From Emiliania huxleyi CCMP1516 (taxonomy: Eukaryota): a stretch of DNA of 64,000 bases. How positions within the stretch are numbered: the stretch's first letter is position 1; every line of letters begins with the position of its first letter. Below the pieces are notes generated by a model, which searched no databases, was not told where the DNA came from, and saw only the letters and a program-made list of their open reading frames with translations. The translations under genes were made by a program, and so were the position numbers. Shown in pieces: positions 1 through 64,000 of this stretch. Location: positions 561,440 to 625,439 of the forward strand of contig NW_005201792.1 in assembly GCF_000372725.1 (NCBI RefSeq), written 5' to 3'.

Positions 1-5
1 GCGAG

Positions 6-45
<40 letters not shown>

Positions 46-894
46 GGTGGTGCGAGCCGCATGAGAAGGACCAGCCGCACGCTCCAAAGACAGCCACGCC
101 TACTCTCGCACAGAGCTTGGCGGGTGGGAGGGCGGGCGGGTTGGGGCCGATCGTGAGGCTGTCGGACGCGCGCCGATAACGAGGAGGAGCAGGGTGCAGA
201 GGAAGAGGTTGAGCTTCAGGCTCTTGCAGTACATGCCCCGCTTGACGCGTGTAGTGGTGCGTCGGAACTGAAAGGCCTGGTGCGTGAGGTGCTCCGTCTT
301 GTCCACCAGCAACTCGATCTTCTCGCCGCGCGCGAGCACCTATTCGTGCAACCTCGTGCAATCTAGTGCAACCTCGTGCAATCTCGCGCAATCTCGCGCT
401 CTTTTTGAGACCTTTTCTATGTTTTCGACCATCACCTGCCGCACCTCCTCGAGTTCGCCCTCGACGCGCGAGACATTTGCCGCGTCGGCCTGGTCCGAGG
501 AAGAGGCGGCCGCCCCGCCGGCGCTGCTGCCGGCCGCCGACGAGAAGCTCTCCATCAGCTCCTTTAGCACGGCGGCGAACTGACTGTTCATGGCGTACGC
601 GAGCGCCGTGAGCCCCTTCTCGGCGTACGCCGCGCTCCACCGAGACTGCACCGCGTCGAGAAAGGCGTGCGCGGCGGCCTGCTCCGTGCGCGAGTCGGCC
701 ATGCAGAGGAACGCCAGGCCCGCCCTTATCACGCAGTGAAAGGAGTGCGACGTGTCGTATGAGTAGCTGGCCCGGCCCTCCTCTTGCGGCAGCCGCTCGA
801 GTATGCGGCGCGTAACGAGAGCAAAGTTGCCCGCGGTGGCGGTGTGCTCGGCGAGCACGCAGGTGCCGCGCGCGACAAGCGCGTAGATGATCAT
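1..894 (-). CDS. VAMP7: VAMP7/VAMP72-type longin R-SNARE (spliced; 3' end runs off the window)
   Basis: N-terminal longin domain (MIIYALVARGTCVLAEHT...GNFALVTRRILERL...AYAMNSQF). SNARE motif EVRQVMVENIEKV/LARGEKIELLVDKTEHL is split by an intron, followed by the hydrophobic TM segment LFLCTLLLLVIG. Confidence 0.9.
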
Positions 895-1020
895 GGAGGC
901 TGAGGGGCTGAGGGCGACAACTTCCTCACCTCGGGAGAAGGTGAAGAAATCTTCCCGCGTCGCTTACAGCCAAAAAATTTTTTCTGGCAGGTGAATTTCT
1001 TCTTCTTCCCGCTTGTGGCC

Positions 1021-3480
1021 ATGGCCACCACCTCGCTCAGCGCCTCGCAAGAGTACCGCTTCGAGGTCGCCGCCGGCGCCGTGGTCACGCTCCGCCTCAC
1101 CTCGGGCAGCGCCGAGATGTTTGGCGCCGAGCTCGCTCCGCAGCGCCCGTACGCCTTCACCGGGCCGACGCATGAGGCTGTCTACACGTGGCATGGCTGC
1201 ACCTTTGAGCTCGACGGCGGGTGTCAGCACGCGTACGTTGCGTCCGAGACTCCGATGGACGCGTACCTCCGGCTGCACACCGATCTCGACGCTCGGCGCG
1301 CGGCGGCGCGCCAGGCGGACACGCACGGGCCGCGGGTGATCGTGGCGGGCGGCGCAGGCAGCGGCAAGGCGGCGCTGTGCCGCATGCTCGCCAACTGGGC
1401 TGCGCGGCGCGGCGACGGCCCTCTCCTCGTCGAGCTCGACCCGTCGCACGGCCACATCGGGCCTCCAGGACTGCGCACCACACGCCGCGGCGAACCTCTG
1501 GCACTCGCTGCGGCTCACTCGTGCTCCGCCGGCCCTCGCCTCTCGTCGCCGCAGGCTCCATCAGCGCCACGGCGATCGGGTGGCCGCTGGACGTGGAGCA
1601 CGCGACGGACGACCTCGCCCCGCTCGCCTTTTGGCTCGGCGCGCCCCTCCCGCGGCCCTCCGCCCCCCCCCCCCCCCCCTCAGACACGGCCCTCCGCCTA
1701 TCGCCCTCCGCCTCCTGCGAGGCAGTCGCGTGAGGACGGGTGTGGGGACTGGTGTGAGGACTGGTGTGAGAGCTGGCCCCGCGGCCCTCGCAGGGAGCGC
1801 GTCTCCGGCAGAGGCGGCGCTGCACTACCGCCACGTGACTGAGAGGCGAGCTCCACGCGCCACGGCGCCCTCCCTGCTGCTGCTTCCGCCCCCGACCCAG
1901 CCCTCCGCCCCTCCTGCCCTCCCGCCCCTCCTGGCAGGCTCGGCGAGGCGGTGCGGAGGAGGGGTGAGGAGCACGCGGGGACGCGGCACTCCGGCTTCGT
2001 CGCCTCGGGCTGCAGCTGGGTCGACGGGGGCGGGTGAGAAGTCCGCCCGAGATTGACCTAGAGCAGCCGGGAGCAGCCGGGAGCAGCCGAGAGCAGCCGG
2101 GTGCCTCCAGCCCTTCCCCCGACATGTGTGTGTGCGCGCGGTCCAAGAGTGCTGTGTGCGGGCGGATTCGGGCGAGATCGGTCGAGATCGGTCGAGATCG
2201 GTCCAGATCGGAGGGGGCGAGCGCCACTGCGGGGCTGGCCACGGCGCCGCGCCGGCGGGGGAGCCACTTCACTTCTTTGGTCTTCGCGGTCAGGTACGAC
2301 GCGCTCGCGGGGCAGATCTCGGAGCTCGCCGTCGACGTGTGCGTCGTCATCGGGGACGACCGGCTCCACTCGCAGGTCCCTGCCCGTGGAGTGTGCGCGT
2401 GGAAGGGAGAGACGGCACTCCGCGAGGTCGAGAGAGGCTGACCGCCGACCGGCCGCCACCGCAGCTCCTCTCGCTCGCTCCCTCCCTCGCGTCCAAGCTC
2501 GAGGTCCTCAAGCTCCCCCGCTCGGGCGGCGCGAGATAAGCCGAGATGCGCCGAGATGGCGCCGAGATGGCGCCGAGATGGCGCCGAGATGGCGCCGAGA
2601 CGCGCACTAGTCCGGCACCAGGGCCCGGGCGGCCGGGCGGCTCGCCGAGCTGCTGCTCGCCCAGCCACTGACGGGCTGCTGCTCGCCCAGCCACTGACGG
2701 GCTGCTGCTCGCCCAGCCACTGACGGGCTGCTGCTCGCCCAGCCACTGACGGGCCCCCGGCGGCAACCCCGCTGTCCACACATGTCCACAGGCGCGGTGG
2801 CGCGCACCGACGCGGACCGCGCCGCCGCCCACGCGGTGCGGCTGCGAAACTACTTCTACGGCCAGCCGTCGGCCGGGGGCGCCGCGCAGCTCTCGCCTCA
2901 CTCGGTCGAGGTTGGCTTTGACGCCGTCGAGGCGCCGCGCCTGCCGCTGCCGTGATCACAGCCTCCCCTCTCCCTGACGGACTGCTCACTTTGCGCAGGC
3001 GCGCCACGGGGTCGTGCCACGGCCGAGCGGCAGCGGGGAAGGCCGACCTCTGTCTCTCCCCCGACCTCTGTCTCTCCCCCCGGTCAGGTGTACCGCCTCT
3101 CGGAGGCGCCGCCTGCGCCTGCGACGGCGCGCCTGCACCGGCCTCGCCCTCTCCCCCCCGCCCGCCCGCCTGACCCGCCCGACCCACCCCCCCCCCGCCC
3201 GCCCCAGGCGCTGCCCCTCGGGACGGAGTTTGCCGGAGAGCAGCTCCTCGCGACCCGGCTGGTCGGCGGCCAGCTGGCGCCGCTCGTCCACTCGCTGCTC
3301 GCCGTCGTCCGCTCGCCCTCGGGCAGCTGCGACGACCTGCTCGCCGCGCCGCTCGCCGGCGTCGTCCTCGTCTCCGCCGTCGACCTCGAGCGGCAGCGCA
3401 TCACGCTGCTGTCGCCCTCGCCGCTGCCGCTGCCGTCGATGACGCTGCTCGCGGGGTCGCTGCGGTGGTCCGGCGCCTGA
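1021..3480 (+). CDS. CLP1: Clp1-like polynucleotide 5'-kinase / mRNA cleavage factor subunit (multi-exon)
   Basis: EYRFEV...LTSGSAEMFGAEL, AVYTWHGC, YVASETPMDAY; P-loop GPRVIVAGGAGSGKAALCRMLANWA; C-terminal VSAVDLERQRITLLSPSPLPLPS. Confidence 0.9.
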
Positions 3481-4443
3481 GGCGGGGTGGGGGGTGGGGC
3501 TTTCACTGCCCACGGCCAGGCTCGCACGAATTTGCTTCACGTATGTGCATATACAGCTTGCGCATCGCGAGCCAGCGTCACTTGTTATTCTCATCTGTCG
3601 GTGAGCGCGCGGCGCGCTGCGGAAGTTTATTTCGTGTTGGAGCCGGAAGCGCGCAGCCGGCGCGCCGGGCGCCAAAGGGCGCGTCGCCCGGCCGGGCGCG
3701 GGGCAACCAAGGGCAGCGATGCGTCCTAGAAGGGTGGGGACGACCGGGCCCATAGGAGTTAGGACGACAGGTCACCCCCCGGATTAGCGGGGATGCGGGG
3801 TGGGGGTGGGGGAGGGAGGGGGGGCGGGGGGGGCGGGGTGGGGGGGCACATGTAAAAATAAAATATTCTTACCTTCAAGCCCCCCTCCGAGACTAGAGAC
3901 AGTCACCACAGATACATACGTCGGTGGGAGTGCCCCCCGCCCCCACTTGCCCTGACTGCACGATACAGTGGATTGCGTGCCCCGAAAACGGCGACACATA
4001 GCCCGGGGACACATCACTGCGCAAGGAGAGGGTGCGAAGCCAAGATTGGGGTTCTAGGTGGTGGGACCAATGAGGGGGGGAGGGCGGGGTCCTGTGGGGG
4101 TGAAATGTTGCGCGGCGAATTCGAACCTACCCCCTCGCGGGGGGGGGCACATGTAGTACTCGTTGTTCTTGGACCGCGCCTTGGCGGACAAGGTGTCCAG
4201 CTTCTCGAGCATGTGGATGACGTGCTGCATGTCCTCGCCCTGCGTGGAAAGCGCGACCGTCGCGATCTCCAGCCCGGTCAAGCGCGGTGCGGGTTCACTC
4301 GTAACTCGTATACTCTATACACTATACAAGGCACTAGGCACAGCACAAAAATGCGTGGTAAGTGGTGTGGCGTCACGCTCCAAGATCGGCGCCGTCTCTT
4401 TCGGTCACACATCTGCAAATCGAATGGCACTCATGGCGTGGCC

Positions 4444-5759
4444 TCAGGCCTGATACTCATCAAGGAGTGTCAGGAGCATGCTGCCGAGACCTCGTTTGGC
4501 CTCGCGGTCGTCGATCCCGTCATGCGACTGGGGCTGCTGATCGGGCTCCGGGTCAGCGCGATCTTGCCCTTGGACCTCCGCCTCCGCCTGCAAAACTGCC
4601 GCTGCCGCGGAGTCAGCGGCGGGCATTCCTGGAGGCCGTACAGCCTCGAGTCCTCTTGTCAGCGCCCAGTCCGCAAACTCGGCAAAGAGGATCAAGCCGG
4701 CTCCGTCTGCGTCGGCTCGAGCAAACTCCGCCTCCGGATCGGTCACTTCGACGCCCCATGCCTTGAGCTTGGGCAGCGCCGCACGAAACTCGTCGATGGA
4801 CACGCGCCGATCCTCCCCCGTGTCGACCTCGTCAAACATGGTGAGCAGCTGCGACGCGCGGCCGCGGTGGTTGGGAGTGCGGGCGGTGGTGAAGCGATCG
4901 GCGGGGTTGGGCGGCGGGCTCGCTACCTCAAAGTAGCGGTGCAGGTAGAGAAGCAGCAGCCGGAACTCCTTGCGCTCCACGTAGTCACCGTTCACGCCAT
5001 CGGTACGGCCCGACGACCCCTTCGCAGCCTGAAAGGCTCGCATGATTGCGGGCTTGCAGAACCGGAGCGCGTCAACGTCCTTTCCCGCCTTGTCACTCAG
5101 GAGCATGATGAGCCCACGATCCACCTGCTGACCGAAGCCTACCTTAGGGCGTGCAAGGGTCGACCACGGCGCAGCACTACTCGCGCCTCGGCGAGCGAGA
5201 GATGCCCGTTGCCGTTGGGGTCAAAGGAGCGAAACAGGGCCATCCGCTCCTTGCGCTGCTCGAGGGCGACAGGCAGCCGCTTTGCCAAGGCGGTCCATGC
5301 ACCGAGCGAGGCGGCGTCGTAGGCTGACGACTCACAGCCGCCCGTCACGTTCTTGGATGTACGTTTGTGTAGGCCCTTGGGCGCACTCTTGGGCGGCTGC
5401 GGCGCCGGCACGGTTGGCCTTGCTGGCAAGAGCCGCGGCTTGCTCGGCTTGGGAGCAGCCGGGATGTGCTCGGACGAAGGGCGAGATCTGGTCGCAACAA
5501 CCGGGTCCACCGATGGCCTCGGAGTGACGCGTGGGCTGAGCCGTCGAGCGCCACTTACCTGTCGTGGAGGCTGCTCTGGAGACCGTGGAGGCGTGCTGCC
5601 GATGACGGAGAGGGCGTGCCCGATCGCAGCGAGCGCCCCCTTGAGAGCGGCCACTTCCCGCGCAGAAGCTTCCACCTTGGCCTCGAGCTCAGAGATCCTC
5701 GCCTCGTAGGCGCTTGGGCCAGCAGCGGCGTGTTCCGGCGCGCCATTCTCCTGTCGCAT
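4444..5759 (-). CDS. Flagellar calcium-binding protein (calflagin/FCaBP-like EF-hand protein), spliced
   Basis: ERMALFRSFDPNGNGHLSLAE / VDRG...KPAIMRAFQAAK...DYVERKEFRLLLLYLHRYFE / LLTMFDEVDTGEDRRVSIDEF...LKAWGVEVTDPEAEFARADADGAGLILFAEFADWAL match the trypanosomatid FCaBP pattern from memory. The 3' end is uncertain. Confidence 0.75.
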
Positions 5760-5909
5760 TCAGATTCGCGCCCGGGACGCACGCTGGTCAAGTTTACCAC
5801 AGGTCCGTTGTGAAGTGTTGGGCCGCGCCACCAAGAACCTAGGTGTGGGATCGGCAAGGGCGCGACGCGTCGATCTATGCTTACCTTTTATGCTTTTTCG
5901 ACCCATCAG

Positions 5910-5971
<62 letters not shown>
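5910..5971. repeat. (TG)n microsatellite
   Basis: About 30 perfect TG units. Confidence 0.95.
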
Positions 5972-5972
<1 letters not shown>

Positions 5973-7031
5973 GCGCGCCTTGCGGGGAGGGCGCGGAAAA
6001 GAGGAACCTCTTATTTCCATCGCCGCGGAGCTGCAAGCAGCGCCGGGTCTTATGAATTGCGTGGGGGGGGGGGGGCACGTGGGACGCGTCCATCACGGAG
6101 GTTTGCAAGAGAGTTCTCTGTGGAGGAGTTATGGTCGTCGAAGAGAGACTAACAATCGATTGACGTTGCGATTGCCCAGTGGACACGTAAATGAGACACG
6201 CTGTGGGAGGAAGGGCGCACCACCAGAGGATTGTGAGCGCTGTGGAGCGATAGAAGCACGTGCGCGGCATCAGCCCATCGCCTGACGAAAGCTTTGCGTG
6301 AAGCCGTGGACGCAACAGCGGAACCGACGCCTCGTCAGCCTGGAGCTCTCGGGCGGCGGCGTCTCAAGATAGGCTGCGACGGCTGGTTCCAACCTCCCCG
6401 AACGCGAGCCACACGTTTGCACTCTCGAGAAACTCCTGAACCGCAAATAAGAAGCCAGAGAAGGCTCCGCAAACCCGCGTCTTTGCCCTGGAGACCTGCG
6501 TCTTTAGTGACTGCTTGAGTTGCTGAAGCTGACCCTCCGAGAGCTGCGAGGCGGAGACGCCGAGCAGCAGCAGCAGCAGCAGGAGAAGGGAGGCGCCGGG
6601 ACGACGACTCGGTCCAGCGACCACCGCCGTCCCCGCGCCCTTGGCGCCTGCACTGGCGGGCTGTGCTGCCTTTCCTTCCGCCATTGTCGCACCCACAACC
6701 GAGATCTTCTCCCCTAGTGACTCCGGAATGAGGCTGCGCGCCCAGGCGACCGCAGGATGGTCTGCAAACTGCGCAGCGAGGCCCGCGCCCACCCCCGCTC
6801 CGACGGAAAAGATGCCCACTTGGCGCGACATGCTGAATGCCGCACGAGTACCTCGCGACCGTGGAAGGGGGGCGGCGGGCACGCACGGGGCTCGCGGATC
6901 GAGGCGGGGGGAAGTAGACGACGCGCGAAACGCGAAACAGCGACGCCGGTCGTCCGTCCGATTCTCGAGTCACGTTCAAGTAGGCGTACTTTTGGCTCTC
7001 TCTCCTCAAGTGTGTGTGAAGTCATTTCCCG

Positions 7032-7147
7032 CACCCCCCTGGGCGCGGGCCTTCTAGGCCTGCGGGTAGTCTCCCCCCATCCCCAGGGCCTCCAGGGCTC
7101 GCACCTCAACCTCTCACTCATAGATAGACCAGCGCGCAGCGCCATAC
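7032..7147 (+). repeat. Dispersed ~115-bp repeat, copy 1 (copy 2 at ~22831-22943)
   Basis: Shared sequence gggccttctaggcc..gtagtctccccccatccccagggcctccagggctcgcacctcaacctctc..agaccagcgc..agcgccata. Confidence 0.8.
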
Positions 7148-7483
7148 CCACGTACACAGCGCATGCACAGGAGGCATTTTCTTCCTCAATAAAAGGTCTG
7201 TGAAACGGAGGCGGGGCCTTTGCTCAACGACCTTACGACCTGTTCGAGTTGGCCTCCGGGAACTAGGGTGCTGGCCGGCTGGCCGGCCGGCGCGCGGTGT
7301 CTGTTTCACTAAGGACCTAATTACGTGCAATAAGGTCCAACGCCATCAAAATCGCGAATATGGGCCGACTTGGCTCCGACATTTCTTGTTGGGGCTAGGA
7401 AGTGGCCAGTAGAAAGTTCCAAGAAGTAAGCGCCCCTCTGCGGCTTGATAGATCCCTTTTGCCCTCTTGGCGCAGGAGAGCCG

Positions 7484-8202
7484 ATGGCGGCAACGGAGAA
7501 CGCCGTGGCCCCCGAAACGCACGAGCCAGCCGGCGTGCCGCCCCAGCTGCCAGCTGCCGGTGCCCGCCCGCGTCAAGAGTCCGACGAATCGCTGTCGCTT
7601 GGGGATGACAAGCCTCTCATGCTGTCCAAATCTTTCGAGGGCATGCTCGAGGGAGTGGTCACGGACTCAGGCCTGACGCTCAGCGACGCGGTTCGCAGGC
7701 TGGGCGCCGAGCTCAACGGCGAGGACCCTCTCCTCGGACCGCCGCCGCTCGCCGAGCGTGAGCACATCTCCTCATCCGCGAGTGTGGATGGCGTCACCTC
7801 GTCCCCGCTGCTGACACCTCCCTCCGGCCCCTCCTCCTCAAGCGAAGCGGGCCCGTCATCGCCACTCGCGGAGCGACGATCCATCCCCGCGGGCACGCTC
7901 ACCAGCAGTCCCGCTTCGAGCTCCGAGAACACCGGCGGGGAGCCGAGGGCGCATGCCCCGGCTGCGATGATTGCCCAACAACTCCTCAACTCCATCGGAA
8001 GATCGGGGGAGGGGGAGGCGCCGCAGCCGCACCAGGGGGCGCCAGCGACGTTGGGGGCGGCCCCAAGTGCGGCACGGCAAAGCAGCGCCGCCAGCGCCAC
8101 CGGCGCGCCTCTGGGCGCCGCCCCCTTCCCCGCGGCGCCAGTGCCGCCGCAGTTTCAGCAGTTCCTCTCCGCGGCGACGAGAGGGGGGCCGCCCACGTGG
8201 GA

Positions 8203-8238
<36 letters not shown>

Positions 8239-10041
8239 AGGGCTCGACGGCGGGCGAGTGAAGCTGGGAGACGTCCCTGCCAGCGGCAGCTTCGCAGCCG
8301 GGCTCGGCAGCCTCGGTGGCATCTTCGGCCCCGGGGGCGGGGCGGGCGGGGCCGCGGGGTTGGGCGCGTGCCCGCTGCCCTTCGCGGCGCTGCAGCAGGA
8401 GCTGTCGTGCCTCGCCTCGGCCTCGCGCAGCCTGGGCTACGGCCAGCACGCCCCGTTGCAGCAGCTCGAGGCGTCGGCTGCCGCCGGCGCCGTCCCGCGC
8501 CTCCCTTCCTCCTACGCCACGGCAAAGGTCGAGATAGGGCGCGATGGGGCCCCAGGCGCCGCCCCGTGTCCAGCTGATGCACCGCCGGCTGTGAGGGGAG
8601 CGAGGGTGGTTGCGGGCGAGTCTGCGGCCGGCGCGCTCGGGGGTGGCGCGGCGCCGCTGCCGCCCTCCGTCCTCCTCGGCCTGGGGATGGCTCCGCCGCT
8701 GCCCGCTGGCCACGACGCGGCGGAGGCAGAGCGGCTGCTCCACCCGGCCGTGCGGCTGGGCCTCCCGGCCGGCCCGTCCTCCTTCTTCCCCCACCAGCTC
8801 CCCTCGGGCGAGGCTCTGCGCGCCGCCCTCTGCGGCGGCTTGGGCGTCTCCTTCGGCGCCGCTTCGGTGGCCGCCGGCGCCGTCGGCGCCGCCCCGAGCG
8901 CGCTCCCGGAGAGGCACGCCGCCCCCTTGGTGCGCCTGTCGCAGCCGGCGCGGCTCGATGGACTCGCACGCGAGGCGGCGGCCGCGGCCGACGCGGCCGC
9001 CGCAGCGCAAGCGGCCGCCAACAGCCGCGGCGCTCGCATCACGGACAGCGCCGTGACGGTGACTGACATGAAGGACTGCGCCAACATGGCGGCGGCAGCG
9101 GCGGCGGCGGCGGCGAGCCGGCTCATGCACGCCGAGGCGCAGGCCTGCTCGCTGGCACGAGGCAACACAAAGTCGGTGACCGTGAACCGAAAGGCGTGGT
9201 CGATGGAAGAGGCGCAGTTCCCCCCCCCTCTCTCCCATGCGCCCTCCTCTGCCACGCCCTCCTCTGATGCCCGCGGGACGCCGCGACTCACTCCCCCACC
9301 CGCCGCCCTTTCAGGACGCCACCATCCGCGCTTGCGTTCAGCGGATGGGCATGCGCTGGCGCCTCATCGCGCCGCACTTGCCTGGCCGGTCCGACGACTC
9401 GGTGCGCAACCGCTGGAAGAGGCTGCGCGAGGAGGACGAGGAGGCGGAGGCGGCGGCGGCCGGGCGGCCACGGGTGGAGCGGCCGCCGCCCGCGCCGCCC
9501 ACGAGCACACGGCGCACGAGTGGCGGCCAGGGTGCGGCTGGCGGCGGCGGCGGCGCCTCGAGGGGCGGGGCGGTGGCGGCGAGCACGATCCGGAGCCGCG
9601 CCGGCGACGACGGGTCCGGGGACGAGGAGGGCGGCGATGGGACGCGGCAGCGGATGAGCTGGTCGGCCGAGGAGGACGAGGTCATCGTCACCGCCGTGCG
9701 CGAGCTCGGGCAACGCCGCCGCGGCCCCCTTGCAGCTTCGGCGGGCGGTACGCTCTCACGCCCCCCTCCCCTTGCGCTCTCAGGCCTCGCTGGTGCGCGG
9801 TGGCGGCGCGGCTCCCGTCCCGCACCGACCAGGCGATCCGCAACCGGTGGAACCGGCTGCAGCAGCGCGCGCGGGTGCAAGCGCGCCAGGCCCGCAGGGC
9901 TGCGCAGGGCCGTACGGGGGCGGGAGAGGCACAATGTTGACATGCCTGACCGCTCCACCTCAGGCGCACAACATGCAGGCCATGATGCACTCGGCGGCAG
10001 GCTTGGTCGGCGGCATCGGACAACCGGGCTTGCACACTTAG
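7484..10041 (+). CDS. MYB-domain transcription factor with two separated Myb repeats (spliced)
   Basis: Repeat 1: KAWSMEE/DATIRACVQRMGMRWRLIAPHLPGRSDDSVRNRWKRL. Repeat 2: RMSWSAEEDEVIVTAVRELG/PRWCAVAARLPSRTDQAIRNRWNRL. Long low-complexity N-terminus. Confidence 0.85.
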
Positions 10042-10714
10042 CGCGTTCGAAGCGGTTTTCGGCCTCTGCATCGCGCCCGGTGGGCGAGCAAGGGAGGCGA
10101 CGGGAGGAGGAGAGCAAGGTGCTCGCAAGGTACAGCGGACGCAGTGTCGCCGCGTGACAGCGCACACTCCACATGCACACTTGATTGTGGCGGCCAGTGA
10201 CTGAATCAGGCTGGTGGGGTGGAGAAAAACTGCAGACAGTGGTTGCGGGAGTTTTCTGTCTTGAACTGTAGCGTACAGGGAGAGAGTGGCGTCGTGTGTC
10301 AGGGCGTCTATAGCGTACTGAGCTCTGCGCCCCAGGGTGGCCGCTGTCCGACAGTCCCTCCCGCGCTCGCGGGCGGCTGTCCCTCTAGGGCTGTCCGTGT
10401 CCGTCACTGCGTGGTCAGTCTCTCGATCTTGAACTTGCTTGCTCTTCTTTTTGAGTAAAACGTTTTGGCGCGGGAACGGCCGTGATGGCCAGGTGTGATG
10501 GCTGATGGTGCGGGCGGGGCCGCGGTGCGCGCGGAGGCCGGAGCCGGAGGTGTCTGAGAACGGAGAGACCCCGCCGCGGGTGTCTGAAAAATCAAACACC
10601 AACAGCGGCCATCTCGAAACCAAGCGCCCCTGGGTGCTGGGGCGTGAGCAGAAGGTACGAACGTACGTGGAACAGACCAGCACCATCTGTGCCTGTACGT
10701 ATCTCGAGTTCGCC

Positions 10715-11559
10715 CTAGTCGGCAGCTGCTGCAGCCGCCGCGACCCTCTCGAGGTCGAGGAGCGCCTGGCCGAGCTTGGCCACCGAGGAGGGAGCGGGCA
10801 AGCCCTCCTCGCCGCCGTTGATGGCTCGCGCGGGGAGGTGGCCCGCCAGCTCGAGGAGGGAGAAGGAGCCGTCGTCGCAGCAGCACACGAGGAAGCGCAT
10901 CCCGCGCGAGATTGCGGAGCAGCGCACCGTCGAGGGAGCCGAGGCGCGGCGGCGGCACGGCAGCCGCAGGTTGAGCAGCGGCCGCTCAGCGGGCGAGTCG
11001 AGCCTCCAGAGCCGCACCTGGCCCGCCGTGCTTCCGATCGCGACGAGGCGGCGCGTCGGGTCGAGCTGGTGGCGCAGGAACCTACGGCCGAGGCGCCGTC
11101 GAGATCCCGCCGAGCTGCAGCTGAGGGAGGGAGGGGTCGAGCTGGCGGCGCACGAACCAGACGTTGGTGTCCGGCACGTCGTGCCGCCGCACAACCTCCA
11201 CCGGCACCCGCCGCCGGCAGTCGAGCCTGCACACGCGCAAGGACGGCAAGTGACCACCGCCCCGCCCCCCACGTCCTCCGGCGGCATCCCGGCGCACCCG
11301 CGCTGCTCGACGCCGTAGCTCACAGCGGGCTGGTGCGGGAGCAAGGCGGGCAGAGCCGCCGCCGCCGCCGGGGCGCTCTGCGGTGGCCGTCGCCACAGCA
11401 CCGCCTTGCCCTCGTGCCCGCGCGTCAGGAGGGTGCTGTCCGGCCCGAAGCGCACGCAGTCGACATACGCGAGTTTCTGCGGGGAGAGGAGGGGCGAAGC
11501 GGGCGTGTGAGGCGGCGGCGGCCTCTCTGGCGGCGTCGCGCCTTGATTGGGCGTGTGTG

Positions 11560-11604
<45 letters not shown>

Positions 11605-13711
11605 GCGGGCGCCTCCTCTCGGTTGAAGACATGCAGCCCGCTGACCGAGGCCTGCTAAGTAGTGAGTAATGATTATTCATTGATCATCGCTAACCAGACA
11701 GCCCGCCGACCGAAGCCTGCGGGAACTGCTCGATCGCGGGAGCGACGCCAACCTGCGGGAGGTGGCGGCGCGGGCTGCGGCGAACGTCGCGGCGGCGAGA
11801 GCCCGCCGGCCGAGGGGGGGGGGGGGGCGTGAGGGGTTTGGGGGAGCACCGGCAAGTTGCACTCGCTCGACTCGCGCCCCTCGCGCGGCATCGCCCCCTC
11901 GGCCGCGAGGGCCGCCCCCTCCTCCCCGTCCTCCCCGTCCTCCGCCTCCTGCGCCTCCTCCGCCGCCTGCGCCTGCGCCTCCGCCCGCCGCTCTGCCAGC
12001 GCGTCCGCCCTGCTCACGCGAGGAGAGTCGCTGCTCACAGCTGGCGGCGCTGTTGCGGTGGCGGTGGTGCGATGGAGGGAGGGAGGGTCGGAGGTCGCCA
12101 TGGTGGTAGAGAGGCTCGGGAGCAGGGGGGGGGGGGGGGGGAGCCGCGCGCGGGCGTGTGGCGTGCGGAGAGGCGTGCAGAGAGGCGTGCGGAGAGGCGT
12201 GCAGCGGAGCCGGTGGGGCGCGGAGCCTGGCGACGGCTGCGCTCACAGCGGGCTGGTCGACCGACCACAGCTTGACGGTGCCGTCGACGCCGGACGAGGC
12301 GAGGGCGGTGCCTGTGCGTCGGGCGGGCGGGGAGGGGGCGGCGTGGTGAGGGTGGCGGCGGAGGCGAGGACGGGCCAGAGAGACGAGCGCCGTCGGGCGA
12401 GACGTCGACGGAGAGGACGGCATCGAGGTGGCCTGTTCACAGCTCACGCGTGTGAACGGTGCCGCTTCACTCCTGCGGCAGCGGCGGGATGGTCTGTGGG
12501 CGGCCTCGCTCGCCGGCAAAGACGGCGACGCAGAGCCGCGACGCGGTGTGCCAGAGCCGGACCGCCTTGCCAAGGGGGCGGGGGAGGGAGGGGGAGGAGG
12601 GCTAGTTTTGCGAGGTTTGCCTCGTGCGGGTGGCCGAGTCGGGTGGCCGAGTCTAGTCTATAGAGTCGGCCGGCTCGCCAGTGAGTTGGACTAGCCAGTG
12701 AGTTGGCCTAGCCAGTGAGCTGGCCCCAGGCGGGCGTCGCGCTGGCGTGTGCTGCGTGCCCTGTCCGTTACTTCCCCGCCTCGTGTCGCGAGGCAGACGC
12801 GTCCCATCTCTCGGTCAAATCTCGGCTGATCTCGGGAAACCTCGTCGCGCGACGCAGACGCGAGCAGTCCGCGCCTAGTAGGTTCCTAGAAGGTTCCTAG
12901 AAGGTTCCTAGAAAGTTCAAGAAGCAGCCGCGAGCAGCCCGCGCCGGTGAGGCAAGAAGCGGACCTCGTGGATGGCTGCGCCGTGGCCCTGCAGCGTCGC
13001 CTCGACCCGCGCGCTGTGGCAGTCGATCAGCTTGATCTGCCGCAGCTCGCCGCCCACGGCCAGCACCGAGTGCTCGCTGCAGAGGGCGAGAGGCGAGAGG
13101 CGAGAGGGCGAGGGCGAGTGCGGCTCGCGGCCGACAGCAGAGACAAGGAGGGAGAGGGCGGGCGCGGAGGTGCTCTATAACTTATATACGCGCCTGTCGC
13201 ACGCCACGCCCCAGTCGCACGTGTAGAAGCGCTCGCGCGGGTCGCCGTCCACGTAGGTTTGCAGTGCCACGAGTGCGCCAACAACGCCGCCGCCGCCGCC
13301 GCCGCCGCCGCGCTTGCGCTTGGACGCCTTTCCCCGGCCGCCGCGCGGCTTTGGATGCTTGCCGTTGACTGCGTCGGGCGCCGACGAGCAGACTGTGTCA
13401 GGCGCCGACGAGCAAACGGCGGCCGCCCCGCCATCCTCCGCAGTGCCGTTGTTCGATGCCGCGCCTTCGGCCAGCGGCGGAGGATCGACCCGGTATATGT
13501 TGACCTGCCCGCCGCCGACCGTGGCGAAGACGGACGCCTGCGTCGTGTCGACGTGGTTGAAGCTGCACGCGTAGATTGGCTCGCCGTGCGGCTCCGGGAT
13601 GCGGAGGACGGCGGTTTGGTGCAGCAATGCTCCCGGCGATTGTTGAGGCTCGTCATCGACGTCGCCGGTCGATGGAGCTTCCACCGCTGCAGCCGGCGAC
13701 GCCGAAGACAT
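10715..13711 (-). CDS. EED/ESC/FIE-like WD40 subunit of PRC2 (multi-exon)
   Basis: EPHGEPIYACSFN...VFATVGGGQVNIYR, LQTYVDGDPRERFYTCDW, LQGHGAAIHEVRF, LASSGVDGTVKLW, YVDCVRFG, VWFVR and VRCSAISRGMRFLVCCCDDGS appear in the order expected for EED/FIE. Confidence 0.8.
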
Positions 13712-14249
13712 CGCCGCGGACTGGGCTGCCGGTGGCTGTTCCAGGGCCTCAGTGCACTGTCGTGCACAGCGGCAGCACGTTTACGGCAAGGCAGCTTGGC
13801 GCCTTCTTGTGAAAAAAGAATTTAAATTCGGAAAAAAGAAATCTCGGAACCAAGAAACGCGGCAGCACGTTTACGAATGGGGGCTATCAGGACACTGGGC
13901 ACGGGACGGGACTGGCGCACACTGGCACTAACAAACACAGCTATCTAGATACACCACAAAAAAGAAGAAAGCGGGTGCCCAAAACTCAAGTAGAAATCTC
14001 TCTCTCTCTCTAAACTCCCTCTCTCTGACAACACTAGGCACGGGGCTCGCACTGGCACTAACACAGGTATACAAAAATAATTTTACCAAGATGCAACAAA
14101 ACTCTTCGCAGCACCGCTCTGTGTCTTGAACTTGATCTGCTGACCAACAAACCTACAACACCACTAGGTACGGGACTGGCGCGCACTGGCGCGCAGGAAA
14201 AACGTACACCAAAAAATAATGGTACACTAATAACCCCGATAAACCTGAG

Positions 14250-15163
14250 CGCTGAGGGAGGGTGTGTAGAGGATGTAGAGTGTAGAGCGCTGTAGAGCTG
14301 TAGAGATGTAGAGCGCTCTGGAGCGCGCTGTAGAGCGCTGTAGAGCTGTAGAGCTGTAGAGCTCTACATCCGGCGCGGGACGATCTGAGTCCGATGTAGA
14401 GCGATGTAGAGCGCGATTTTGCTGTAGAGTTTGTTGTAGACGGGCTCTACAGCCAAAAGGCCAAGAAAGGCAGTGACTCAAAGAGGTCGAGCCGCGCTAA
14501 TGGGATGTCTCCGAGCTTACTGGAGCTCTGGTGGACGGCCCTGACTATCCCTGACACACAGAGAGTCACTCCGACGGTACACAACACCTACAACTGCGTC
14601 ATGACCAGCCTGCCATGTGTCGCCGGTGCCGCATTCGTCGCTGTGCTGTGCTTCTTTAGCAGGCGGTGGACTGTCGGCTGCGAGGACGGTCGCATTTGCG
14701 CGAGGCGATCATTGTTGAGCGTTGCATGCGCCATGACTCGCGCCAGCGCGTGCGGGAGCTCCTGGCTGAGCGTTGAGTCCAGCCGAGTTGCGCGCTGGCC
14801 ACTATCGCTACGCCGAGCCGAGCTGACGCGCCGAGGCGCCGGCCAGTCGCAGCCGTGAGGCATGTCACAGCAGCAGAGGCACCTGCCACCCATTGGGCGG
14901 GCAGACAGAAGGCTAGGGCAGCACTGGCAAGTGCAACGCGCCTCATGTCGGAGAGCGACCGTGCCTCGTTCGCAGCTTGTGTAGAGTTTGTTGTAGAGAT
15001 TTCACGTTGTAGAGCGCCTCTACATCGCTCTACATCGGACTCACAAAGTCCCGCGCGCGCCGGCTGTAGAGCTCTACAGCTCTACAGCGCTCCAGAGCGC
15101 TCTACATCTCTACAGCTCTACAGCGCTCTACACTCTACATCCTCTACGCACCCTCCCTCAGCG
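14250..15163. mobile_element. Non-autonomous foldback/MITE-like element with ~160-bp terminal inverted repeats built from TGTAGAG subrepeats
   Basis: Left arm cgctgagggagggtgtgtagaggatgtagagtgtagagcgctg... is the near-perfect reverse complement of the right arm ...ctctacactctacatcctctacgcaccctccctcagcg. No transposase ORF; TSD unresolved. Confidence 0.85.
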
Positions 15164-15470
15164 AGAAACCCTTCGGTTTTGTTGTGTGATTTCGGGTCGC
15201 TCCTGAAGAAGAGAAAAAATCTCTGTCTCCTGATCGCAAACCCTGTCAGGAGTCCGCCCCCCCCCCCCCCCCCCTCTTGGTTTTGCAAAATCCTGGGGAC
15301 GTGTAGTCGGTCCTCGACCCAGCCCTAAAAAAAGAAAACCCCCAAAACAAGGGAGGAAATGGGAGGACGGCACCCCCCCCCCCCACAGGGATTTTAACCC
15401 CCCCATAGGAAAGGAGTGTGGGGCTAGCCGTCCCTCGCCCCCCCATGGGTGTCTCACATGAGACGTCCAT

Positions 15471-16314
15471 TATGTCTCTCTTCGCAGGTCTCTCGCCAAT
15501 TCGACTTCATGCTCGCAGGACCAAAATGCTCCCCGAGGCTGCTCATCCGTGGGTCGCTGCCAAGGTCGCTGCCAGTATGAAAGCTCGTCCTCACCTTCAT
15601 CACAGGGTGCTCATCCTGGTGTTCTCGTCGGCCACCAGCGTTGGCGCCGTTCGCCGCAAGGCATGGCGCATGCTGCAAGTGTCTCAGGGCTCCCCAGCTC
15701 ATCGCGGTTGGGACCTGCTCTTCGTCGTCGGCTACCGTGACGTGTTCGAGCTTTTGGACTAACGCCTTGTTGCCAGCACTGACATGGGAGCGCCCCGCCC
15801 AGAAAGCGCGTCCTCACGCTGCACCTACATCGGCGAGCAGATTCACGGTAAACGGGCTTGGCTGAAACCAGGTTTGCCGTGGTACGACCCGCACTACCCT
15901 ACCGTCTTCAACACTACGATCTACCCAGATTTCATGCAGGGAGGAGGGTACATCCTCTCGCACGGCGCAGCCCGCGCCGTCGTCGACATGGGGAAGGAGG
16001 TGGGACTCTACTCGTGGCGGCGTGAAGCAGAACGGATGCCGCATCAAGAGGACGTGCTCGTGGCGGAGCTGCTGCGGCGTGGTACAGCGAACGCCTCCCT
16101 GCGGCTGCCCCCCTCTACCCCACGTGGGGAGTATCAATGTGTAAGCGTGTTGCGCTGCGATTTACTTTCAGCATCCAACTGTCACGGGGGGTCAAGCACG
16201 TGCACAGTAAGCTGCCGACCCGCTGCGGGCGGGAGCAAATGTGGATGCACCCTGTCAACCTCGCCAGGATTGCTGCGGTCGAGCGGGCTGCTAGCGGCAT
16301 TGCAGAAGCCGTGA
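15471..16314 (+). pseudogene. Galactosyltransferase (GT31)-like fragment, probably truncated or disrupted
   Basis: YPDFMQGGGYILS and HQEDVLVAELL motifs. Stop at 15760-15762, and no recognisable central DxD segment. Confidence 0.5.
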
Positions 16315-16650
16315 AACGGTGAAAGCACTGTGTAAATGAGCGGTTTCTCTCTTGAGCTCTCTCTTTTGAGCTCGTGAAATAATAACTGTACAGAGGGGAG
16401 AGGGGGTATATACGCACCTACAGAGTGGGGGTACGGCATTACGGAGAGTACACCGTACACGGGGAGCTATTCGTACCTAGTGGCCTAGACAGACTAGAGC
16501 GAGATCGCGCGCGGGCTTGGGCTTGACCCTGGGCAAATCGACTGTGTCGATCGACTAGTAGCGCTCTCCAGCGGCCAAGCCCGAGAACTAAAGGACTGGC
16601 AACGTGGAGAAGAGCCCGCTGTTCCGCGCGGAGAGAGGAGTGGCACTCTC

Positions 16651-19361
16651 TCACCGGTCCATGGCGCCGCTCCAGTACAAGCCCAGCAGCAGGCTAGTGA
16701 GGAGAATGTAGAGCGGGGGCAGCATCAGCGCCATCCACGCGTCGATCTTTGCAGACTTGCGGACGAGCGCCTTGTCCTCCGCGTGGATCCAGTCCGAGCC
16801 GCCCATCGACCCCTCCCCGTTTGGATCCGTCGGCTTGGGGAGCGTAGATTGGCTGGCGTGGTGCATGAGCGCGGGCAGCGCGAGCACCGCCCGCGTGAGC
16901 AGCGAGACGGGCTCGGCCGGCGGGCTGCCGGCTGGCTCTTTGCCCGCCCCGAGCGGCTCGCCGGTCGTGAGGCTCAGCGAGACGTCTGCGGGCGCCGCCG
17001 GCTGCTGCGCGCCGCCGGGAAGCTGCTCCTCGAGCGCGCGCTTCGCCACGAAGGCCGCCTTCCACTCGCCAACGAGGGCGGCGCGGCGCTCGGAGCAGAG
17101 TTCGGCGGTGCGGCGGTCGACTCCGGCGGTGAGCACGAGCTGGTAGCCCGTGACGACGAGCATGAGGCCGACGACGGCGAGTTGGCAAATGGTGAGCGCC
17201 ATCACGAACGGGACTCCCTCGGTGTCGGCGGGCAGGCCGAGGCTTCGCGGCTGCAGCAGCGCCGCGGTGGCGATAGCGCCCAGCGCGAGCACCTGCAGCC
17301 GCGTCGCGGCGGGCTGCAGCGCCGCGAGCGTGGTCAGGCCCATCTGGACAAAGGCGGGCACGAGGACCCTGAAGACGTTGCCGACGGCCACCCGCTCCAG
17401 GTGTATCTCGAAGTCTGCGCACAAGTGCGAGAGTCGCTGCTTGCGGCAATTGGCGCCCGGGCTGGACGAAGAGGACGGCCGGATCACAGCCAAGCGCGGC
17501 GTCCAATCGCGCTTGGTGTAGATTCCCTCGAGGTCGTCCCCATCGAGCCCAGCGTCAGAGTAGCCCGGCGAGTCGAAGTTGAACGAGGTGCGGCGGGCCA
17601 TTCCGGGGCCAAACTTGTCCGCGAGGAAGAAGGAGCCTGTCAAGACCTGTGTGTCGAAGGGGAAGCCTACGGACGGCCAACGGGAGGCGTGTGGGTGCGG
17701 TGGGGGAAGGGGCGGCGGCGGGAGAGGAGGGGAGGGTTACGATTGAGGTTGAAGTCCGACTTGAATGTCATCTCGAGCAGTACGTGCTCCTGCAGGTAGA
17801 CCTGCGCCCGCCACGGGCACGACTCCTGCGTGCACGGCTGCGTGACGGGCTCCGGCTCGTGAGTCGCGTTGCCCGCCGTCCTATGCACTTGCAGCATCGG
17901 GTTGCCGGACACAAAGCTCTCCTCGCTAGAAATGGCGCCGTCGGCCTTGAGAACTGGTCTCCACCAGTCTTTTGCCGGGACGGCGGCCTCGCCAGCGACG
18001 ACGCCGCGGTAAAGATCGATGCCGCAAGGGTGGACAGCGTACCTGCTAGTCCAGGTCAAAGTGACCTCGACGACGACGGTGAATTGTGCGGAAGAGACCG
18101 CCTTGACCGCGTTGACCTTTAGCCGCGAGATGTGGATGACGAGGTCCTGCTCTGGCTCAAAAATCAAGAGGGGCTGGCCGGGATGTTGAGTCGGCGGCAC
18201 GCCGCAAGGCATCTGCTGCCCAGCATCGTCAACCGGGCACGGGAGATGGGGGCCATTGGCAGCGGTTGCATAGACCGCATCGATCCGGCCCGACCCCATC
18301 TCTGGGTATTGACGTGGCGGAGCGGGTATTTTGTCCTCCCATTTTGCACCTCCCACGAGCCAACTGTTTTCACTCCCGAGAACAAGCAACGATTTCGCGT
18401 CGATATACGTGGAGTCGCTGAGGGCCACCGCCGAGTATGTGTTGATGCAGTTAGCGTCATCGGGCGTGCAGTCCCCTCGCTGTTGACACACCTCGACGCT
18501 GTAGTCGTAAGACTCGTAGAGGTCATTTTTGCGGGGCTCGACTTCGCGGATGTAGTTGGCGGCGTTGCTGCTTTCGCTCAAGATTGTCCATCGGCAGTCC
18601 TCGGGATACACCAAGTCCGCCATGTGGTACCACGCACCGTAAAGATCCCAAACACCGGAGACGCCGTTGCAGTCGGCACCTACCGGCGCCGACCCCCAGC
18701 TGTTGTTCTTCCCTCGTCCGCACATGGTCGAGGCCCAGTTATCAAAGCCCCCCCAAATGCACATAGAAGCAGATCCGTACCATGCCGACTGCTTTTCCGG
18801 TGCACGCGCCCATTCCGCCTTTCGGACGAAAGTGTATCGCGCATCATTTGAGTCCGAGTCCACTTGGTTGAAAGGATTCAGCCATGGTTGGTCGAGCGGG
18901 AGGTAACAATTTTTGGCCTCGTCCGTGTCGTCAAGCCTGCACGTGTGCTGCAGCAGCACGATCGAATTGAGTCCCGCTATGGACGCCGGCGGGTAACAGA
19001 GTGGGCCCGAACGAGACAGGTATGGTGAAAAGCAGTACTCGAGATCCGGCGCGAGTGCGGAGGCGTTTTGCGGCTCTCCGTGCCATTTGTCTGTCCACCC
19101 GAATGGGTGAGAGATCTGCATCGGCCACGCCGCGGGCGAAAAGGACACGACGTCGGTCGTCGGCGAGTAGCGCTCCGAAAAGATCTTTGACTCCGTCAGG
19201 GCTGGGTGGGAAGCGACGCCGGCGGTCGGCCAGAGCAGCCAGAGCAGCCACGAGCGCTTGCGGCCGATGCGGAGCGTGGGGCAGGAGGACCGCGCGCTCT
19301 GCCGCGGAAGTAGCCAGGTCAGGACCGCGCGCTCGGCCGCGGAGGGAGCCAGTTCAGGCAT
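16651..19361 (-). CDS. Cys-less (Pro-loop) pentameric ligand-gated ion channel with long Cys/Trp-rich N-terminal extension
   Basis: Removing the GT-AG intron 17667-17740 gives SDFNLNRFPFDTQVL. Also WWRPVL (loop A), FEIHLER before M1 (VFRVLVP), three further hydrophobic helices and M4 IDAWMALMLPPLYILL. Confidence 0.75.
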
Positions 19362-19887
19362 CAGCGCTGGCCAGGGGGACGAGCACAGAGCTCGGCGGGC
19401 GCCGATTTTCGTTTTCTTCTTGTTCTCTAAAAGGCCACGGCGTGACTCGATGTTATTCACATAAACGCACAACTCCGGACCCAAGACGATATCGATGTTA
19501 TTCACCCTCTACACCTCATCTCCTTCGTTCGACTCCGACCAACACGGAACAGTGTGGCGCAGAGGCCCGTGCTGCGGGCCGCGGCTTGCAGAACGGTGGG
19601 CTAGGCATAGAGCCCAGCCGTTTTAATAGTTGTGGCTTACTCGTACATCCCAGGATCGAGCTGTTTGGGGGTGTTTGAGGGGGGAGGGGGGACGACACTG
19701 CTTCGGCAGCGTGCACCTCGATCCTGTACCGTGTTTGTTATGACCCCCCCCAATGAACATACCAGTGAGGGAGGGCGAGACGATCGAGGGGTCCCGTACC
19801 ACGCGGAATCGACCCCATCCAGTTATCCAGTGCTCAAGTGCTCAAGGGGGGAGGGGGTTGTGTTGCGCGCTTCTCTCTTTCGTGCAC

Positions 19888-22044
19888 ATGTACATGAACA
19901 TGTGGACTGCCTGCGCCGCGGTATCGTCGACCACGGTCCCCAGCCTTGCCATCGATCCGCTCATCACCAGGCTGCTCCGCGCAAACGGAGCAGCGGCATT
20001 TCCGCCGAGCCTTGACGAGATCAACGCTGCGGCTGAGGGGCTCACCGTCTGGCGCCATGCGCTCGCGGCCGGCCGCCTGCCAGATTACGGAGGCACAGAC
20101 GGTGGGTTGCCGCCCTGGCCACCACAGCCACTGCTCGGCACGCTGACCGACACGCTGAGCCGCCTCAGTCTGCCGCGAGCGACGGCGCGGCACCCGTCGC
20201 TCGTCCCGGCAGCCCTCGCCGCCGTGCTCGCCGCTGCGTCTGAATTCGACGCGCGTCGGGTGGCCGCGGTGACAGGCGAGTCGGCCGACGATGACACGGA
20301 GCGAGCGGCTGCAGAGCGAGAGGGGGAGGCGGCGGAGGCGGAGGCGGCGGAGGCGGAGGAGGCAGAGGAGCAGCTGCAGCTCGAGGCGGCGAGACAGATA
20401 GCGCTATCCGTCGAGTCGGAGTGGGCTTCGCCGCTGCGCGGCGTCCGCGCCGTCGAGGGCTTGGGAGGTGGCAGCGGTGGCGACGTCGGCGCGCTGACTG
20501 CTGCGCCAGGCGACAGCTTCAGCCTGGCCGACGGGCTGTGGCGGCACTCGGGCTGGAGTGCTCTCGAGGGTGTGCAGGCGAAGCTGCGCGAGCTGGACGA
20601 GCTCAGCGAGCTGGTGGCGAGCCTCGGCCAGCGGGCCGCGCCGGAGGGCACTCCCATCCGCGGGCCTGCAGTCTCGTTCGACCCGCAGGCCGCACCCTCG
20701 GCCGCGCTGGGCTCTTTCCTGGAACCTGCCCGGACCTTTCCTGGACCTTTCTCTAGGCCGCGCCCTCTGCCGCGCTGAGCGAGCTCTCCCCGCGCGAGCT
20801 GTCCGGCCTGTCGTAGATGCGGGAGCACATCTCCAGATCACATCTCCAGATCACATCTCCAGATCACATCTCCAGACCACATCTCCAGACCACATCTCCA
20901 GATGCGGTTCACATCTCTGTCACAGCACGCAAGGCGCCTCGTCCTCGGGCGGTACTCGACACTGCTCAAGCCGCCAGTCGCCGCGCCCGTCGCTCTTCTA
21001 GTCCCGCGAGACGCGGGTGTGCGACAGTATAGATCCACGCCTCTCATCCTCCAGGCCTCGCGCGCACCGGCGACCTCGCGCGCGTCACACCGGCCGAGCT
21101 CGCGCTGCTGGCCTACGGCGGCGGCGGCGAGGGCGGCGGCGGCGAGGGCGGCGGCGGCGGCGGCGAGGGTCGGGCCGGCCTCCGGCGGCTGTTCCTCAGC
21201 CGCCTCGCGGAGCGTCGGCTGCTCGGGTATGCCCTCGAGGGGTGGGCGGAGGCGAGCGGGAGGCCTCGCCGTCGGCGGCTCGCGCGGCTGCCGCGCGAGC
21301 GAGGCGGGCCGCTCGTGGTCTGCCTCGACACGTCGCACTCGATGGCGGGCGGGCGAGAGACGATCGCGAAGAGCGTCGTCCTCGAGGCCGTCCGCGCGGC
21401 GCACGCGCAAGGGCGACCGTGCCTGCTCTTTGCATTCTCCGGCGCGTCGGACCTGGCCGAGCTGCGGCTGACTCCGGCGGCGCGGCGCGGCGCGTCCAAG
21501 AGGCGGCGCGACGCGGGCGGCGGCGGAGCGGGCGGCAGCATGGACCGGCGCAGCCTGACGCGCCTCCTCGACTTCCTCGCGTGCGGCTTTGGCGGAGGGA
21601 CGGACGTCGCCTCTCCGCTCCGCCGCGCGCTCGACGTGCTCGAGCGGCCGGACGGGGCGGACGTGGTTTACTCCGGCGCAGACTTGCTCCTCGTCTCGGA
21701 CGGCGAACTTCCCGACCCGCCCCTCGACCCGCCCACGGCAGAGAGACTGCGGCGCCTGCGCTCGCGCCAGGGCTTCGAGGCGCACCGGCCACGCCGGCCG
21801 AAGCGCCACACCACGTCGCCTCTCACCGTTGGTCGCCTCGGCGCAGGTGCACGGGCTGCTAGTCGGTGCGCCGCGGCCGACGCCGCTCGATCAGCTGTGC
21901 GACGAGGTGCACACCTGCCTCTCGCGTTTCGACCCGCTCGCTGTGATGCGAGAGAGGTCGGCGGCCCGGCGAGAGGAGCGGCTCGAGGCTGCGCCGGCGT
22001 GGCGGCGGGCGGCGCACCGCACCGCGCTGCCTATCTCTCGCTGA
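19888..22044 (+). CDS. viaA: ViaA-like von Willebrand A (MIDAS) protein, spliced; start uncertain
   Basis: LFLSRLAERRLLGYALEG, GPLVVCLDTSHSMAGGRETIAKSVVL, PCLLFAFS, FLACGFGGGTD and ADLLLVSDGE follow the ViaA/YieM VWA pattern. Confidence 0.8.
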
Positions 22045-22461
22045 AAGGAACCTCTCATTCGCTCGTCCGCACCCGTCACCGCTCACGGAGTGCTCCGCGT
22101 GCCGCACCGGCCGCCGCCGGCCGCCGGCCGCTTACGCGGTAACGGAACAGTGTTACTACTCCGCAACGTTGAGCTGGATCAAACTGAATAGTGCTCCTGA
22201 AAGCCCTCTCTCTGGGCTCTGCCACACAGTAGCAGCTCACGACTAGCAGCTGCTGTGGCTGTATTTGTAGCCATTTCGTTAGGCTTCAACTGGTCCCAAA
22301 ATAGTAGCAACACCTCATGAAAATCAGTCAAAAAAGCCCCAAAAAATCGGCGCCTGCGGCGGGCTTCCTGGGGCTGCGCCCCGGACCCCCTTGACTGGGG
22401 GGACCCCCCCCGAGAGAGCACACCCCCGTCGCGCCCCCCGGGGGCCCGTCGACACCCCAGG
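22027..22461 (+). mobile_element. Right-hand fragment of the TIR element seen complete at 57472-58224
   Basis: Near-identical to 57801-58224 and ends in the right TIR ...gggggcccgtcgacaccccagg. Confidence 0.85.
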
Positions 22462-22830
22462 AGGAGGATGCTGCTGTGCAGGGCGTGGCTGGGAAGGTGG
22501 ACGAGTCGCTCGAGCGTCGGGACGAGCGGGCTTGCGCCACTGGTGGAGGATTCAGTATGCCGCAGGCGGCTCCCACCTCGATGGGTTATCACTCCTGCAC
22601 TGGCGCATTGAAGAGGGGATCAACTCATCAACATTCAACAAACAGGAATCGAGGGTGACCGCATGTCTGCATCAGACGTGTCATCCGTCCCGATCGTGAC
22701 CAACCAAAGCCACCCCCTCTTCGTAGACCCCATTCTGAGGGGTCCTGATTCCAAAGCCGCTCCCAGCCGCACCCGCCAAGCACCTGGGTGCCGCCTCCAC
22801 CTCCGCCTTCAATCTCAATGTCCCACCCCC

Positions 22831-22943
22831 CACCCCCCTGCGCGCGGGCCTTCTAGGCCCGCGGGTACATGTAGTCTCCCCCCATCCCCAGGGCCTCCAG
22901 GGCTCGCACCTCAACCTCTCATAGACCAGCGCAAAGCGCCATA
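22831..22943 (+). repeat. Dispersed ~115-bp repeat, copy 2
   Basis: Matches 7032-7147. Confidence 0.8.
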
Positions 22944-23063
22944 TGACGTATTTTCTTGGGGCAGTGGTTTTTCTTCTCCCTGTCGAACTCTCGCTTCGCC
23001 CCTCCGTGGGCTGCAGTTCCTGCTTGCTTGCTCCCGGCTCGCCGCCGCTTGCCGGTCCTTCGA

Positions 23064-24950
23064 ATGAAGCTCCCACAGCTGCTTGCCGCTCTGCTGCTCG
23101 TCGTCGCCTATGGTCTCAGATTACCGCCGATTTCGCGTGGCGGGGTGATAGGCGCGGCGTTCGCAGCCAGTGCGCCGGCGCGAGGCGGGCGGCGGGCGGC
23201 TCGGTCTACCGCCGTCTGCATGGCGGCACACGCGAGGGCGACGGGGGCGGGGGCGGAGAGGAGGGCGGGCGACCCGGCAGGGCCGCCGCGCATGAGCGTG
23301 GCCGAGGCGGCCGAGGAGGCCGAGGTGGGAGCGTCGGCGGACTTGCGCGAGCGCGCGGCCGCCAGGGTGCGGCAGCAGCTTACGGCGAGCGTGAACGCTC
23401 CCCACAACCCCCGCGGCGTCAGCGTCGCTGGCAGCGTCGGCGCGACCGTGCGACGAGCGACGGCGCTGCTCGAGGTCGGGCTCATCGAGCGCGAGTGCGA
23501 GGCGAGGCTGCTGCTGCTGGCGCTGGTGGGCGGGGAGCACCTTCTCCTCCTGGGGCCGCCGGGCACGGCAAAGTCGGAGCTGTGCCGGCGTCTGTCGACG
23601 ATCGCGCGCCTCGGCTACTTTGAGCGCACGCTCACACGCTTCTCGACGCCCGAGGAGCTCTTCGGGCCGCTCTCGCTCGCCGCCCTCGAGCGCGACGAGT
23701 TCAGGCGAGCCACCGCCGGCTACGCGCCCACGGCGGAGCTCCTTTTCCTCGACGAGATCTTCAAGTCGAACTCGGCCATCCTCAACACGCTGCTGACCTT
23801 ACTCAACGAACGCCTCTTCGACGACGGCGCCAAGCGCGAGCGCGTGCCGCTGCTCTCCGCCGTCGCCGCCTCGAACGAGGGCCCGGAGTCGGACGACTTG
23901 TCGGCGCTGTACGACCGCTTCCTGCTGCGCCGGCTAGTGGCGCCCGTCTCCGACGACGGCGTGCTCGAGCTGCTGCTTGGCGGCGAGGCTGCCGAGGGCG
24001 GGAGCGTGGACGCGGCCCTGCCAGACCTGCGGGAGGCGCTCGAGGAGGTCCGAGCCGCCGCGCCGTCGGTGCGATTGCCGCGGCACGTGGCGCTGCTGCT
24101 GCGCGACGCGCGCGCCTTTGTGCGCGAGACGGGCGCCGACGGCTTGGGAGGCGGCTACGTCTCGGACCGGAGGCTGCGCCGCTCGGCGGAGCTGCTCAAG
24201 GCTTGCGCGGCGGCACACGGGCGCGACACGGTCCGGAGCCGCAGCGCGTCAAGAGTGCGGCTGTCCTCTCTTCACACCCTCCAGCCTAGATAGGTCTCTG
24301 TTGTCGACGTCGCGGCGGTGCTGCCCCACGTCCTGTGGGATACGGCCGAGGAGGCGGCCGCGCTGGCCGAGTGGGTCGAGGACAACGCGTTGCCCGACGG
24401 CGGCGCCGAGCAGCTTCGTTTCTTGCTCGAGTCGGTGCGCTCGAGGGCGGCGGCGGAGGCGGCGGACGAGAGCGCCGGCCCAGCAGCCGAGGCAGCGGGC
24501 GGCGGCGGCGGTTTGGCGGAGGATGCCCTCGCGCTGGCGGCGGCGACCCTGGCGGCGGCGGCCGAGATGCGGCAGCACGTGGGCGCGGTCGAGCGGTCGG
24601 CGGAGCACCTCTTCCTCCCGGCGGCGAAGGCGGCGGTCTTGCGGCAGCGGCTGCTGCCCCGCGCGCGGGAGAGTGCGGAGGAGCTCGAGCAGCTCGCGGC
24701 CGAGGCGGCCCTCTTCGAGCTGGCTTTGGCCGACGGTCTCGACGAGGAGGGGTGGGCGGCGCTGCAGGCCGAGGACGACCTCGACGGGGGCGGCGGCGGC
24801 GAGGCGGGCACAGCGGTGGAGGCGCCAAGCTTCGATTTTGACGAGGCGGAGCTCAGCTGGGGCCGCAAGGAGGCGAAGGCCAAGCTCGGGCCCGAGGAGT
24901 TCAGAGCGTGGCGGAAGGCGGCGAAGGCGGCGGCCAGGAGAGGCGACTGA
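23064..24950 (+). CDS. ravA: RavA-like MoxR-family AAA+ ATPase with signal peptide and transit-peptide-like leader; intron ~24231-24293
   Basis: GEHLLLLGPPGTAKSELCRRL (Walker A), YFERTLTRFSTPEELFGPLSL, LFLDEIFKSNSAILNTLLTLLNERLFDDG (Walker B), ASNE, ALYDRFLLR and YVSDRR. Leader MKLPQLLAALLLVVAYG-LRLPP...RSTAVCMA. Confidence 0.9.
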
Positions 24951-25196
24951 TAAATAAATACACGCAGCCATCTCCAGGAGAGACGACTGAGGTCGATAGA
25001 GAAAGAGGAGGAAGCGCACCACCCAGCGGGCCGGAGATGAGATGATAATTTTGACCGCGCAAAAGACATAAGGGGGTGGCTAAGGGCTATGCTCGCAAGG
25101 CGCCAATAGCAATATCCGTGTTCGTACATCGTAGCGAAAGTGCCGGCGCGAGCAGAACGTCCGCCGAATCCGTCCGTGCTTTCAGGCGCAACTTGA

Positions 25197-25935
25197 GGGG
25201 AAGCCGCTGATCGAGCCCAGCGTCCCGCGGCCGCCTCTCCCGCGCAGTACCGCCGCTGGGGACGACACGCTGCGGAATTGGATCGAGCCCCCATGGAGGA
25301 GGAGGGCGCAGTCGGCGAATTGGAGGAGGAGGAGGGCGTCGAACGAAGCCGCCTCGTGTGGGCCCGATGGGCGTTGTCGTGTCTGACTCAGAGGAGGCGT
25401 TGGAGGTGCTCCAGCAACCTAACCTGATTCGGAAGCTCGCCGACGTTGTCACTCAACGTGCGTCATGCGTGATCGAGCTTGAGGGAGGAGATCAGCTAAC
25501 GATTCGGCCGGCCACCCAGCGCCGCCGCCCACCGCCACCCACAAAGCGCCTGCTCTACTACCCCATGCCACCCGCTCCACTTTCCACTGACCATGCCCGT
25601 GATATTGTACTCGAGTACCATCACTGCCGCCGTCCTGATACGTGGCAGCTAGACTCGGTAGTTGTAACCCCCTGAGTGAGGAGCAGGAGAGAGAGAGCTT
25701 TTGTGGTGTTGGTGTACGCAATAACGGGACAGGGTGGATCTCCCCTTCTAGCTCTTAGCATGAGCTGCGCCCTGTGTCCGACCCCGTTTCGCTTTTGCGC
25801 AGCAACACCTCAATTAAACTTTTAGGCCCTCCAAATTCGGGTCGGAGCGTAGCGCGGAGTGGGCCCCGAGTTTGAAAAGGGCGACGGACGCTTGCGTCCT
25901 AGCAACAACGCCTCCCCAGCGCAGAGGGGCCCCTC
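25197..25935 (+). repeat. Dispersed repeat, uninterrupted copy (interrupted copy at 57152-57471 plus 58225-58648)
   Basis: Long shared blocks, e.g. gtgtctgactcagaggaggcgttggaggtgctccagcaacctaacctgat and ggccctccaaattcgggtcggagcgtagc. Confidence 0.85.
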
Positions 25936-26400
25936 TTCCAGCTCCGCTGAGAGCATCGGCCTTATTTTCCTCAGGCCTTCTGGCATCCCCGTGCGGTGCG
26001 CATTCTCAATCTGCTGCGCAGCGCGGGTTTGCAGTCGCATAGTACTAGGCACCGTCGCGCCTGCGCGTCGCTCGCGCTCGCCATTTTGCGTAGGTATGTA
26101 GAGAGTTGTTGGTATGTATGCGAGTATCGCGTACATCTCCGCGTCTATCACCTCCACGTGCTCGGCAGCTTTCCTCCCCACATCGCACATGCCCGCCCCA
26201 GAGGCTGTCCGTATCTCCTCTTCTCCACAGGGTCCGATCCCGTTGGGTTCCTTTACCTGTGCGTCTCCCGGGACGCGCCTCCCAAATCGCGTCGGTCCTT
26301 CGAACACGCCGTACGCCACCCTAGGATTCGGCACGTACTTTCTACCCTCCGCCATTTCGTCTTCAAGGTCCTTTCCTCCGTCCGTCGCCGCCAAGTGTGT
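25935..26400 (-). mobile_element. Degenerate RNase H domain, probably a retrotransposon relic
   Basis: LAATDGGK, then VIDAEMYAILAY, then in a shifted frame RCLVLCDCKPAL. These correspond to the three RNase HI acidic motifs, with frameshifts. Confidence 0.6.
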
Positions 26401-26649
26401 GAACTGGTGTGAGACGTGCAGCGCGAGACCATGTCTGCGCTACTTCCACGCACCACGTTCAGAGCTCGTCCCTTCCCCGACTTGAGCGGCGAGCCCTCGC
26501 TGTCTTTTCCCATCTTGATTTGCGCTCCCTTGCCGTCTCTCAGCTCTCCCCCGGTCTCGACGGCGGTCCTCTTCCCAGCTGAGAGCGCACGTTATTTTCT
26601 TCCGGGTTTCGGAGAACGTCCTGGAAACATTCGCAAGTCGCCGACTTCC

Positions 26650-27603
26650 ATGGATTCGTTCGGCCTTGTTCTCCTCCTCACGTCGGCCAGCGGTCTCACC
26701 GTCAAGCCCGCCCTCCTCCCACCACCGCGGTCAATCGCCACGCCTTCTGTGGCCACCAAAACTGCACCATTTGAAGCGGCTTATGGACTCCATAAGCCGC
26801 GCATCAACGAACCGCGGATGGCTGGCACCGACTCTGACACCGCCTCGCGTGCTGGCGCCGCACTGCAGATGGCGATTTATGACGACGCTCGCCAGCGCTC
26901 AGCCAGAGCGCCACGCCGCTGGCCGGCCGCGAGCAAGTGGGTGCTGGCGTCGGCCGCCGCCGCCGCCCTGGTCCAATGCGATTTGGGCGGGCTGCTCGCG
27001 GCGTACAACTCGGCGCTACATGATTGGCCATTCTCCACCAAGGCTCTGAGCACTGGCATCACCTACGTCCTCAGCGACTTGACGGCGCAGGCTCTCGAGC
27101 GGCGGGCTGTCGCCAGCAGCAGCGGTGGCAGCCGGCAAGGCATCACCCTGTCGGCGGCGGGCAGCGAGAGCAAGCTCAGGGTCGGGCGTGCGCTGCGCTT
27201 TGGAGCGGTCGGCCTCCTCTGGGTGGGCCCGCTGCTCGCCGGATGGTTCCAGCTCATGGAGCACTTTGTGCCCGGCCGCTCTGCCGGCGCCGTCACCCGC
27301 AAGCTGATCCTCGACCAACTCGTGCAAGGACCCTTCATGATCGGCACCATGTACCTACTGACCGGCGTCTCGGGCGGGCTGGCGACCGGCCGGGGCTTTG
27401 GTCGATCCCTGCGGCAGGCTCGTCGCACGGCCGAGCAGCAGCTGGCGCCAACGTGGGTGCGGTCCGTCTTTGTGTGGGCGCCGGTGCAGGCGCTGCAGCA
27501 GTTGTTCGTCCCGCTGCAGCACCGCGTGCTCGTCGCGAATGGGGTGAGCTACTTCTGGGACACGTACCTCGCGAACAAAATGGGCGGTGAGGACGAGAGC
27601 TGA
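26650..27603 (+). CDS. Mpv17/PMP22 family membrane protein with bipartite presequence
   Basis: YNSALHDWPFSTKALSTGITYVLSDLTAQ, RALRFGAVG, KLILDQLVQGP and WAPVQALQQLFVPLQHRVLVANGVSYFWDTYL. Confidence 0.9.
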   Translation: MDSFGLVLLLTSASGLTVKPALLPPPRSIATPSVATKTAPFEAAYGLHKPRINEPRMAGTDSDTASRAGAALQMAIYDDARQRSARAPRRWPAASKWVLASAAAAALVQCDLGGLLAAYNSALHDWPFSTKALSTGITYVLSDLTAQALERRAVASSSGGSRQGITLSAAGSESKLRVGRALRFGAVGLLWVGPLLAGWFQLMEHFVPGRSAGAVTRKLILDQLVQGPFMIGTMYLLTGVSGGLATGRGFGRSLRQARRTAEQQLAPTWVRSVFVWAPVQALQQLFVPLQHRVLVANGVSYFWDTYLANKMGGEDES

Positions 27604-28057
27604 TGCCCTGCTGAGTTCCGTGAGCCATGTTCCGTGCAAGCACGCCCACTAGCGAAACCGAGGGAGCCGTGGTACGTGTGTGCACAATCCCTGTGACAGT
27701 ATGTGCATGTACGTGCATCAAAGTCACACGTGTTATCTTTTCTTCTGTTGTCTAATCTTGTGTTCACATGCAACTCTTAACCGACGCTCCCGCACCGCGC
27801 CGGGTGCACACTTGGGGACACTTACATGTGCATGCACATGTGCCAATTTGGTGCACACTTGGGGACACGCGGGAGTGGGAGTGCGAGCGTGGAGGCGGGG
27901 GGGGGCAGGCGCAGGGCGCGGCGCGGCGGCCCCGCACTGTGCGCACTGCGCACACCCGACCGCAACGCGCAACGGTAAACTCCATCGTCCATGCGCCGGT
28001 AATGGTAAACCATGCGGTAAACCTAAACGCGCGCGTACACACACAAGACACAGCACA

Positions 28058-28140
28058 CACAACGTCTCATCAACAGGTTGGCGCAGACCTCGCTCTGAGA
28101 GCTGTGCCTGCTTTCGCCGAAACCGCTTCATTCGCTTGTG
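28058..28140 (-). promoter_or_regulatory. SECIS element (form II) in the 3' UTR of the GST-MsrA gene
   Basis: Minus strand: cacaagcg-a-ATGAA-gcggtttcggc-g-AAA-gcaggc-aca-gctc-tca-gagc-gag-gtctgc-gccaacctgt-TGAT-gaga-cgttgtg. Helix I, the UGAN/NGAN quartet, an ~11-bp imperfect helix II, unpaired AAA and an apical mini-stem all fold by hand. Confidence 0.75.
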
Positions 28141-28236
28141 TGACTGTGTGCGGCCCCGCGCTGTGCATGGCCCACCGCGCCGGTGTGACCTACGGCAGAC
28201 CGCTGTCTCCGCCATGCTCGGAGCTGCTCGCCCGCT

Positions 28237-29820
28237 CTAGAGCCCCCAAGCCGTCCCTGGACCGCCCAGATCGCCCCAGCCGTCGTCATCGGCCGCGGCA
28301 CTCCACGAGGGGAACGACTTGTCCTCCGCCAGAAAGTGCTGGTGGTACTCCTCCGCATCGTGCCTAGGGACACGCGTCGGGACGCGTGATCGACGACTCG
28401 AGACGAGCGGTAGCTGCACGCTCCTCGCGCCACGCGCTCGGGGGCAAGACAGGAACCAGCCCTTCCTTGCCCGCCTCCGCGAGCGCCGTCCGCGCTGCCG
28501 CCGCCTGCGCGCCGGTGTGTGCCCAGACGGCGACCCGCGTCTGCCGCCGCCGGAGGAGGTGGAGCGCGGAGTCGGCGGGGAGGGCGCGCACGCGCTGCAC
28601 GCGTGGGTCGGATGCGAAGCGGCGAACCAGCTCGCCGTAGGAGACGACCTGCCCACACAAGCAGGCGTGAGTTGACCTGCACCGCGGCGCGGAGGCCTGC
28701 GCCGCCGCTCGAGGCCGACGGGTCGAAGTCGAGACGGAGCGCCTAGTGCCCGTGGCAACGCCCGCGACTCAGCCGCCGGCCCAGACTCGCGCGGAGGCGG
28801 AGGGGCGAGCGGCCTCGGTGTGCGTGTTCGCGCGGGCGCAGACGCTCTCGTACGACGGTGGCGCCCCGGACGGGTCCCCGTCGCCGTCGCCGCCCGTGTA
28901 GCCGACGCGGGAGCGCAGGACGCCTGGTGGACGAGAGAAGGGGCGCGAGCGTCACGGGCTGGCGCACGGCGGGCAGGTCAGCGAGGCGCCTCACCCGGGA
29001 TCGAGTCGTACTCGGACTGCGGCAGGTGGAATCAGCCGAGGCCAAAGGTGGCCGTCTCTGTGCGGGTATGCTCCTCCCCGCGTGCGCCAGGAGAGACGTG
29101 CGACACATAGTAAAGCCTCGCAGCGCGCGCCATCTCCGCCTCGCCGGCGCTCGTCGCCTGCACTGAGGGTCGCGCGGCGACCGCCTCCATCCACGAGGCC
29201 GTCCTCGCAAGCCCCTGCTGACGGCAGAGCTTGAGCAGGTCAATGTTGCGCCAGTACGGTAGCATGAGCAGCATCCGCTCGACCCACGGAGCGGCGACGC
29301 ACTCGGCCAGCGAGAACGCCCCTCCGAGCAGGAAGGGCGCCGCGCCAGTGGACGCCTCGCGTCAGCCTCCTCGCGCCATCGTGCGCTCCCACAGAGATGC
29401 CTCCACCGCACGTAGCGTCTCCAGGAGGCCGGCGACGGCAGTGCGGACCTGCGCCTCGGACTCGGCCTTGAGCACCGTGTAATAAGCCGGCTCGACCTGG
29501 CTTGTCCACACACCCACGAAGGCGTCGATGGCAGCCGTCTCGGCGCTCGGAAGCAAGTTTGTGTGCCGAGTGCGGAACTCTGTCGCCACGCGCCTCGCGA
29601 CGACCGCTGACTCCGTCACCACCTCCCCGTCATCCATCACGAGGAGAGGCACGAGGCCGGTTGGCGACAGCCTCAGGAACTCCGGCGGTTTCTTCTCGAG
29701 GTCGATCAGCGTGTGCTCAAAGCGTGTTTTTGTCTCGAGCAGCGCAACCCAAGGGCGCTGCGCAAAGGGTCACACACCCGAGTTGAAGAGGCGAAGCCCG
29801 AATGGTGCGAGGGCGAGCAT
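28237..29820 (-). CDS. Selenoprotein: Cys-type (omega/DHAR/lambda-like) glutathione transferase fused to methionine sulfoxide reductase A
   Basis: GST part: LFNSGV-[TGA 29770-72]-PFAQRPWVAL...KPPEFLRLSPTGLVPLL..GEVVTESAVV...PFLLGGAFSLAE..APWVER. MsrA part: ATFGLG-[TGA 29032-34]-FH..SIP/GVLRSRVGYTGG..PSYESVC..HTE/ALRLDFDPS/VVSYGELV..W/HDAEEYHQ. A further in-frame TGA lies at 29362-64. Confidence 0.85.
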
Positions 29821-30354
29821 GACTCCGCCGAGCTGAAAGCCCAACTGGGCGTCCCTCGCGGCTGCTCCAAAAAACAAAACCGGGAGGGTTGGGAGCGAGG
29901 GGGCGAAAGCCCAGCCCTCTCCGCGCGGCGATGCGCCCTCCCCCCTCGCTTTTGCAAAATCCTGCAAAGGTGGGGACGTGTCTGTCCTCGACCTAGCCCT
30001 AGCTTGGGATGTCCGTTGTATTTATTTATTTATCGAGGGGGCGAAAGTGTTCAGTGCGGTAGATGGTAAGCTCGAGGCGCGTGAGCCGGACCTGTGAGCC
30101 GGACCACCCCCTCTTGTTCCCTGCGTTGTTGAGCCAGGACTCAACATACTCGGGCTTGCTCATCCCAAACTGTCACTCCCCTTTCTCCCGGCCGGGGTGG
30201 GGCGCGCGCGGGGGCGGCGGGTGTGCGGCGGGTGTGCGGGATGTCTGTGGGCCCGAGAGCGATTGCCGTGTCCGCCTTGCGTTTGTTTCAAACATCGAAG
30301 GCTAAGCTCAAAAAGAAATAAAAAAAGGCAAATATTATATATGTCGCGCTCCGC

Positions 30355-32431
30355 ATGCCGCCGCTTGTTGACAGCGCGCTGGGCGGCGAAGTCTCAGAGA
30401 ACGTCCTCTAGGCGGCTGCGGACGGCCGCGTGGGACCGGTGCGATTGTGGCTGAATGACGGCGGGAAGGCGGACACGCTCTTCCACGCTGAGTCTCAGTG
30501 CGGCCAGACTCCATGCACCCTGCTGATGCTCTCCGCGCAGGCCGGGCACGTGCAGATGGTCGAGCTCCTCCTGAAGCGTGGCGCACACATCAACCTGCAA
30601 ACCAGTTGCGGGTCCACTGCGCTCAACACTGCCGCCGCCTGCTACGGCAACGAGCGAATGGTGGAGATGCTGCTGCTGCACGGAGCGGAGATAAACCCGC
30701 AGGACTCCGCCGTTTGGTCGGCGCTGGCAGTGGCTGCCCAGGGTGGACAAGAGCGGGTTGTCGACCTGCTGCTGCGGCGTGGCGCAGAGATCGACATGCA
30801 AGACAAGAACGGTGGCACCGCGCTGATGCTCGCCGCCTTCGGCCATCCCGCCGTCGTTCTCCGCCTGCTGCGGGCGGGCGCAGACATGACGTTGCGCGAT
30901 GCGGAGGGCAAGACGGCGCTGCAGTGGGCCAAGGAGGAGGGCCACGCCGAGTGCGTCGAGGCCTTCAGGACGCATCTCGGGGAGGTGGCAGCGGTCCGGA
31001 AAAAAGGCGCCGTCAGCCGAAGCAGGCGGCGCAGGTGAGGCGGTGGGTGCGAGTGCCGCGGCCTCTGCTTCGAGCGGCGAGGGAGGCGCGGAGGTCGAGC
31101 CGAGCGGCGGCGGGGCGGTGCCAGAGGAGGTTGAGCTGGCGGCTCGGCGAGGCGATGAGGAGGCGGTGCTGGCGTGGCTCGACGGCGGCGGGCGGGTCAA
31201 CGCGACGTTCGAGTACGTCTTTTCGGAAGGGCCTGTGAGCGGCATGACGCTACTGATGCTCGCAATGACCTACGGCCACGCGGGGCTGGCTGAGGCGCTT
31301 CTGCGGCGCGGTGCAGATGTCTCGTTGCAGAACAGCAGAGGTGGCGCCGCGCTGGGTCTCGCCGCCGCGAACGGCCGCAAGAAGCTGGTCGAGCTGGCAT
31401 TGCAGCACGGCGCGGAGGTGAATCAGCAAAACAATTCCTGCATCACTGCGTTGATGGACGCCGCCTACAAAGGCCACGAGCGGATTGTCGACTCGCTGAT
31501 CCGGCACGGCGCGGCGATCGACCTGCAGGCCAACAACAGCGACACCGCACTGATTCGGGCCGCTTTCAACGGCCACCCCGCCGCCCTCCTCCGCTTGCTG
31601 CGGGCGGGTGCAGACATGACGCTGTGCACTACGGATGGCACGACCGCGCTGCAATGGGCCAAGAAGCAGGGCCACACTGAGTGCGTGCGCGCCCTCGCGG
31701 AGCATGCGGCGGCCGAGAAGGCGGCCGAGAAGGCGGCGGCGGAGGCGGCGTGGGCCGCGGGAGCGGCGGAGAGGGCGGCGCAGAGGGCAGCGGAGGAGAA
31801 GGAGGCGGCGCGGCACGCCGAGGAGCTGCTGGCGGAGGTCGAGGCGGAGAAGCGCGCCAAGGGCAAGAAAGGCAAGAAGAAGAAGAAGAAGGGCGGCAGG
31901 CCGGGCGGGGCGGGGCCGTCGCAGGAGCCCGAGGAGGGTGCCGAGGGGCCGTCGCAGGCAGACGCAGCGGAGGCGGCGAAGAAGGCCGAGGAGGCGAGGC
32001 TTCTCCTGCTTCTCGAGACGCTCACCGAGGAGAGGATGCGGCTTGGCATCACGCCGGAGAGCCAGGCGGCGGCGGCGGCCGAGGTGGCCGAGGTGGCACG
32101 CTTGGACGCGGAGGCGGACGAGGCGGAGGAGGAGGCGGAGGCGGAGCAGGAGGCCGAGGCGGCGGCCGAGGCGGCGGAGGCGGATGCCGAGGCGGCGCAG
32201 GCGGAGGCCAGGGCGGCGAGGGACGAGGTCGTGGCGGCGCTGGAGAAGGCCAGGGTAGCGCTGGAGGAGGCCAAGGCGAAGCTGAGCGGGGCCGAGTCGG
32301 CTGTTGAGGGGGGCGAGACGGCGCTCGAGGAGGCGAGGGCCGCCACAAAGATGAGGCGTGCTGCTGCAGCCGCTGCGATGGCCAGGGCAGCCGCCGCCAG
32401 GATGGCAGCGGAGGCGGCCCAGCGCTCATAG
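30355..32431 (+). pseudogene. Ankyrin-repeat protein with Ala/Glu-rich coiled-coil tail, disrupted
   Basis: Two tandem ankyrin modules (TALMLAAFGHPAVVLRLLRAGAD..TALQWAKEEGH; TALIRAAFNGH..TALQWAKKQGH). In-frame TAG at 30409-30411 and a frame change near the A-run at ~31000. Confidence 0.7.
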
Positions 32432-32901
32432 CGCGAGCTGCTCAGAAAGAATCGCGTGGCCACCATCCTGCGGACTGCTCTCCCGGATGGGTGGAGCTTG
32501 GGAGCTTCCGTCGAGGACGCGCTCGCCGGAGGGTCATCATGCACTGAGATGTGTGCTTGGGTGACTGTTGTCGTTGTTCGCTTGAGCCGGGGAGGTCTGA
32601 GCGGGGGCGGGGCGGGCGCGGGGGGGGCGGGGGGGGTGCTCGAACGGCTTGCCTCGGGGAGAGTTCGCCGCCCGCGGCACCCCCGCGGCGGGCGGGCGGG
32701 GAACGTGGGGGACACCTTTGGAGCGGGTGTGCGGGTCCGGAGACCGGCGCACAGAGGACACCGCCAAGGGGAGCTTTCGTGACGAGTTTTAGAGTTTCTC
32801 TATTAGAGATTACACACACAAAGAATAAATACAATAAGAGACCAGATCTAACACGCAGCGGTCAACGCTGGGCAACGTAAGTGACGGGACCGTTCACAAG
32901 A

Positions 32902-34194
32902 TCATGAAAGAGATCCCCTCCTGGACCCGGCGCCGGCCGCACGAGATGGAACACGTCTCGTAAGCCGGGCCGCGTAAGCCGCGCGCTCTTGCTCGCCTGT
33001 GTTGACTGCATGCGCATCCGCAGCTGCCGTCGAAGCGTTTGGGAGTGAGCAATTTCTGCCACACGTCATCTGGCACCCGCCCTGGTACACCTTCCTCCAG
33101 CACGCTCGCCTCCGCCGCGCGAGCGTGCACCGCACGGACCCGAGGCGATCTACGAGCGGCATGCCGGGTGGGATGCAAGGCACGCGCACCGCCTTGACGC
33201 GGGATCTCAGCGGCGCCACAATTTGCGGTGAGGGGTGCAGTGCCGCGCACTGCAGCACAGCCTCGCGCTTGCTCGCCTCCATGCCCAAGCAACCCATCGC
33301 GAAGGCCTTTGCGACTCGCTCCAGCGCGTCCCGCTTCTCGAGGAAGTTTCCGGCGGCTGACACGTGCACCGCCACCTTGTCGCACACCGTGCACATCCTC
33401 AAGCCGGACCTCCTGCAGTAGTGCATGACGGAGCGACTGTCGCCTTGGATGTAGGCTGGGTTCACGAACGTCGCCCGCAACGTGCGGATTGCGTCGCTAA
33501 AGACGACTTGCTCGAACTTGCGCATCGTGTCGCGGCCGTCAGAGGACACCATGCCACGCACGAGCCGTTCAAACATTTCACGGGTTCGTTGGGTTGGGCG
33601 GGCGTGATAGATTCCACCGTTATAGGTGTTCCCCCTGCAGGTTGACTGCACACACGATCGATTGAAGCTGGTGCCCCGAAAGTCGGTCCACGCAGTAACC
33701 TGCATGTCATCCTCCCCATACCGTCGCTTGTAAACCTTGGCCGGATCCGAAAGGAACAGGACGTCGGCATCCGCCAGAGTGGTGGCAATCCCTAGACCCA
33801 GCGCATGGCTGACCAGCTCAACCCTCCGCCAGCATATCCGCAGGTAGAGCTTGTGCCTGACACCGCGATCGTGGTAGCCCGTCTCAACAGAGGTGAAGTT
33901 GCCAGCGCCCTGCGCCAAGAGCGCGCGGTCAAGGAGGTGCTCGTCCCTCACGCAGTTCTGCAGCTGCTCGTGGCGACACTTGTCGTACGATGCATCATCC
34001 CAGCAAATGACGACCAAGCGTCCCAGGAGCTGCTGCAGGCCCATGGCACGTGCGTGGCAGATCTGGCCCACCTCCCACAGCGGCAGGATCGCTGCGTTGA
34101 GGAATGTGAGGATGATGCCGTCGTCAGCCGCGATGTTCGCCTGCTTCATGGTCCGCGTGACGGCCGGCGCAATCGCCGTTCGGCTTGCCGCCAT
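32902..34194 (-). CDS. Nucleotide-diphospho-sugar transferase (GT77-like), single exon
   Basis: LVVICWD, ICWRRVELVSHALGLG, DxD motif ADADVLFLSDP, NGGIYHARPT and EQVVF. Confidence 0.75.
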   Translation of the reverse strand: MAASRTAIAPAVTRTMKQANIAADDGIILTFLNAAILPLWEVGQICHARAMGLQQLLGRLVVICWDDASYDKCRHEQLQNCVRDEHLLDRALLAQGAGNFTSVETGYHDRGVRHKLYLRICWRRVELVSHALGLGIATTLADADVLFLSDPAKVYKRRYGEDDMQVTAWTDFRGTSFNRSCVQSTCRGNTYNGGIYHARPTQRTREMFERLVRGMVSSDGRDTMRKFEQVVFSDAIRTLRATFVNPAYIQGDSRSVMHYCRRSGLRMCTVCDKVAVHVSAAGNFLEKRDALERVAKAFAMGCLGMEASKREAVLQCAALHPSPQIVAPLRSRVKAVRVPCIPPGMPLVDRLGSVRCTLARRRRACWRKVYQGGCQMTCGRNCSLPNASTAAADAHAVNTGEQERAAYAARLTRRVPSRAAGAGSRRGSLS

Positions 34195-35361
34195 CGCCAC
34201 TCCGGTCTCCGCCCGCGAAGCAAACTTTCGCCTCTCATTCGACGCTGAACTGACTATCTGACACCCCCCCTTTCCCCCGCTTACCCCGCTGGGCCGCAAG
34301 CCCGGCCTCCGCGCCCTGGAATGCTTTACGGCGACGTTATATAGACTGTACTAGTGTGGGACCTGCCGCGTTACCCGCCTCTGTTGTTCGGGCAGTGAGA
34401 GACGCAGGATCTGCACGCGAAGTGGGCTCCACTCCGCATTTGCATTTTGGTTTTGGGTGTCGGAGATCATCCATCGCAAGCATTGCTAAAAATCTCTCTC
34501 TCGCAAGCACTCATCAGTCAGCTCGGAGCCGCACGCGATGCTGCGGGCGCCGTTGGCTCCGTGCCTAAGGCAGATAGATTAGGGTGTGAGCTGCGGCAGC
34601 CAGTCGGAGGCCGCGATGGATGGCCCAGGGCCGGCGGCGGTGAAGGCGTCCGTCGATGAAGGGATGTCGTCGAGGGAGCCATCGTCCTCCGCGGCTGGTG
34701 CACCAGTCCAGTTGTCGGAGTTCGAGATCGCAGTCGCCCGTTGACGAACTCACGGAATGTGAGCGACTTGGTGCACGCTGGGTCGAGCATCATGACCCGC
34801 ATCTCATCCTGGGCGAGGAAGTCGCCCAGGGACCAGCTGTTGGCGTCGCCGTTTTGATCGAGCTGCATCCAAAAGGTGCATGGTTTCGTAGTCAAGCGTA
34901 AACGCCCAGGAGTTGGTGCCTGGGTGACTTGCTGATGAGAGCGCCTTCCAGGCGGGCAGTCGTGCCCCTCACCTACGGTCATACGGCGGCGTCAGAGGGG
35001 GGGAAGGGGCGCGAAGCGTGAACATGGAGGCAAGCAGGTGGTGGGCACCTGGCCAAGGCCGGCGACCTCAAAGTTGTCGTGATATCGCTGAGCGTGAGAG
35101 GGACCGGATCGGCAGCAGCACGGGAGGAGTCAGCGGCCGGAGAGGCCGGAGAGCCATCCGACGGAGGCCGGTCGTGCATCGGCGCGTCGGCCGTAGGGGC
35201 CGTAGGGGCGGCATCCGTCGCTGCGGGTCGCTGCGGGCCGACGATTGTGGACTGATCGATCGTCGGCGGGCGGATTTCGGCTGGGACGTTCTACGGTTAA
35301 ACCAAGAGCGTCGGCGCCGACACGAGAGACTTATAAGGGTAGATGTGTTCGACTATGGACA

Positions 35362-38300
35362 CTATATCGACCGGCCGCGAGAGCTGGACGAGGGCGCGCC
35401 GCCGACGCCCAGCTCCACGCTGCGCGAGTTGGAGGTGTCTTCGAGCTCGCCGTAGTAGGCGTCCAGCCAGCGGGCCGGCTCATTCTGCTGGCCACCACGC
35501 GGCGGCTGCGCCACCCGCGCCTCAAAGTCGAGCCTGTGCGGCCGGCCCATCGCTTCGGGTTGATAGGGGCGGGGTCGGGGCGTGGGGAGGGCGCGCGAGG
35601 GCGGCCGCACATCGTCGCCATGCGGAGAAAGAGCCACTCGTTGAAGGCCTGCCGCTGGACCTTTTCGAAGGTGGAGTTGAAGACGGCGATCAGGAGGTTG
35701 AGCAGCACAAAGTAGGAGAGGACGATGTACCCCCAAAAGAGCACGTCCCCGGTGGCATGCAGCTGGCCGGTGAGGCCGTCGAGCAAGGAGCGGTCCACCG
35801 ACGAGAGCAGCCACAGCAGCTGCTCCTGCAGGATGCGCGGGTAGCCGCCGTAATCGAGCGACTCGCCCGAGAGCGCGAAGAGCACGAAGAAGGCGTTCGC
35901 GAAGCCGATCAGCACAAAGGCGTACAAGCCGCCGAAACGCGTGATGTCGACGAGCATGCCTCGGACGGTGACGAGGAGCGGGCCTGGGGGCGAGCGGAGC
36001 TGCATCAGGGGCGGGGAGAGAAACGGCGGGCTCCGCTGCGGCGGCGCGAGCGTGCCGAGGGAGCGGAAGAGCGAGGCGTATTCGAGGCCGCGCACGGCAA
36101 AGGAGAGCTGAAGCAGGCCGGGCAGCGACTGGGCGACGGCGTAGGCACTCGCCTTTCGGGGAGGGGCGCGCGCGTGGCAGCTGGCGCAAGCGGGGATGGC
36201 CGGGGAGGAGGAAAGGGCGGGAGGCGTCCACAAGCGGGACGTGGACACGGCTCGCCTCGAGGGCACCGGCGTCGGCCGGCTGCTGCGGCAGGAAGTGGAG
36301 CGGAGGGAGGGCGAGGATGGCGAGCAAGTGGCCGGCGTCGAGCACGTTCCACGCCGATCCAAAGTGAGCGGCGAGCCTACGGAGGGGGTGCCAGCCGAGG
36401 GTCCCCGCGGCGAGGCAGCGAGGGTGGCCGGCGGGGGGCGAAGCTGGCCCGTTCCGTCGCACCCCCGCCGACTCCACCGAAAAGAAGAAGGGCCTACCGG
36501 AGTGGCGCCGTTGGACGCGTGGCGGACGTGCCCCGCCCCCAGCCCGCCCTCTCCCGCTACGAGGCAAGCTTGCCAGCTGCCGAGCAGCGCGAGGGTAGAG
36601 ACGACGAAGACGGGAGAGCTCGCCACGACGGCCGGGTCTGCGCCGCCCGCGCGCAGGTCGAGCGAGTTTGCAAAAGCGGCTCCGACGAGGAAGAGGTACT
36701 GCGCTGTCCGCCTGTTCCATAGTGACTCGTCCGTAGGGACTCGGTGACTCAGAGGTAGAGGCGCCGCGCGATCCGCCTCCAAAAGACGCCCGCGCCGAAG
36801 TCGCGCCACTTCCGTCCGACGAGCGAGCGGAGGAGCGGCGTGGAGAGGAGCTCCTGCCCGCGCGGGAGAGGCGTGAGGGGCGAAATGGGTGGGGTTGTGT
36901 GTGTGTATGTGTGGGGGGGGGGGGGGGGCTCCTTTCGCTTGTGCTTGACGACGAGCTGGTCGACGGTGAGGGGCGGCCCGCCTGCACGCAGCCCGACCTC
37001 CGTGAGAAAGCGGGAGGGGCCGGTCTGGGCGGGGCGGCGGGCAGGTCTGCTGTGCGCCGTCGAGCGGCGCGAAAGCGAGCGGCGACGCGGGCCCGTCGAG
37101 CGGCAGGACGACGCCTATCGGACGGGTCCGGGCAGGCTCAGAGCGGGGTCCGGCTCGGGCCGCCGCGTGGCGAACACGACGCCGTCGAACGAGTACCAGA
37201 AGAGGTCGTTTCCCCACCTGCCCCGCCGGCCAAAGAGAGGACGGCTCAGATCGAGCGGTGGGTGGCTCAAGCGCGGGGCATCGCACACCAGCGGTACTCG
37301 AAGCGCGACTTTGCGTCGAGGAGCCGCGCCTTAGGGGCAAATCAAGGACAGGTCAAGGACAGGTCAAGGACAGGTCAAGGACAGGTCAAGGACAGGTCAA
37401 GGACAGGTCAAGGACAAGTCAAGGACAAGTCAAGAAACGTCCTCTGCGTCGGGCGGGCGCGCCGCCAGCGGCTAGTCTCGGCTAGTCTCGGCTGGTCTCT
37501 CGGGGAGGCGCACCGCCAGCGCGGGCAGCGTCTCGATGCCCATCGAGAGCGCCGAGCGGCCCGCGCCGTTCTTGCAGTAGCCGTCGACGCCGAGCTCGAG
37601 AAGCAGCTCCGCCTGCATCTCGGTCAATCTCGGTGCATCCCGATCGATCTCGGTGCATCTCGGCCAATCTCCCGACGCCGAGCTCAAGCAGCTCCGCCGA
37701 GAGGTTGCGCGGGCGACTCCATCTCGGCTGAGAGTCTCGGCCGAATCTCGACTACTCTCGCCGTCTGCAGGTTGCGCGACGACTCCATCAGCGTGTGCAG
37801 CGGGTTGGAGCCGTCGCCGTCCGTGGCGAGGAAGACGGAAGGGCGCACGCGCTGCCGCATGAAGGTGAGGACGTTTGCGTTGCCGTTGAAGGCGGCGGCG
37901 TGCGCGTACGTGAAGCTCGGCGACGGCTGCAGCAGCCACTCCACCTTTTGCTCGAGGTTGAGTCCGAAGCGGTGCAGCAGCGAGAGGGCCTCGACGTCGC
38001 CCTCGAAGCAGGCGTGCGCGCCGGGGCTCGACCAGTACCACCGCGGGTAGTTTGCGTCGGCGGCGCCGCTCGAGAGGGCCTCCTGCTCGAGACGAACACG
38101 GATTAGTAGAGGAAGCATGAGCCGGCGGCGCCGCTCGAGAGCGGGCGCGCCTCGATGAGGGCGAGCCGCTCCGCCTGCGACACGCCGGGCAGCAGCCGCA
38201 CCAGGTTTCCCTCGTCGGGCCGCACCTAGCCGCGGCGCGAGCGGTGATTGGACGCCCGCACGGAGTCCGCCTGCCCTCTGCTGCGCCGCCGCACCAGCAG

Positions 38301-38991
38301 CGCGAGCGGCGAGCGGCAGCGCCCCTCGAGCTGCATCACGCGGGAGCCGTCCGCAGCGTACGGCGCGGGAGGGAAGACAAAGTCCCAAGTCTCTCCGGAC
38401 GCGATGCTGCGCCGGATCGCAGTGACGTTTCCCTCGATGAAGGCGGTGAGCAGCTCCGCCTTTTGCGGTCGGTGAGGGCTAGGGTTAGGGTTAGGTTGTG
38501 AGATGAGGGCGGCGAGCAGCCGTCGCCTTTGCGTCGGTCGACTCGTCGCTCAGGTAGCCGGCAGAGAGGGCGCGGCCGACGTACTTTGCGCGGAAGCGGC
38601 GGAAGAGCAGGTCCTGCACGGCGTACACGGTCTGAGCGTCCTTGAAGCCCCCGGCGAGCGAGGCCGTCAGCTCAGAGATTTGCATCTCGAGCTGGCTCAC
38701 CTCGGGTGTCGCCGCCGCCCCCACGTCGCCGACTGCTGGCGTCTCGGCGGATGCCGGCTCGGCGGCTGGCGCCTGCGGCGGCCCATGCTCGTCCTCATTG
38801 CCGCGGCTGCGTACCAAACGTCGAAGGGCCAGCCTCGCTCGAGACCGGCGATTGCTACCTCCGTCCACGTCATCGCGCATCAGTAGTGCGACTCGCGTCC
38901 TCGCTCTCTCTCCAGCCCGATGCCATGCTGTTGTCCACGGCACCAGCGCAGCGACCGGCGTCGAGAGGAGGAGAGCTACAAGAGCCGACAT
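35362..38991 (-). CDS. Ankyrin-repeat TRP (TRPV/TRPA-like) cation channel, multi-exon
   Basis: Ankyrin motifs (AHAAAFNGNANVL, DGSNPLH, GRSALSMG); SAWNVLD; GPLLVTVRGMLVDITRFGGLYAFVLIGFANAFFVLF; YIVLSYFVLLNLLIAVFNSTFEKV...EWLFLR (TRP box). Confidence 0.8.
37343..37433. repeat. Intronic 11-bp tandem repeat (caaggacaggt), about 8 copies
   Basis: Read directly from the sequence. Confidence 0.95.
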
Positions 38992-40190
38992 CACCGCTGA
39001 GTGGACAGAGGAAAAGAATTCAGACAAGAGCCACTCATTCGACACAGGTACGATGGAGCGCTCGCCGAAGAGGAGTACGACAAAATAGCGCCCGTGATTG
39101 CCTGCACGCTACCCGCACTCACGGACTCCATACCCGAAAGAAAGAGAAGGGAGCTCGCGGGAGAGGTGACGAGTGAACTACAGGTAGTGGGGAAGGCAGC
39201 CTCGATTGCCATACAGACATGGGTGCGAAACAACGACAAGACCAAGGCACGGGCAGAGGAACGAGAGAAGAATATAGGGTGGATAAAGCGCCTGTTCACG
39301 GCATGGAGGGTGAGCCACACCGAACGTACCGAGCGAAGAGCCGAACGGAAGGAGGACGGGGAAGATGACTCCGAGGAGGACGAACCAGTGGAAATTCAGT
39401 TGTCAGATGTCACGATGCATCCGAAGGGGACCCCAGCGCCGGCATCATCCGTAGAGGCACGAGTGTTCGAAGAGAGAGTGGACCTGAGCAACAACATGAC
39501 CTGCAGGCAAATGATCGGAGTGGGAGTCAGAAATGTGGTCCTTGCGCGAGGGGAGCTCGATAGACTCGAGGGGCCAGGATATGCAGCAAGGAGGGCGGAG
39601 CTGCGCCGAAAGGCGAAAGAAGCCGAGAGAACAAGGGAACGGCAGGCGGCGGCGGCGCAGGACGAGGCAGAAGAGAATGACGCGACAGAGGAGGAAGTGA
39701 CAAGGGAGAGAACGACGAGAGTGGGACGGCCGCGAGGTGGCATGAAGGTTGCAGCGAGAATCGGCGAGAGACTGCGAAAAGAGATAGGAAGAGGCAGACT
39801 CCCTAGGGTGGGCGACGGCTAGCGCATCACACTCCTCTCCTTAAAATCCCTGTGTGGTGGCGGCGTGCCGTCCTCCCATCCCTCCCTTGGGTTGTCTGTT
39901 TTCTTTCTTTCTTTTACAGGTACGACCCTTGTCAGGAGCAGGAGAGCCCCACCTGTCCCCCTGATCGTTCTTCCAAAATCCTGCTCGTGCAGGTGTGGAC
40001 CCTGTGTCCTCGTCCCATCCCTCGTTTGGCGTGTCTGTTTTCTTTCTTTCTTTTTACAGGTACGACAGAGGAAAAGTGTTGGAGAGTGTGAACTCAAACC
40101 TACTTCCTGACCGTAGCCTGACCGTCCTTGTGTAACCGTCTCATGTTCATGTTTGGTTTGTCCTGCCGCGCACATTGTCATCGACTTGGT

Positions 40191-41525
40191 GGCTGTGTGT
40201 GGTGATGTAGCGATGGTGTGGGTCTCTAGTGACCTAGCTCCTCCGTGTTCCGTCTCCTGACATGGTACCGACCGGTGAGTGCACGGAGTGAGCAGTGCGG
40301 CACTGAGGCCGACATGAGAGCTGGTGCGGCACACAAGCGAGATGTGTTGCCGCACAGCATTTCCGGCTTACGCTCGATACGTTGGCTGGCACCATGGGCA
40401 CCCGCGAGCCGTGGTGATTGGCTGGGCACAGAGGCTCGGCGCACGGTGGCACAGCGGCCGCCAACTGCTCGGCACGGAGGCTGAGCAGAATGAGTACAAC
40501 CGCAACATCAACTTGGGTGCTTGCGGATCTTCTGCGACAGAGCGCATCTCCGCCAGCACTGCGGCTGTGTGGACACGAGTATCCCCTCTTGCTTCTCCTT
40601 ACCGGTCCGTTCTCCTCGCCTACGGACCACCATCGCAGCTGCTGCCTCCGCTACCAGCTCTCGGGCTGCTGCAACGGCAGTTACCGCAAAGATCTCGCAC
40701 CGAATGTGGACCCTGCCTTTCGCCGCCGCTACTTCCGACGTCGCCGCTCGACACGACCGGAGCTGTACGCGATGAACACGCGACGATCGACACGCCCTCT
40801 CTGCCTTGTGTGGCGATTACCACGTCGTGGGGGAGTGTTGGGCACCTGTTCGACGTGGCAATGCCACTCTACCTCATTGCTGTCTCTTCCTCGTCTCGCC
40901 TCCTCGCGCTAGCCCGTCCCGCTGTCCAACGCCTCTGGCAAGAAGTCCAATGCGCCTCTACGAGCGTCTCTGCCGTCTGGACGTCTGAGACTGAGCCTGC
41001 CATCTCCGACGTCGGCGGCCCGTGGCGCAACATCAACGTTCGGGGCATTGAAGATCGTCCTCACGTCCCTGATGCGCTCATCCGCGTCAACGCGGCGAGG
41101 CCTCCCAACGGCCCAATCGCCGCGCAGCAAGGGGGCGCCCCCGCTGCCGCTCCCGCGCCCGCCGCGCCTGCCGCGCCCGCTCAAGCCGCCGCCCCGCGAC
41201 GCTCAGCCCGGATTGCAGCTCGCGGCGCGCCATGACCGAGCTCCACAACGAGCTCCTGTTCATTATCTCCCCTTTCTCTCTCTCCGCCCACTCGGCCGCG
41301 CTTTGACCCCTTCACTGGATCATCTTAGCGCGCAAGTCTTGCCAACAAGCAAGACCATCCTTCGCGAAGACGCAAGGTTGGACGCTTAGCCAGCCCCGCG
41401 AGACGCCGGGCGGGTAACCGGCATACCTACGCTCAGACACATTCACACTCTGTGGCTGTGGTGATGTAGCGATGGTGTGGGTCTCTAGTGACCTATACAG
41501 CTCCTCCGTGTTCCGTCTGCTGACA
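40191..41525. repeat. ~75-bp imperfect direct repeats (40191-40262 and 41454-41525) bracketing a 303-aa ORF
   Basis: Both ends carry gtggtgatgtagcgatggtgtgggtctctagtgaccta..gctcctccgtgttccgtct.ctgaca. Confidence 0.75.
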
Positions 41526-41581
41526 AAAAGAATTCACGTTACGCGGCACGCCGCATACTCGATCATTCGTCTGGGCGCTCC

Positions 41582-42955
41582 ATGTCAGCCGCAGACCCGA
41601 TGCCGACCGAGCCCTTCCAGCTCTCCGCCATCCTCACCGGCCACGAGCAGGACGTGCGATCCGTGGGACCGTTCGCCGACGGCCAGGTCATCACCGGCTC
41701 GCGCGACGCGACGGTGCGTGTGTGGAAAGTCGACAGCGAGTCGGCTGACGGAGCCTCTGCCACGTGCACGCACACGCTCAGCGGCCACACGCACTTTGTG
41801 GGCGCCGTCGGCATCACCGCCGCCGGCGAGGCCCTGTCGGGCTCCAACGACAAGCACATCATCATCTGGAACACCGAGGCGGCGGCGCCGGCGCACGTGC
41901 TGCAGGGCCACACCGAGCCGGTCACGTGCGTCCGCGTCTCGCCGAGCAGCGGGCAGCTCTTCTCCGCGTCGTGGGACAAGACCGCGCGCGTGTGGGACCT
42001 CGGCAGCGCCAGCTGCGTCGCCGTGCTGAAGGGGCACGAGGCGGCGCTCTGGGCGGTGCAGCCGCTTGGCGAGGAGGCTGCATCCGACCGGTGCCTCACG
42101 GGGGGCGGGGACCGGACGATCAAGCTCTGGGCGGGCGAGACGTGCGAGCGCACGTACGAGGGCCACAGCGACGTCGTGCGCGACCTCGCGCTGCTGCCCG
42201 GGGCGAGCCTGCCCTGCCGCTGCTCGCCGCGACACGCGACACGTCCACACGGCGCGCCCTGTGTCCCTCTCGCAGGCGGGCTTCCTGTCGTGCTCGAACG
42301 ACGCGACGGTGAGGATGTGGGAGCTGGGCGGCGAGTGCCTGCGCGTGCTGCAGGCGCGAGCCCCGCGGGGAGGGGAGGAGGCTGCGGGGCGGAGGAGGGG
42401 ACAGGGCGGAGGAGAGGAGGGGACGGGGCGGGAGGGAGAGAAGGAGGCGGAGAGGGAGGCGGAGGGAGGGGAGCGATGCCCCGCGTGGCCTCACCGCAGG
42501 CGTCGGAGACGTTCCTCTACTCGGTCTCCGTCCTGCCCGGCGGGGAGTGGCTCACTTGCTCCGAGGACCGCACCGTCCGCGTCTGGGCGGGCGGCAGCGA
42601 CGACTGCGTCCAGTCGATCACTCACCCGGCGACAGTGTGGGACTGCGCGCCGCTTCCCAACGGCGAGCGACGCACGCGACATACACCCCGCCCGCGCGCA
42701 CCGGCCCTTGCGCGCCAGCCCCGCCCGGCTCCTGCCCCTCTCCGGGACGTGGAGATGGTAGGGGATGGAGGTGGCAGGGATGGCCGGGGCCCCTCGCCTC
42801 GCTCCGGCGCGTGGAGCCGGTCTCCTTGTGCCCCTCACAGACAAGAGTCGAAACCTACACCCGCACCCTCACCCTCTCCCTCTCCCTCTCCCTCACCCTC
42901 ACCCTCACCCTCACCCTCTCCCTCTCCCTCGCCCTCTCCCTCTCCCTCACCCTCT

Positions 42956-42990
<35 letters not shown>

Positions 42991-45363
42991 TCCCTCCACC
43001 CTCCACCCTCAGGCGACATCGTCGCCGGCTGCGCGGACGGCAGGGCCTACCTGTGGACGCGCGCGGCGGGGCGGGCGGCGCCGCAGGCGCTGCGGGGCGA
43101 CGCCTCAACGGCGGTGTCCTGCGCCTCGGCTGCACCTCGGCTGCACCTCGGGAGTAGGCGCTGCAGGCGGGCTTCAAGGACGAGGTCGCTGCGGTGGCGA
43201 TGCCGGCGCAGCAGGCGGGTGGCGGGCGGGGCCCTCGGCTGTGGTTGGCTGCTCACTCTCGGCTCTCCGCCTCGCGCAGGTGGAGGGGATGGTCGGCGAT
43301 CTGGACGTGTCGCAGCTGGCGAGCGAGGAGGCGCTGGCCCAGCCGGGCGAGCGGGAGGGGCAGCACAAGATCGTCAAGGACGAGGGCGGCACGCCGATGC
43401 TCTACACGTGGTCGATGGCAAAGGGCACGTGGGAAAAGATCGGCGAGGTGACGGGCTCGTCGGGCGGCACGTCGCTCGGCAAGCGGATGCACGGCGGCAA
43501 GGAGTACGACTACCTCTTCGACATCGACATCAACGGCGTGCCACTGCCCGACCACGACACGTCCACGACACGTCCGCCGCTGCGACGACTCGCGTCCGCG
43601 ACACGTCCGCGGCGCGTCCCTCTAGGCAGCATGCTCAAGTTGCCCTTCAACCGCGGCGACGACCCCTGGTGGGCGGCGCAGCAGTTCCTCTGGAACAACG
43701 ACATCGACCAGGCCTTCCTCGACCAGGTCGCAAACTTCGTCATCACAAACACGCCCGGGAACCAGGCCCCGTCTCTGGCCCGCGCCCACCCCACACGCCC
43801 CTCCTCCTCCCCCAAGCTCCTCCCTCCTCTCCGCAGGTCTCGTCCGGCCCGCGCAACGCCGACCCATTCACCTCTGGCGGCTCGTACCGGCCCGCCGCCA
43901 ACGGCGCGGGATCGAGCGGCGCAAACGGAGGCAACGCCGACCCCTTCACCTCTAGCGGCGCCTACCGGCCCGGCGCGGCCCCCGAGGGCACGCCGCCGTG
44001 GCGCGGGAGCTCGAGGCAATCTCCGAGAGGGCCCGAGGGGACCCGCGGCTGTGGCCGTAGGCGTGCCCAGCTGTGGCGGGTCGAGCGCGCCGCAGGACCC
44101 GTGGATGCGAGGCGCGTACACCACCGCGCAGGGCGCCGCCGCCGCCGCCGCCGCCGCCGTTACTTCCGCCGCCGCCGCCGCGCCGCCGCCTTCCTACGTC
44201 TCGTTCGAGGCTGGCAAGCACGACGCGGCCCTCGCCAAGCTGCTCGAGTTCTCCGCCAAGTTGCGCGACGGCGAGGGGCCCGACCTCGCGCTCGACGAAA
44301 CCCAGGTCGCGAGAGATCGCGATCGCCCCGAGATCGCCCCGAGGTCGCCCCGAGGTCGCCCCGAGGTCGCCCCGAGGTCGCCCCGAGATCGCCTCTGCCC
44401 CCCAAGGACACTCAAAGTCCCCCGAGGTCACCCTCCCCCGCCTCCCTCCCAGGAGAGCGGCCTCGCCGCGCTCGTCGCCGAGCTGCGCAAGGGCGGCGCC
44501 TCCGCCGCCCTCGCCCTCGCGCCCGCCACCCTCGCCACCTTCACCGGCGAGGGCGGCCGGCCCGGCCTGCTCGGCTGGCCCGCGCCGTACCTCTTCCCGG
44601 CGCTCGACTTGCTGAGGCTCGCGCTGCTCCGCGCGGCCAGGAGCGGCGTCGACACCCTCGAGCCGCCGATGGCCCTGCGGCTGACCGCGCTGCTCGCGCC
44701 CGGCTCCGCCGCCGCCGCCGAGAAGGCGGCGCCGCTCATGGCGCTGCGCGGGCTCGCAAACATGGCTGCCAACCCCGCGCTGCGCCCGCTCGCCGCGCCG
44801 CACGCTGGCGCGATGCTCGAGAGCCTCTCGCCCTTCCTCGGCGGCGAGAGCCCGCCCGCCACCCGCCTCGCCGCGAGCTCGCTCCTCCTCAACGCCTCCT
44901 CGCTGCTCAAGGACAAGGCGGCGGCGGCGGCGGACGAGGAGGGCCTCCTGATGCAGGTGCGGCCTCCCCCCCCCCCCCCCCCTCCCCCACTCCCTCCCCC
45001 TCCTCCCCACACTCCCCACTCACCACCCCCCCTTCCCCCCCCTTTGCCCGCCGGTCCCGGCCCCACCGCGCACCAGCCCTCTCGCCCCGATGGCCGGCGC
45101 CTGACCCGCCACCGCCTCCGCAGGGCCTCTCGCTTGTCTCGCACGCCCTCGCCACGCCCTCCCTCGAGGAGGAAGCCCTCTTCCGCGTGCTCTGCTCGCT
45201 CGGCGCGCTGCTCGAGACGGGCGCCGCCGCCGCAGAGACCGCGAGCTCGCTCGACATCGAGTCCGCCCTCGACGGCCTCCGCTTGCCCGACGGCGGCGCG
45301 CCAAAGGTGCGCCAGAAGCTGGCGGCCGTCCGGGCGGCACTCGCCAAGCGCAGCAAGCAGTGA
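41582..45363 (+). CDS. PLAA: Phospholipase A2-activating protein / Doa1 / Ufd3 (WD40-PFU-PUL), multi-exon
   Basis: LTGHEQDVRSV WD40 repeats; PFU domain GKEYDYLFDIDING/SMLKLPFNRGDDPWWAAQQFL..FLDQVANFVITNT; PUL domain WPAPYLFPALDLLRL, ALRGLAN, EALFRVLCSLGALL. Confidence 0.92.
42865..42995. repeat. Intronic hexamer repeat (CCCTCA/CCCTCT)n
   Basis: About 21 units, lying just upstream of the acceptor cag at ~43012. Confidence 0.9.
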
Positions 45364-45641
45364 GCGGCCGCGGCTGCGCGCGCGTGCTAGCCGGCGGTGG
45401 GTGCAGGCGAGCACAGTCTTTCCCTGGCTCACACAGAAGCTTCGGCTTGCGCGAAAGCCCACCCGTTTGGTATCCCGGCCGAACGCGCGCGACATATCTG
45501 ACATATGTGCTAATGTCGTATCGTGTGGCGCCTGAGACGAGTCAACGAGCGAACGCCCTTTTGCTGGGTGTGTGTATGTTACGACACGGAATATTCTGCG
45601 CACACCAGCGCGCAGCGCCATAGTGTATTTTCTTCTCAATT

Positions 45642-48600
45642 TCCCGCCACACGCACGATCCTCCGGATGACCTCTCCGCTCCTCGCTCCTCTCCGGATCC
45701 CAGTCTGCAGTCAGCCCCGTGGGCGTGGCGCTAGTCCTCTCGTCTAGCCTTTCAGTGTACGACTGTATCTAGATACGTATCTTTTTATAGAGGGGAGAGA
45801 AGCGTGTGTGTGTGTGTGTTCTCTATAGAGGTCCCAAAGGTAAAGCTCGAGCCCAAGGCTGCGTGAGAGCTCGGAAGCGAGCTTTGCACGGCGATCGAAG
45901 ATCTCTCTCAGTGTGTAGGTACGACTTTGCGTTTTAGCTTCTCAGTGTGTACCCTCTCTCGCTCTCTCAATGTACGTAAGAGAGTGTGTGTGGCTATTCG
46001 CTCTTACGAATCTGCCTCTCGGAAGACGCGCGCCGGCTCGGGGGACTCGCTTGCGATCCCGTTCCAGCCACAGAGGCCGCGTGAGGCGTGTGGGACGGTG
46101 CACCCACGCTGGGGCCCGAGTGCACTGGCCACGCGTTTCGAGGGGAGGGCGGCTCGTAACTGAGGTTCGCCGTCAGAGACAGTCGTCCTCCCCTCAACCG
46201 TGGGGGGCGTTGGCTTGATCCCACCGGATAAGGGCGGGCAGTCTTCCGTGACTGCTGTCACGCTAAGGCCGACGCCCCCTTGTCCACCCGATGAGAGGGG
46301 ATCACGGGGCTGCAGAACATGTGCGAGCCAGCGCCTACGCCGCTTAAGGAGTCAGGCGCGGAGCGCCGCGCGCGGAGCGCGCCCCGAAGAAAATTTTGAG
46401 GGTTGAGGAGGGCTAGGTGCGATTTCTATTAAGAGTTGACTCACACGCTAGGAACCACTCAGCCCACCCACAGGCCCAATCTCAAGTGGCGGCGCTCCGC
46501 GCCTGTGCAGCGGCGCGCTCCGCGCGTGTTCTGCAGCGGCGCGCTCCGCGCGTGTCTCTGGGCGCTACATGCGGCCGTCGCCGTGCCCTTCATCAACCTT
46601 AGGGGACCCCTAGGGTTCTGAGGGCCGGATTTTTTAAGACCTTTTAAGGAACGAGGAGGTTTGGGGGCTTAACTTGCCATCCTCTTTTAACGGAGCGGCC
46701 GCTCACTGCTCGGTACCCCCCCTGCACATCTAAAGCCATCCCTGCTGCTAGGGGGGGGGGTCTGACCCCCCCAGCAGCAGAGCGCTGCTGCCGGGGGGGG
46801 GTCCCGACCCCCCCAGCAGCAGAGCGCACGGAGACCCAGCTCTCCCGCCTCTTCGCCGCCGCCCCACCCTCTGGGTGTCTTCCGACAAATTAAGCAGCCC
46901 GACCGCCGCGAAGCGTGATGATAGCGAGAGGTGTACTCCGCGAGGTTGAGCGCTGCACGCGGTAATTTTGGCGGTGTCGCAGCGTCGAGCAACACTCGGT
47001 GTCAGAGCGTCGCGCCAAATCAGTAGTCTCATCACCGAGTGATTGCTGGCCTGTGGCGTATGACCTCGCGCGGATATCACCAACGACGAGCATGCGAAGA
47101 TAGGGAACAATATCTTGTACAGCCCGCTGTGCTCCCCGCAGTGCCACGGCGTATGATGGGCTGCGAGAGCCGTATCTTCCCTCCTTGAGGCAGAGGCGCC
47201 GCGATGCACGAGAGGCGTAGAAGAGAGGCTGGCGTGCCCCGCACCTCCGTAAAGGTACGCCCCCCGGCCGGCTTACTAGGTCCCGCCCTTCTCTCGGAAG
47301 ACGCGCGCCGGCCCGGGTGACTCGCTTGCGAGGTAGATCCCGTTCCAGCCAGAGGCTGCGTGACCACCATGGAGACGTCCGGCGGCGCCGAGGAGCGATA
47401 TCGTGCCGATCTCCTGGCAGATGATGTTGAGCCCCTCGGCGATGCGAGCGCGGCGGGAGGCGCCGCCGAAGACGGAGTCGGCGACGCTCGAGACGACGCT
47501 GAAGGAGGGCGCGTTGGACGCCGGAGCGGGCGGGTCGTGCTGCGACGCGCCGAGCCGGCCGATGCTTGCTGTCGGCAACAGGTTGGAGAGCGCGCAAGTC
47601 GAGATGCCCCCGAGCCTTGCACTGACGACGGCACGCCACGGGCTTCGCGTGAGGCGTGCGAGGCCGCGCGCGAAGTACGGTGGGGAACCCTTGCGTGTGA
47701 TCTGTCGGTATTCATCCATTTTGCGCGTACTCGTGGTGTTGTAAGGACGTGCTGCTCTGAGAACCAGACGTCTCGAACACAGAGAGCCCGGCCCTTGCGG
47801 AGTCGCGCACGCACAAGACACCACCAGAAACATAGACCACCATGGCAGTCCCCGTCGACGCGCGGGCGGCGAGTGGGATGGGGCTCGGCCGCTTGCTCGG
47901 CGCACGTTAGCTACGCCGTGGGCTCAGGCCCCCCCGTTCTCACACCGACGCCGCTCGTTCAGGCCTCGCCGAACTCGAACTTGAACTCGTGGCCCTCCTC
48001 CTGCGAGGCCCACTTTGCGCCCGCGATCGTGAAATCGAAAGCCTTGCCATTCGCCTTGAGCTCCTTAGAGAGGTACTTCACGAACTTCTTGTAGCTGCGT
48101 GGGAGCAGCGCGACGGGAGGTGAGGGTTCAGCGGCAGTAAGGCGCGTGCGGGAGGGGGAGCGTGTGCGGGCGTGTGCCGTGTGCGGGGCGGGTGTGGAGG
48201 CGTGTCACTTCTTCCCGTTCTTCGTGATGGTCATGGAGGTGGGCGAGCCCGGCTTCGGGGAGGTGGAAGACTTCGCCATGTTGTTGATTATGACGTCTGC
48301 GCGCGCCGGGGGGGGGGAGCACCCGTGAACAGGCCGTGGCGGTAACGATTGCCGGGAGAAGGGAGAGTGGGATGGGGCTGAGGGGCGTGTACGGCGGCGG
48401 GCTGGGCGGCGGCGAGGGTGGCAGCGGCGAAGGGTGGGTCCGCACGCAGCGGGGCGCGCGGCTGTGGTTCGCGGGGGCGGCGTGCGGATATTTCTTCTCT
48501 GCCGCAGCGTCTGCGACGTCTGCGCGCGACGAACGCTGTGTACACCCCGGGTGGCGGCGGGGTGTCGGAAACGAGCCGTGGCGGGGTGGGCGATGCGCCG

Positions 48601-49420
48601 CGCCGCGCCGTACGGCAGGCGGGGGTGGGACGCGGGCGCCTCAGAGGATCACATCGCTTGAGGAGTTCGCTACACATACTATCAGCCACCTGCAAATGGC
48701 TTTTTTTTTGAGGCGCTGTTGCGGCAGTTGATGTGAACTCGTGTCGCCACACGCCAAGGGCGTATGCTCTGTCGAGACGTGAGGCGCCTGCGCCCAGGAG
48801 GGGAGGGCGCATGCGTAACGACGCTGCTAGAGAAGCCTTTCGGGGGCCCAGAGATAAAACTTCTGATGCCATGCGTGACCTAGTAGTGTCCCCAGCTATG
48901 GGCGTGTCCACGTTGGAGCCAGGTGTGGTGTGGACGCGAGAATAGCTCCGCCATTCATGGAGGCAACCGATGCGAGTCGACTGGTGTGTGTCGTCGTGGT
49001 TTCGTATCAAGAATACTCACTCACATACTCACATTGCGCCTTTCATACAGGAGTTGTAGTCCATCAGCCCCGACCGGCAGCACGCTGTTGGTCGGTTCGA
49101 GGGGTGGCCTCCGCCAGGTCTGCGTGGGCGCCTCTCAAACCGCCTCCCTCCTTTGCCCCGAGCGTCGTTCCGCCCTCCATGCACACCATCCTCGAGCCAC
49201 CATCTATGTCTCCTCTGCCTGTGCCTGACAACGACCTCACAAAGGCGCGTGGCGACGCCCCCTCGCAGGGCCAGATCACTTTACCTGGTCGTAAAAGCTT
49301 GGGGCGCTACGACGTACGAGAGGACCAAAGTGTGGTAAAGGTGGCACTCTCCCCTGACCCGATCAAAAGCGTAAAAGCACCCGACTCCCGAGGCACAGGC
49401 TCCCACCACCAGCAGAAAAT
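45642..49420. mobile_element. Large dispersed repeat, copy 1 (copy 2 at 61774-64000); class unknown
   Basis: Colinear, near-identical sequence from tcccgccacacgcacgatcc to ccagcagaaa. Internal direct repeat at ~46016 and ~47291. No transposase recognised. Confidence 0.8.
47959..48279 (-). CDS. Small 68-aa spliced protein inside the large repeat (intron 48095-48208)
   Basis: GT-AG splicing gives MAKSSTSPKPGSPTSMTITKNGKNYKKFVKYLSKELKANGKAFDFTIAGAKWASQEEGHEFKFEFGEA*, with strong GC3 codon bias. Confidence 0.55.
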
Positions 49421-49628
49421 AATAAGCATTATATATGCATACGATAAATAATACGAGCGAGTGAGTCATTGACTCAATATCGGAAAAGAGAAGGCGTCTG
49501 TAAACCGCAAAGAGACACGCATAGAGCGCTATCCGCCAGCATCTCAGCAGACAGCACAGACGGTGAGGTCGAAGAATATGTCAGTACTCCTGTCCCACAC
49601 CCTCTCCGGTCCCCGCTACCCCGCCGCC

Positions 49629-51704
49629 TCAGCCGCCCGCCCTCCAGTCGTAGCTCTCCAGCGGGTCCTCCACCTCGTACGTATCCAGCGGAGGAGGTGT
49701 CGGCGGCAGCTCCCCTCCCGCGGGGTGCAACTTCTGCGCGACCACCATCGCCGTGCAAAGGACAGTGACGACGGTACCTGTGTAGGGTCCGAAAGGGTTC
49801 AGCGATCGCTGCCCAAGCACCCTGCACACCACTGCGGTGGCGAGGGCGCCCAAGGCGCAGAGGAGGCCGTGCGCCGCCACAGACGCGGGCCGCATCGCCC
49901 CCCGAGCGAGCAGGACGTACATCAGGGGCGGGAGCACGAAGGCGATGACGCCTGCGACCGAGCGGCCAGAACATGATGTGTGTGGCCAATGCGAGCGGGG
50001 GCAGGACAGCGGCGGCGGAGGCGGCAGAGGCGGAGAGGCGGCGGAGGCGGCGGAGGCGTACCGACGTTGAGCGCGCCGCTCAGTGCCACCAGGAACTTGA
50101 AATCGGGCAGCGACAGCGCCTACTCTCGGGCCACCTCGCGCCCTCTGTCGGCCGACTCGAGCAGGAGCAAGTCATGTCGGGCAGCGGCGGCGCCGTGAGA
50201 AGCGAGACGAGCGCAAGCGCCGTTCGCGCCGCCGTCCTGCCGCATGCATGGCTGTGGCCGCCTCCCGCCTGCTGCGCCCCCCTTGCCGCCTCTGCCGCGC
50301 CGCCGCCCTCCTCTTCCGCCCCCTCGCCCGCCGCTGTGTCGTGCGTGAAGAGCGCCTCCTCGACGATCTGCGACGCGGGGAACATCTTGATGGGCAGCGA
50401 GAAGAGGACGGCGACCTACGGGGAAGGCTCCGGGACGGCTCTGGGGCCCGGAGCCTCTCTTGCCAGAGGAGCGAGAGGGCGACGGAGACCGACATGCAAG
50501 CCTTGAGCCCGGCAGCAAGCCCGCCGTCGACGGAGAGGAGAATGTTGCCCTGCGTCTCGTCGCCGTAGAGCACCGCGCAAGCGAGGGCGTAGGCGAGGAT
50601 GACGCCGACGCCGGCCGTGGCGAGGGCGAGCAGGATGGAGGAGTACTCTCCTGCGGGGAGCGAAGCCGAGTGGCTGCGGATTGGAGGCAGGAGGTGTGGC
50701 GGAGGCAGAAGGTGGCGGAAGCAAGAGGGGTGGCAGAGGCAAGAGGGGTGGCGGAGGCAAGAGGGGTGGCGGAGGCAAGAGGGGTGGCGGAGGCGAGGTG
50801 GGGCGCCTTTGCGCTCGCCCATCGAGAGGACAACGGCGACGGTCGAGTCGTGTCCAGTGAAGGTGAACAGTCCCACGCCTGTGCGGCAGCGCCGAGGACG
50901 CGTCGTGGACGCGTCGAGTCGCGGCCAGTCAGGTGAGCCGTCTCCGCGCCGATAAAGGGAGCGACTGCACTCGGGTCGAAGCTAGCCAGGCGCGGGGCCG
51001 CCTCGTGCGGGCTGGCGAGGCCCTCTCCTACAGGAAGGCTCCGAGAAGCGTCGGGGCGGGGTGCCGCCTCCCGCGCGTTTGCGAGGCAAGGGCCTCTCCG
51101 AGGACGGTGAGGAGCGCGAGCAGCAGGACGGCGGTGCCGATGGCGGAGGTGGGCTCGAGCATCGACAGGTCGCGCAACCAGCAGAGGAGGACAAAGAAAG
51201 GGGTGACGCAGAGCATGACCCGCTCCTGACGTATGAGGCAAGGCAAGCTTTGCACGCCAGGCAAGCCCAGCCGCCTGGGCAGAGCTGGCAACGCGCCTTT
51301 GGCACGCCGAGCAGCTGGCCGACGTTGTCGCCAATGAAAACGAGGTAGGTCGCACAGCACGCGAGCTGACTCACCAGCATGTTTCCGGCGCTCAGCAATC
51401 CACCCGTGCGGCCGAGGGAGTGGAGGCAGAGCTCCCCGTAGCTCTTCGGCGTCACACCTGCTGCCACCGCGGCATCAACACACCACGCGAGGAGCTGCAT
51501 CGTGTAGATGGACCAGATCCCGCATAGCGCGGTCAGAAGGCAGCCGGCCGGAGCACCCACAGCAAGGATTGCGCTCGGCAGCGCGAGCAGGCCAGTTCCG
51601 AACACCGACTTGACGCTGTTGATGTAGGCAGCCCGCACGGCGGAGCGCGGCTCGAACCAGGTCGCTTTGCGGTCGGGCAGGAGGGCCTCGGAGAGGTTGG
51701 CCAT
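49629..51704 (-). CDS. Amino acid transporter (AAAP / SLC36-38 Aa_trans family), multi-exon
   Basis: AYINSVKSVFGTGLLALPSAI, SYGEL, CCATYLVFIGDN, LFTFTGHDSTVAV, YGDETQGNILL and FVLPPLMY. Confidence 0.85.
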
Positions 51705-51974
51705 CGGTGAGGCCGATAGCTCCGTACTACCGGGTACGTGCGTGGGGTAGAGCTCTTCCCAAGGAATGGAAAGCAGCGTGTATTCACAGCGTTCGTTAGT
51801 TAGTCTTTAAACACCTCGGAGCATGGAGGACGGGCCCACACGCACACACACGTTGCACACGATTGGCTCGGGAGCCGACACGAGGCACACTTTCACCGGC
51901 CGCAGCACCGGGTCCGGACTGCTGGATGGACACACAGCAGGAAAAATCTTTTGTTTGGAATCCTCTTACCCGAG

Positions 51975-52437
51975 GAGGGTTCCGAGCGAACCAGTTTAGA
52001 CCAGTTTAGACCACTGCTAAACACGAACCAGATTAGTCCTGTTTACGATAAACTAGGTGCGTCTAAACCTGGTATGGCTAATGGGGTTCCTCCGAAAATC
52101 CTCCCCCCCCCCCCCCCGCGCGCGCGCAGCGCGCACCTCCCCCCAGCTCCCCTGCTCTGTGTGTCTGTGACCACGAGAGAGGCGCGGCTCTCAGCGGCAC
52201 GCGCAAGCGTCAGCGGCCTTGCTTCTTCTCGCGCTGGTCGAGGTTGTGCATGGGCAATCTTGACCGTCTCGAGGGTCCACGCGCCGCCGCGTCGATCTGC
52301 TTGCAGAAGCCGCTAATCTGACACACCCTTCCGGAGCGCTTGCCCACAACACCGAGCAGAAAAGGTGGCGCCCGCCTTGATAAACTGGGTCTAAACATGA
52401 TGGTCTAAAGGTCTAAACTGGTTCGCTTGGAACCCTC
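51975..52437. mobile_element. MITE with 28-bp TIRs and degenerate 9-10-bp flanking duplication (Mutator-like)
   Basis: gagggttccgagcgaaccagtttagacc ... ggtctaaactggttcgcttggaaccctc (1 mismatch). Flanks cttacccgag / attacccggg. Subterminal tttagacc/ggtctaaa repeats. Confidence 0.8.
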
Positions 52438-52723
52438 ATTACCCGGGCTCCCAAGAAAGACCCTTGCTCCGCCAAGATGGTGACTCCGTCCCTCCCTTTT
52501 CATTGTGTTCTTTCTCGGTCTTTATCTTCAACCCGAGAGCCTCGGCGAGCCTCGGGCGCTCGGCGAGACTGCGTCAGCTGTTCCCACAGCAGGCTTGGAA
52601 GTAATAAGCTCTTAGATCCGATCGCGTCGTTTCGCCGACAGTCCGCCCTGCCGTCGAAATGAGCCGACGCGGCGCGCATCTCCGCGGGTCAGCGTGATGC
52701 TGCAACGGCCAGCATCGTGGTAA

Positions 52724-54019
52724 ATGCCTCCCAGCAGCAGCGCCCTGCTGCGGCACCAGCCAATTGGTCCGTCCACACTCACGCGCTCGGTCGCGCTGGC
52801 TGGGACTGCCGCCCTTCCCTGCGCCGACAGCCGATGGAGCGCCCGGGCGGGCCGCCTGCCCGACTTCTCCAATGCCGTCGAGGGATTCGCGACGACGATC
52901 GGCGAGCAGATCACAGCGGGGGTGGGTGATATCGTCCAGTTCTTTGGCGTCAACGCCTCGCTCGACATCCGTGTCGAATCCACCAGGGACTCGAACCTCG
53001 ACACGGCGGCGCTCGCCCGCTCTCCGCCTTGCACGCTCGCCGCGCTGCGGAGCGTGTTTGACGTATGGGGGCAGACCCTCGGCGACTTCATCGACGAAAC
53101 TGTGTCGGACGTCTTCTCTCTCGTGCCCACCAACAACATCGCCGCTGCATACGCCGCCTCGTATGCCGCAAACATGCCCTCGTACCGGCGCAGGCCGCGG
53201 GCTTGGGGCGGCGCACGCGCAAAGGCGCTTCTGGCTCTGCGCGGCTCGACGGTGCAGGCGGGTGCCGGCATGGGTTTCGGGCTGCAGCTCTACTGCAATT
53301 GCCGCGTCCTTCTCTCGACCGGCCTCGGCGGCGGCGGCGGCTTCACGGTGCACATCAATGCGCGTGACCTGCGGGCGCCGCGGGGCAGGCTGCCAGGCGA
53401 CTATGAGTTCAGCGGCGGGCTGGGCGGTGGCGGGGGCACGCAGCTCCTCGTGCGGGGGAGCGTGGCCGCACGCAACGGCAGCGCGGCCGCACGCAACGGC
53501 AGCGTGCCCGCCTTTGATATGTCCATTGGTGGCGGCGGGGGCGGAGACCTTGACGGGCTCGACCAGGGGGCGAGCGCGGACCCTGACGAGAGGGTGCCTC
53601 CCGGCCTGCGGACGACGGGCCAGCTGCGCGACATGGTGCGGCGCAAGCTCGCTACTTGCAGTTTTGTCACCGCCACCGGCGGCGGCGGCGGCGGCGCGGG
53701 CTTCACCGTCCAGGGGCGCATGAATGCTAGCTACGGAGGCGGCGTCGACGTCTCGATTCGGTTAGGTTCTCGCGCCGCAACGAGCCGGTTTGAGCGGGCC
53801 TGCTCGCGCAGCGAGGGTGGCGACGGTGGCGGTAGCGGCGGTGGCGGCGGTGGCCAGCCGAGCGCCGACTACTCCAAGATGTCGCCTTACCTCGAGGCGT
53901 GCCGCAACCGGTGCTTGACCCAGGCGGCCGCAGACTTTTGGACGGGCTGCAACTGCCCCTGCACCAAGGGCGTCTTCCGGAGATTCAATCTCTCTTTTGC
54001 GGACAATATTCAGTGCTGA
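52724..54019 (+). CDS. Glycine-rich hypothetical protein with Cys-rich C-terminus
   Basis: 431-aa open frame with repeated GGGGG-hydrophobic-strand units, several N-x-S/T sequons and a terminal Cys cluster. Start uncertain. Confidence 0.5.
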   Translation: MPPSSSALLRHQPIGPSTLTRSVALAGTAALPCADSRWSARAGRLPDFSNAVEGFATTIGEQITAGVGDIVQFFGVNASLDIRVESTRDSNLDTAALARSPPCTLAALRSVFDVWGQTLGDFIDETVSDVFSLVPTNNIAAAYAASYAANMPSYRRRPRAWGGARAKALLALRGSTVQAGAGMGFGLQLYCNCRVLLSTGLGGGGGFTVHINARDLRAPRGRLPGDYEFSGGLGGGGGTQLLVRGSVAARNGSAAARNGSVPAFDMSIGGGGGGDLDGLDQGASADPDERVPPGLRTTGQLRDMVRRKLATCSFVTATGGGGGGAGFTVQGRMNASYGGGVDVSIRLGSRAATSRFERACSRSEGGDGGGSGGGGGGQPSADYSKMSPYLEACRNRCLTQAAADFWTGCNCPCTKGVFRRFNLSFADNIQC

Positions 54020-54573
54020 CGCGTGGGAGCTTGCGCCTCTTGGGCACTTACCTCGTCACCCCGTCAGTCGTCTCCTTTCTCTCAGATCGACCTCTTTTCC
54101 GTGGAGGAAAACAGGAGCCAATCATTTAAACGCTTGAGCGCTTGAACGGGTCGTGTCCCAGGCAGCACCCAGGGAAGTTGACCACACAAAGCCCAGTGCA
54201 TGCGCCATGCGCCATGCGCCGCGTGTCCACCCTCTCCACATCATGAACCCGCACATCCACTCTCGATTCGCGCTCCCCCGCTCGAGGCATCTCGAGGCTC
54301 GCGACTCCATGCTCGTCTCTCGCGAGCCGCGGTCCCCATACACATGGGCCATCGCATGGCCCATATGGCGAGTTGGCGAGGTCCGCGCGGCCCGCCTTAC
54401 ACTTGGAGCACTTGGAGTGCAGTTCGCGGTTACAAGACTTTTTTTCCTCCAGCCTATGGACGGCGGGCGGCGAGAACAAACAAGGGGAACCTCCCTCTCC
54501 GCCAGGGAGGGAGGAGAGAACGGACTTGCTTGCGGAGCGCCCCCGCCGATCACGCTCTAGCCTCCCACTCGAG

Positions 54574-55729
54574 CATGGCCGCGTTCTACATTTACCCGGA
54601 TGCAGCCATGGACCAGAGCACGACGGTGCTGGAGTGCCGCCCCTTGTGGTCCTTCGACGACCAGTCCGCTGAAGTTGCCATGTTGGCTCTCCTGCGTCAG
54701 CACCCTGCCCGCGTCACCGACCCCGAGGCTGCCACACTTTTCGTCGTGCCGCTGATGCCTTATGTAAGCAGTGGAGCGGGGGAGTGCATGGGAGAGAGCC
54801 ACCAACGGCGCATGTCGCGTGCCGCCTCCGCGTTGCGAAAGAGTCCGTTCCTCTCGCGCCGCGGCGGCCACGACCACCTCCTGATCACAAACACCTTCCG
54901 CGTCAAAACGTTCGCTCCGTGGCTCAAGCCATTGCTCGGCAACGCCACTATAGCCTGGTTCGAGCAGCCGAGGCTTGCCACTGGCGAGCGGCGTCCGGGT
55001 GTGCTCTACTCCCTCGCCTTCTGGCGTTGCACGGTGGTCATCCCGTATCTGGCCAACCCGTTCTGCGCACAGCAGCGTGCAGCGGCGCCAGAAGAGGCGC
55101 ATCCCTCGTCTGGCGGCGCCGTGGAGGCTGGCGCCTCATTATCCGCCCAGCGTGCGCGCCGCCACGTCCGTGCGCCTGGCTCCGTCTTCTTCCAGGGATC
55201 TTTTAGTGCGGCATCCTACCTGCGCGGACGATTCGCATCATTGCAGGACTTGCCCGGGGCGCACGTACAGGACGTGCCGCGAGGATGCAGCGAGTCGCAG
55301 AATGCATCTCTTCGCCCAGAGTGTGCCGCTTCGAGGCTACGTGGCTCACCCTTGCACACAGCGCGTGGCATGCTCAGCCACGAGTTCTGCTTGGTACCGA
55401 GGGGTGACACTCCCTCCAGTGGGAGGCTGTATGCAGCGCTGGCTTGCCGCTGCGTGCCGCTGCTGATTGCAAACAGGTTTGCGGAGCATTTCGCCTTCCC
55501 CACTCGCGGTCGATACGACGAGTGGGTTGTCAGCGTGCCGGAAGGCGAATTCATGCGATCGCCGCGTGCCAGCATCGAGGGCGCCATCCATCAAGCGCGT
55601 CCTCAGCTGACGCGCATTCGCAGCGCAATGGAGGCGGCAGGTGTGGAGCTGCTGTACGACGCAGCCGGCTCACGAGCTGCGGACAACATGCTGCGCGACT
55701 GGAGTGCAAGTTGCGCGACCGGAGGCTAG
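54574..55729 (+). CDS. Exostosin-family glycosyltransferase (GT47); start may lie upstream
   Basis: FYIYP, RVTDPEAATLFVVP, RRGGHDH and FCLVPRGDTPSSGRLYAALACRCVPLLI. Confidence 0.88.
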
Positions 55730-55906
55730 CCGCTTGCCACGAGATGGGTGCCGCCAAAATATGCGGAACATGCGCAAAAAATCCTATCCCCAGAGGCGCA
55801 AAGAGCCCGAACCCAGCCTCAGTGCGTGCCGTGGCACCGGTTGCGTCTCGCGTGCCTCCGCACCTGCGGCAGCTGCTTTGGCCTCCAGCGATACCGTTTT
55901 GTCCCG

Positions 55907-56536
55907 ATGTGGCGCCGCTGTCGCCGCCTGCGGCCAGTGGCCAGTGCCGGGCTGCTCATGGCCAGTTACCGCACCAGTGCCGTGCAGCCAGCGCTGAGCG
56001 AGCCTCTGTCGCCCAGCAGCGCGAGCCCCGCTGCTCTTCCGGCGTCGCGGGCCGCCTCGAGCGCCGAGGCGAGCGCGGAGGAGGCGCCGAGCGGCCTGCG
56101 CATTGGAGTCACGATGCGAGAGGTGAGGGAGGGGTCGGGCGAGCAAGCCGCCTCTGGGATGCTTGCGACGGTCCACTACACTGTCCGCCTCGTCGGCGAC
56201 GGCACGCTGCTCGAGGACACGCGCAACAGTGGGTATGGGGAGCGCGACTACGGCGCGCCGCTGTCGTTCCGGCTGGGCGAGCTCTCGGACCGAAGGATCC
56301 TGCGTGCCCTGCACCTGTGCGCCCTCGACATGCGCGTCGGCGGCGTGCGGAGGGTGCGCACGTGCTTGCTCGACTCTGACTTTGGGTACACGCGCACGCC
56401 GGAGATACCCACCGCGCGCTCGTACAGGGTCAAGCGAGAGCTGGGCGCAGACTGGCTCATCGACCTGGAGCTGGAGCTGGTGGCGCTGCAACCGCCGCCC
56501 GGCCCGACCCTGCTGGAGAGGCTATTTGGAAAGTGA
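55907..56536 (+). CDS. FKBP-type peptidyl-prolyl isomerase-like protein (divergent); start uncertain
   Basis: EGSGEQAASGMLATVHYTVRL..GTLLEDT..PLSFRLG..ILRALHLCALDMRVGGVRRV..LIDLELELV. Confidence 0.75.
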   Translation: MWRRCRRLRPVASAGLLMASYRTSAVQPALSEPLSPSSASPAALPASRAASSAEASAEEAPSGLRIGVTMREVREGSGEQAASGMLATVHYTVRLVGDGTLLEDTRNSGYGERDYGAPLSFRLGELSDRRILRALHLCALDMRVGGVRRVRTCLLDSDFGYTRTPEIPTARSYRVKRELGADWLIDLELELVALQPPPGPTLLERLFGK

Positions 56537-57471
56537 GTCGCGACTGGAGTCACCGCGTTTTTTGTGTACCTGAACCCTCTGCGCTACTTCACACTTACAC
56601 ACGGCCCGACGTGTGCGTAGCGTGACTAAGAGACTAGTCCAGTAGTAGCACGTAGGGTCGTACGTGCCACAGGCGGGGCATGCCCCCGCGGCTCAGCTTC
56701 AGGTGAGTTCATCTTGCCGGCGGTACCCGACGCTGCTCGAACGGCAGTTGTCGACCGCCGGCAGTTGACCGGCAAGATGAAGTCCACTGCGCTCGAAAAA
56801 CATACCACCGGAAGCGCCTCGCCGAGGCGCACAAGAGTCCCCGTCAGCGCCACGCGCGAGAGCATGTGTCCAATGTGCAACGCGGCGGCGCGATGAGTCA
56901 CGGGACGACCGACGGAAGCCGGACAAGCCACAAAACTCGCTCTCGCAGAGCAGGTTTTCACCGATTTGCTGTGGGCGTTGGCTGAAATAGTGCTCAAACC
57001 GACCAACGAAAACGGCACTAGTTAAGGGCAAAACCCGATTTGCTGTGGGGGGCGTTAAGTCAGCCCTCGCGTTTGGCCCGCTTCGTTCGCCCCACCCAGC
57101 CCAACCGCTCTCCCCACGCTCTTCGCCGTGTGGCGGCCGTCCTTCCTGCAAGGGAAAGCCGCTGATCGAGCCCAGCGTGCCCGCGGCCGCCTCCCGCGCA
57201 GCACCGCCGCTGGGGACGACACGCTGCGGAATTGGATCGAGCCCATGGAGGAGGAGGGCGCAGTCGGCGAATCGGAGGAGGAGGAGGAGGGCGCAGTCGT
57301 CGACGTTGGCGTGTCTGACTCAGAGGAGGCGTTGGAGGTGCTCCAGCAACCTAACCTGATCCAGAAGCTCGCCGACGTTGTCACTCAACGTGCGTCATGC
57401 GTGATCGAGCTTGAGGGAGGAGCTCAGCTAACGATTCGGCCGGCCACCCAGCGCCGCCGCCCACCGCCACC

Positions 57472-58224
57472 CCTGGGGTGTCGACGGGCCCCCGGGGGCG
57501 ACGGGGGTGCTCGCTCCGGCCGCGGCGGCCGAAAACGGGGACCTCTAACTAGGTCTAACTTTGAAGTGATGCACTTGATGCAAGGGTGCCATTGTGCTCT
57601 ACTACAAAAGTTGTGTAAGATGCCCAAGTCTCAGACGCTGGATCCTTAGCGGAGCTGAGTTCTGACGGTGTGAACACGAGCAACCGGAGTGACGACCGGG
57701 ACCGGGCCGTACGCCGGGAGTGCCCCGACTAGCAGTGACGGGCGCGGACGAGCGAATGAGAGGTCGCTATCTGTGGAAGATGTGTTGTTAGGGACTAGGA
57801 CTGCCTATCTCTCACTGAAAGGGACCTCTCATTCGCTCGTCCGCACCCGTCACCGCTCACGGAGTGCTCCGCGTGCCGCACCGGCCGCCGCCGGCCGCCG
57901 GCCGCTCACGGCAACGGAACAGTCTTACTACTCCGCAACGTTGAGCTGGATCAAACTTAATAGTGCTCCTGAAAGCCCTCTCTCTGGGCTCTGCCACACA
58001 GTAGCAGCTCATGACGAGCAGCTGCTGTGACTGTATTTGTAGCCATTTTTAGGCTTCAACTGGTCCCAAAATAGTAGCAACACCTCATGAAAATCAGTCA
58101 AAAAAGCCCCAAAAAATCGGCGCCTGCGGCGGGCTACCTGGGGCTGCGCCCCAGACCCCCTTGACTGGGGGGACCCCCCGCGAGAGCACCCCCGTCGCCC
58201 CCGGGGGCCCGTCGACACCCCAGG
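57472..58224. mobile_element. 753-bp non-autonomous DNA transposon with 41-bp perfect TIRs and 8-bp TSD (ccgccacc)
   Basis: TIR cctggggtgtcgacgggcccccgggggcgacgggggtgctc at 57472-57512 and its reverse complement at 58184-58224. TSD at 57464-57471 and 58225-58232. Empty site visible near 25532-25539. Confidence 0.95.
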
Positions 58225-58991
58225 CCGCCACCCACAAAGCGCCTGCTCTACTATCCCGTACCTGGCTGGCTGACGCTCGCCCCCCCCGCTCCACTTTCCC
58301 CTGACCATGCCCGTGATAGCACCATCACTGCCGCCGTCCTGATTTTGAACGTGGCAGCTAGACTCGGTAGTCGTGACCGCCCCCTGAGTGTGAGGAGCAG
58401 GAGAGAGAGAGCTTTGTGGTGTTGGTGTACGCAATAACAGGACAGGGTGGTTGTTCTCTCCATCTCCCCTTCTAGCTCTTAGCATGAGCTGCGCCCTGTG
58501 TCCGACCCCTTTTGCGCAGCAACACCTTAAGCTTTCAGGCCCTCCAAATTCGGGTCGGAGCGTAGCGGAGTGGGCCCCGAGTTTGAAAAGGGCGATGGAC
58601 GCTTGCGTCCTAGCCTCCAACAACGCCTCCCCGGCGCAGAGGGGCCCCCGGAGGGATGCTCAACCGCTCCACGCCACGCCGCTCGCGGCGGTCCTCTTCC
58701 CAGCTCCGCTGAGGGCCCACACGTTATATTGCCAGTACTCAAGTGTCGGCTCCCGAGCCAAGAAGCGCGCGATATTTTGTACTAGCTGAGGGGCTCGCTA
58801 AACGCTCGCCGAGCTCCATGCTGTGCAACACCACCTCCTCACTAATCGTCAGGGGCGCGGAGTGCGCAGTGCACCTGCGCAGCGGGGGCTCGCCCCCTGC
58901 AAGGGGAGGGCGGTCGGTGGCGGCGGCGGCGAGGCACGTTCGCGGTGGTATTTTGTATTGCAGCCCTTCGGCACTGGTACAACCTTCGATA

Positions 58992-60854
58992 ATGGGCCTG
59001 TCCCTCTCTTCTTCGCTGCGGATCGGCCTGCTCTCAGCCGCGGCTGGAACCGCTGCTGGCTTCTCCTTCGGCGCAGCTGCCGCCTCCGGGGTCCGCAGAA
59101 CCGCAAGCACCGGCCTGCGGCCCGCGTCGCTCGCTGCGCAGAGCAGTGCTGCCGCCGTGTCGTTTAAGGACGCTGGGCTGTGCAAGAAGCTCGACGTGCC
59201 AGCCGACCTGCTCGAGAAGGCTCGCAGCCGCACGTGGCCTGTGTGACACATCGCAACGTTGACTCTCGCACTTTACCGGCAGGTCGACGTCTTCATCTTT
59301 GACTGCGACGGCGTCATCTGGAAGGGCGACTCGCTCATCGACAAGGCCCGCACTCCCGCGCATAGATAGCTTCTGGCCTCTCATACATCGGCGTTCCTCA
59401 CGCTCAGGTGCCTGCCGTCCTGGCGATGCTGCGTGCGGCGGGCAAGAAGGTCTTCTTCGTCACAAACAACTCGACCAAGTCCAGGAAGGGCTACCTCGGC
59501 AAGTTCAAGTCGCTCGGACTAGAGGCGGAGAGGGAGAGGGAGGAGGGCGGCGGCATGCTAGACCTTGCTCACACCCCGCCGCCGCGACCTGCCAGGAGAC
59601 GCAGCCCGAGGAGATCTTCTCCTCCTCGTTTGCCGCCGCCGCCTACTTGGAGCAGGCAGCTGCAGGGCCCTCTTCCACCTGCCTTAGCACTCACCTCCCC
59701 CTCCCCCCCCCTGGCTCCCCACCCGCACCTTCGGCACGCGGCAGACCAAGTTCAAGGAGAGCGGCAAGAAGGTGTACATCATCGGCGAGGTTGGCATCGA
59801 GGAGGAGCTCGACATGATCGGGGTGCCGTGGATCGGAGGTGTGCCTCCGCCCTCGCGCTGGCTGTACCCGCCTCTCCTGCCGTGGCGCACGCCCTTGCCC
59901 TGTCCAGCAGCCGCTGCCGCTCAAAGTGCCGCCACGGTCACACTCTCCCTCGTACTTGCCGCCCTCCCCTCGCGCCTGCGCCACCGCCCCTGCGCCATCC
60001 GAACATCTCTCCGCCCGCAGGCGGCAGCGACGCGGGCAAGAAGATCGCACTCAAGTCCGGGTGCTGCCCCCCTCCGGTGCAGACAGGCTCGTGTCGTGCG
60101 CCCTCCAGCACCGACGCAGCACGCGCCTGCAGGTACGCGCTGCCGCACGACTCCGACGTGGGCGCCGTCATCGTCGGCTTTGACCGCGAGATCAACTACC
60201 ACAAGATCCAGTACGCGCAGCTCTGCATCAACGAGAACCCGGGCTGCGAGTTCATCGCCACCAACCTCGACGCAGTGACGCACCTCACCGACGCGCAGGA
60301 GCATCCCCTCCTCCACCCCCCTCCTCCACCCCCCTCCGCCACCCCCCTCCGCCACCACCAGAAGAGAGGGCTCCCCACTGGCCGGGGCCCTCCACCGGCG
60401 GCGCTCAGCCGCCCGCCCGCCCCTCCTTGCCGCGCGACGCCCCGCCCAGTCCGCGCCGCTCCCGCACCTCGAGCAGGAATGGGCGGGCAACGGCGCGATG
60501 GCCGGCGCCATCAAGGGCTGCACCGGCCGCGAGCCGACCCTCGTCGGCAAGCCCTCGCCGCTGATGATCGACTACATGGTCGAGAAGTTCGGCATCGAGC
60601 GGGGCCGCATCTGCATGGCGACCGCCGCCGCCGTGCCATGCTGTGCCGCTCCGCGCCGCCCCGCGCCCACACCCTACCCCGCCGTCTCTACGCAGGTGGG
60701 CGACCGGCTGGACACGGACATCCTGTTTGGGCAAAACAACGGCCTCCTCTCTTGCCTCACCCTCTCGGGGGTCACGACCGAGGAGAAGCTGCTCTCGCCC
60801 GAGAATGAGATCAAGCCCGACTTTTATGTGGACTCTCTCGCCGACTTTCTGTAG
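58992..60854 (+). CDS. PGLP: Phosphoglycolate phosphatase (HAD class IIA), plastid-targeted, multi-exon
   Basis: VDVFIFDCDGVIWKGDSLID, KKVFFVTNNSTKSR, FIATNLDAVTHLTDAQE/WAGNGAM, VGKPS and VGDRLDTDILFG. Signal peptide ends ..TAAG-F. Confidence 0.93.
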
Positions 60855-61773
60855 AGGGAAGCACACTCTACGCGCGGGGGTCTCACGGGAGGAAAAGATA
60901 TAAAGTGTGTCTCACCGACTGAATAAATAAACAAATAAAACGGACAAACTCTGACACTGAGACGAGATGGGATTTAGGGACATGTGTCCCCGCCCTGCAC
61001 GATCTTGGTGTGAGGATCTTGAATCCGTGTCCCCTCACCCCTCGTCACAACCCGACACGCGGAAGAGCGGTGCAAGAGAGTGGCGTGAGCCGTGAGGGCT
61101 CTTATAACCGCAAGAGAGCCAAGACTGCTTTTTGTGTGACATTCTAATATCGATCAACCCTCCCTCTCTCTCTCTTGAGACTCGGCTCTAGTGTCGGAGA
61201 GTGGATGTGAGTCAAAGATAGCCGGATCAAAATCAGCGCCGTGGCGACAACGACAAGGGGGGCTCTCCCAAGGCGGAGCCGTTCGATGTTCGAGGTGCTT
61301 GGACCTTGGTCGTGTACAGTGTTGGTTTCGGCGTAACGTAGGCTTGGTCAGGGCAGCATCTAGCTACTCTTGGATTTCCCGGAAGACAGCGTCAAGAAGA
61401 AGCTCACCCCAGAAGCACACGGAAAGAATGCTCCAGTCCTGAGCTTGAGCACCTAGACTACCTAGGGCAAGCGCGTAGATGCCGAAGCCCACGTTCTTGG
61501 ACAAGATCGCGGCGACTTGCATTCGAGGGGATCCGACGAAGGGATCGATGAAGGGGCCCAAAGGGGTCGATGCGTCCTCTTGGTCCTCTTGTGCCGCCTT
61601 GGTTTATTTTGTAGGCCGATTTTATTTTTTTGAGGGGTGCCCGGCGCCGAGCTTTTAGGGTCGGACCTCAAGACAGCCTTGTAGATCCCTGGGCCAGGGT
61701 GATGGCGTCCCCGTCGGGAGCGCTGTGTGTTGGTGGAGGAAGGACAGCAACCACAGGCAGGTGCCCGGCAGCG

Positions 61774-64000
61774 TCCCGCCACACGCACGATCCGGATGAC
61801 CTCTCTCCTCCGGATCCCAGTCAGCCCCGTGGGGCTAGTCCTCTCGTCTATAGCTAGCCTTTCAGTGTACGACTGTATGTATCTTTTTAGGGGAGAAGCG
61901 CGTGTGTGTGTTCTCTATAGATAGAGGCCCCAAAGGTAAAGCTCGAGCCCAAGGCTGCGTGAGAGCTCGGAAGCGAGCTTTGCACGGCGATCGAAGATCT
62001 CTCTCAGTGTGTAGGTACGACTTTGCGTTTTAGCTTCTCAGTGTGTACCCTCTCTCGCTCTCTCAATGTACGTAAGAGAGTGTGTGTGGCTATTCGCTCT
62101 TACGAATCTGCCTCTCGGAAGACGCGCGCCGGCCCGGGGAACTCGCTTGCGATCCCGTTCCAGCCACAGAGGCCGCGTGAGGCGTGTGGGACGGTGCACC
62201 CACGCTGGGGCCCGAGTGCACTGGCCACGCGTCTCGAGGGGAGGGCGGCTCGTAACTGAGGTTCGCCGTCAGAGACAGTCGTCCTCCCCTCAACCGTGGG
62301 GGGCGTACTGGCTTGATCCCACCGGCTAAGGGCGGGCAGTCTTCGTGACTGCTGTCACGCTAAGGCCGACGCACCCGATGAGAGGGGATCACGGGGTATA
62401 GACTCCGTACGCCCGGCCGGCTTAGCGGCTTACTAGGTCCCGCCCTTCTCTCGGAAGACGCGCGCCGGCCCGGGTGACTCGCTTGCGAGGTAGATCCCGT
62501 TCCAGCCAGAGGCCGCGTGACCACCATGTGGAGACGTCCGGCGGCGCCGAGGAGCGAGATCGTGCCGATCTCCTGGCAGATGATGTTGAGCACCTCGGCG
62601 ATGCGAGCGCGGCGGGAGGCGCCGCCGCCGAAGACGGAGTCGGCGACGCTCGAGACGACGCTGAAGGAGGGCGCGTTGGACGCCGGAGCGGGCGGGTCGT
62701 GCTGCGACGCGCCGAGCCGGCCGATGCTTGCTGTCGGCAACAGGTTGGAGAGCGCGCCAGTCGAGATGCCCCCGAGCCTTGCACTGACGACGGCACGCCA
62801 CGGGCTTCGCGTGAGGCGTGCGAGGCCGCGCGCGAAGTACGGTGGGGAACCCTTGCGTGTGATCTGTAGGTATTCATCCATTTTGCGCGTACTCGTGGTG
62901 TTGTAAGGACGTGCTGCTCTGAGAACCAGACGTCTCGAACACAGAGAGCCCGGCCCTTACGGAGTCGCGCACGCACAGGACACCACCAGAAACATAGACC
63001 ACCCATGGCAGTCCCCGTCGACGCGCGGGCGGCGAGTGGGATGGGGCTCGGCCCGCTTGCTCTGCGCACGTTAGCTACGCCGTGGGCTCAGGCCCCCCCG
63101 TTCTCACACCGACGCCGCTCGTTCAGGCCTCGCCGAACTCGAACTTGAACTCGTGGCCCTCCTCCTGCGAGGCCCACTTTGCGCCCGCGATCGTGAAATC
63201 GAAAGCCTTGCCATTCGCCTTGAGCTCCTTGGAGAGGTACTTCACGAAACGGCAGGCGGGGGTGGGACGCGGGCGCCTCAGAGGATGAGTTCGCTACACA
63301 TTACTATCAGCCACCTGCAAATGGCTTTTTTTTTGAGGCGCTGTTGCGGCAGTTGATGTGAACTCGTGTCGCCACACGCCAAGGGCGTATGCTCTGTCGA
63401 GACGTGAGGCGCCTGCGCCCAGGAGGGGAGGGCGCATGCGTAACGACGCTGCTAGAGAAGCCTTTCGGGGCCCAGAGATACAACTTCTGATGCCATGCGT
63501 GACCTAGTAGTGTCCCCAGCTATGGGCGTGTCCACGTTGGAGCCAGGTGTGGTGTGGACGCGAGAATAGCTCCGCCATTCATGGAGGCACCCGATGCGAG
63601 TCGACTGGTGTGTGTCGTCGTGGTTTCGTATCAAGAATACTCACTCACATACTCACATTGCGCCTTTCATAACAGGGGAGTTGTAGTCCATCAGCCCCGA
63701 CCGGCAGCACGCTGTTGGTCGGTTCGAGCGCCCGGTCTGCGTGGGCGCCTCTTCACCGCCTCCCTCCTTTGCCCCGAGCGTCGTTCCGCCCTCCATCCAC
63801 ACCATCCTCGAGCCACCATCTATGTCTCGCCTGACCACGACCTCACAAAGGCGCGCCGTGGCGACGCCCCCTCGCAGGGCCAGATCACTTTCCTGGTCGT
63901 AAAAGCTTGGCGCTACGAGAGGACCAAAGTGGTAAAGGTGGTACTCTCGCTGACCCCATCAAAAGCGTAAAAGCACCCGAGGCTCCACCTCCAGCAGAAA
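61774..64000. mobile_element. Large dispersed repeat, copy 2 (internally deleted; runs off the window)
   Basis: Colinear with 45642-49420 but lacks ~46310-47255 and ~48085-48610. Confidence 0.8.

Follow-up and report, generated by a model that had tools for sequence, protein, structure and literature searches.

Introduction

In E. coli, the ATPase gene ravA lies upstream of viaA; RavA of the E. coli type forms a hexamer, has an ATPase that ViaA stimulates, and acts on respiratory complexes. The combination of an ATPase with a VWA adaptor is a design that the MoxR/VWA enzyme activases CbbQ–CbbO and NorQ–NorD have in common with the algal pair described here, and PMC5437159 gives the stoichiometry of the former as CbbQ6O1. 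PMC8894945 describes the Chlamydomonas protein Cre13.g603225 as a moxR ATPase associated with plastid ribosomes; according to Table 1 of that paper, it co-purifies with them after prolonged heat.

The window analysed here is a stretch of 64,000 nucleotides of Emiliania huxleyi CCMP1516. As noted in an earlier sequence-only reading, it contains a ViaA-like and a RavA-like gene in the same orientation about 1 kb apart; the gap on their common strand is 1019 bases (Table 1). The reading that we consider the most probable, with some reservation, is that both derive from one ancestral ViaA–RavA fusion gene of algae, of which each is now a half. An insert would have split this gene, providing ViaA with a stop and RavA with a captured signal peptide. 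The latter likely directs RavA to the plastid stroma, and there the two proteins would act together as an ATP-driven remodelling chaperone. We observed directly the fused allele, the insert and the origin of both its ends, open frames and transcripts for both halves, and intact ATPase and MIDAS motifs.

Table 1 Positions of the ViaA–RavA locus, its insert and related repeats in the window.
Feature	Position	Strand	Description
ViaA-like gene	19888-22044	+	590 aa; probable former N-terminal half of fusion; open after splicing
ViaA-like exons	19888-20688, 20757-20805, 21055-21779, 21847-22044	+	three GC-AG introns
GCGC	22024-22027	+	left copy of 4-base duplication bounding insert; alignment of L001 stops at 22027 and resumes at 23172, 4-base overlap
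Right half of terminal-inverted-repeat element	22027-22461	+	412/435 bases identical to 57801-58224
Insert absent from fused allele	22028-23171	+	1144 bases; missing in DNA contig L001 and X13 RNA contig
Dispersed repeat inside insert	22827-22943	+	85% identical to 7028-7146
Copied 5' UTR and presequence of lumen-type protein gene (EMIHUDRAFT_445469/434193)	23027-23181	+	matched by RNA contigs of the other gene
RavA-like MoxR AAA+ gene	23064-24950	+	607 aa; probable former C-terminal half of fusion
RavA-like exons	23064-24230, 24294-24950	+	one GT-AG intron
Old fusion linker	23172-23222	+	Arg/Ala-rich, acid-free, ends V-C-M; present in fused allele
Full-length element copy	57472-58224	.	753 bases; 41-base perfect terminal inverted repeat; 8-base target-site duplication

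Gene models and predicted structures

Both genes are real, intact and transcribed, and neither model contains an internal stop on translation. Introns had been proposed for both from the letters, and splicing of ViaA introns 1 and 3 and of the RavA intron (the latter in contigs of four runs) was seen in RNA. ViaA intron 2 is based on protein alignment, and its splicing is absent from the RNA joints shown. The two proteins match the NCBIfam ViaA (E 2e-18) and RavA (E 3e-57) profiles, both far under the equivalog cut-offs; exon 1 of the RavA-like gene scores 195 bits against a cut-off of 681. The ViaA-like protein also matches Pfam VWA_2 over the cut-off. Its similarity to E. coli ViaA begins at residue 179 (26% over 307 residues) and includes the MIDAS, DTSHS at residue 375 (DxSxS), whose Thr and Asp align with those of E. 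coli ViaA. The N-terminal domain of this half (approximately 300 residues) is helical in the fusion model. The ViaA copy has an open frame, a retained MIDAS and transcripts, unlike the pseudogene considered in the sequence-only reading.

In the RavA-like protein, alignment to E. coli RavA places Walker A, Walker B, sensor I, the arginine finger and sensor II at residues 164, 228, 268, 282 and 367, respectively. The best Pfam match of the ATPase is PF20030 (bpMoxR; 191 bits). The structure model (P0139, pLDDT 89) has E. coli RavA (3nbx) as its best structural match, with a Z score of 34.2 and an rmsd of 4.4 over 364 residues, as compared with Z scores of 12.7 for CbbQ and 12.3 for NorQ. Model residues 69–473 superpose on residues 3–497 of the 3nbx chain, extending into the helical C-terminal domain. 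Thus, the predicted protein has the C-terminal triple-helical domain of the RavA fold and is nearer to RavA than to CbbQ or NorQ. The model consists of helices only after residue 340, and no LARA β-sandwich was found in this predicted C-terminus, in agreement with the helical, LARA-less end described earlier; the sequence alignment stops at E. coli residue 299. The ViaA-type VWA partner is cognate, being adjacent or fused to RavA and having a congruent tree.

The insert and the fused allele

On both flanks of the insert, the metagenome DNA contig L001 matches the window at 98.5% identity, but the insert itself is missing from it. After splicing, L001 reads as an in-frame ViaA–RavA fusion of 867 codons with no stop, and its coding differences from the window are 8 silent and 3 replacement changes. 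The X13 RNA contig has the same insert-less joint (22023 to 23172), also in frame. The uninterrupted fused allele is defined by the single DNA contig L001. Because this near-identical contig reads through in frame without the insert, the split is taken as the derived allele. An additional segment, of unseen sequence, is present at 23208/23209 in X13 and X9.

The X13 contig, which skips the stretch in frame, would also fit a single gene in which these 1.1 kb are an intron that is spliced out. However, none of the five equivalent cut positions of the insert has GT-AG or GC-AG ends, and X1 runs unspliced through the stop. Moreover, since the other introns of L001 are unspliced, the same joint in this contig means that the insert-less joint exists as DNA. 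We regard the intron as extremely improbable. An assembly error, in an organism having only the fused gene, is in our view very unlikely. It would suit an insert that consists of repeats and a copy of another gene, and RNA contigs span the right junction by less than 31 bases (20 bases for those of X1 and X2). In contrast, the left junction is spanned by 229 bases in the X1 RNA contig, which passes over the ViaA stop to 22256, and the RavA contigs of X1 and X2, from two separate studies, start within the insert at 23152. The copies in the insert differ from their sources by approximately 5%, which a mis-join would not produce. The start codon of RavA (ATG at 23064) stays predicted, since the window's own letters at 23084–23144 occur in none of the RNA contigs. 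RNA cover is low or absent at 22405–22778 and 22960–23009, which is counted as no finding.

Sources of the insert

The left end of the insert is half of an element with the features of a non-autonomous (MITE-like) DNA transposon, namely inverted repeats, a target-site duplication, and more than one copy, since the window has a complete one and a half. This half gives ViaA its last residues, its stop codon (22042–22044) and its 3' UTR. At the position of the lipid-binding basic C-terminal helix of ViaA, the tail of the algal protein is Arg-rich but is composed of the start of the fusion linker and insert-derived residues. The right end was traced to the gene of a lumen-type protein, P0168, and likewise to P0169. 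RNA contigs of this donor gene match the copied piece with 5–7 differences and then diverge; its final 10 bases are common to the fusion linker. The presequences of P0168 and RavA are identical at 36 of 39 residues, the changes being S16Y, L23I and R26G, and the twin-arginine of the donor is RG in RavA. Judged by its letters, the copied piece is the predicted signal peptide of RavA.

As for the identity of the donor, PsbP was considered from a likeness of the mature start and found no support, the donor having no Pfam and no PDB match. Its Atlas neighbours at 0.91–0.92 are MPH2/PsbQ/Psb31-like with fewer than 170 shared features, and serve as a lead only.

Targeting signals and the linker

In RavA, a hydrophobic N-terminal segment, whose best 8-residue hydropathy is 3.4, precedes a stretch rich in Arg and Ala and free of acidic residues. 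This composition fits the bipartite presequences of red-lineage plastids, in which a signal peptide is followed by an acid-free basic transit peptide. The two parts are as previously described; their origin proved to be chimeric, a recently copied signal of another gene joined to the old fusion linker. The linker is likely the end of the present RavA transit peptide, and RavA likely goes to the plastid, as far as the presequence indicates. For ViaA the fit, by composition only, is weak. Its N-terminus has the lowest hydropathy (1.57) of 11 ViaA-type N-termini compared (others 1.86–3.41), and its predicted signal peptide is weak. RNA contigs of three runs match ViaA only from 19901 and have other letters upstream, so that the first five residues are without RNA support. 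Given this divergence and the least hydrophobic N-terminus, ViaA may escape import.

A similar Arg/Ala-rich, acid-free stretch is present in the linkers of other algal fusions, and in many algae the linker has the look of a transit peptide placed internally. Because of this transit-peptide-like composition, the fusion may be a cleaved polyprotein. The linker is disordered in the fusion model (pLDDT <50 at 557–575). Of 18 ochrophyte-like linkers, 6 match the published strict diatom cleavage rule (0.9 expected), and of 12 haptophyte linkers none does. A loose rule is matched by 11 of 12 haptophyte (5.5 expected) and 3 of 7 diatom-clade linkers (2.5 expected). Motif counts of 10/12 and 16/18 were discarded as circular in favor of the published rule, the patterns having been written after viewing the linkers. 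A bolder proposal, which we hold to be possible but doubtful, is that many algae make their plastid RavA–ViaA as a polyprotein, in which the linker has been kept as an internal transit peptide for the stromal processing peptidase to cut, freeing the two subunits. Coccolithophore populations would then segregate for an allele that restores two genes via capture of a thylakoid-lumen presequence, which would be redirected to the stroma now that its twin-arginine is lost. This would be the birth of a plastid-targeted gene within a species group.

Distribution in algae and bacteria

A single ViaA–RavA fusion protein was found in Prymnesium, Mallomonas, Euglena, Cymbomonas and dinoflagellates, and is named in six genera. 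The ATPase is C-terminal in 11 of 19 ViaA matches and in 27 of the best 150 profile matches. The named matches hold no red-algal sequence, which implies no absence there. No description of the fusion was found in the literature searched, though the supplements of PMC5462543 may list it; the supplement of PMC8894945 gave no match. In the trees, each half is nested within the group of haptophyte fusions, with SH-aLRT values of 96 and 95. The ViaA and RavA trees are congruent, which indicates a shared origin of the two genes; both are of the bacterial RavA/ViaA type, as the sequence-only reading had it.

Bacterial loci were taken as the best 80 of at least 596 found with a gammaproteobacterial-led query. 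Among these 80, ravA precedes viaA in 71 and viaA comes first in none, whereas the order in the window is reversed, also relative to E. coli. Molybdopterin/Fe-S oxidoreductase genes lie beside the relatives at 11–12 of the 80 loci and DUF364 at 14, and most have no recurring neighbor. None of the 80 is cyanobacterial, and a single-protein scan found no relative in bacterial genomes.

A bacterial operon pair, transferred and kept linked as two genes, would account for two neighbors from one bacterial RavA/ViaA lineage. This had been the sequence-only explanation of the linkage, and it is now barely credible: the gene order is opposite to that in 71 of the best 80 bacterial loci, relatives carry one fused gene among which both halves nest, the near-identical L001 allele is fused in frame, and the DNA between the two genes derives from other parts of the genome. 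Horizontal transfer itself stands as to bacterial origin; it is ancient and common to many algae, not an acquisition specific to this lineage.

Proposed mechanism and clients

In the fission of the ancestral fusion that we favor, the insert would have arisen by templated repair. The 10 bases common to the donor copy and the linker, at the right end, would have guided this repair and also fixed the reading frame. The promoter region of the donor may have been carried along with the presequence copy. Without its twin-arginine and the lumen cleavage site that the donor has, the signal would be a stromal one, to be completed by the old linker. RavA would form a hexamer, ViaA would hold the client via its MIDAS site, and together they would act in the plastid stroma as an ATP-driven remodelling chaperone.

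The same derived split may instead have left a crippled or neutral allele, with both halves transcribed, ViaA lacking a working signal peptide or RavA mistargeted, and the system decaying in some strains. The weak ViaA N-terminus, the upstream divergence in three runs, three replacements in 39 residues of the copied presequence, and the unseen second linker segment of X13 and X9, a hint of relaxed constraint, are consistent with decay. However, neither frame is interrupted, every catalytic motif is kept, silent changes outnumber replacements relative to L001, and the captured piece, joined in frame, continues to read as a strong predicted signal peptide. We consider decay rather unlikely.

For a functional pair, the clients would most likely be plastid complexes with metal or Fe-S cofactors that need repair under heat or low oxygen, which is the weakest step of the proposal. 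Rubisco as a client found no support. The Chlamydomonas mutant gives a mixed picture, with values of −1.49 and −1.39 in two heat screens and of −0.16, −0.22 and −0.35 in three others; data on the Chlamydomonas relative suggest a role in heat stress.

How nuclear genes acquire plastid targeting signals is mostly deduced from events so old that later change has overwritten them. At this locus the unsplit allele and the donor gene can still be read, as can the breakpoints and the shared bases, so that comparisons between strains can test presequence capture and gene fission. The locus also draws attention to an unstudied RavA–ViaA chaperone that occurs in green algae, haptophytes, ochrophytes, Euglena and dinoflagellates and may have a role under heat stress. 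If the polyprotein idea is true, internal transit peptides would let algae build a two-subunit machine from one gene.

Comparison with known systems

The algal ATPase is 42% identical to E. coli RavA (3nbx) over 295 residues. Unlike the E. coli proteins, the algal pair is encoded by nuclear, intron-bearing genes that are in reverse order, probably ancestrally fused, and under both equivalog cut-offs. The algal RavA has no LARA domain and has an extra N-terminal helix and a C-terminal helical tip. Because LARA is missing, neither the LdcI cage nor LARA lipid binding is expected. The bpMoxR ternary conflict systems (PF20030) supply the best Pfam match, whereas the structure and the partner of the algal ATPase are of the RavA/ViaA type, and no β-propeller partner recurs beside the bacterial relatives among the best 80 of at least 596 loci. 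CbbQ–CbbO and NorQ–NorD, despite the common design, are structurally much more distant from algal RavA. In view of the CbbQ6O1 ratio, an uncut one-to-one fusion would be unusual.

Cre13.g603225 and the stand-alone RavA-like and ViaA-like proteins of chlorophytes belong to the same algal clade and have transit-peptide-like N-termini, but are encoded by separate genes in most green algae and apparently were never fused. The plastid polyproteins and translational fusions of euglenophytes and dinoflagellates likewise have one presequence and two proteins joined by a linker (PMC6242988). Their linkers are short, whereas the algal ViaA–RavA linker has the appearance of an entire transit peptide that ends much like a cleavage site, and does so in several algal lineages.

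Gene pair and transcripts

The ViaA-like and RavA-like genes lie where the sequence-only reading had placed them, and both translate without internal stops. Among named proteins, an Emiliania huxleyi model is nearest (98%). GC donors, as in the ViaA-like gene, occur in the majority of E. huxleyi introns (PMC4028052). In contigs from RNA runs the RavA intron is spliced, as are the first and third introns of ViaA, while ViaA intron 2 was placed by alignment to relatives and is not among the RNA joints displayed. One of the five runs compared is on record as RNA and the rest are guessed to be RNA; the contigs of the rest are nevertheless spliced. The ViaA N-terminus gives the weakest signal of the 11 compared. 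In contigs of runs X13, X2, and X9 the match to ViaA begins at 19901 and the letters upstream differ, and the window's ViaA start (19888-19900) may be allele-specific. The features of the window are listed in the table.

Features of the window discussed in the text.
Feature	Position	Remarks
Divergent upstream gene	16654-19361, minus strand	Long frames; no Pfam match
ViaA-like gene	19888-22044	590 residues after splicing out three GC-AG introns
ViaA GC-AG intron	20689-20756	Opening bases copy next exon's start (about 20 bases)
ViaA intron 2, GC-AG	20806-21054	Opening bases copy next exon's start (about 4 bases); contains tandem repeat
Insert	22028-23171	1144 bases absent from contig L001
Element-derived piece	22027-22461	Supplies ViaA's stop
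Donor-matching piece	23027-23181	Matches another gene's transcripts
RavA-like gene	23064-24950	607 residues after splicing out one GT-AG intron
Mpv17/PMP22 family gene	26512-27600	Downstream
FKBP-like frame	55900-56540	Putative; recognised by eye from motifs
Element	57472-58224	753 bases; 41-base perfect inverted ends; 8-base target duplication
Intron-rich HAD phosphatase	59000-60860	Putative; resembles phosphoglycolate phosphatase; recognised by eye from motifs

The split is a derived allele

A metagenome contig (L001) is 98.5% identical to 21061-22027 and 23172-25328 with nothing in between. It is DNA, since its introns are unspliced. Once spliced, the contig has no stop in the 867 codons that run through ViaA and RavA; compared with the window it shows 8 silent and 3 replacement changes. 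An RNA contig of X13 has a joint identical to that of L001, and intron ends were found at none of the equivalent cut positions of the fused-allele joint. The window therefore carries 1144 extra bases, which are bounded by duplicated GCGC, and the split is the derived allele.

The window-type left junction is crossed by 229 bases in an X1 contig and by 29 in an X2 contig, and the RavA contigs of both runs start 20 bases within the insert; the X2 crossing and the two RavA starts fall under our junction bar of 31 bases. The named E. huxleyi model opens with residues encoded solely by window-type insert letters, although it is not independent and possibly comes from the same assembly. The window's own letters in the captured RavA presequence were found in no contig of the runs compared. 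X13 and X9 have a further segment at 23208/23209: X13 shows 52 and 152 unmatched letters there, and X9 shows 28, including an in-frame ATG. Besides a second split or a third allele, this segment may be a retained intron or may lengthen the linker.

Composition of the insert

The left part of the insert and the right half of the element share 95% identity; the element sits inside a dispersed repeat with an empty copy near 25200-25900. The right part differs at 5-7 positions from transcripts of a gene for a 187-residue protein (EMIHUDRAFT_445469/434193, P0168/P0169). This donor protein combines a signal peptide and a twin-arginine with a hydrophobic stretch and an A-V-A site. Thylakoid-lumen proteins have this layout, and the lumen is its putative location. 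The window copy differs from P0168 in 3 of 39 residues, one change turning RR to RG, and ends before the donor's lumen cleavage site. At the insert's right end, ten bases are common to the donor and the fusion linker in identical frame, and the insert was probably made by templated repair guided by them. In most runs the contig depth of this uncharacterised, lumen-type protein is above that of RavA, and its Atlas neighbours are MPH2/PsbQ/Psb31-like.

Searches of the open-access literature turned up neither an algal ViaA-RavA fusion nor this split. New relative to that literature are the segregating fission, the linker that resembles a transit peptide, and the identification of the presequence donor.

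Fused relatives and origin

The VWA exon, searched against longer proteins, matched 19, of which 11 have the RavA ATPase C-terminal to the VWA domain; one of the 11 is a Prymnesium parvum protein of 1165 residues. Six others end in or just past the VWA domain, have unrelated tails, and may represent partial calls or further splits. The best 150 matches of a ViaA profile to a 1.84-billion-protein library include 27 fusions, and an Atlas cluster holds 61 eukaryotic ones, chiefly diatom where the source is known. Named sources among the profile matches are Mallomonas, Euglena, Cymbomonas, Polarella, and Effrenium; for unnamed proteins, "haptophyte-like" and "diatom-clade" are assigned from tree position and presequence. 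In most chlorophytes the genes are separate, with transit-peptide-like N-termini.

The sequence-only reading had taken the pair as a retained bacterial operon. However, viaA lies downstream of ravA at 71 of the best 80 bacterial loci, and the window's viaA-then-ravA order occurs at none; eight show no visible viaA (seven with a short flank), and one, a gammaproteobacterial locus (L034:725-3157), is fused, with one frame encoding RavA and then ViaA, possibly through a frameshift. In quick LG+G4 trees with SH-aLRT as the sole support, one clade holds the algal ATPases (59 of 89 rows, 96), with one long green-algal row outside, and another holds the algal ViaA sequences (57 of 87 rows, 99). The window halves sit within the haptophyte fusions (96 and 95), against an operon retained from bacteria. 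Non-dinoflagellate fusions group at 100 in the ViaA tree, with Cymbomonas as the first branch. The dinoflagellate-clade fusions P0269, P0271, and P0275 are a clade apart and perhaps arose by independent fusion. Their linkers are ~300 residues long; P0271 is named Clp R domain-containing, and the other two are similar by eye. The trees fit a single old bacterial transfer, after which the genes would have fused in a green alga and the fusion would have spread, with direction and donor conjectural.

The linker

The Arg/Ala-rich stretch reported after the RavA signal is present and is mostly old fusion linker. In 36 fusions the longest acid-free linker run has a median length of 37.5 residues and beats shuffles (p<0.05) in 18 of 36 linkers vs 4/22 and 1/25 in two control regions, p-values that overstate independence because the rows are related. 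Taken alone, the run passes this test in one of ten haptophyte linkers. Of 18 ochrophyte-like linkers, 6 have a site by the strict form of the published diatom cleavage rule (PMC3774753), against 0.9 expected; by this form, sites occur in 0/15 control regions and in none of 12 haptophyte linkers. A looser form finds them in 11/12 haptophyte (5.5 expected), 9/11 other ochrophyte-like (4.6), and 3/7 diatom-clade linkers (2.5).

In the simplest reading, the fusion would have trapped RavA's own transit peptide. The linker is disordered in a fusion model. It could instead be just a flexible spacer. That a transit-peptide-like linker persists hints that the protein is cleaved once imported; ViaA and RavA would then also escape a forced one-to-one ratio. 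The related CbbQ-CbbO pair has the stoichiometry CbbQ6O1 (PMC5437159).

Likely function and comparison with RavA-ViaA

Judging from the family, RavA would act as a hexameric motor, with ViaA as the adaptor that grips the client. The Chlamydomonas relative Cre13.g603225 is described as a plastid-ribosome interactor that changes after 180 minutes of heat (PMC8894945). The PMC9110296 scores of its mutants, covered for about 78 of 124 columns, are -1.49 and -1.39 for two high-temperature screens and -1.19 for low light with low oxygen; three further heat screens give just -0.16 to -0.35. A MoxR-like protein, unmatched to this gene, falls by 54% in heat (PMC3186191). Molybdopterin/Fe-S oxidoreductase genes adjoin the bacterial relatives at 11-12 of the best 80 loci, and DUF364 at 14. 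E. coli RavA-ViaA is linked to respiratory complexes and membrane lipids (PMC9489729, PMC3893208). Based on the Chlamydomonas heat data, the bacterial neighbours, and the E. coli precedent, we favour a role in repairing or maturing plastid complexes with metal cofactors under stress, with general protein quality control about equally probable.

All AAA+ motifs are present in the ATPase, which is 42% identical to E. coli RavA across 295 residues; its partner has a VWA domain with MIDAS and is 26% identical to E. coli ViaA. The predicted structure of P0139, a near-identical RavA-like protein (pLDDT 89), matches RavA (3nbx) with Z 34.2 vs 12.7 for CbbQ and 12.3 for NorQ. E. coli RavA has a LARA sandwich, whereas the algal ATPase is predicted to be helical at that position. 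The pair would therefore work in the manner of RavA-ViaA, yet it is not an equivalog of the E. coli one.

What the first reader, a model, noticed from the sequence alone, without database searches (positions are those of the whole stretch)
28058..28140. SECIS with extended apical stem about 100 nt after the GST-MsrA stop
Seen on the minus strand: helix I (cacaagcg/cgttgtg), the AUGAA...UGAU non-Watson-Crick core, an ~11-bp imperfect helix II, AAA 12 nt after the core, then a nested apical stem (gcaggc/gtctgc plus gctc/gagc). This independently supports Sec recoding. The apical arm looks longer than a textbook form II element, and only one SECIS is seen for two or three UGAs. The fold was done by hand, not computed.
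Basis: partly seen in the sequence, partly recalled or inferred. Interest (0 to 1): 0.75.

Follow-up and report, generated by a model that had tools for sequence, protein, structure and literature searches.

The report
Long-tipped algal selenocysteine insertion hairpin
An RNA hairpin just after the end of an algal antioxidant gene likely makes the ribosome read three UGA stop codons as the amino acid selenocysteine; it is a known kind of signal whose tip is a few bases too long for the published search patterns.

Summary
The element is real. On the minus strand it has helix I, an AUGAA/UGAU core, helix II, AAA and a 29-nt apical arm, 105 nt after the stop of a GST-MsrA fusion gene of the Emiliania huxleyi group. 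Spliced contigs from 7 of 8 runs laid (5 studies) cross it unchanged. Three in-frame UGAs are conserved in relatives. It fails all four published SECISearch1 patterns only on apical length (needs 26-29 nt, limit 25) and passes the strict one when that gap is widened (my re-implementation). The long arm is probably not what lets one SECIS serve three UGAs: fusion orthologue L006 has three UGAs and one normal-length SECIS. Long mini-stems are already described in algae and Dictyostelium (PMC2375036), and the fusion is published (PMC7539508). Sec insertion was not tested and no covariation could be shown for the arm. Side results: a conserved third UGA in a GST loop, and two splice forms, one adding a fourth UGA. 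Verdict: a likely functional type II SECIS at the long end of a known variant; modest interest.

The parts
28056..28142 (-). whole SECIS-like hairpin (helix I to helix I')
28133..28142 (-). helix I, 5' arm (pairs with 28064-28056, one bulged G)
   Evidence: fold with the core held unpaired
28127..28131 (-). 5' core AUGAA (unpaired A + UGAN)
   Evidence: sequence
28115..28126 (-). helix II, 5' arm (12 nt)
28112..28114 (-). unpaired AAA bulge
   Evidence: pairing probability about 0 for all three A
28083..28111 (-). extended helix III: 6 bp, 3x3 internal loop, 4 bp, 3-nt loop (29 nt)
28073..28082 (-). helix II, 3' arm (10 nt)
28069..28072 (-). 3' core UGAU (KGAW)
   Evidence: sequence
28056..28064 (-). 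helix I, 3' arm
28237..28239 (-). TAG stop of the GST-MsrA reading frame
   Evidence: same C-terminus GPGTAWGL in L003 and L006
28995..29820 (-). exon 1 (coding part): omega/DHAR-like GST domain and start of MsrA
29770..29772 (-). UGA 17, GST active-site position (GVUPF)
   Evidence: UGA in L005-L011, Cys in L003 and other homologues
29362..29364 (-). UGA 153, loop of the GST C-terminal domain
   Evidence: UGA in 7 of 7 loci of other species aligned; Cys in P0002 and P0009
29032..29034 (-). UGA 263, MsrA active-site position (GLGUF)
   Evidence: UGA in L003, L005, L006; PMSR domain in the orthologues
28924..28994 (-). intron 1, GT-AG, 71 nt
   Evidence: joint in 7 of 7 covering runs; borders
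28716..28742 (-). 27-nt microexon of isoform B, between GC-AG introns 28813-28743 and 28715-28649
   Evidence: restores the MsrA stretch present in L003 and L006
28649..28768 (-). alternative GT-AG intron of isoform A (120 nt); leaves a fourth in-frame UGA at 28771-28769
   Evidence: joint in X1, X2, X6; translation
28364..28430 (-). last intron, GC-AG, 67 nt; joint lies on the same contig as the SECIS
   Evidence: 7 of 7 covering runs; borders

Best explanation
This is a SECIS-shaped hairpin in the 3' untranslated part of a spliced GST-MsrA mRNA, and it likely directs selenocysteine insertion at three conserved UGA codons (17, 153, 263), with the long apical arm likely a tolerated extension rather than a special device. 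Shown: the sequence, its presence in spliced contigs, conservation of the UGAs, the match to the strict pattern apart from apical length. Predicted: the fold. Inferred from mammalian work: the tandem G.A pairs of AUGA/UGAU form the kink-turn-like core bound by SBP2, which brings in eEFSec and Sec-tRNA; helix II holds the AAA bulge at a fixed distance; helix III lies beyond the AAA, so its length can drift while it keeps the bulge closed.
For: Core, AAA spacing, helices I-III present and predicted stable. Passes the strict SECISearch1 pattern once the apical gap may be 27-29 nt. Only AA-bearing candidate in the 1975-nt mRNA model. In spliced contigs of 7 of 8 runs laid, 5 studies. UGA 17 and 263 sit at positions that are Cys or UGA in homologues; UGA 153 is kept in 7 of 7 aligned loci of other species. 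Of 6 distinct relatives with a 3' UTR, 2 pass the strict pattern (L006, L007) and 3 more the loosest one (L008, L010, L011), 53-99 nt after the stop. Arm length is unlinked to UGA number: core-to-core length 54 nt here (3 UGA), 40 in L006 (3 UGA), 52 in L010, 42 in L008, 38 in L007, 32 in L011 (2 UGA each). PMC2375036 (passages and one methods section read) reports long mini-stems in Ostreococcus, Chlamydomonas and Dictyostelium; PMC2761289 (passages) finds the apical region essential but a minor determinant of efficiency.
Against: No functional test. No covariation for this arm: 2 same-species contigs and 7 runs are identical over it, but the surrounding 300 nt of UTR are also nearly invariant. 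It lies outside every published limit I read: gap 26-29 vs 25, 31-33 nt vs the 30-nt SECISearch3 filter, AA-to-GA 41 vs 39. The two pairs next to the core are weak (0.30, 0.37). A covariance model built from L007, L008 and L010 did not find it among 74 matches, and pair counts on those three were not above shuffles (163 of 500). The Chrysochromulina orthologue L003 has no convincing SECIS (z +0.68). SBP2, eEFSec and tRNA-Sec could not be looked for, as no whole genome is held.
Confidence: 0.8

Rival explanations
1. The hairpin is a SECIS and the long arm is functional: it raises efficiency, or removes position dependence, so that one element can serve three UGAs 624-1362 nt upstream, or it binds an extra factor.
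For: The arm is the most stable part (z -2.53). PMC3737529 (passages) proposes that distant Sec sites need two SECIS unless the element lacks position dependence, and that SECIS structure influences this. L010 also has a long arm, and L003 has a weak candidate with a still longer one.
Against: L006 has the same three UGAs and one normal-length SECIS; among two-UGA GSTs the length runs from 32 to 52 nt. The L003 candidate is not more stable than shuffles (153 of 200). No conserved arm sequence was established.
Confidence: 0.13
2. The hairpin is a weak or decaying SECIS: most ribosomes stop at one of the UGAs, and full-length protein is minor.
For: Helix II has two bulges and weak pairs at the core; three recoding events must succeed in series; a splice form that breaks the MsrA domain is common (3 of 7 runs).
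Against: All three UGAs and the downstream frame are conserved at about 62% identity in two other lineages, which argues that the full-length product is under selection.
Confidence: 0.05
3. Chance hairpin in GC-rich DNA; recoding uses another signal, or the gene is a pseudogene.
For: The pattern occurs about 1.4 times per shuffled window; no Rfam SECIS match.
Against: Only 16 of 5000 UTR shuffles give any hit; Rfam also misses L006 and L007, which pass the strict pattern; the gene is spliced, expressed as contigs and conserved.
Confidence: 0.02

Closest known systems
Eukaryotic type II (form 2) SECIS element
   Same: 3' UTR position, unpaired A + UGAN / KGAW core, AA 13 nt after the quartet, helices I, II and III (definitions from PMC2647825, first of two parts read; PMC3753652 passages and supplement).
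   Different: Apical part is 31-33 nt with a two-segment helix III (6 + 4 bp); a review gives 2-7 bp (PMC13059024, passage). It exceeds the SECISearch1 and SECISearch3 length limits by 1-4 nt.
Long mini-stem SECIS of Ostreococcus, Chlamydomonas and the Dictyostelium deiodinase-like gene (PMC2375036)
   Same: Long stem beyond the apical A bulge in a unicellular eukaryote.
   Different: AAA-to-UGAU is 39 nt here against the 24-35 nt window used for Dictyostelium; AA-to-GA is 41 against 15-39. It has A, not the Ostreococcus G, before the quartet. I could not see the figures, so exact stem lengths there are unknown to me.
GST-MSRA fusion selenoprotein of Emiliania huxleyi (PMC7539508)
   Same: Same domain fusion in the same species group; the paper's 4-exon model matches the exon number of isoform A.
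   Different: The passages read say nothing on this gene's SECIS, its number of Sec, or a 5-exon form, and report the fusion only in E. huxleyi; here it is also in a Chrysochromulina-type locus and a third lineage. The supplement and the paper's database could not be read and may hold these points. Sequence identity with the paper's gene was not checked.
SELENOP mRNA (many UGAs, two SECIS; PMC5133445, PMC3737529, passages)
   Same: Several in-frame UGAs, widely spaced.
   Different: One SECIS candidate for three UGAs in two enzyme domains; not a selenium carrier.

Membership tests
Eukaryotic type II SECIS | Lies in the 3' UTR of an mRNA with conserved in-frame UGA codons | tested here: met
   105 nt after TAG; spliced contigs cross it in 7 of 8 runs; UGAs conserved
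Eukaryotic type II SECIS | Core quartet UGAN / KGAW with unpaired purine 5' of it | tested here: met
   AUGAA / UGAU
Eukaryotic type II SECIS | Unpaired AA 10-13 nt after the quartet | tested here: met
   13 nt after AUGA; AAA unpaired in the ensemble
Eukaryotic type II SECIS | Helix II of suitable length with few mismatches | tested here: met
   Passes the strict-pattern stem rule and the 7-15 bp filter range; 9-10 pairs, the lowest two weak
Eukaryotic type II SECIS | Helix I below the core | tested here: met
   Duplex -14.6 kcal/mol; passes the 8-bp strict rule
Eukaryotic type II SECIS | Helix III beyond the A bulge, unbranched | tested here: met
   6 + 4 bp, one terminal loop
SECISearch1/3 detection limits (tool cut-offs, not a biological definition) | Apical gap at most 25 nt; apical region at most 30 nt | tested here: not met
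   26-29 nt and 31-33 nt; patterns re-implemented by me, SECISearch3 itself not run. Hence filed as a variant
Rfam SECIS models | Match to an Rfam SECIS covariance model | tested here: inconclusive
   No match at E up to 10, but none either for L006 and L007, which pass the strict pattern
Eukaryotic type II SECIS | Structure kept by compensatory changes | tested here: inconclusive
   No variation in the same species; relatives too diverged to align; 1 compensatory pair among L007, L008, L010, not above shuffles
Eukaryotic type II SECIS | Binds SBP2 and directs Sec insertion | not testable with these tools
   Needs binding, reporter or labelling assays
Eukaryotic type II SECIS | Host encodes SBP2, eEFSec and tRNA-Sec | not testable with these tools
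   No whole genome held; PMC7539508 reports 96 predicted selenoprotein genes in E. huxleyi

The most novel reading that the evidence does not exclude
Haptophyte SECIS elements routinely overshoot the standard apical limits or carry AG instead of AA, so SECIS-first searches miss part of the largest known selenoproteome. This mRNA would then be a natural case of one SECIS decoding three distant UGAs, including an apparently unreported Sec site in a GST loop, with alternative splicing switching the MsrA half off through a fourth UGA.
Probability: 0.25. Interest if true: 0.55.

Novelty: new variant of a known kind. Interest (0 to 1): 0.32.

Why it matters
It is a concrete false negative for the standard SECIS patterns, missed by 1-4 nt of apical length, in the organism reported to have the largest selenoproteome. 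Of 7 distinct family members tested, only 2 pass the strict, default and loose patterns, so SECIS-first searches in haptophytes likely undercount. The gene also offers a compact test of whether one SECIS can serve widely spaced UGAs, and of how long helix III may be. It does not suggest a new recoding mechanism.

Tried and rejected
Rfam scans of 5 kb and of 141 nt gave no SECIS match; uninformative, as the control shows. A covariance model from three relatives did not recover the element and ranked unrelated GC-rich hairpins first. MAFFT could not align the element with its six relatives. A scan of viral contigs gave no relative. Run X15, from another organism label, gave nothing at 80% likeness; no holder is on record as RNA, so transcription rests on the splice joints. 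Invariance among strains was rejected as evidence of selection. A second SECIS: one AA-less candidate 50 nt before the stop is rejected because 346 of 1279 shuffles give AA-less hits. The other window hit at 49973 folds poorly and was not followed beyond a three-frame translation. A shorter register ending at an earlier GA was rejected (no published pattern matches). A homologous, longer arm in L003 was considered and left open (34 of 1500 shuffles as strong; z +0.68). The AlphaFold model of the L006 protein (pLDDT 76.5) gave no coordinates, so distances between the Sec sites were not measured. Two papers were not held (Obata and Shiraiwa 2005; Novoselov 2002) and the supplement of PMC7539508 could not be read; all three may describe this or similar SECIS elements. 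Earlier findings of the scan: none.

Full report
Observation. The fold is -38.4 kcal/mol, with 6 of 200 shuffles as stable. The apical arm alone has z -2.53 (1 of 200) and the opposite strand folds less well (z -1.13). Helix II has 7 well-supported pairs and 2 weak ones by the core. My pattern-and-fold scanner hit 16 of 5000 shuffles of the UTR, but gave 83 hits in 60 shuffled windows against 2 in the real one. A looser version hit 25 of 1500, 5 as strongly. The limits were chosen after seeing the element. The motif alone is therefore not rare in GC-rich DNA; its position is what counts.

The gene. The frame starts at 29820 and encodes a GST domain (Pfam; omega/DHAR-like by fold of the L006 orthologue) fused to MsrA (PMSR in two full-length orthologues). 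A neighbouring gene is 97% identical to a protein whose cluster holds an Emiliania huxleyi protein, so the window is likely from that species group. PMC7539508 (passages and section 10 read; supplement unreadable) already reports a GST-MSRA fusion selenoprotein in E. huxleyi with four exons.

Transcripts. I laid 8 of 17 listed runs. Seven, from five studies, gave spliced contigs on which the last intron joint and the whole hairpin lie together, ending between 28007 and 27799, with no difference listed inside 28058-28140. The eighth, from another organism label, gave nothing. The runs are only guessed to be RNA; the joints with minus-strand GT-AG or GC-AG ends are the evidence. Contigs cannot show the poly(A) site. 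Two forms occur. Form B (both joints in X5, X7, X8, X13; one in X1) uses two GC-AG introns around a 27-nt exon and gives 435 residues with UGA at 17, 153 and 263. Form A (X1, X2, X6) uses one GT-AG intron, replaces a conserved MsrA stretch and adds a fourth UGA. Form B matches the intronless and spliced orthologues without a gap, so it is likely the active one.

The UGAs. The metagenome scan gave 12 loci: 2 of the same species and 10 others, about 6 distinct genes. In the 7 aligned, UGA 153 is UGA in all 7, UGA 17 is UGA in 6 and Cys in L003, and UGA 263 is UGA in the 3 fusion loci (L003, L005, L006). L004, L009 and L012 were left out as near-copies of L003 or L008. L003 begins like P0016, whose cluster holds a Chrysochromulina parva protein annotated as ending at that middle UGA. 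Against a general role for site 153: of the 24 protein homologues aligned, 2 have Cys there, 2 end there and most of the rest have neither. The site is confined to a subgroup.

Relatives' hairpins. Six distinct relatives have a 3' UTR; L005 ends early and L012 turns into unrelated sequence. With the four SECISearch1 patterns re-implemented, L006 and L007 pass all four, L008, L010 and L011 only the loosest (AR in place of AA), and L003 gives only doubtful registers. The window's element passes none as published, but passes all four, including strict, once the apical gap may reach 26-29 instead of 25 nt. The SECISearch3 filter rejects apical regions over 30 nt; this one is 31-33. The widest window I found in print is 39 nt from AA to GA; this one is 41. 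Core-to-core lengths are 54 nt here, 52 in L010, 42 in L008, 40 in L006, 38 in L007 and 32 in L011. L006 has the same three UGAs and a single normal-length AA-bearing candidate, so the long arm is not required for three UGAs.

Mechanism. From established work (passages of PMC2761289, PMC3753652, PMC7539508): the tandem G.A pairs form a kink-turn-like core bound by SBP2, Sec-tRNA is delivered by eEFSec, helix II sets the distance to the A bulge, and the apical region is needed but is a minor determinant of efficiency. I infer the same here. The extension lies beyond the AAA and leaves that geometry intact, so it is most simply tolerated drift (0.8 overall). A functional arm (0.13) is suggested by the model in PMC3737529 that distant Sec sites need two SECIS unless position dependence is absent, but L006 speaks against it. 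A weak element (0.05) or chance (0.02) are unlikely given the conserved frame.

Negative results. Rfam gave no SECIS match, nor for L006 and L007. A model from three relatives missed the element, and their pair counts were not above shuffles. Strain invariance is uninformative. The long L003 candidate is unsupported by folding. No covariation is shown for the arm.

Comparison and novelty. It works like, and meets the testable defining features of, a type II SECIS; it fails only tool length limits. Long mini-stems are described in Ostreococcus, Chlamydomonas and Dictyostelium (PMC2375036). Verdict: a real, likely functional SECIS at the long end of a known variant; interest 0.32.

Noticed in passing
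window 29364-29362 (-); L003, L005-L012: A UGA in a loop of the GST C-terminal domain (U-Q/R/H-E) is conserved across haptophyte-type GSTs, including stand-alone ones and L003, which has Cys at the active site. It lies just after a long helix in the model. Not mentioned in the passages read of PMC7539508; function open.
   Followed up: partly
window 28813-28649 (-): Two splice forms: a 5-exon form with two GC-AG introns and a 27-nt microexon that keeps the MsrA core, and a 4-exon form that loses it and gains a fourth in-frame UGA at the exon end. The published 4-exon model may be the latter. One X1 contig keeps 28715-28649 unspliced.
   Followed up: partly
L003 2956-4278, L006 1149-2480: The GST-MsrA fusion also occurs outside Emiliania (about 62% identity): an intronless Chrysochromulina-type locus and a third lineage. 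In the window's protein (form B) only one Cys follows the MsrA Sec, so the fused GST domain may serve as its reductant (inference).
   Followed up: partly
L003 4350-4430: Two AUGAA motifs 27 nt apart share one possible 3' arm; neither gives a convincing SECIS although the gene has two conserved UGAs.
   Followed up: partly
L008 874-925, L010 946-1006, L011 1366-1406: SECIS-like hairpins without AA at the apical position (AG instead); they pass only the loosest published pattern.
   Followed up: partly
window 28333, run X8: One contig lacks a base in the last coding exon (frameshift or assembly error).
   Followed up: no
window 29909-30200: The stretch upstream of the gene is matched by many high-depth, divergent contigs, which suggests a dispersed repeat.
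   Followed up: no
window 14277-14325 (+) and 15088-15136 (-): Two matches with the same aligned sequence on opposite strands, about 760 nt apart, suggest an inverted repeat, possibly the ends of a mobile element.
   Followed up: no
window 21033-24290 (+): A vWA-domain ORF next to a MoxR-type AAA ORF (Pfam bpMoxR, E 2.6e-56), a family defined from bacterial systems, in an algal genome.
   Followed up: no
window 26413-27603 (+), 30412-32431 (+), 41492-45535 (+): Neighbours: Mpv17/PMP22 gene converging on this 3' end, ankyrin-repeat ORFs, and a WD40-PFU-PUL gene.
   Followed up: no

Follow-up and report, generated by a model that had tools for sequence, protein, structure and literature searches.

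Results

The DNA analyzed here is a 64,000-nucleotide stretch of Emiliania huxleyi CCMP1516 (contig NW_005201792.1, positions 561,440 to 625,439), referred to below as the window. Its minus strand carries, at 29820-28237, a GST-MsrA fusion gene of five exons and 435 codons. The reading frame that opens at ATG 29820 is free of TAA and TAG as far as the GT donor at 28994, and the gene ends at TAG 28239-28237, giving a product of 435 residues. Three in-frame TGA codons (codons 17, 153, and 263) lie in exon 1. An initial annotation of this DNA had described the start codon, the donor, a TGA at 29772-29770 within UPFAQR, and another at 29034-29032 within GUFH, all of which are present exactly as claimed. 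It was also correct that TGA codons are the only breaks in the frame, but it counted two of them and overlooked codon 153.

Coding exon 1 (28995-29820) was assigned from Pfam matches and contigs and encodes the GST domain (approximately residues 9 to 250), a linker, and the first MsrA strand with the GUFH motif. Eight residues (29820-29797) lie ahead of the GST domain. Intron 1 (28924-28994; GT-AG, 71 nt) leads to coding exon 2 (28814-28923), with RVGYTGG, YESVC (Cys304 is encoded by 28840-28838), and HTE. Intron 2 (28743-28813; GC-AG, 71 nt) precedes coding exon 3 (28716-28742), whose 27 nt encode ALRLDFDPS, a conserved MsrA core strand. Intron 3 (28649-28715; GC-AG, 67 nt) is followed by coding exon 4 (28431-28648), with RRRQTRVAVW and a Thr at the position of MsrA Tyr134, and intron 4 (28364-28430; GC-AG, 67 nt) by coding exon 5 (28237-28363), with AEEYHQHF, a conserved GPGTAWGL tail, and the TAG. 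All of these features are on the minus strand. One GT-AG and three GC-AG introns bring the MsrA motifs RVGYTGG, PSYESVC, HTE/ALRLDFDPS/VVSY, and AEEYHQ into frame; the initial annotation had attributed these motifs to downstream exons, and the joints that connect them are seen in contigs from public sequencing runs.

Fourteen public runs, from six studies, contain at least half of the words of the stretch, and eight of these were compared in detail. The run data are assembled contigs rather than reads, and X14 alone is recorded as RNA; the joints coincide with the splice sites. In contig alignments, joints 1 and 4 were present in all eight runs and both middle joints in five. Taken singly, the GC joint of intron 2 was found in six runs and an alternative joint in three (X1 has both), and the joint of intron 3 was found in five, with one X1 contig retaining this intron. 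A further suggestion of the initial annotation was to look for both domains on one transcript. Single contigs of X5, X7, and X13 run from the GST part into the 3′ untranslated region (UTR) with five exons, and one X8 contig also covers both domains with four exons. One contig alone is no proof of a single mRNA; intron-free orthologues do have both domains in one frame. Among database entries, the proteins P0215 and P0347 correspond to the MsrA part as spliced, including exon 5, and P0347 scored 62.4 bits against a cut-off of 23.7 in a profile search with PMSR. The G+C content of the window (~65%) and the GC-AG type of three of the four introns agree with E. huxleyi as described in the available text of PMC4028052, where GC donors and leaky splicing are reported for this species.

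At its end the X13 contig lacks ATG 29820; it also shows four further changes in exon 1 and has lost 1 nt at 28333. Upstream of the gene, the region at 29836-30230 is a repeat common to many other contigs and varies among L001, L002, X10, and X13. On the opposite (plus) strand, an Mpv17/PMP22 open reading frame (26431-27603) converges on the 3′ end of the fusion gene and ankyrin-repeat sequence (30358-32431) lies upstream of it; neither neighbor shows any sign of a link to the fusion gene.

The alternative middle joint connects a GT donor at 28768, inside intron 2, to 28648 and preserves the frame. It occurs in three of the eight runs (X1, X6, and X8, from two studies), and in X6 and X8, which belong to the same study, it is the only middle joint listed. 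The resulting four-exon form loses the nine residues ALRLDFDPS of exon 3 and gains an in-frame TGA at 28771-28769, a fourth TGA. Residues A, R, L, D, and P of exon 3 are found in 28 to 30 of 31 aligned rows, and the profile score falls from 265.5 bits for the five-exon form to 233.2 bits for the four-exon form. Skipping of the 27-nt exon is thus likely to spoil the MsrA fold, as judged from conservation. Since GC donors and leaky splicing are described for E. huxleyi (PMC4028052, as far as its text was available), mis-splicing is as likely an explanation of the four-exon form as regulation.

Relatives of the gene were sought in a metagenome scan, which returned 175 relatives; 80 loci were kept, 12 of them at 51% identity or more. 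Two (L001 and L002) are from the same species as the window (98% identity) and retain the three TGA codons. Three other lineages (L003/L004, L005/L007, and L006) carry intron-free full fusions in which both GST and PMSR exceed the Pfam cut-offs. The fusion is therefore present in four lineages, at 61 to 69% identity and with a short linker. The remaining loci of this group (L008, L009/L010, L011, and L012) encode stand-alone GSTs that terminate in TAG. Among these, L008:122-889, L009:35-817, and L011:66-860 have TGA at both codon 17 and codon 153, together with a SECIS-like hairpin, and form a predicted two-Sec GST subfamily whose members gene callers have split. Four pattern matches were found in viral contigs, with no relative among them. 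The cluster of the L003 N-terminal piece includes a Chrysochromulina parva protein that ends at codon 153. In the L003 fusion (L003:2956-4278), codon 17 encodes Cys and TGA stands at codons 153 and 263, i.e., the catalytic GST Sec is swapped and the loop Sec is retained; database entry P0337 reads both of these TGA codons as Trp. Hydrophobic leaders of 10 to 17 residues, signal-peptide-like by eye, precede the GST domain in L003, L007, L008, and L011, and the location of the protein may vary by lineage.

We then compared the TGA codons across eight distinct coding sequences that are 50 to 88% identical pairwise. This alignment omits L013 to L080 (68 of the 80 loci, with 26 to 33% identity over the domain and up to 49% on short pieces) and the duplicates L001, L002, L004, L005, and L010. 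TGA is confined to three alignment columns, corresponding to codons 17, 153, and 263. Codon 17 (29770-29772), a predicted Sec at the position of the catalytic Cys of omega/lambda/DHAR-type GSTs, is TGA in seven of the eight sequences and TGC in L003, and it aligns to the catalytic Cys of 6srb and 5evo. Codon 153 (29362-29364) is predicted to give the GST domain a second Sec, located in a loop after helix 5 with the pattern [GS]-U-[QRH]-E. It is TGA in 7/8 sequences down to 54% identity, is absent in L012, and is never TAA or TAG; its surroundings are variable, and the TGA and a Glu two codons later are invariant. Codon 263 (29032-29034) lies in GUFH, the counterpart of GCFW, and is predicted to encode the catalytic Sec of MsrA. 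All four fusions have TGA here, and the L006 orthologue aligns it with the catalytic Cys of Escherichia coli MsrA. Cys takes the place of Sec at each site in some relative: TGC at codon 17 in L003, Cys-Cys in the codon 153 loop of P0002 and P0009, and Cys at the codon 263 position in canonical MsrA. The interchange that the initial annotation had proposed to look for at codons 17 and 263 is thus found at both. In the contigs, codons 153 and 263 have neither a variant letter nor a joint in any of the eight runs, and the same is true of codon 17 in the seven runs that cover it. A small intron around codon 153 was considered and ruled out, as eight runs have no joint there. The projected ends of 9 among 177 database proteins fall at positions 150 to 159, and 8 of these (at least 42% identity) at 151 to 153; DNA was seen for the L003 cluster alone.

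We considered whether one or more of these codons might be true stops, with codon 153 truncating the protein or the locus being a transcribed pseudogene. In favor of true stops, Sec153 falls at no known catalytic position, the window's case for a SECIS is of moderate strength (see below), and one contig (X13) has the 1-nt deletion at 28333. Against true stops, codon 153 is TGA in nearly every sequence and never another stop codon, Cys stands there in two relatives, and constraint after codon 153 equals that before it (62 to 75% identity, pN of 0.19 to 0.32 versus pS of 0.49 to 0.73). In the segments flanking each TGA, pN was below pS in 17 of 17 comparisons; together with the restriction of TGA to three columns, this speaks against a chance origin of the codons. 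In the structural model described below, a stop at codon 153 would halve the GST fold. We regard true stops as very improbable. Because TGA is conserved at three sites, Cys occurs there in relatives, and a SECIS-like hairpin follows the gene, it is very likely, judging from these sequence patterns, that a three-Sec protein is made. E. huxleyi is reported to produce 75Se-labeled proteins (PMC6254913, in the part available). The selenoprotein GST-MsrA fusion put forward by the initial annotation is supported by splicing, Sec/Cys interchange at both sites that it named, three other fusion lineages, and the hairpin.

The SECIS-like hairpin (28066-28131, minus strand) was found by pattern scan and folding and has an AUGA core, a helix, AAA, a long apical stem, and GA. 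It lies 105 nt past the stop, within the contigs. Nine places in the window, counting both strands, matched in a strict scan, this hairpin being one of them. When the 261-nt UTR was shuffled 20,000 times, 457 shuffles had any match and 16 had an equally strong one, with a threshold set post hoc; the folding z-score of the hairpin was -1.5. The strict scan detected the window hairpin and those of 3/7 relatives, whereas a relaxed, unconstrained scan found all seven relatives' UTR hairpins and did not find that of the window. An Rfam scan gave five weak matches, none of them SECIS, and did not find the window hairpin. The relatives' UTRs have hairpins with AUGA and GA cores at like places. In five of these hairpins, helix II is 92.5% paired and two of eight pairs are altered on both sides, in a structure drawn from the same sequences. 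Across 72,880 bases, a model built from these five (R1) had 61 weak matches, of which none coincided with the longer hairpin of the window, and it placed the L006 hairpin third; R1 does not discriminate. On its motifs and position, the hairpin at 28131-28066 is likely a SECIS element. The SECIS-like hairpins of three stand-alone GST loci (L009:874-924, L011:946-1006, and L012:945-993) have AUGA and GA cores and an apical loop without the usual AA.

Profile searches, which the initial annotation had recommended, identified both domains. When its TGA codons were translated as Sec, exon 1 matched GST_N_2 (E = 1.3e-16) and GST_C_2 (E = 1.4e-6), and PMSR matched the P0347 protein described above; in the full fusions both domains exceeded the Pfam cut-offs, with PMSR at 62 to 70 bits. 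The AlphaFold2 model of the L006 orthologue, which is 61 to 72% identical to the window protein by segment, had a pLDDT of 90.8 and a pTM of 0.73. In this model Sec17 opens helix 1, Sec153 lies in the loop past helix 5 (block pLDDT of 72), and Sec263 lies past the first MsrA strand. Foldseek matched the first domain to omega GSTs and DHARs (TMt of ~0.8) and the second to MsrA (E = 9e-13).

The first domain shares its fold with Cys-type GSTs, namely, omega GSTs (Trametes GSTO3C, 6srb, and human GSTO1) and DHARs (5evo and 5d9t), and like them it has the catalytic residue at the opening of helix 1, a CPF-type motif, and conserved VP and ES motifs. UPFAQR aligns to CPYVQR of 6srb and CPFSQR of 5evo, in keeping with the CP[FY] motif of Cys-type GSTs at helix 1. 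It differs from omega GSTs and DHARs, which score similarly at 20 to 24% identity to either, in that Sec replaces Cys, a further Sec or Cys follows helix 5, and MsrA is fused to it. A Sec-containing GST-like family of algae, listed in the available text of PMC7539508, likewise has TGA at the catalytic Cys position. That family is described with one Sec, and the clade of the window gene adds a second at codon 153, in both stand-alone and fused proteins. A tree of 46 rows placed every row that has Sec, Cys-Cys, or an end at position 153 in one 29-row clade (support 100/99), alongside rows without these features. This clade pattern, together with the stand-alone relatives that carry Sec153, indicates that Sec153 is likely older than the fusion and did not evolve to serve MsrA. 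One side of a branch is made up of the four fusions, with support of 71/88 (not starred), at which level the tree does not prove that the fusion had a single origin. Two distant GST relatives, P0071 and P0077, have Trp at site 17, which is likely a TGA miscalled as Trp; Sec17 may therefore extend outside the clade.

To our knowledge, a second Sec in the C-terminal domain of a GST has no known role. In proteins with the GST fold, the loop that follows helix 5 is remote from the glutathione site, so that residues 17 and 153 of one chain could bond directly only through movement or with the help of another subunit. As an exposed residue, Sec153 likely has an auxiliary redox role in the GST domain, and it may act as a relay in the fusion. 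Cys174 and Cys199 were considered as partners of Sec153 and rejected, as neither follows Sec153 strictly among relatives.

In the MsrA domain, Phe52 and Trp53 form the methyl pocket and Glu94, Tyr82, and Tyr134 bind oxygen in MsrA, according to the available portions of PMC8417374; these residue roles were also taken from what was available of bioRxiv 10.1101/2021.02.26.433065. Equivalents of Phe52, Tyr82, Glu94, and His186 are retained, and those of Trp53, Tyr134, and Tyr189 are replaced by His, Thr, and Phe, respectively. All four fusions have GUFH, with His for Trp53, and so depart from the G-C/U-F-W motif. In alignment A3, Thr replaces Tyr134 in 22 of 32 rows, and Tyr occurs at the 189 position in four canonical rows only. 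TIGR00401 scored 54.7 to 65.6 bits in three full fusions, under its cut-off of 108.1. A GPGTAWGL-type C-terminal tail (28260-28240) after an acidic stretch is conserved in most close MsrA relatives and is not present in the canonical rows; it is unordered in both models, with a pLDDT of <50.

The ordinary methionine-S-sulfoxide (Met-S-O) chemistry assumed by the initial annotation is made less certain by the replacement of Trp53, Tyr134, and Tyr189. The MsrA domain might instead act, driven by glutathione (GSH) via the GST domain, on another oxidized sulfur or selenium compound, such as dimethyl sulfoxide (DMSO), rather than on protein Met-S-O. The three replacements with the distributions given above and the tail that canonical rows lack are in line with such a change, and yeast MsrA is reported to reduce DMSO to dimethyl sulfide (DMS) (PMC6211008, in the text available). 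The fold is that of a plain MsrA, on the other hand, and the equivalents of Tyr82, Glu94, Phe52, and His186 are kept. The Trp of the tail might also substitute for the lost Trp53, though this is speculation about a segment with a pLDDT of <50. Haptophytes are strong producers of DMSP and DMS. On balance we consider a changed substrate unlikely.

Beyond residue 304 the window protein has no Cys, which fits the 1-Cys type of MsrA. The absence of a C-terminal resolving Cys noted in the initial annotation therefore holds for everything after residue 304, and the conserved Cys304 remains inside the MsrA domain. Cys304 occupies the position of E. coli Cys86, is conserved in 31 of 32 rows, and, going by the alignment, could serve as an internal resolving residue. 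One of the closest known systems is the 1-Cys Sec-MsrA of Clostridium (Alkaliphilus) oremlandii, which, in the available text of PMC4479559, has its catalytic Sec at the same position and no C-terminal resolving Cys. Its structure (4lwj) has the same fold as the second domain of the window protein (TMq of 0.62). C. oremlandii MsrA keeps Trp18 and Tyr140, where the window protein has His and Phe, and it uses a separate glutaredoxin as reductant (PMC4479559), whereas the window protein has a fused GST-fold domain.

Discussion

A GST-MSRA selenoprotein fusion of E. huxleyi was predicted by Jiang et al. (2020, BMC Genomics 21:699; PMC7539508), in whose available text it has four exons and support from expressed sequence tags and is left uncharacterized, with no mechanism. 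The fusion is thus already known as a prediction, and its novelty, which the initial annotation had left for checking, is not supported. The window gene is probably the same gene: the two share the domain pair, the order of names, Sec in both domains, and a single spliced gene. The intact form in the window has five exons (in five of eight runs), and a four-exon form was seen in three. The main text of PMC7539508, so far as available, gives no Sec count, second GST Sec, other species, or mechanism, and no two-Sec GST appears in its section on proteins with several Sec residues; its figure, supplement, or database may record them. If the gene is the same, their model must cross codon 153, and so their database may show Sec153. 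A literature search, mostly outside subscription journals, returned no other work dealing with the fusion or with recycling of MsrA by a GST, and no experimental test of the fusion. The three further fusion lineages and the strand-dropping four-exon form go beyond the main text of Jiang et al. as available to us. The present analysis further adds, as predictions from the sequences, a third Sec, stand-alone GSTs with two Sec residues, a wider distribution, and a changed MsrA pocket.

We propose that the two domains are coupled in an enzyme for sulfoxide repair that draws on glutathione to regenerate itself, a reading by analogy that we hold to be an even proposition. Sec263 would attack the sulfoxide, aided by the retained equivalents of Tyr82, Glu94, and His186, and would be left as a selenenic acid. 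With no C-terminal resolving Cys, glutathione would trap Sec263 as Se-SG. The attached GST domain would then play the part of a glutaredoxin, using Sec17 to strip off the glutathione, with a second GSH releasing GSSG. Recycling of an MsrA selenol by GSH and a GST is plausible by precedent: according to the available text of PMC4479559, glutaredoxin and GSH, and not thioredoxin, regenerate the Sec-MsrA of C. oremlandii, an enzyme with no resolving Cys. The accessible part of PMC6815410 contains no precedent for recycling of MsrA by a GST.

Alternatively, the three-Sec protein may be made and its domains may work independently, with the GST acting on dehydroascorbate or small glutathione adducts, the MsrA being served by free glutaredoxin or thioredoxin and perhaps by Cys304, and the fusion merely coregulating two antioxidant enzymes. 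Stand-alone GSTs with both Sec17 and Sec153 (L008, L009, and L011) imply that this domain has a job without MsrA, and the conservation of Cys304 and the presence of DHARs among the closest solved GST folds point in the same direction; in the text available to us, Jiang et al. argue for co-induction only (PMC7539508). Independence accords less well with the retention of the fusion, with its short linker, in four lineages at 61 to 69% identity, with the missing C-terminal resolving Cys, or with the glutaredoxin precedent for a Sec-MsrA (PMC4479559, available portion). We judge independent domains to be possible but somewhat improbable. A more elaborate version of coupling would be a three-Sec relay in which electrons pass from GSH to Sec17, then to a previously undescribed Sec153 on a mobile GST loop, and then to Sec263, where a pocket remodeled by His for Trp53, Thr for Tyr134, and the conserved Trp tail reduces a sulfoxide other than Met-S-O, such as DMSO, and skipping of the 27-nt exon turns off the MsrA half. 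We think this combination quite unlikely.

If coupling is correct, a GST that acts as an internal reductant for MsrA would constitute a new recycling route. The exact five-exon model, the three Sec positions, and the intron-free orthologues make this testable now. Nature also supplies variants in the form of the Chrysochromulina-like orthologue with Cys17, Sec153, and Sec263, the two-Sec stand-alone GSTs, and the Cys-Cys forms. Because gene callers split the coding sequence into three pieces, the fusion protein is hidden in ocean metagenomes.
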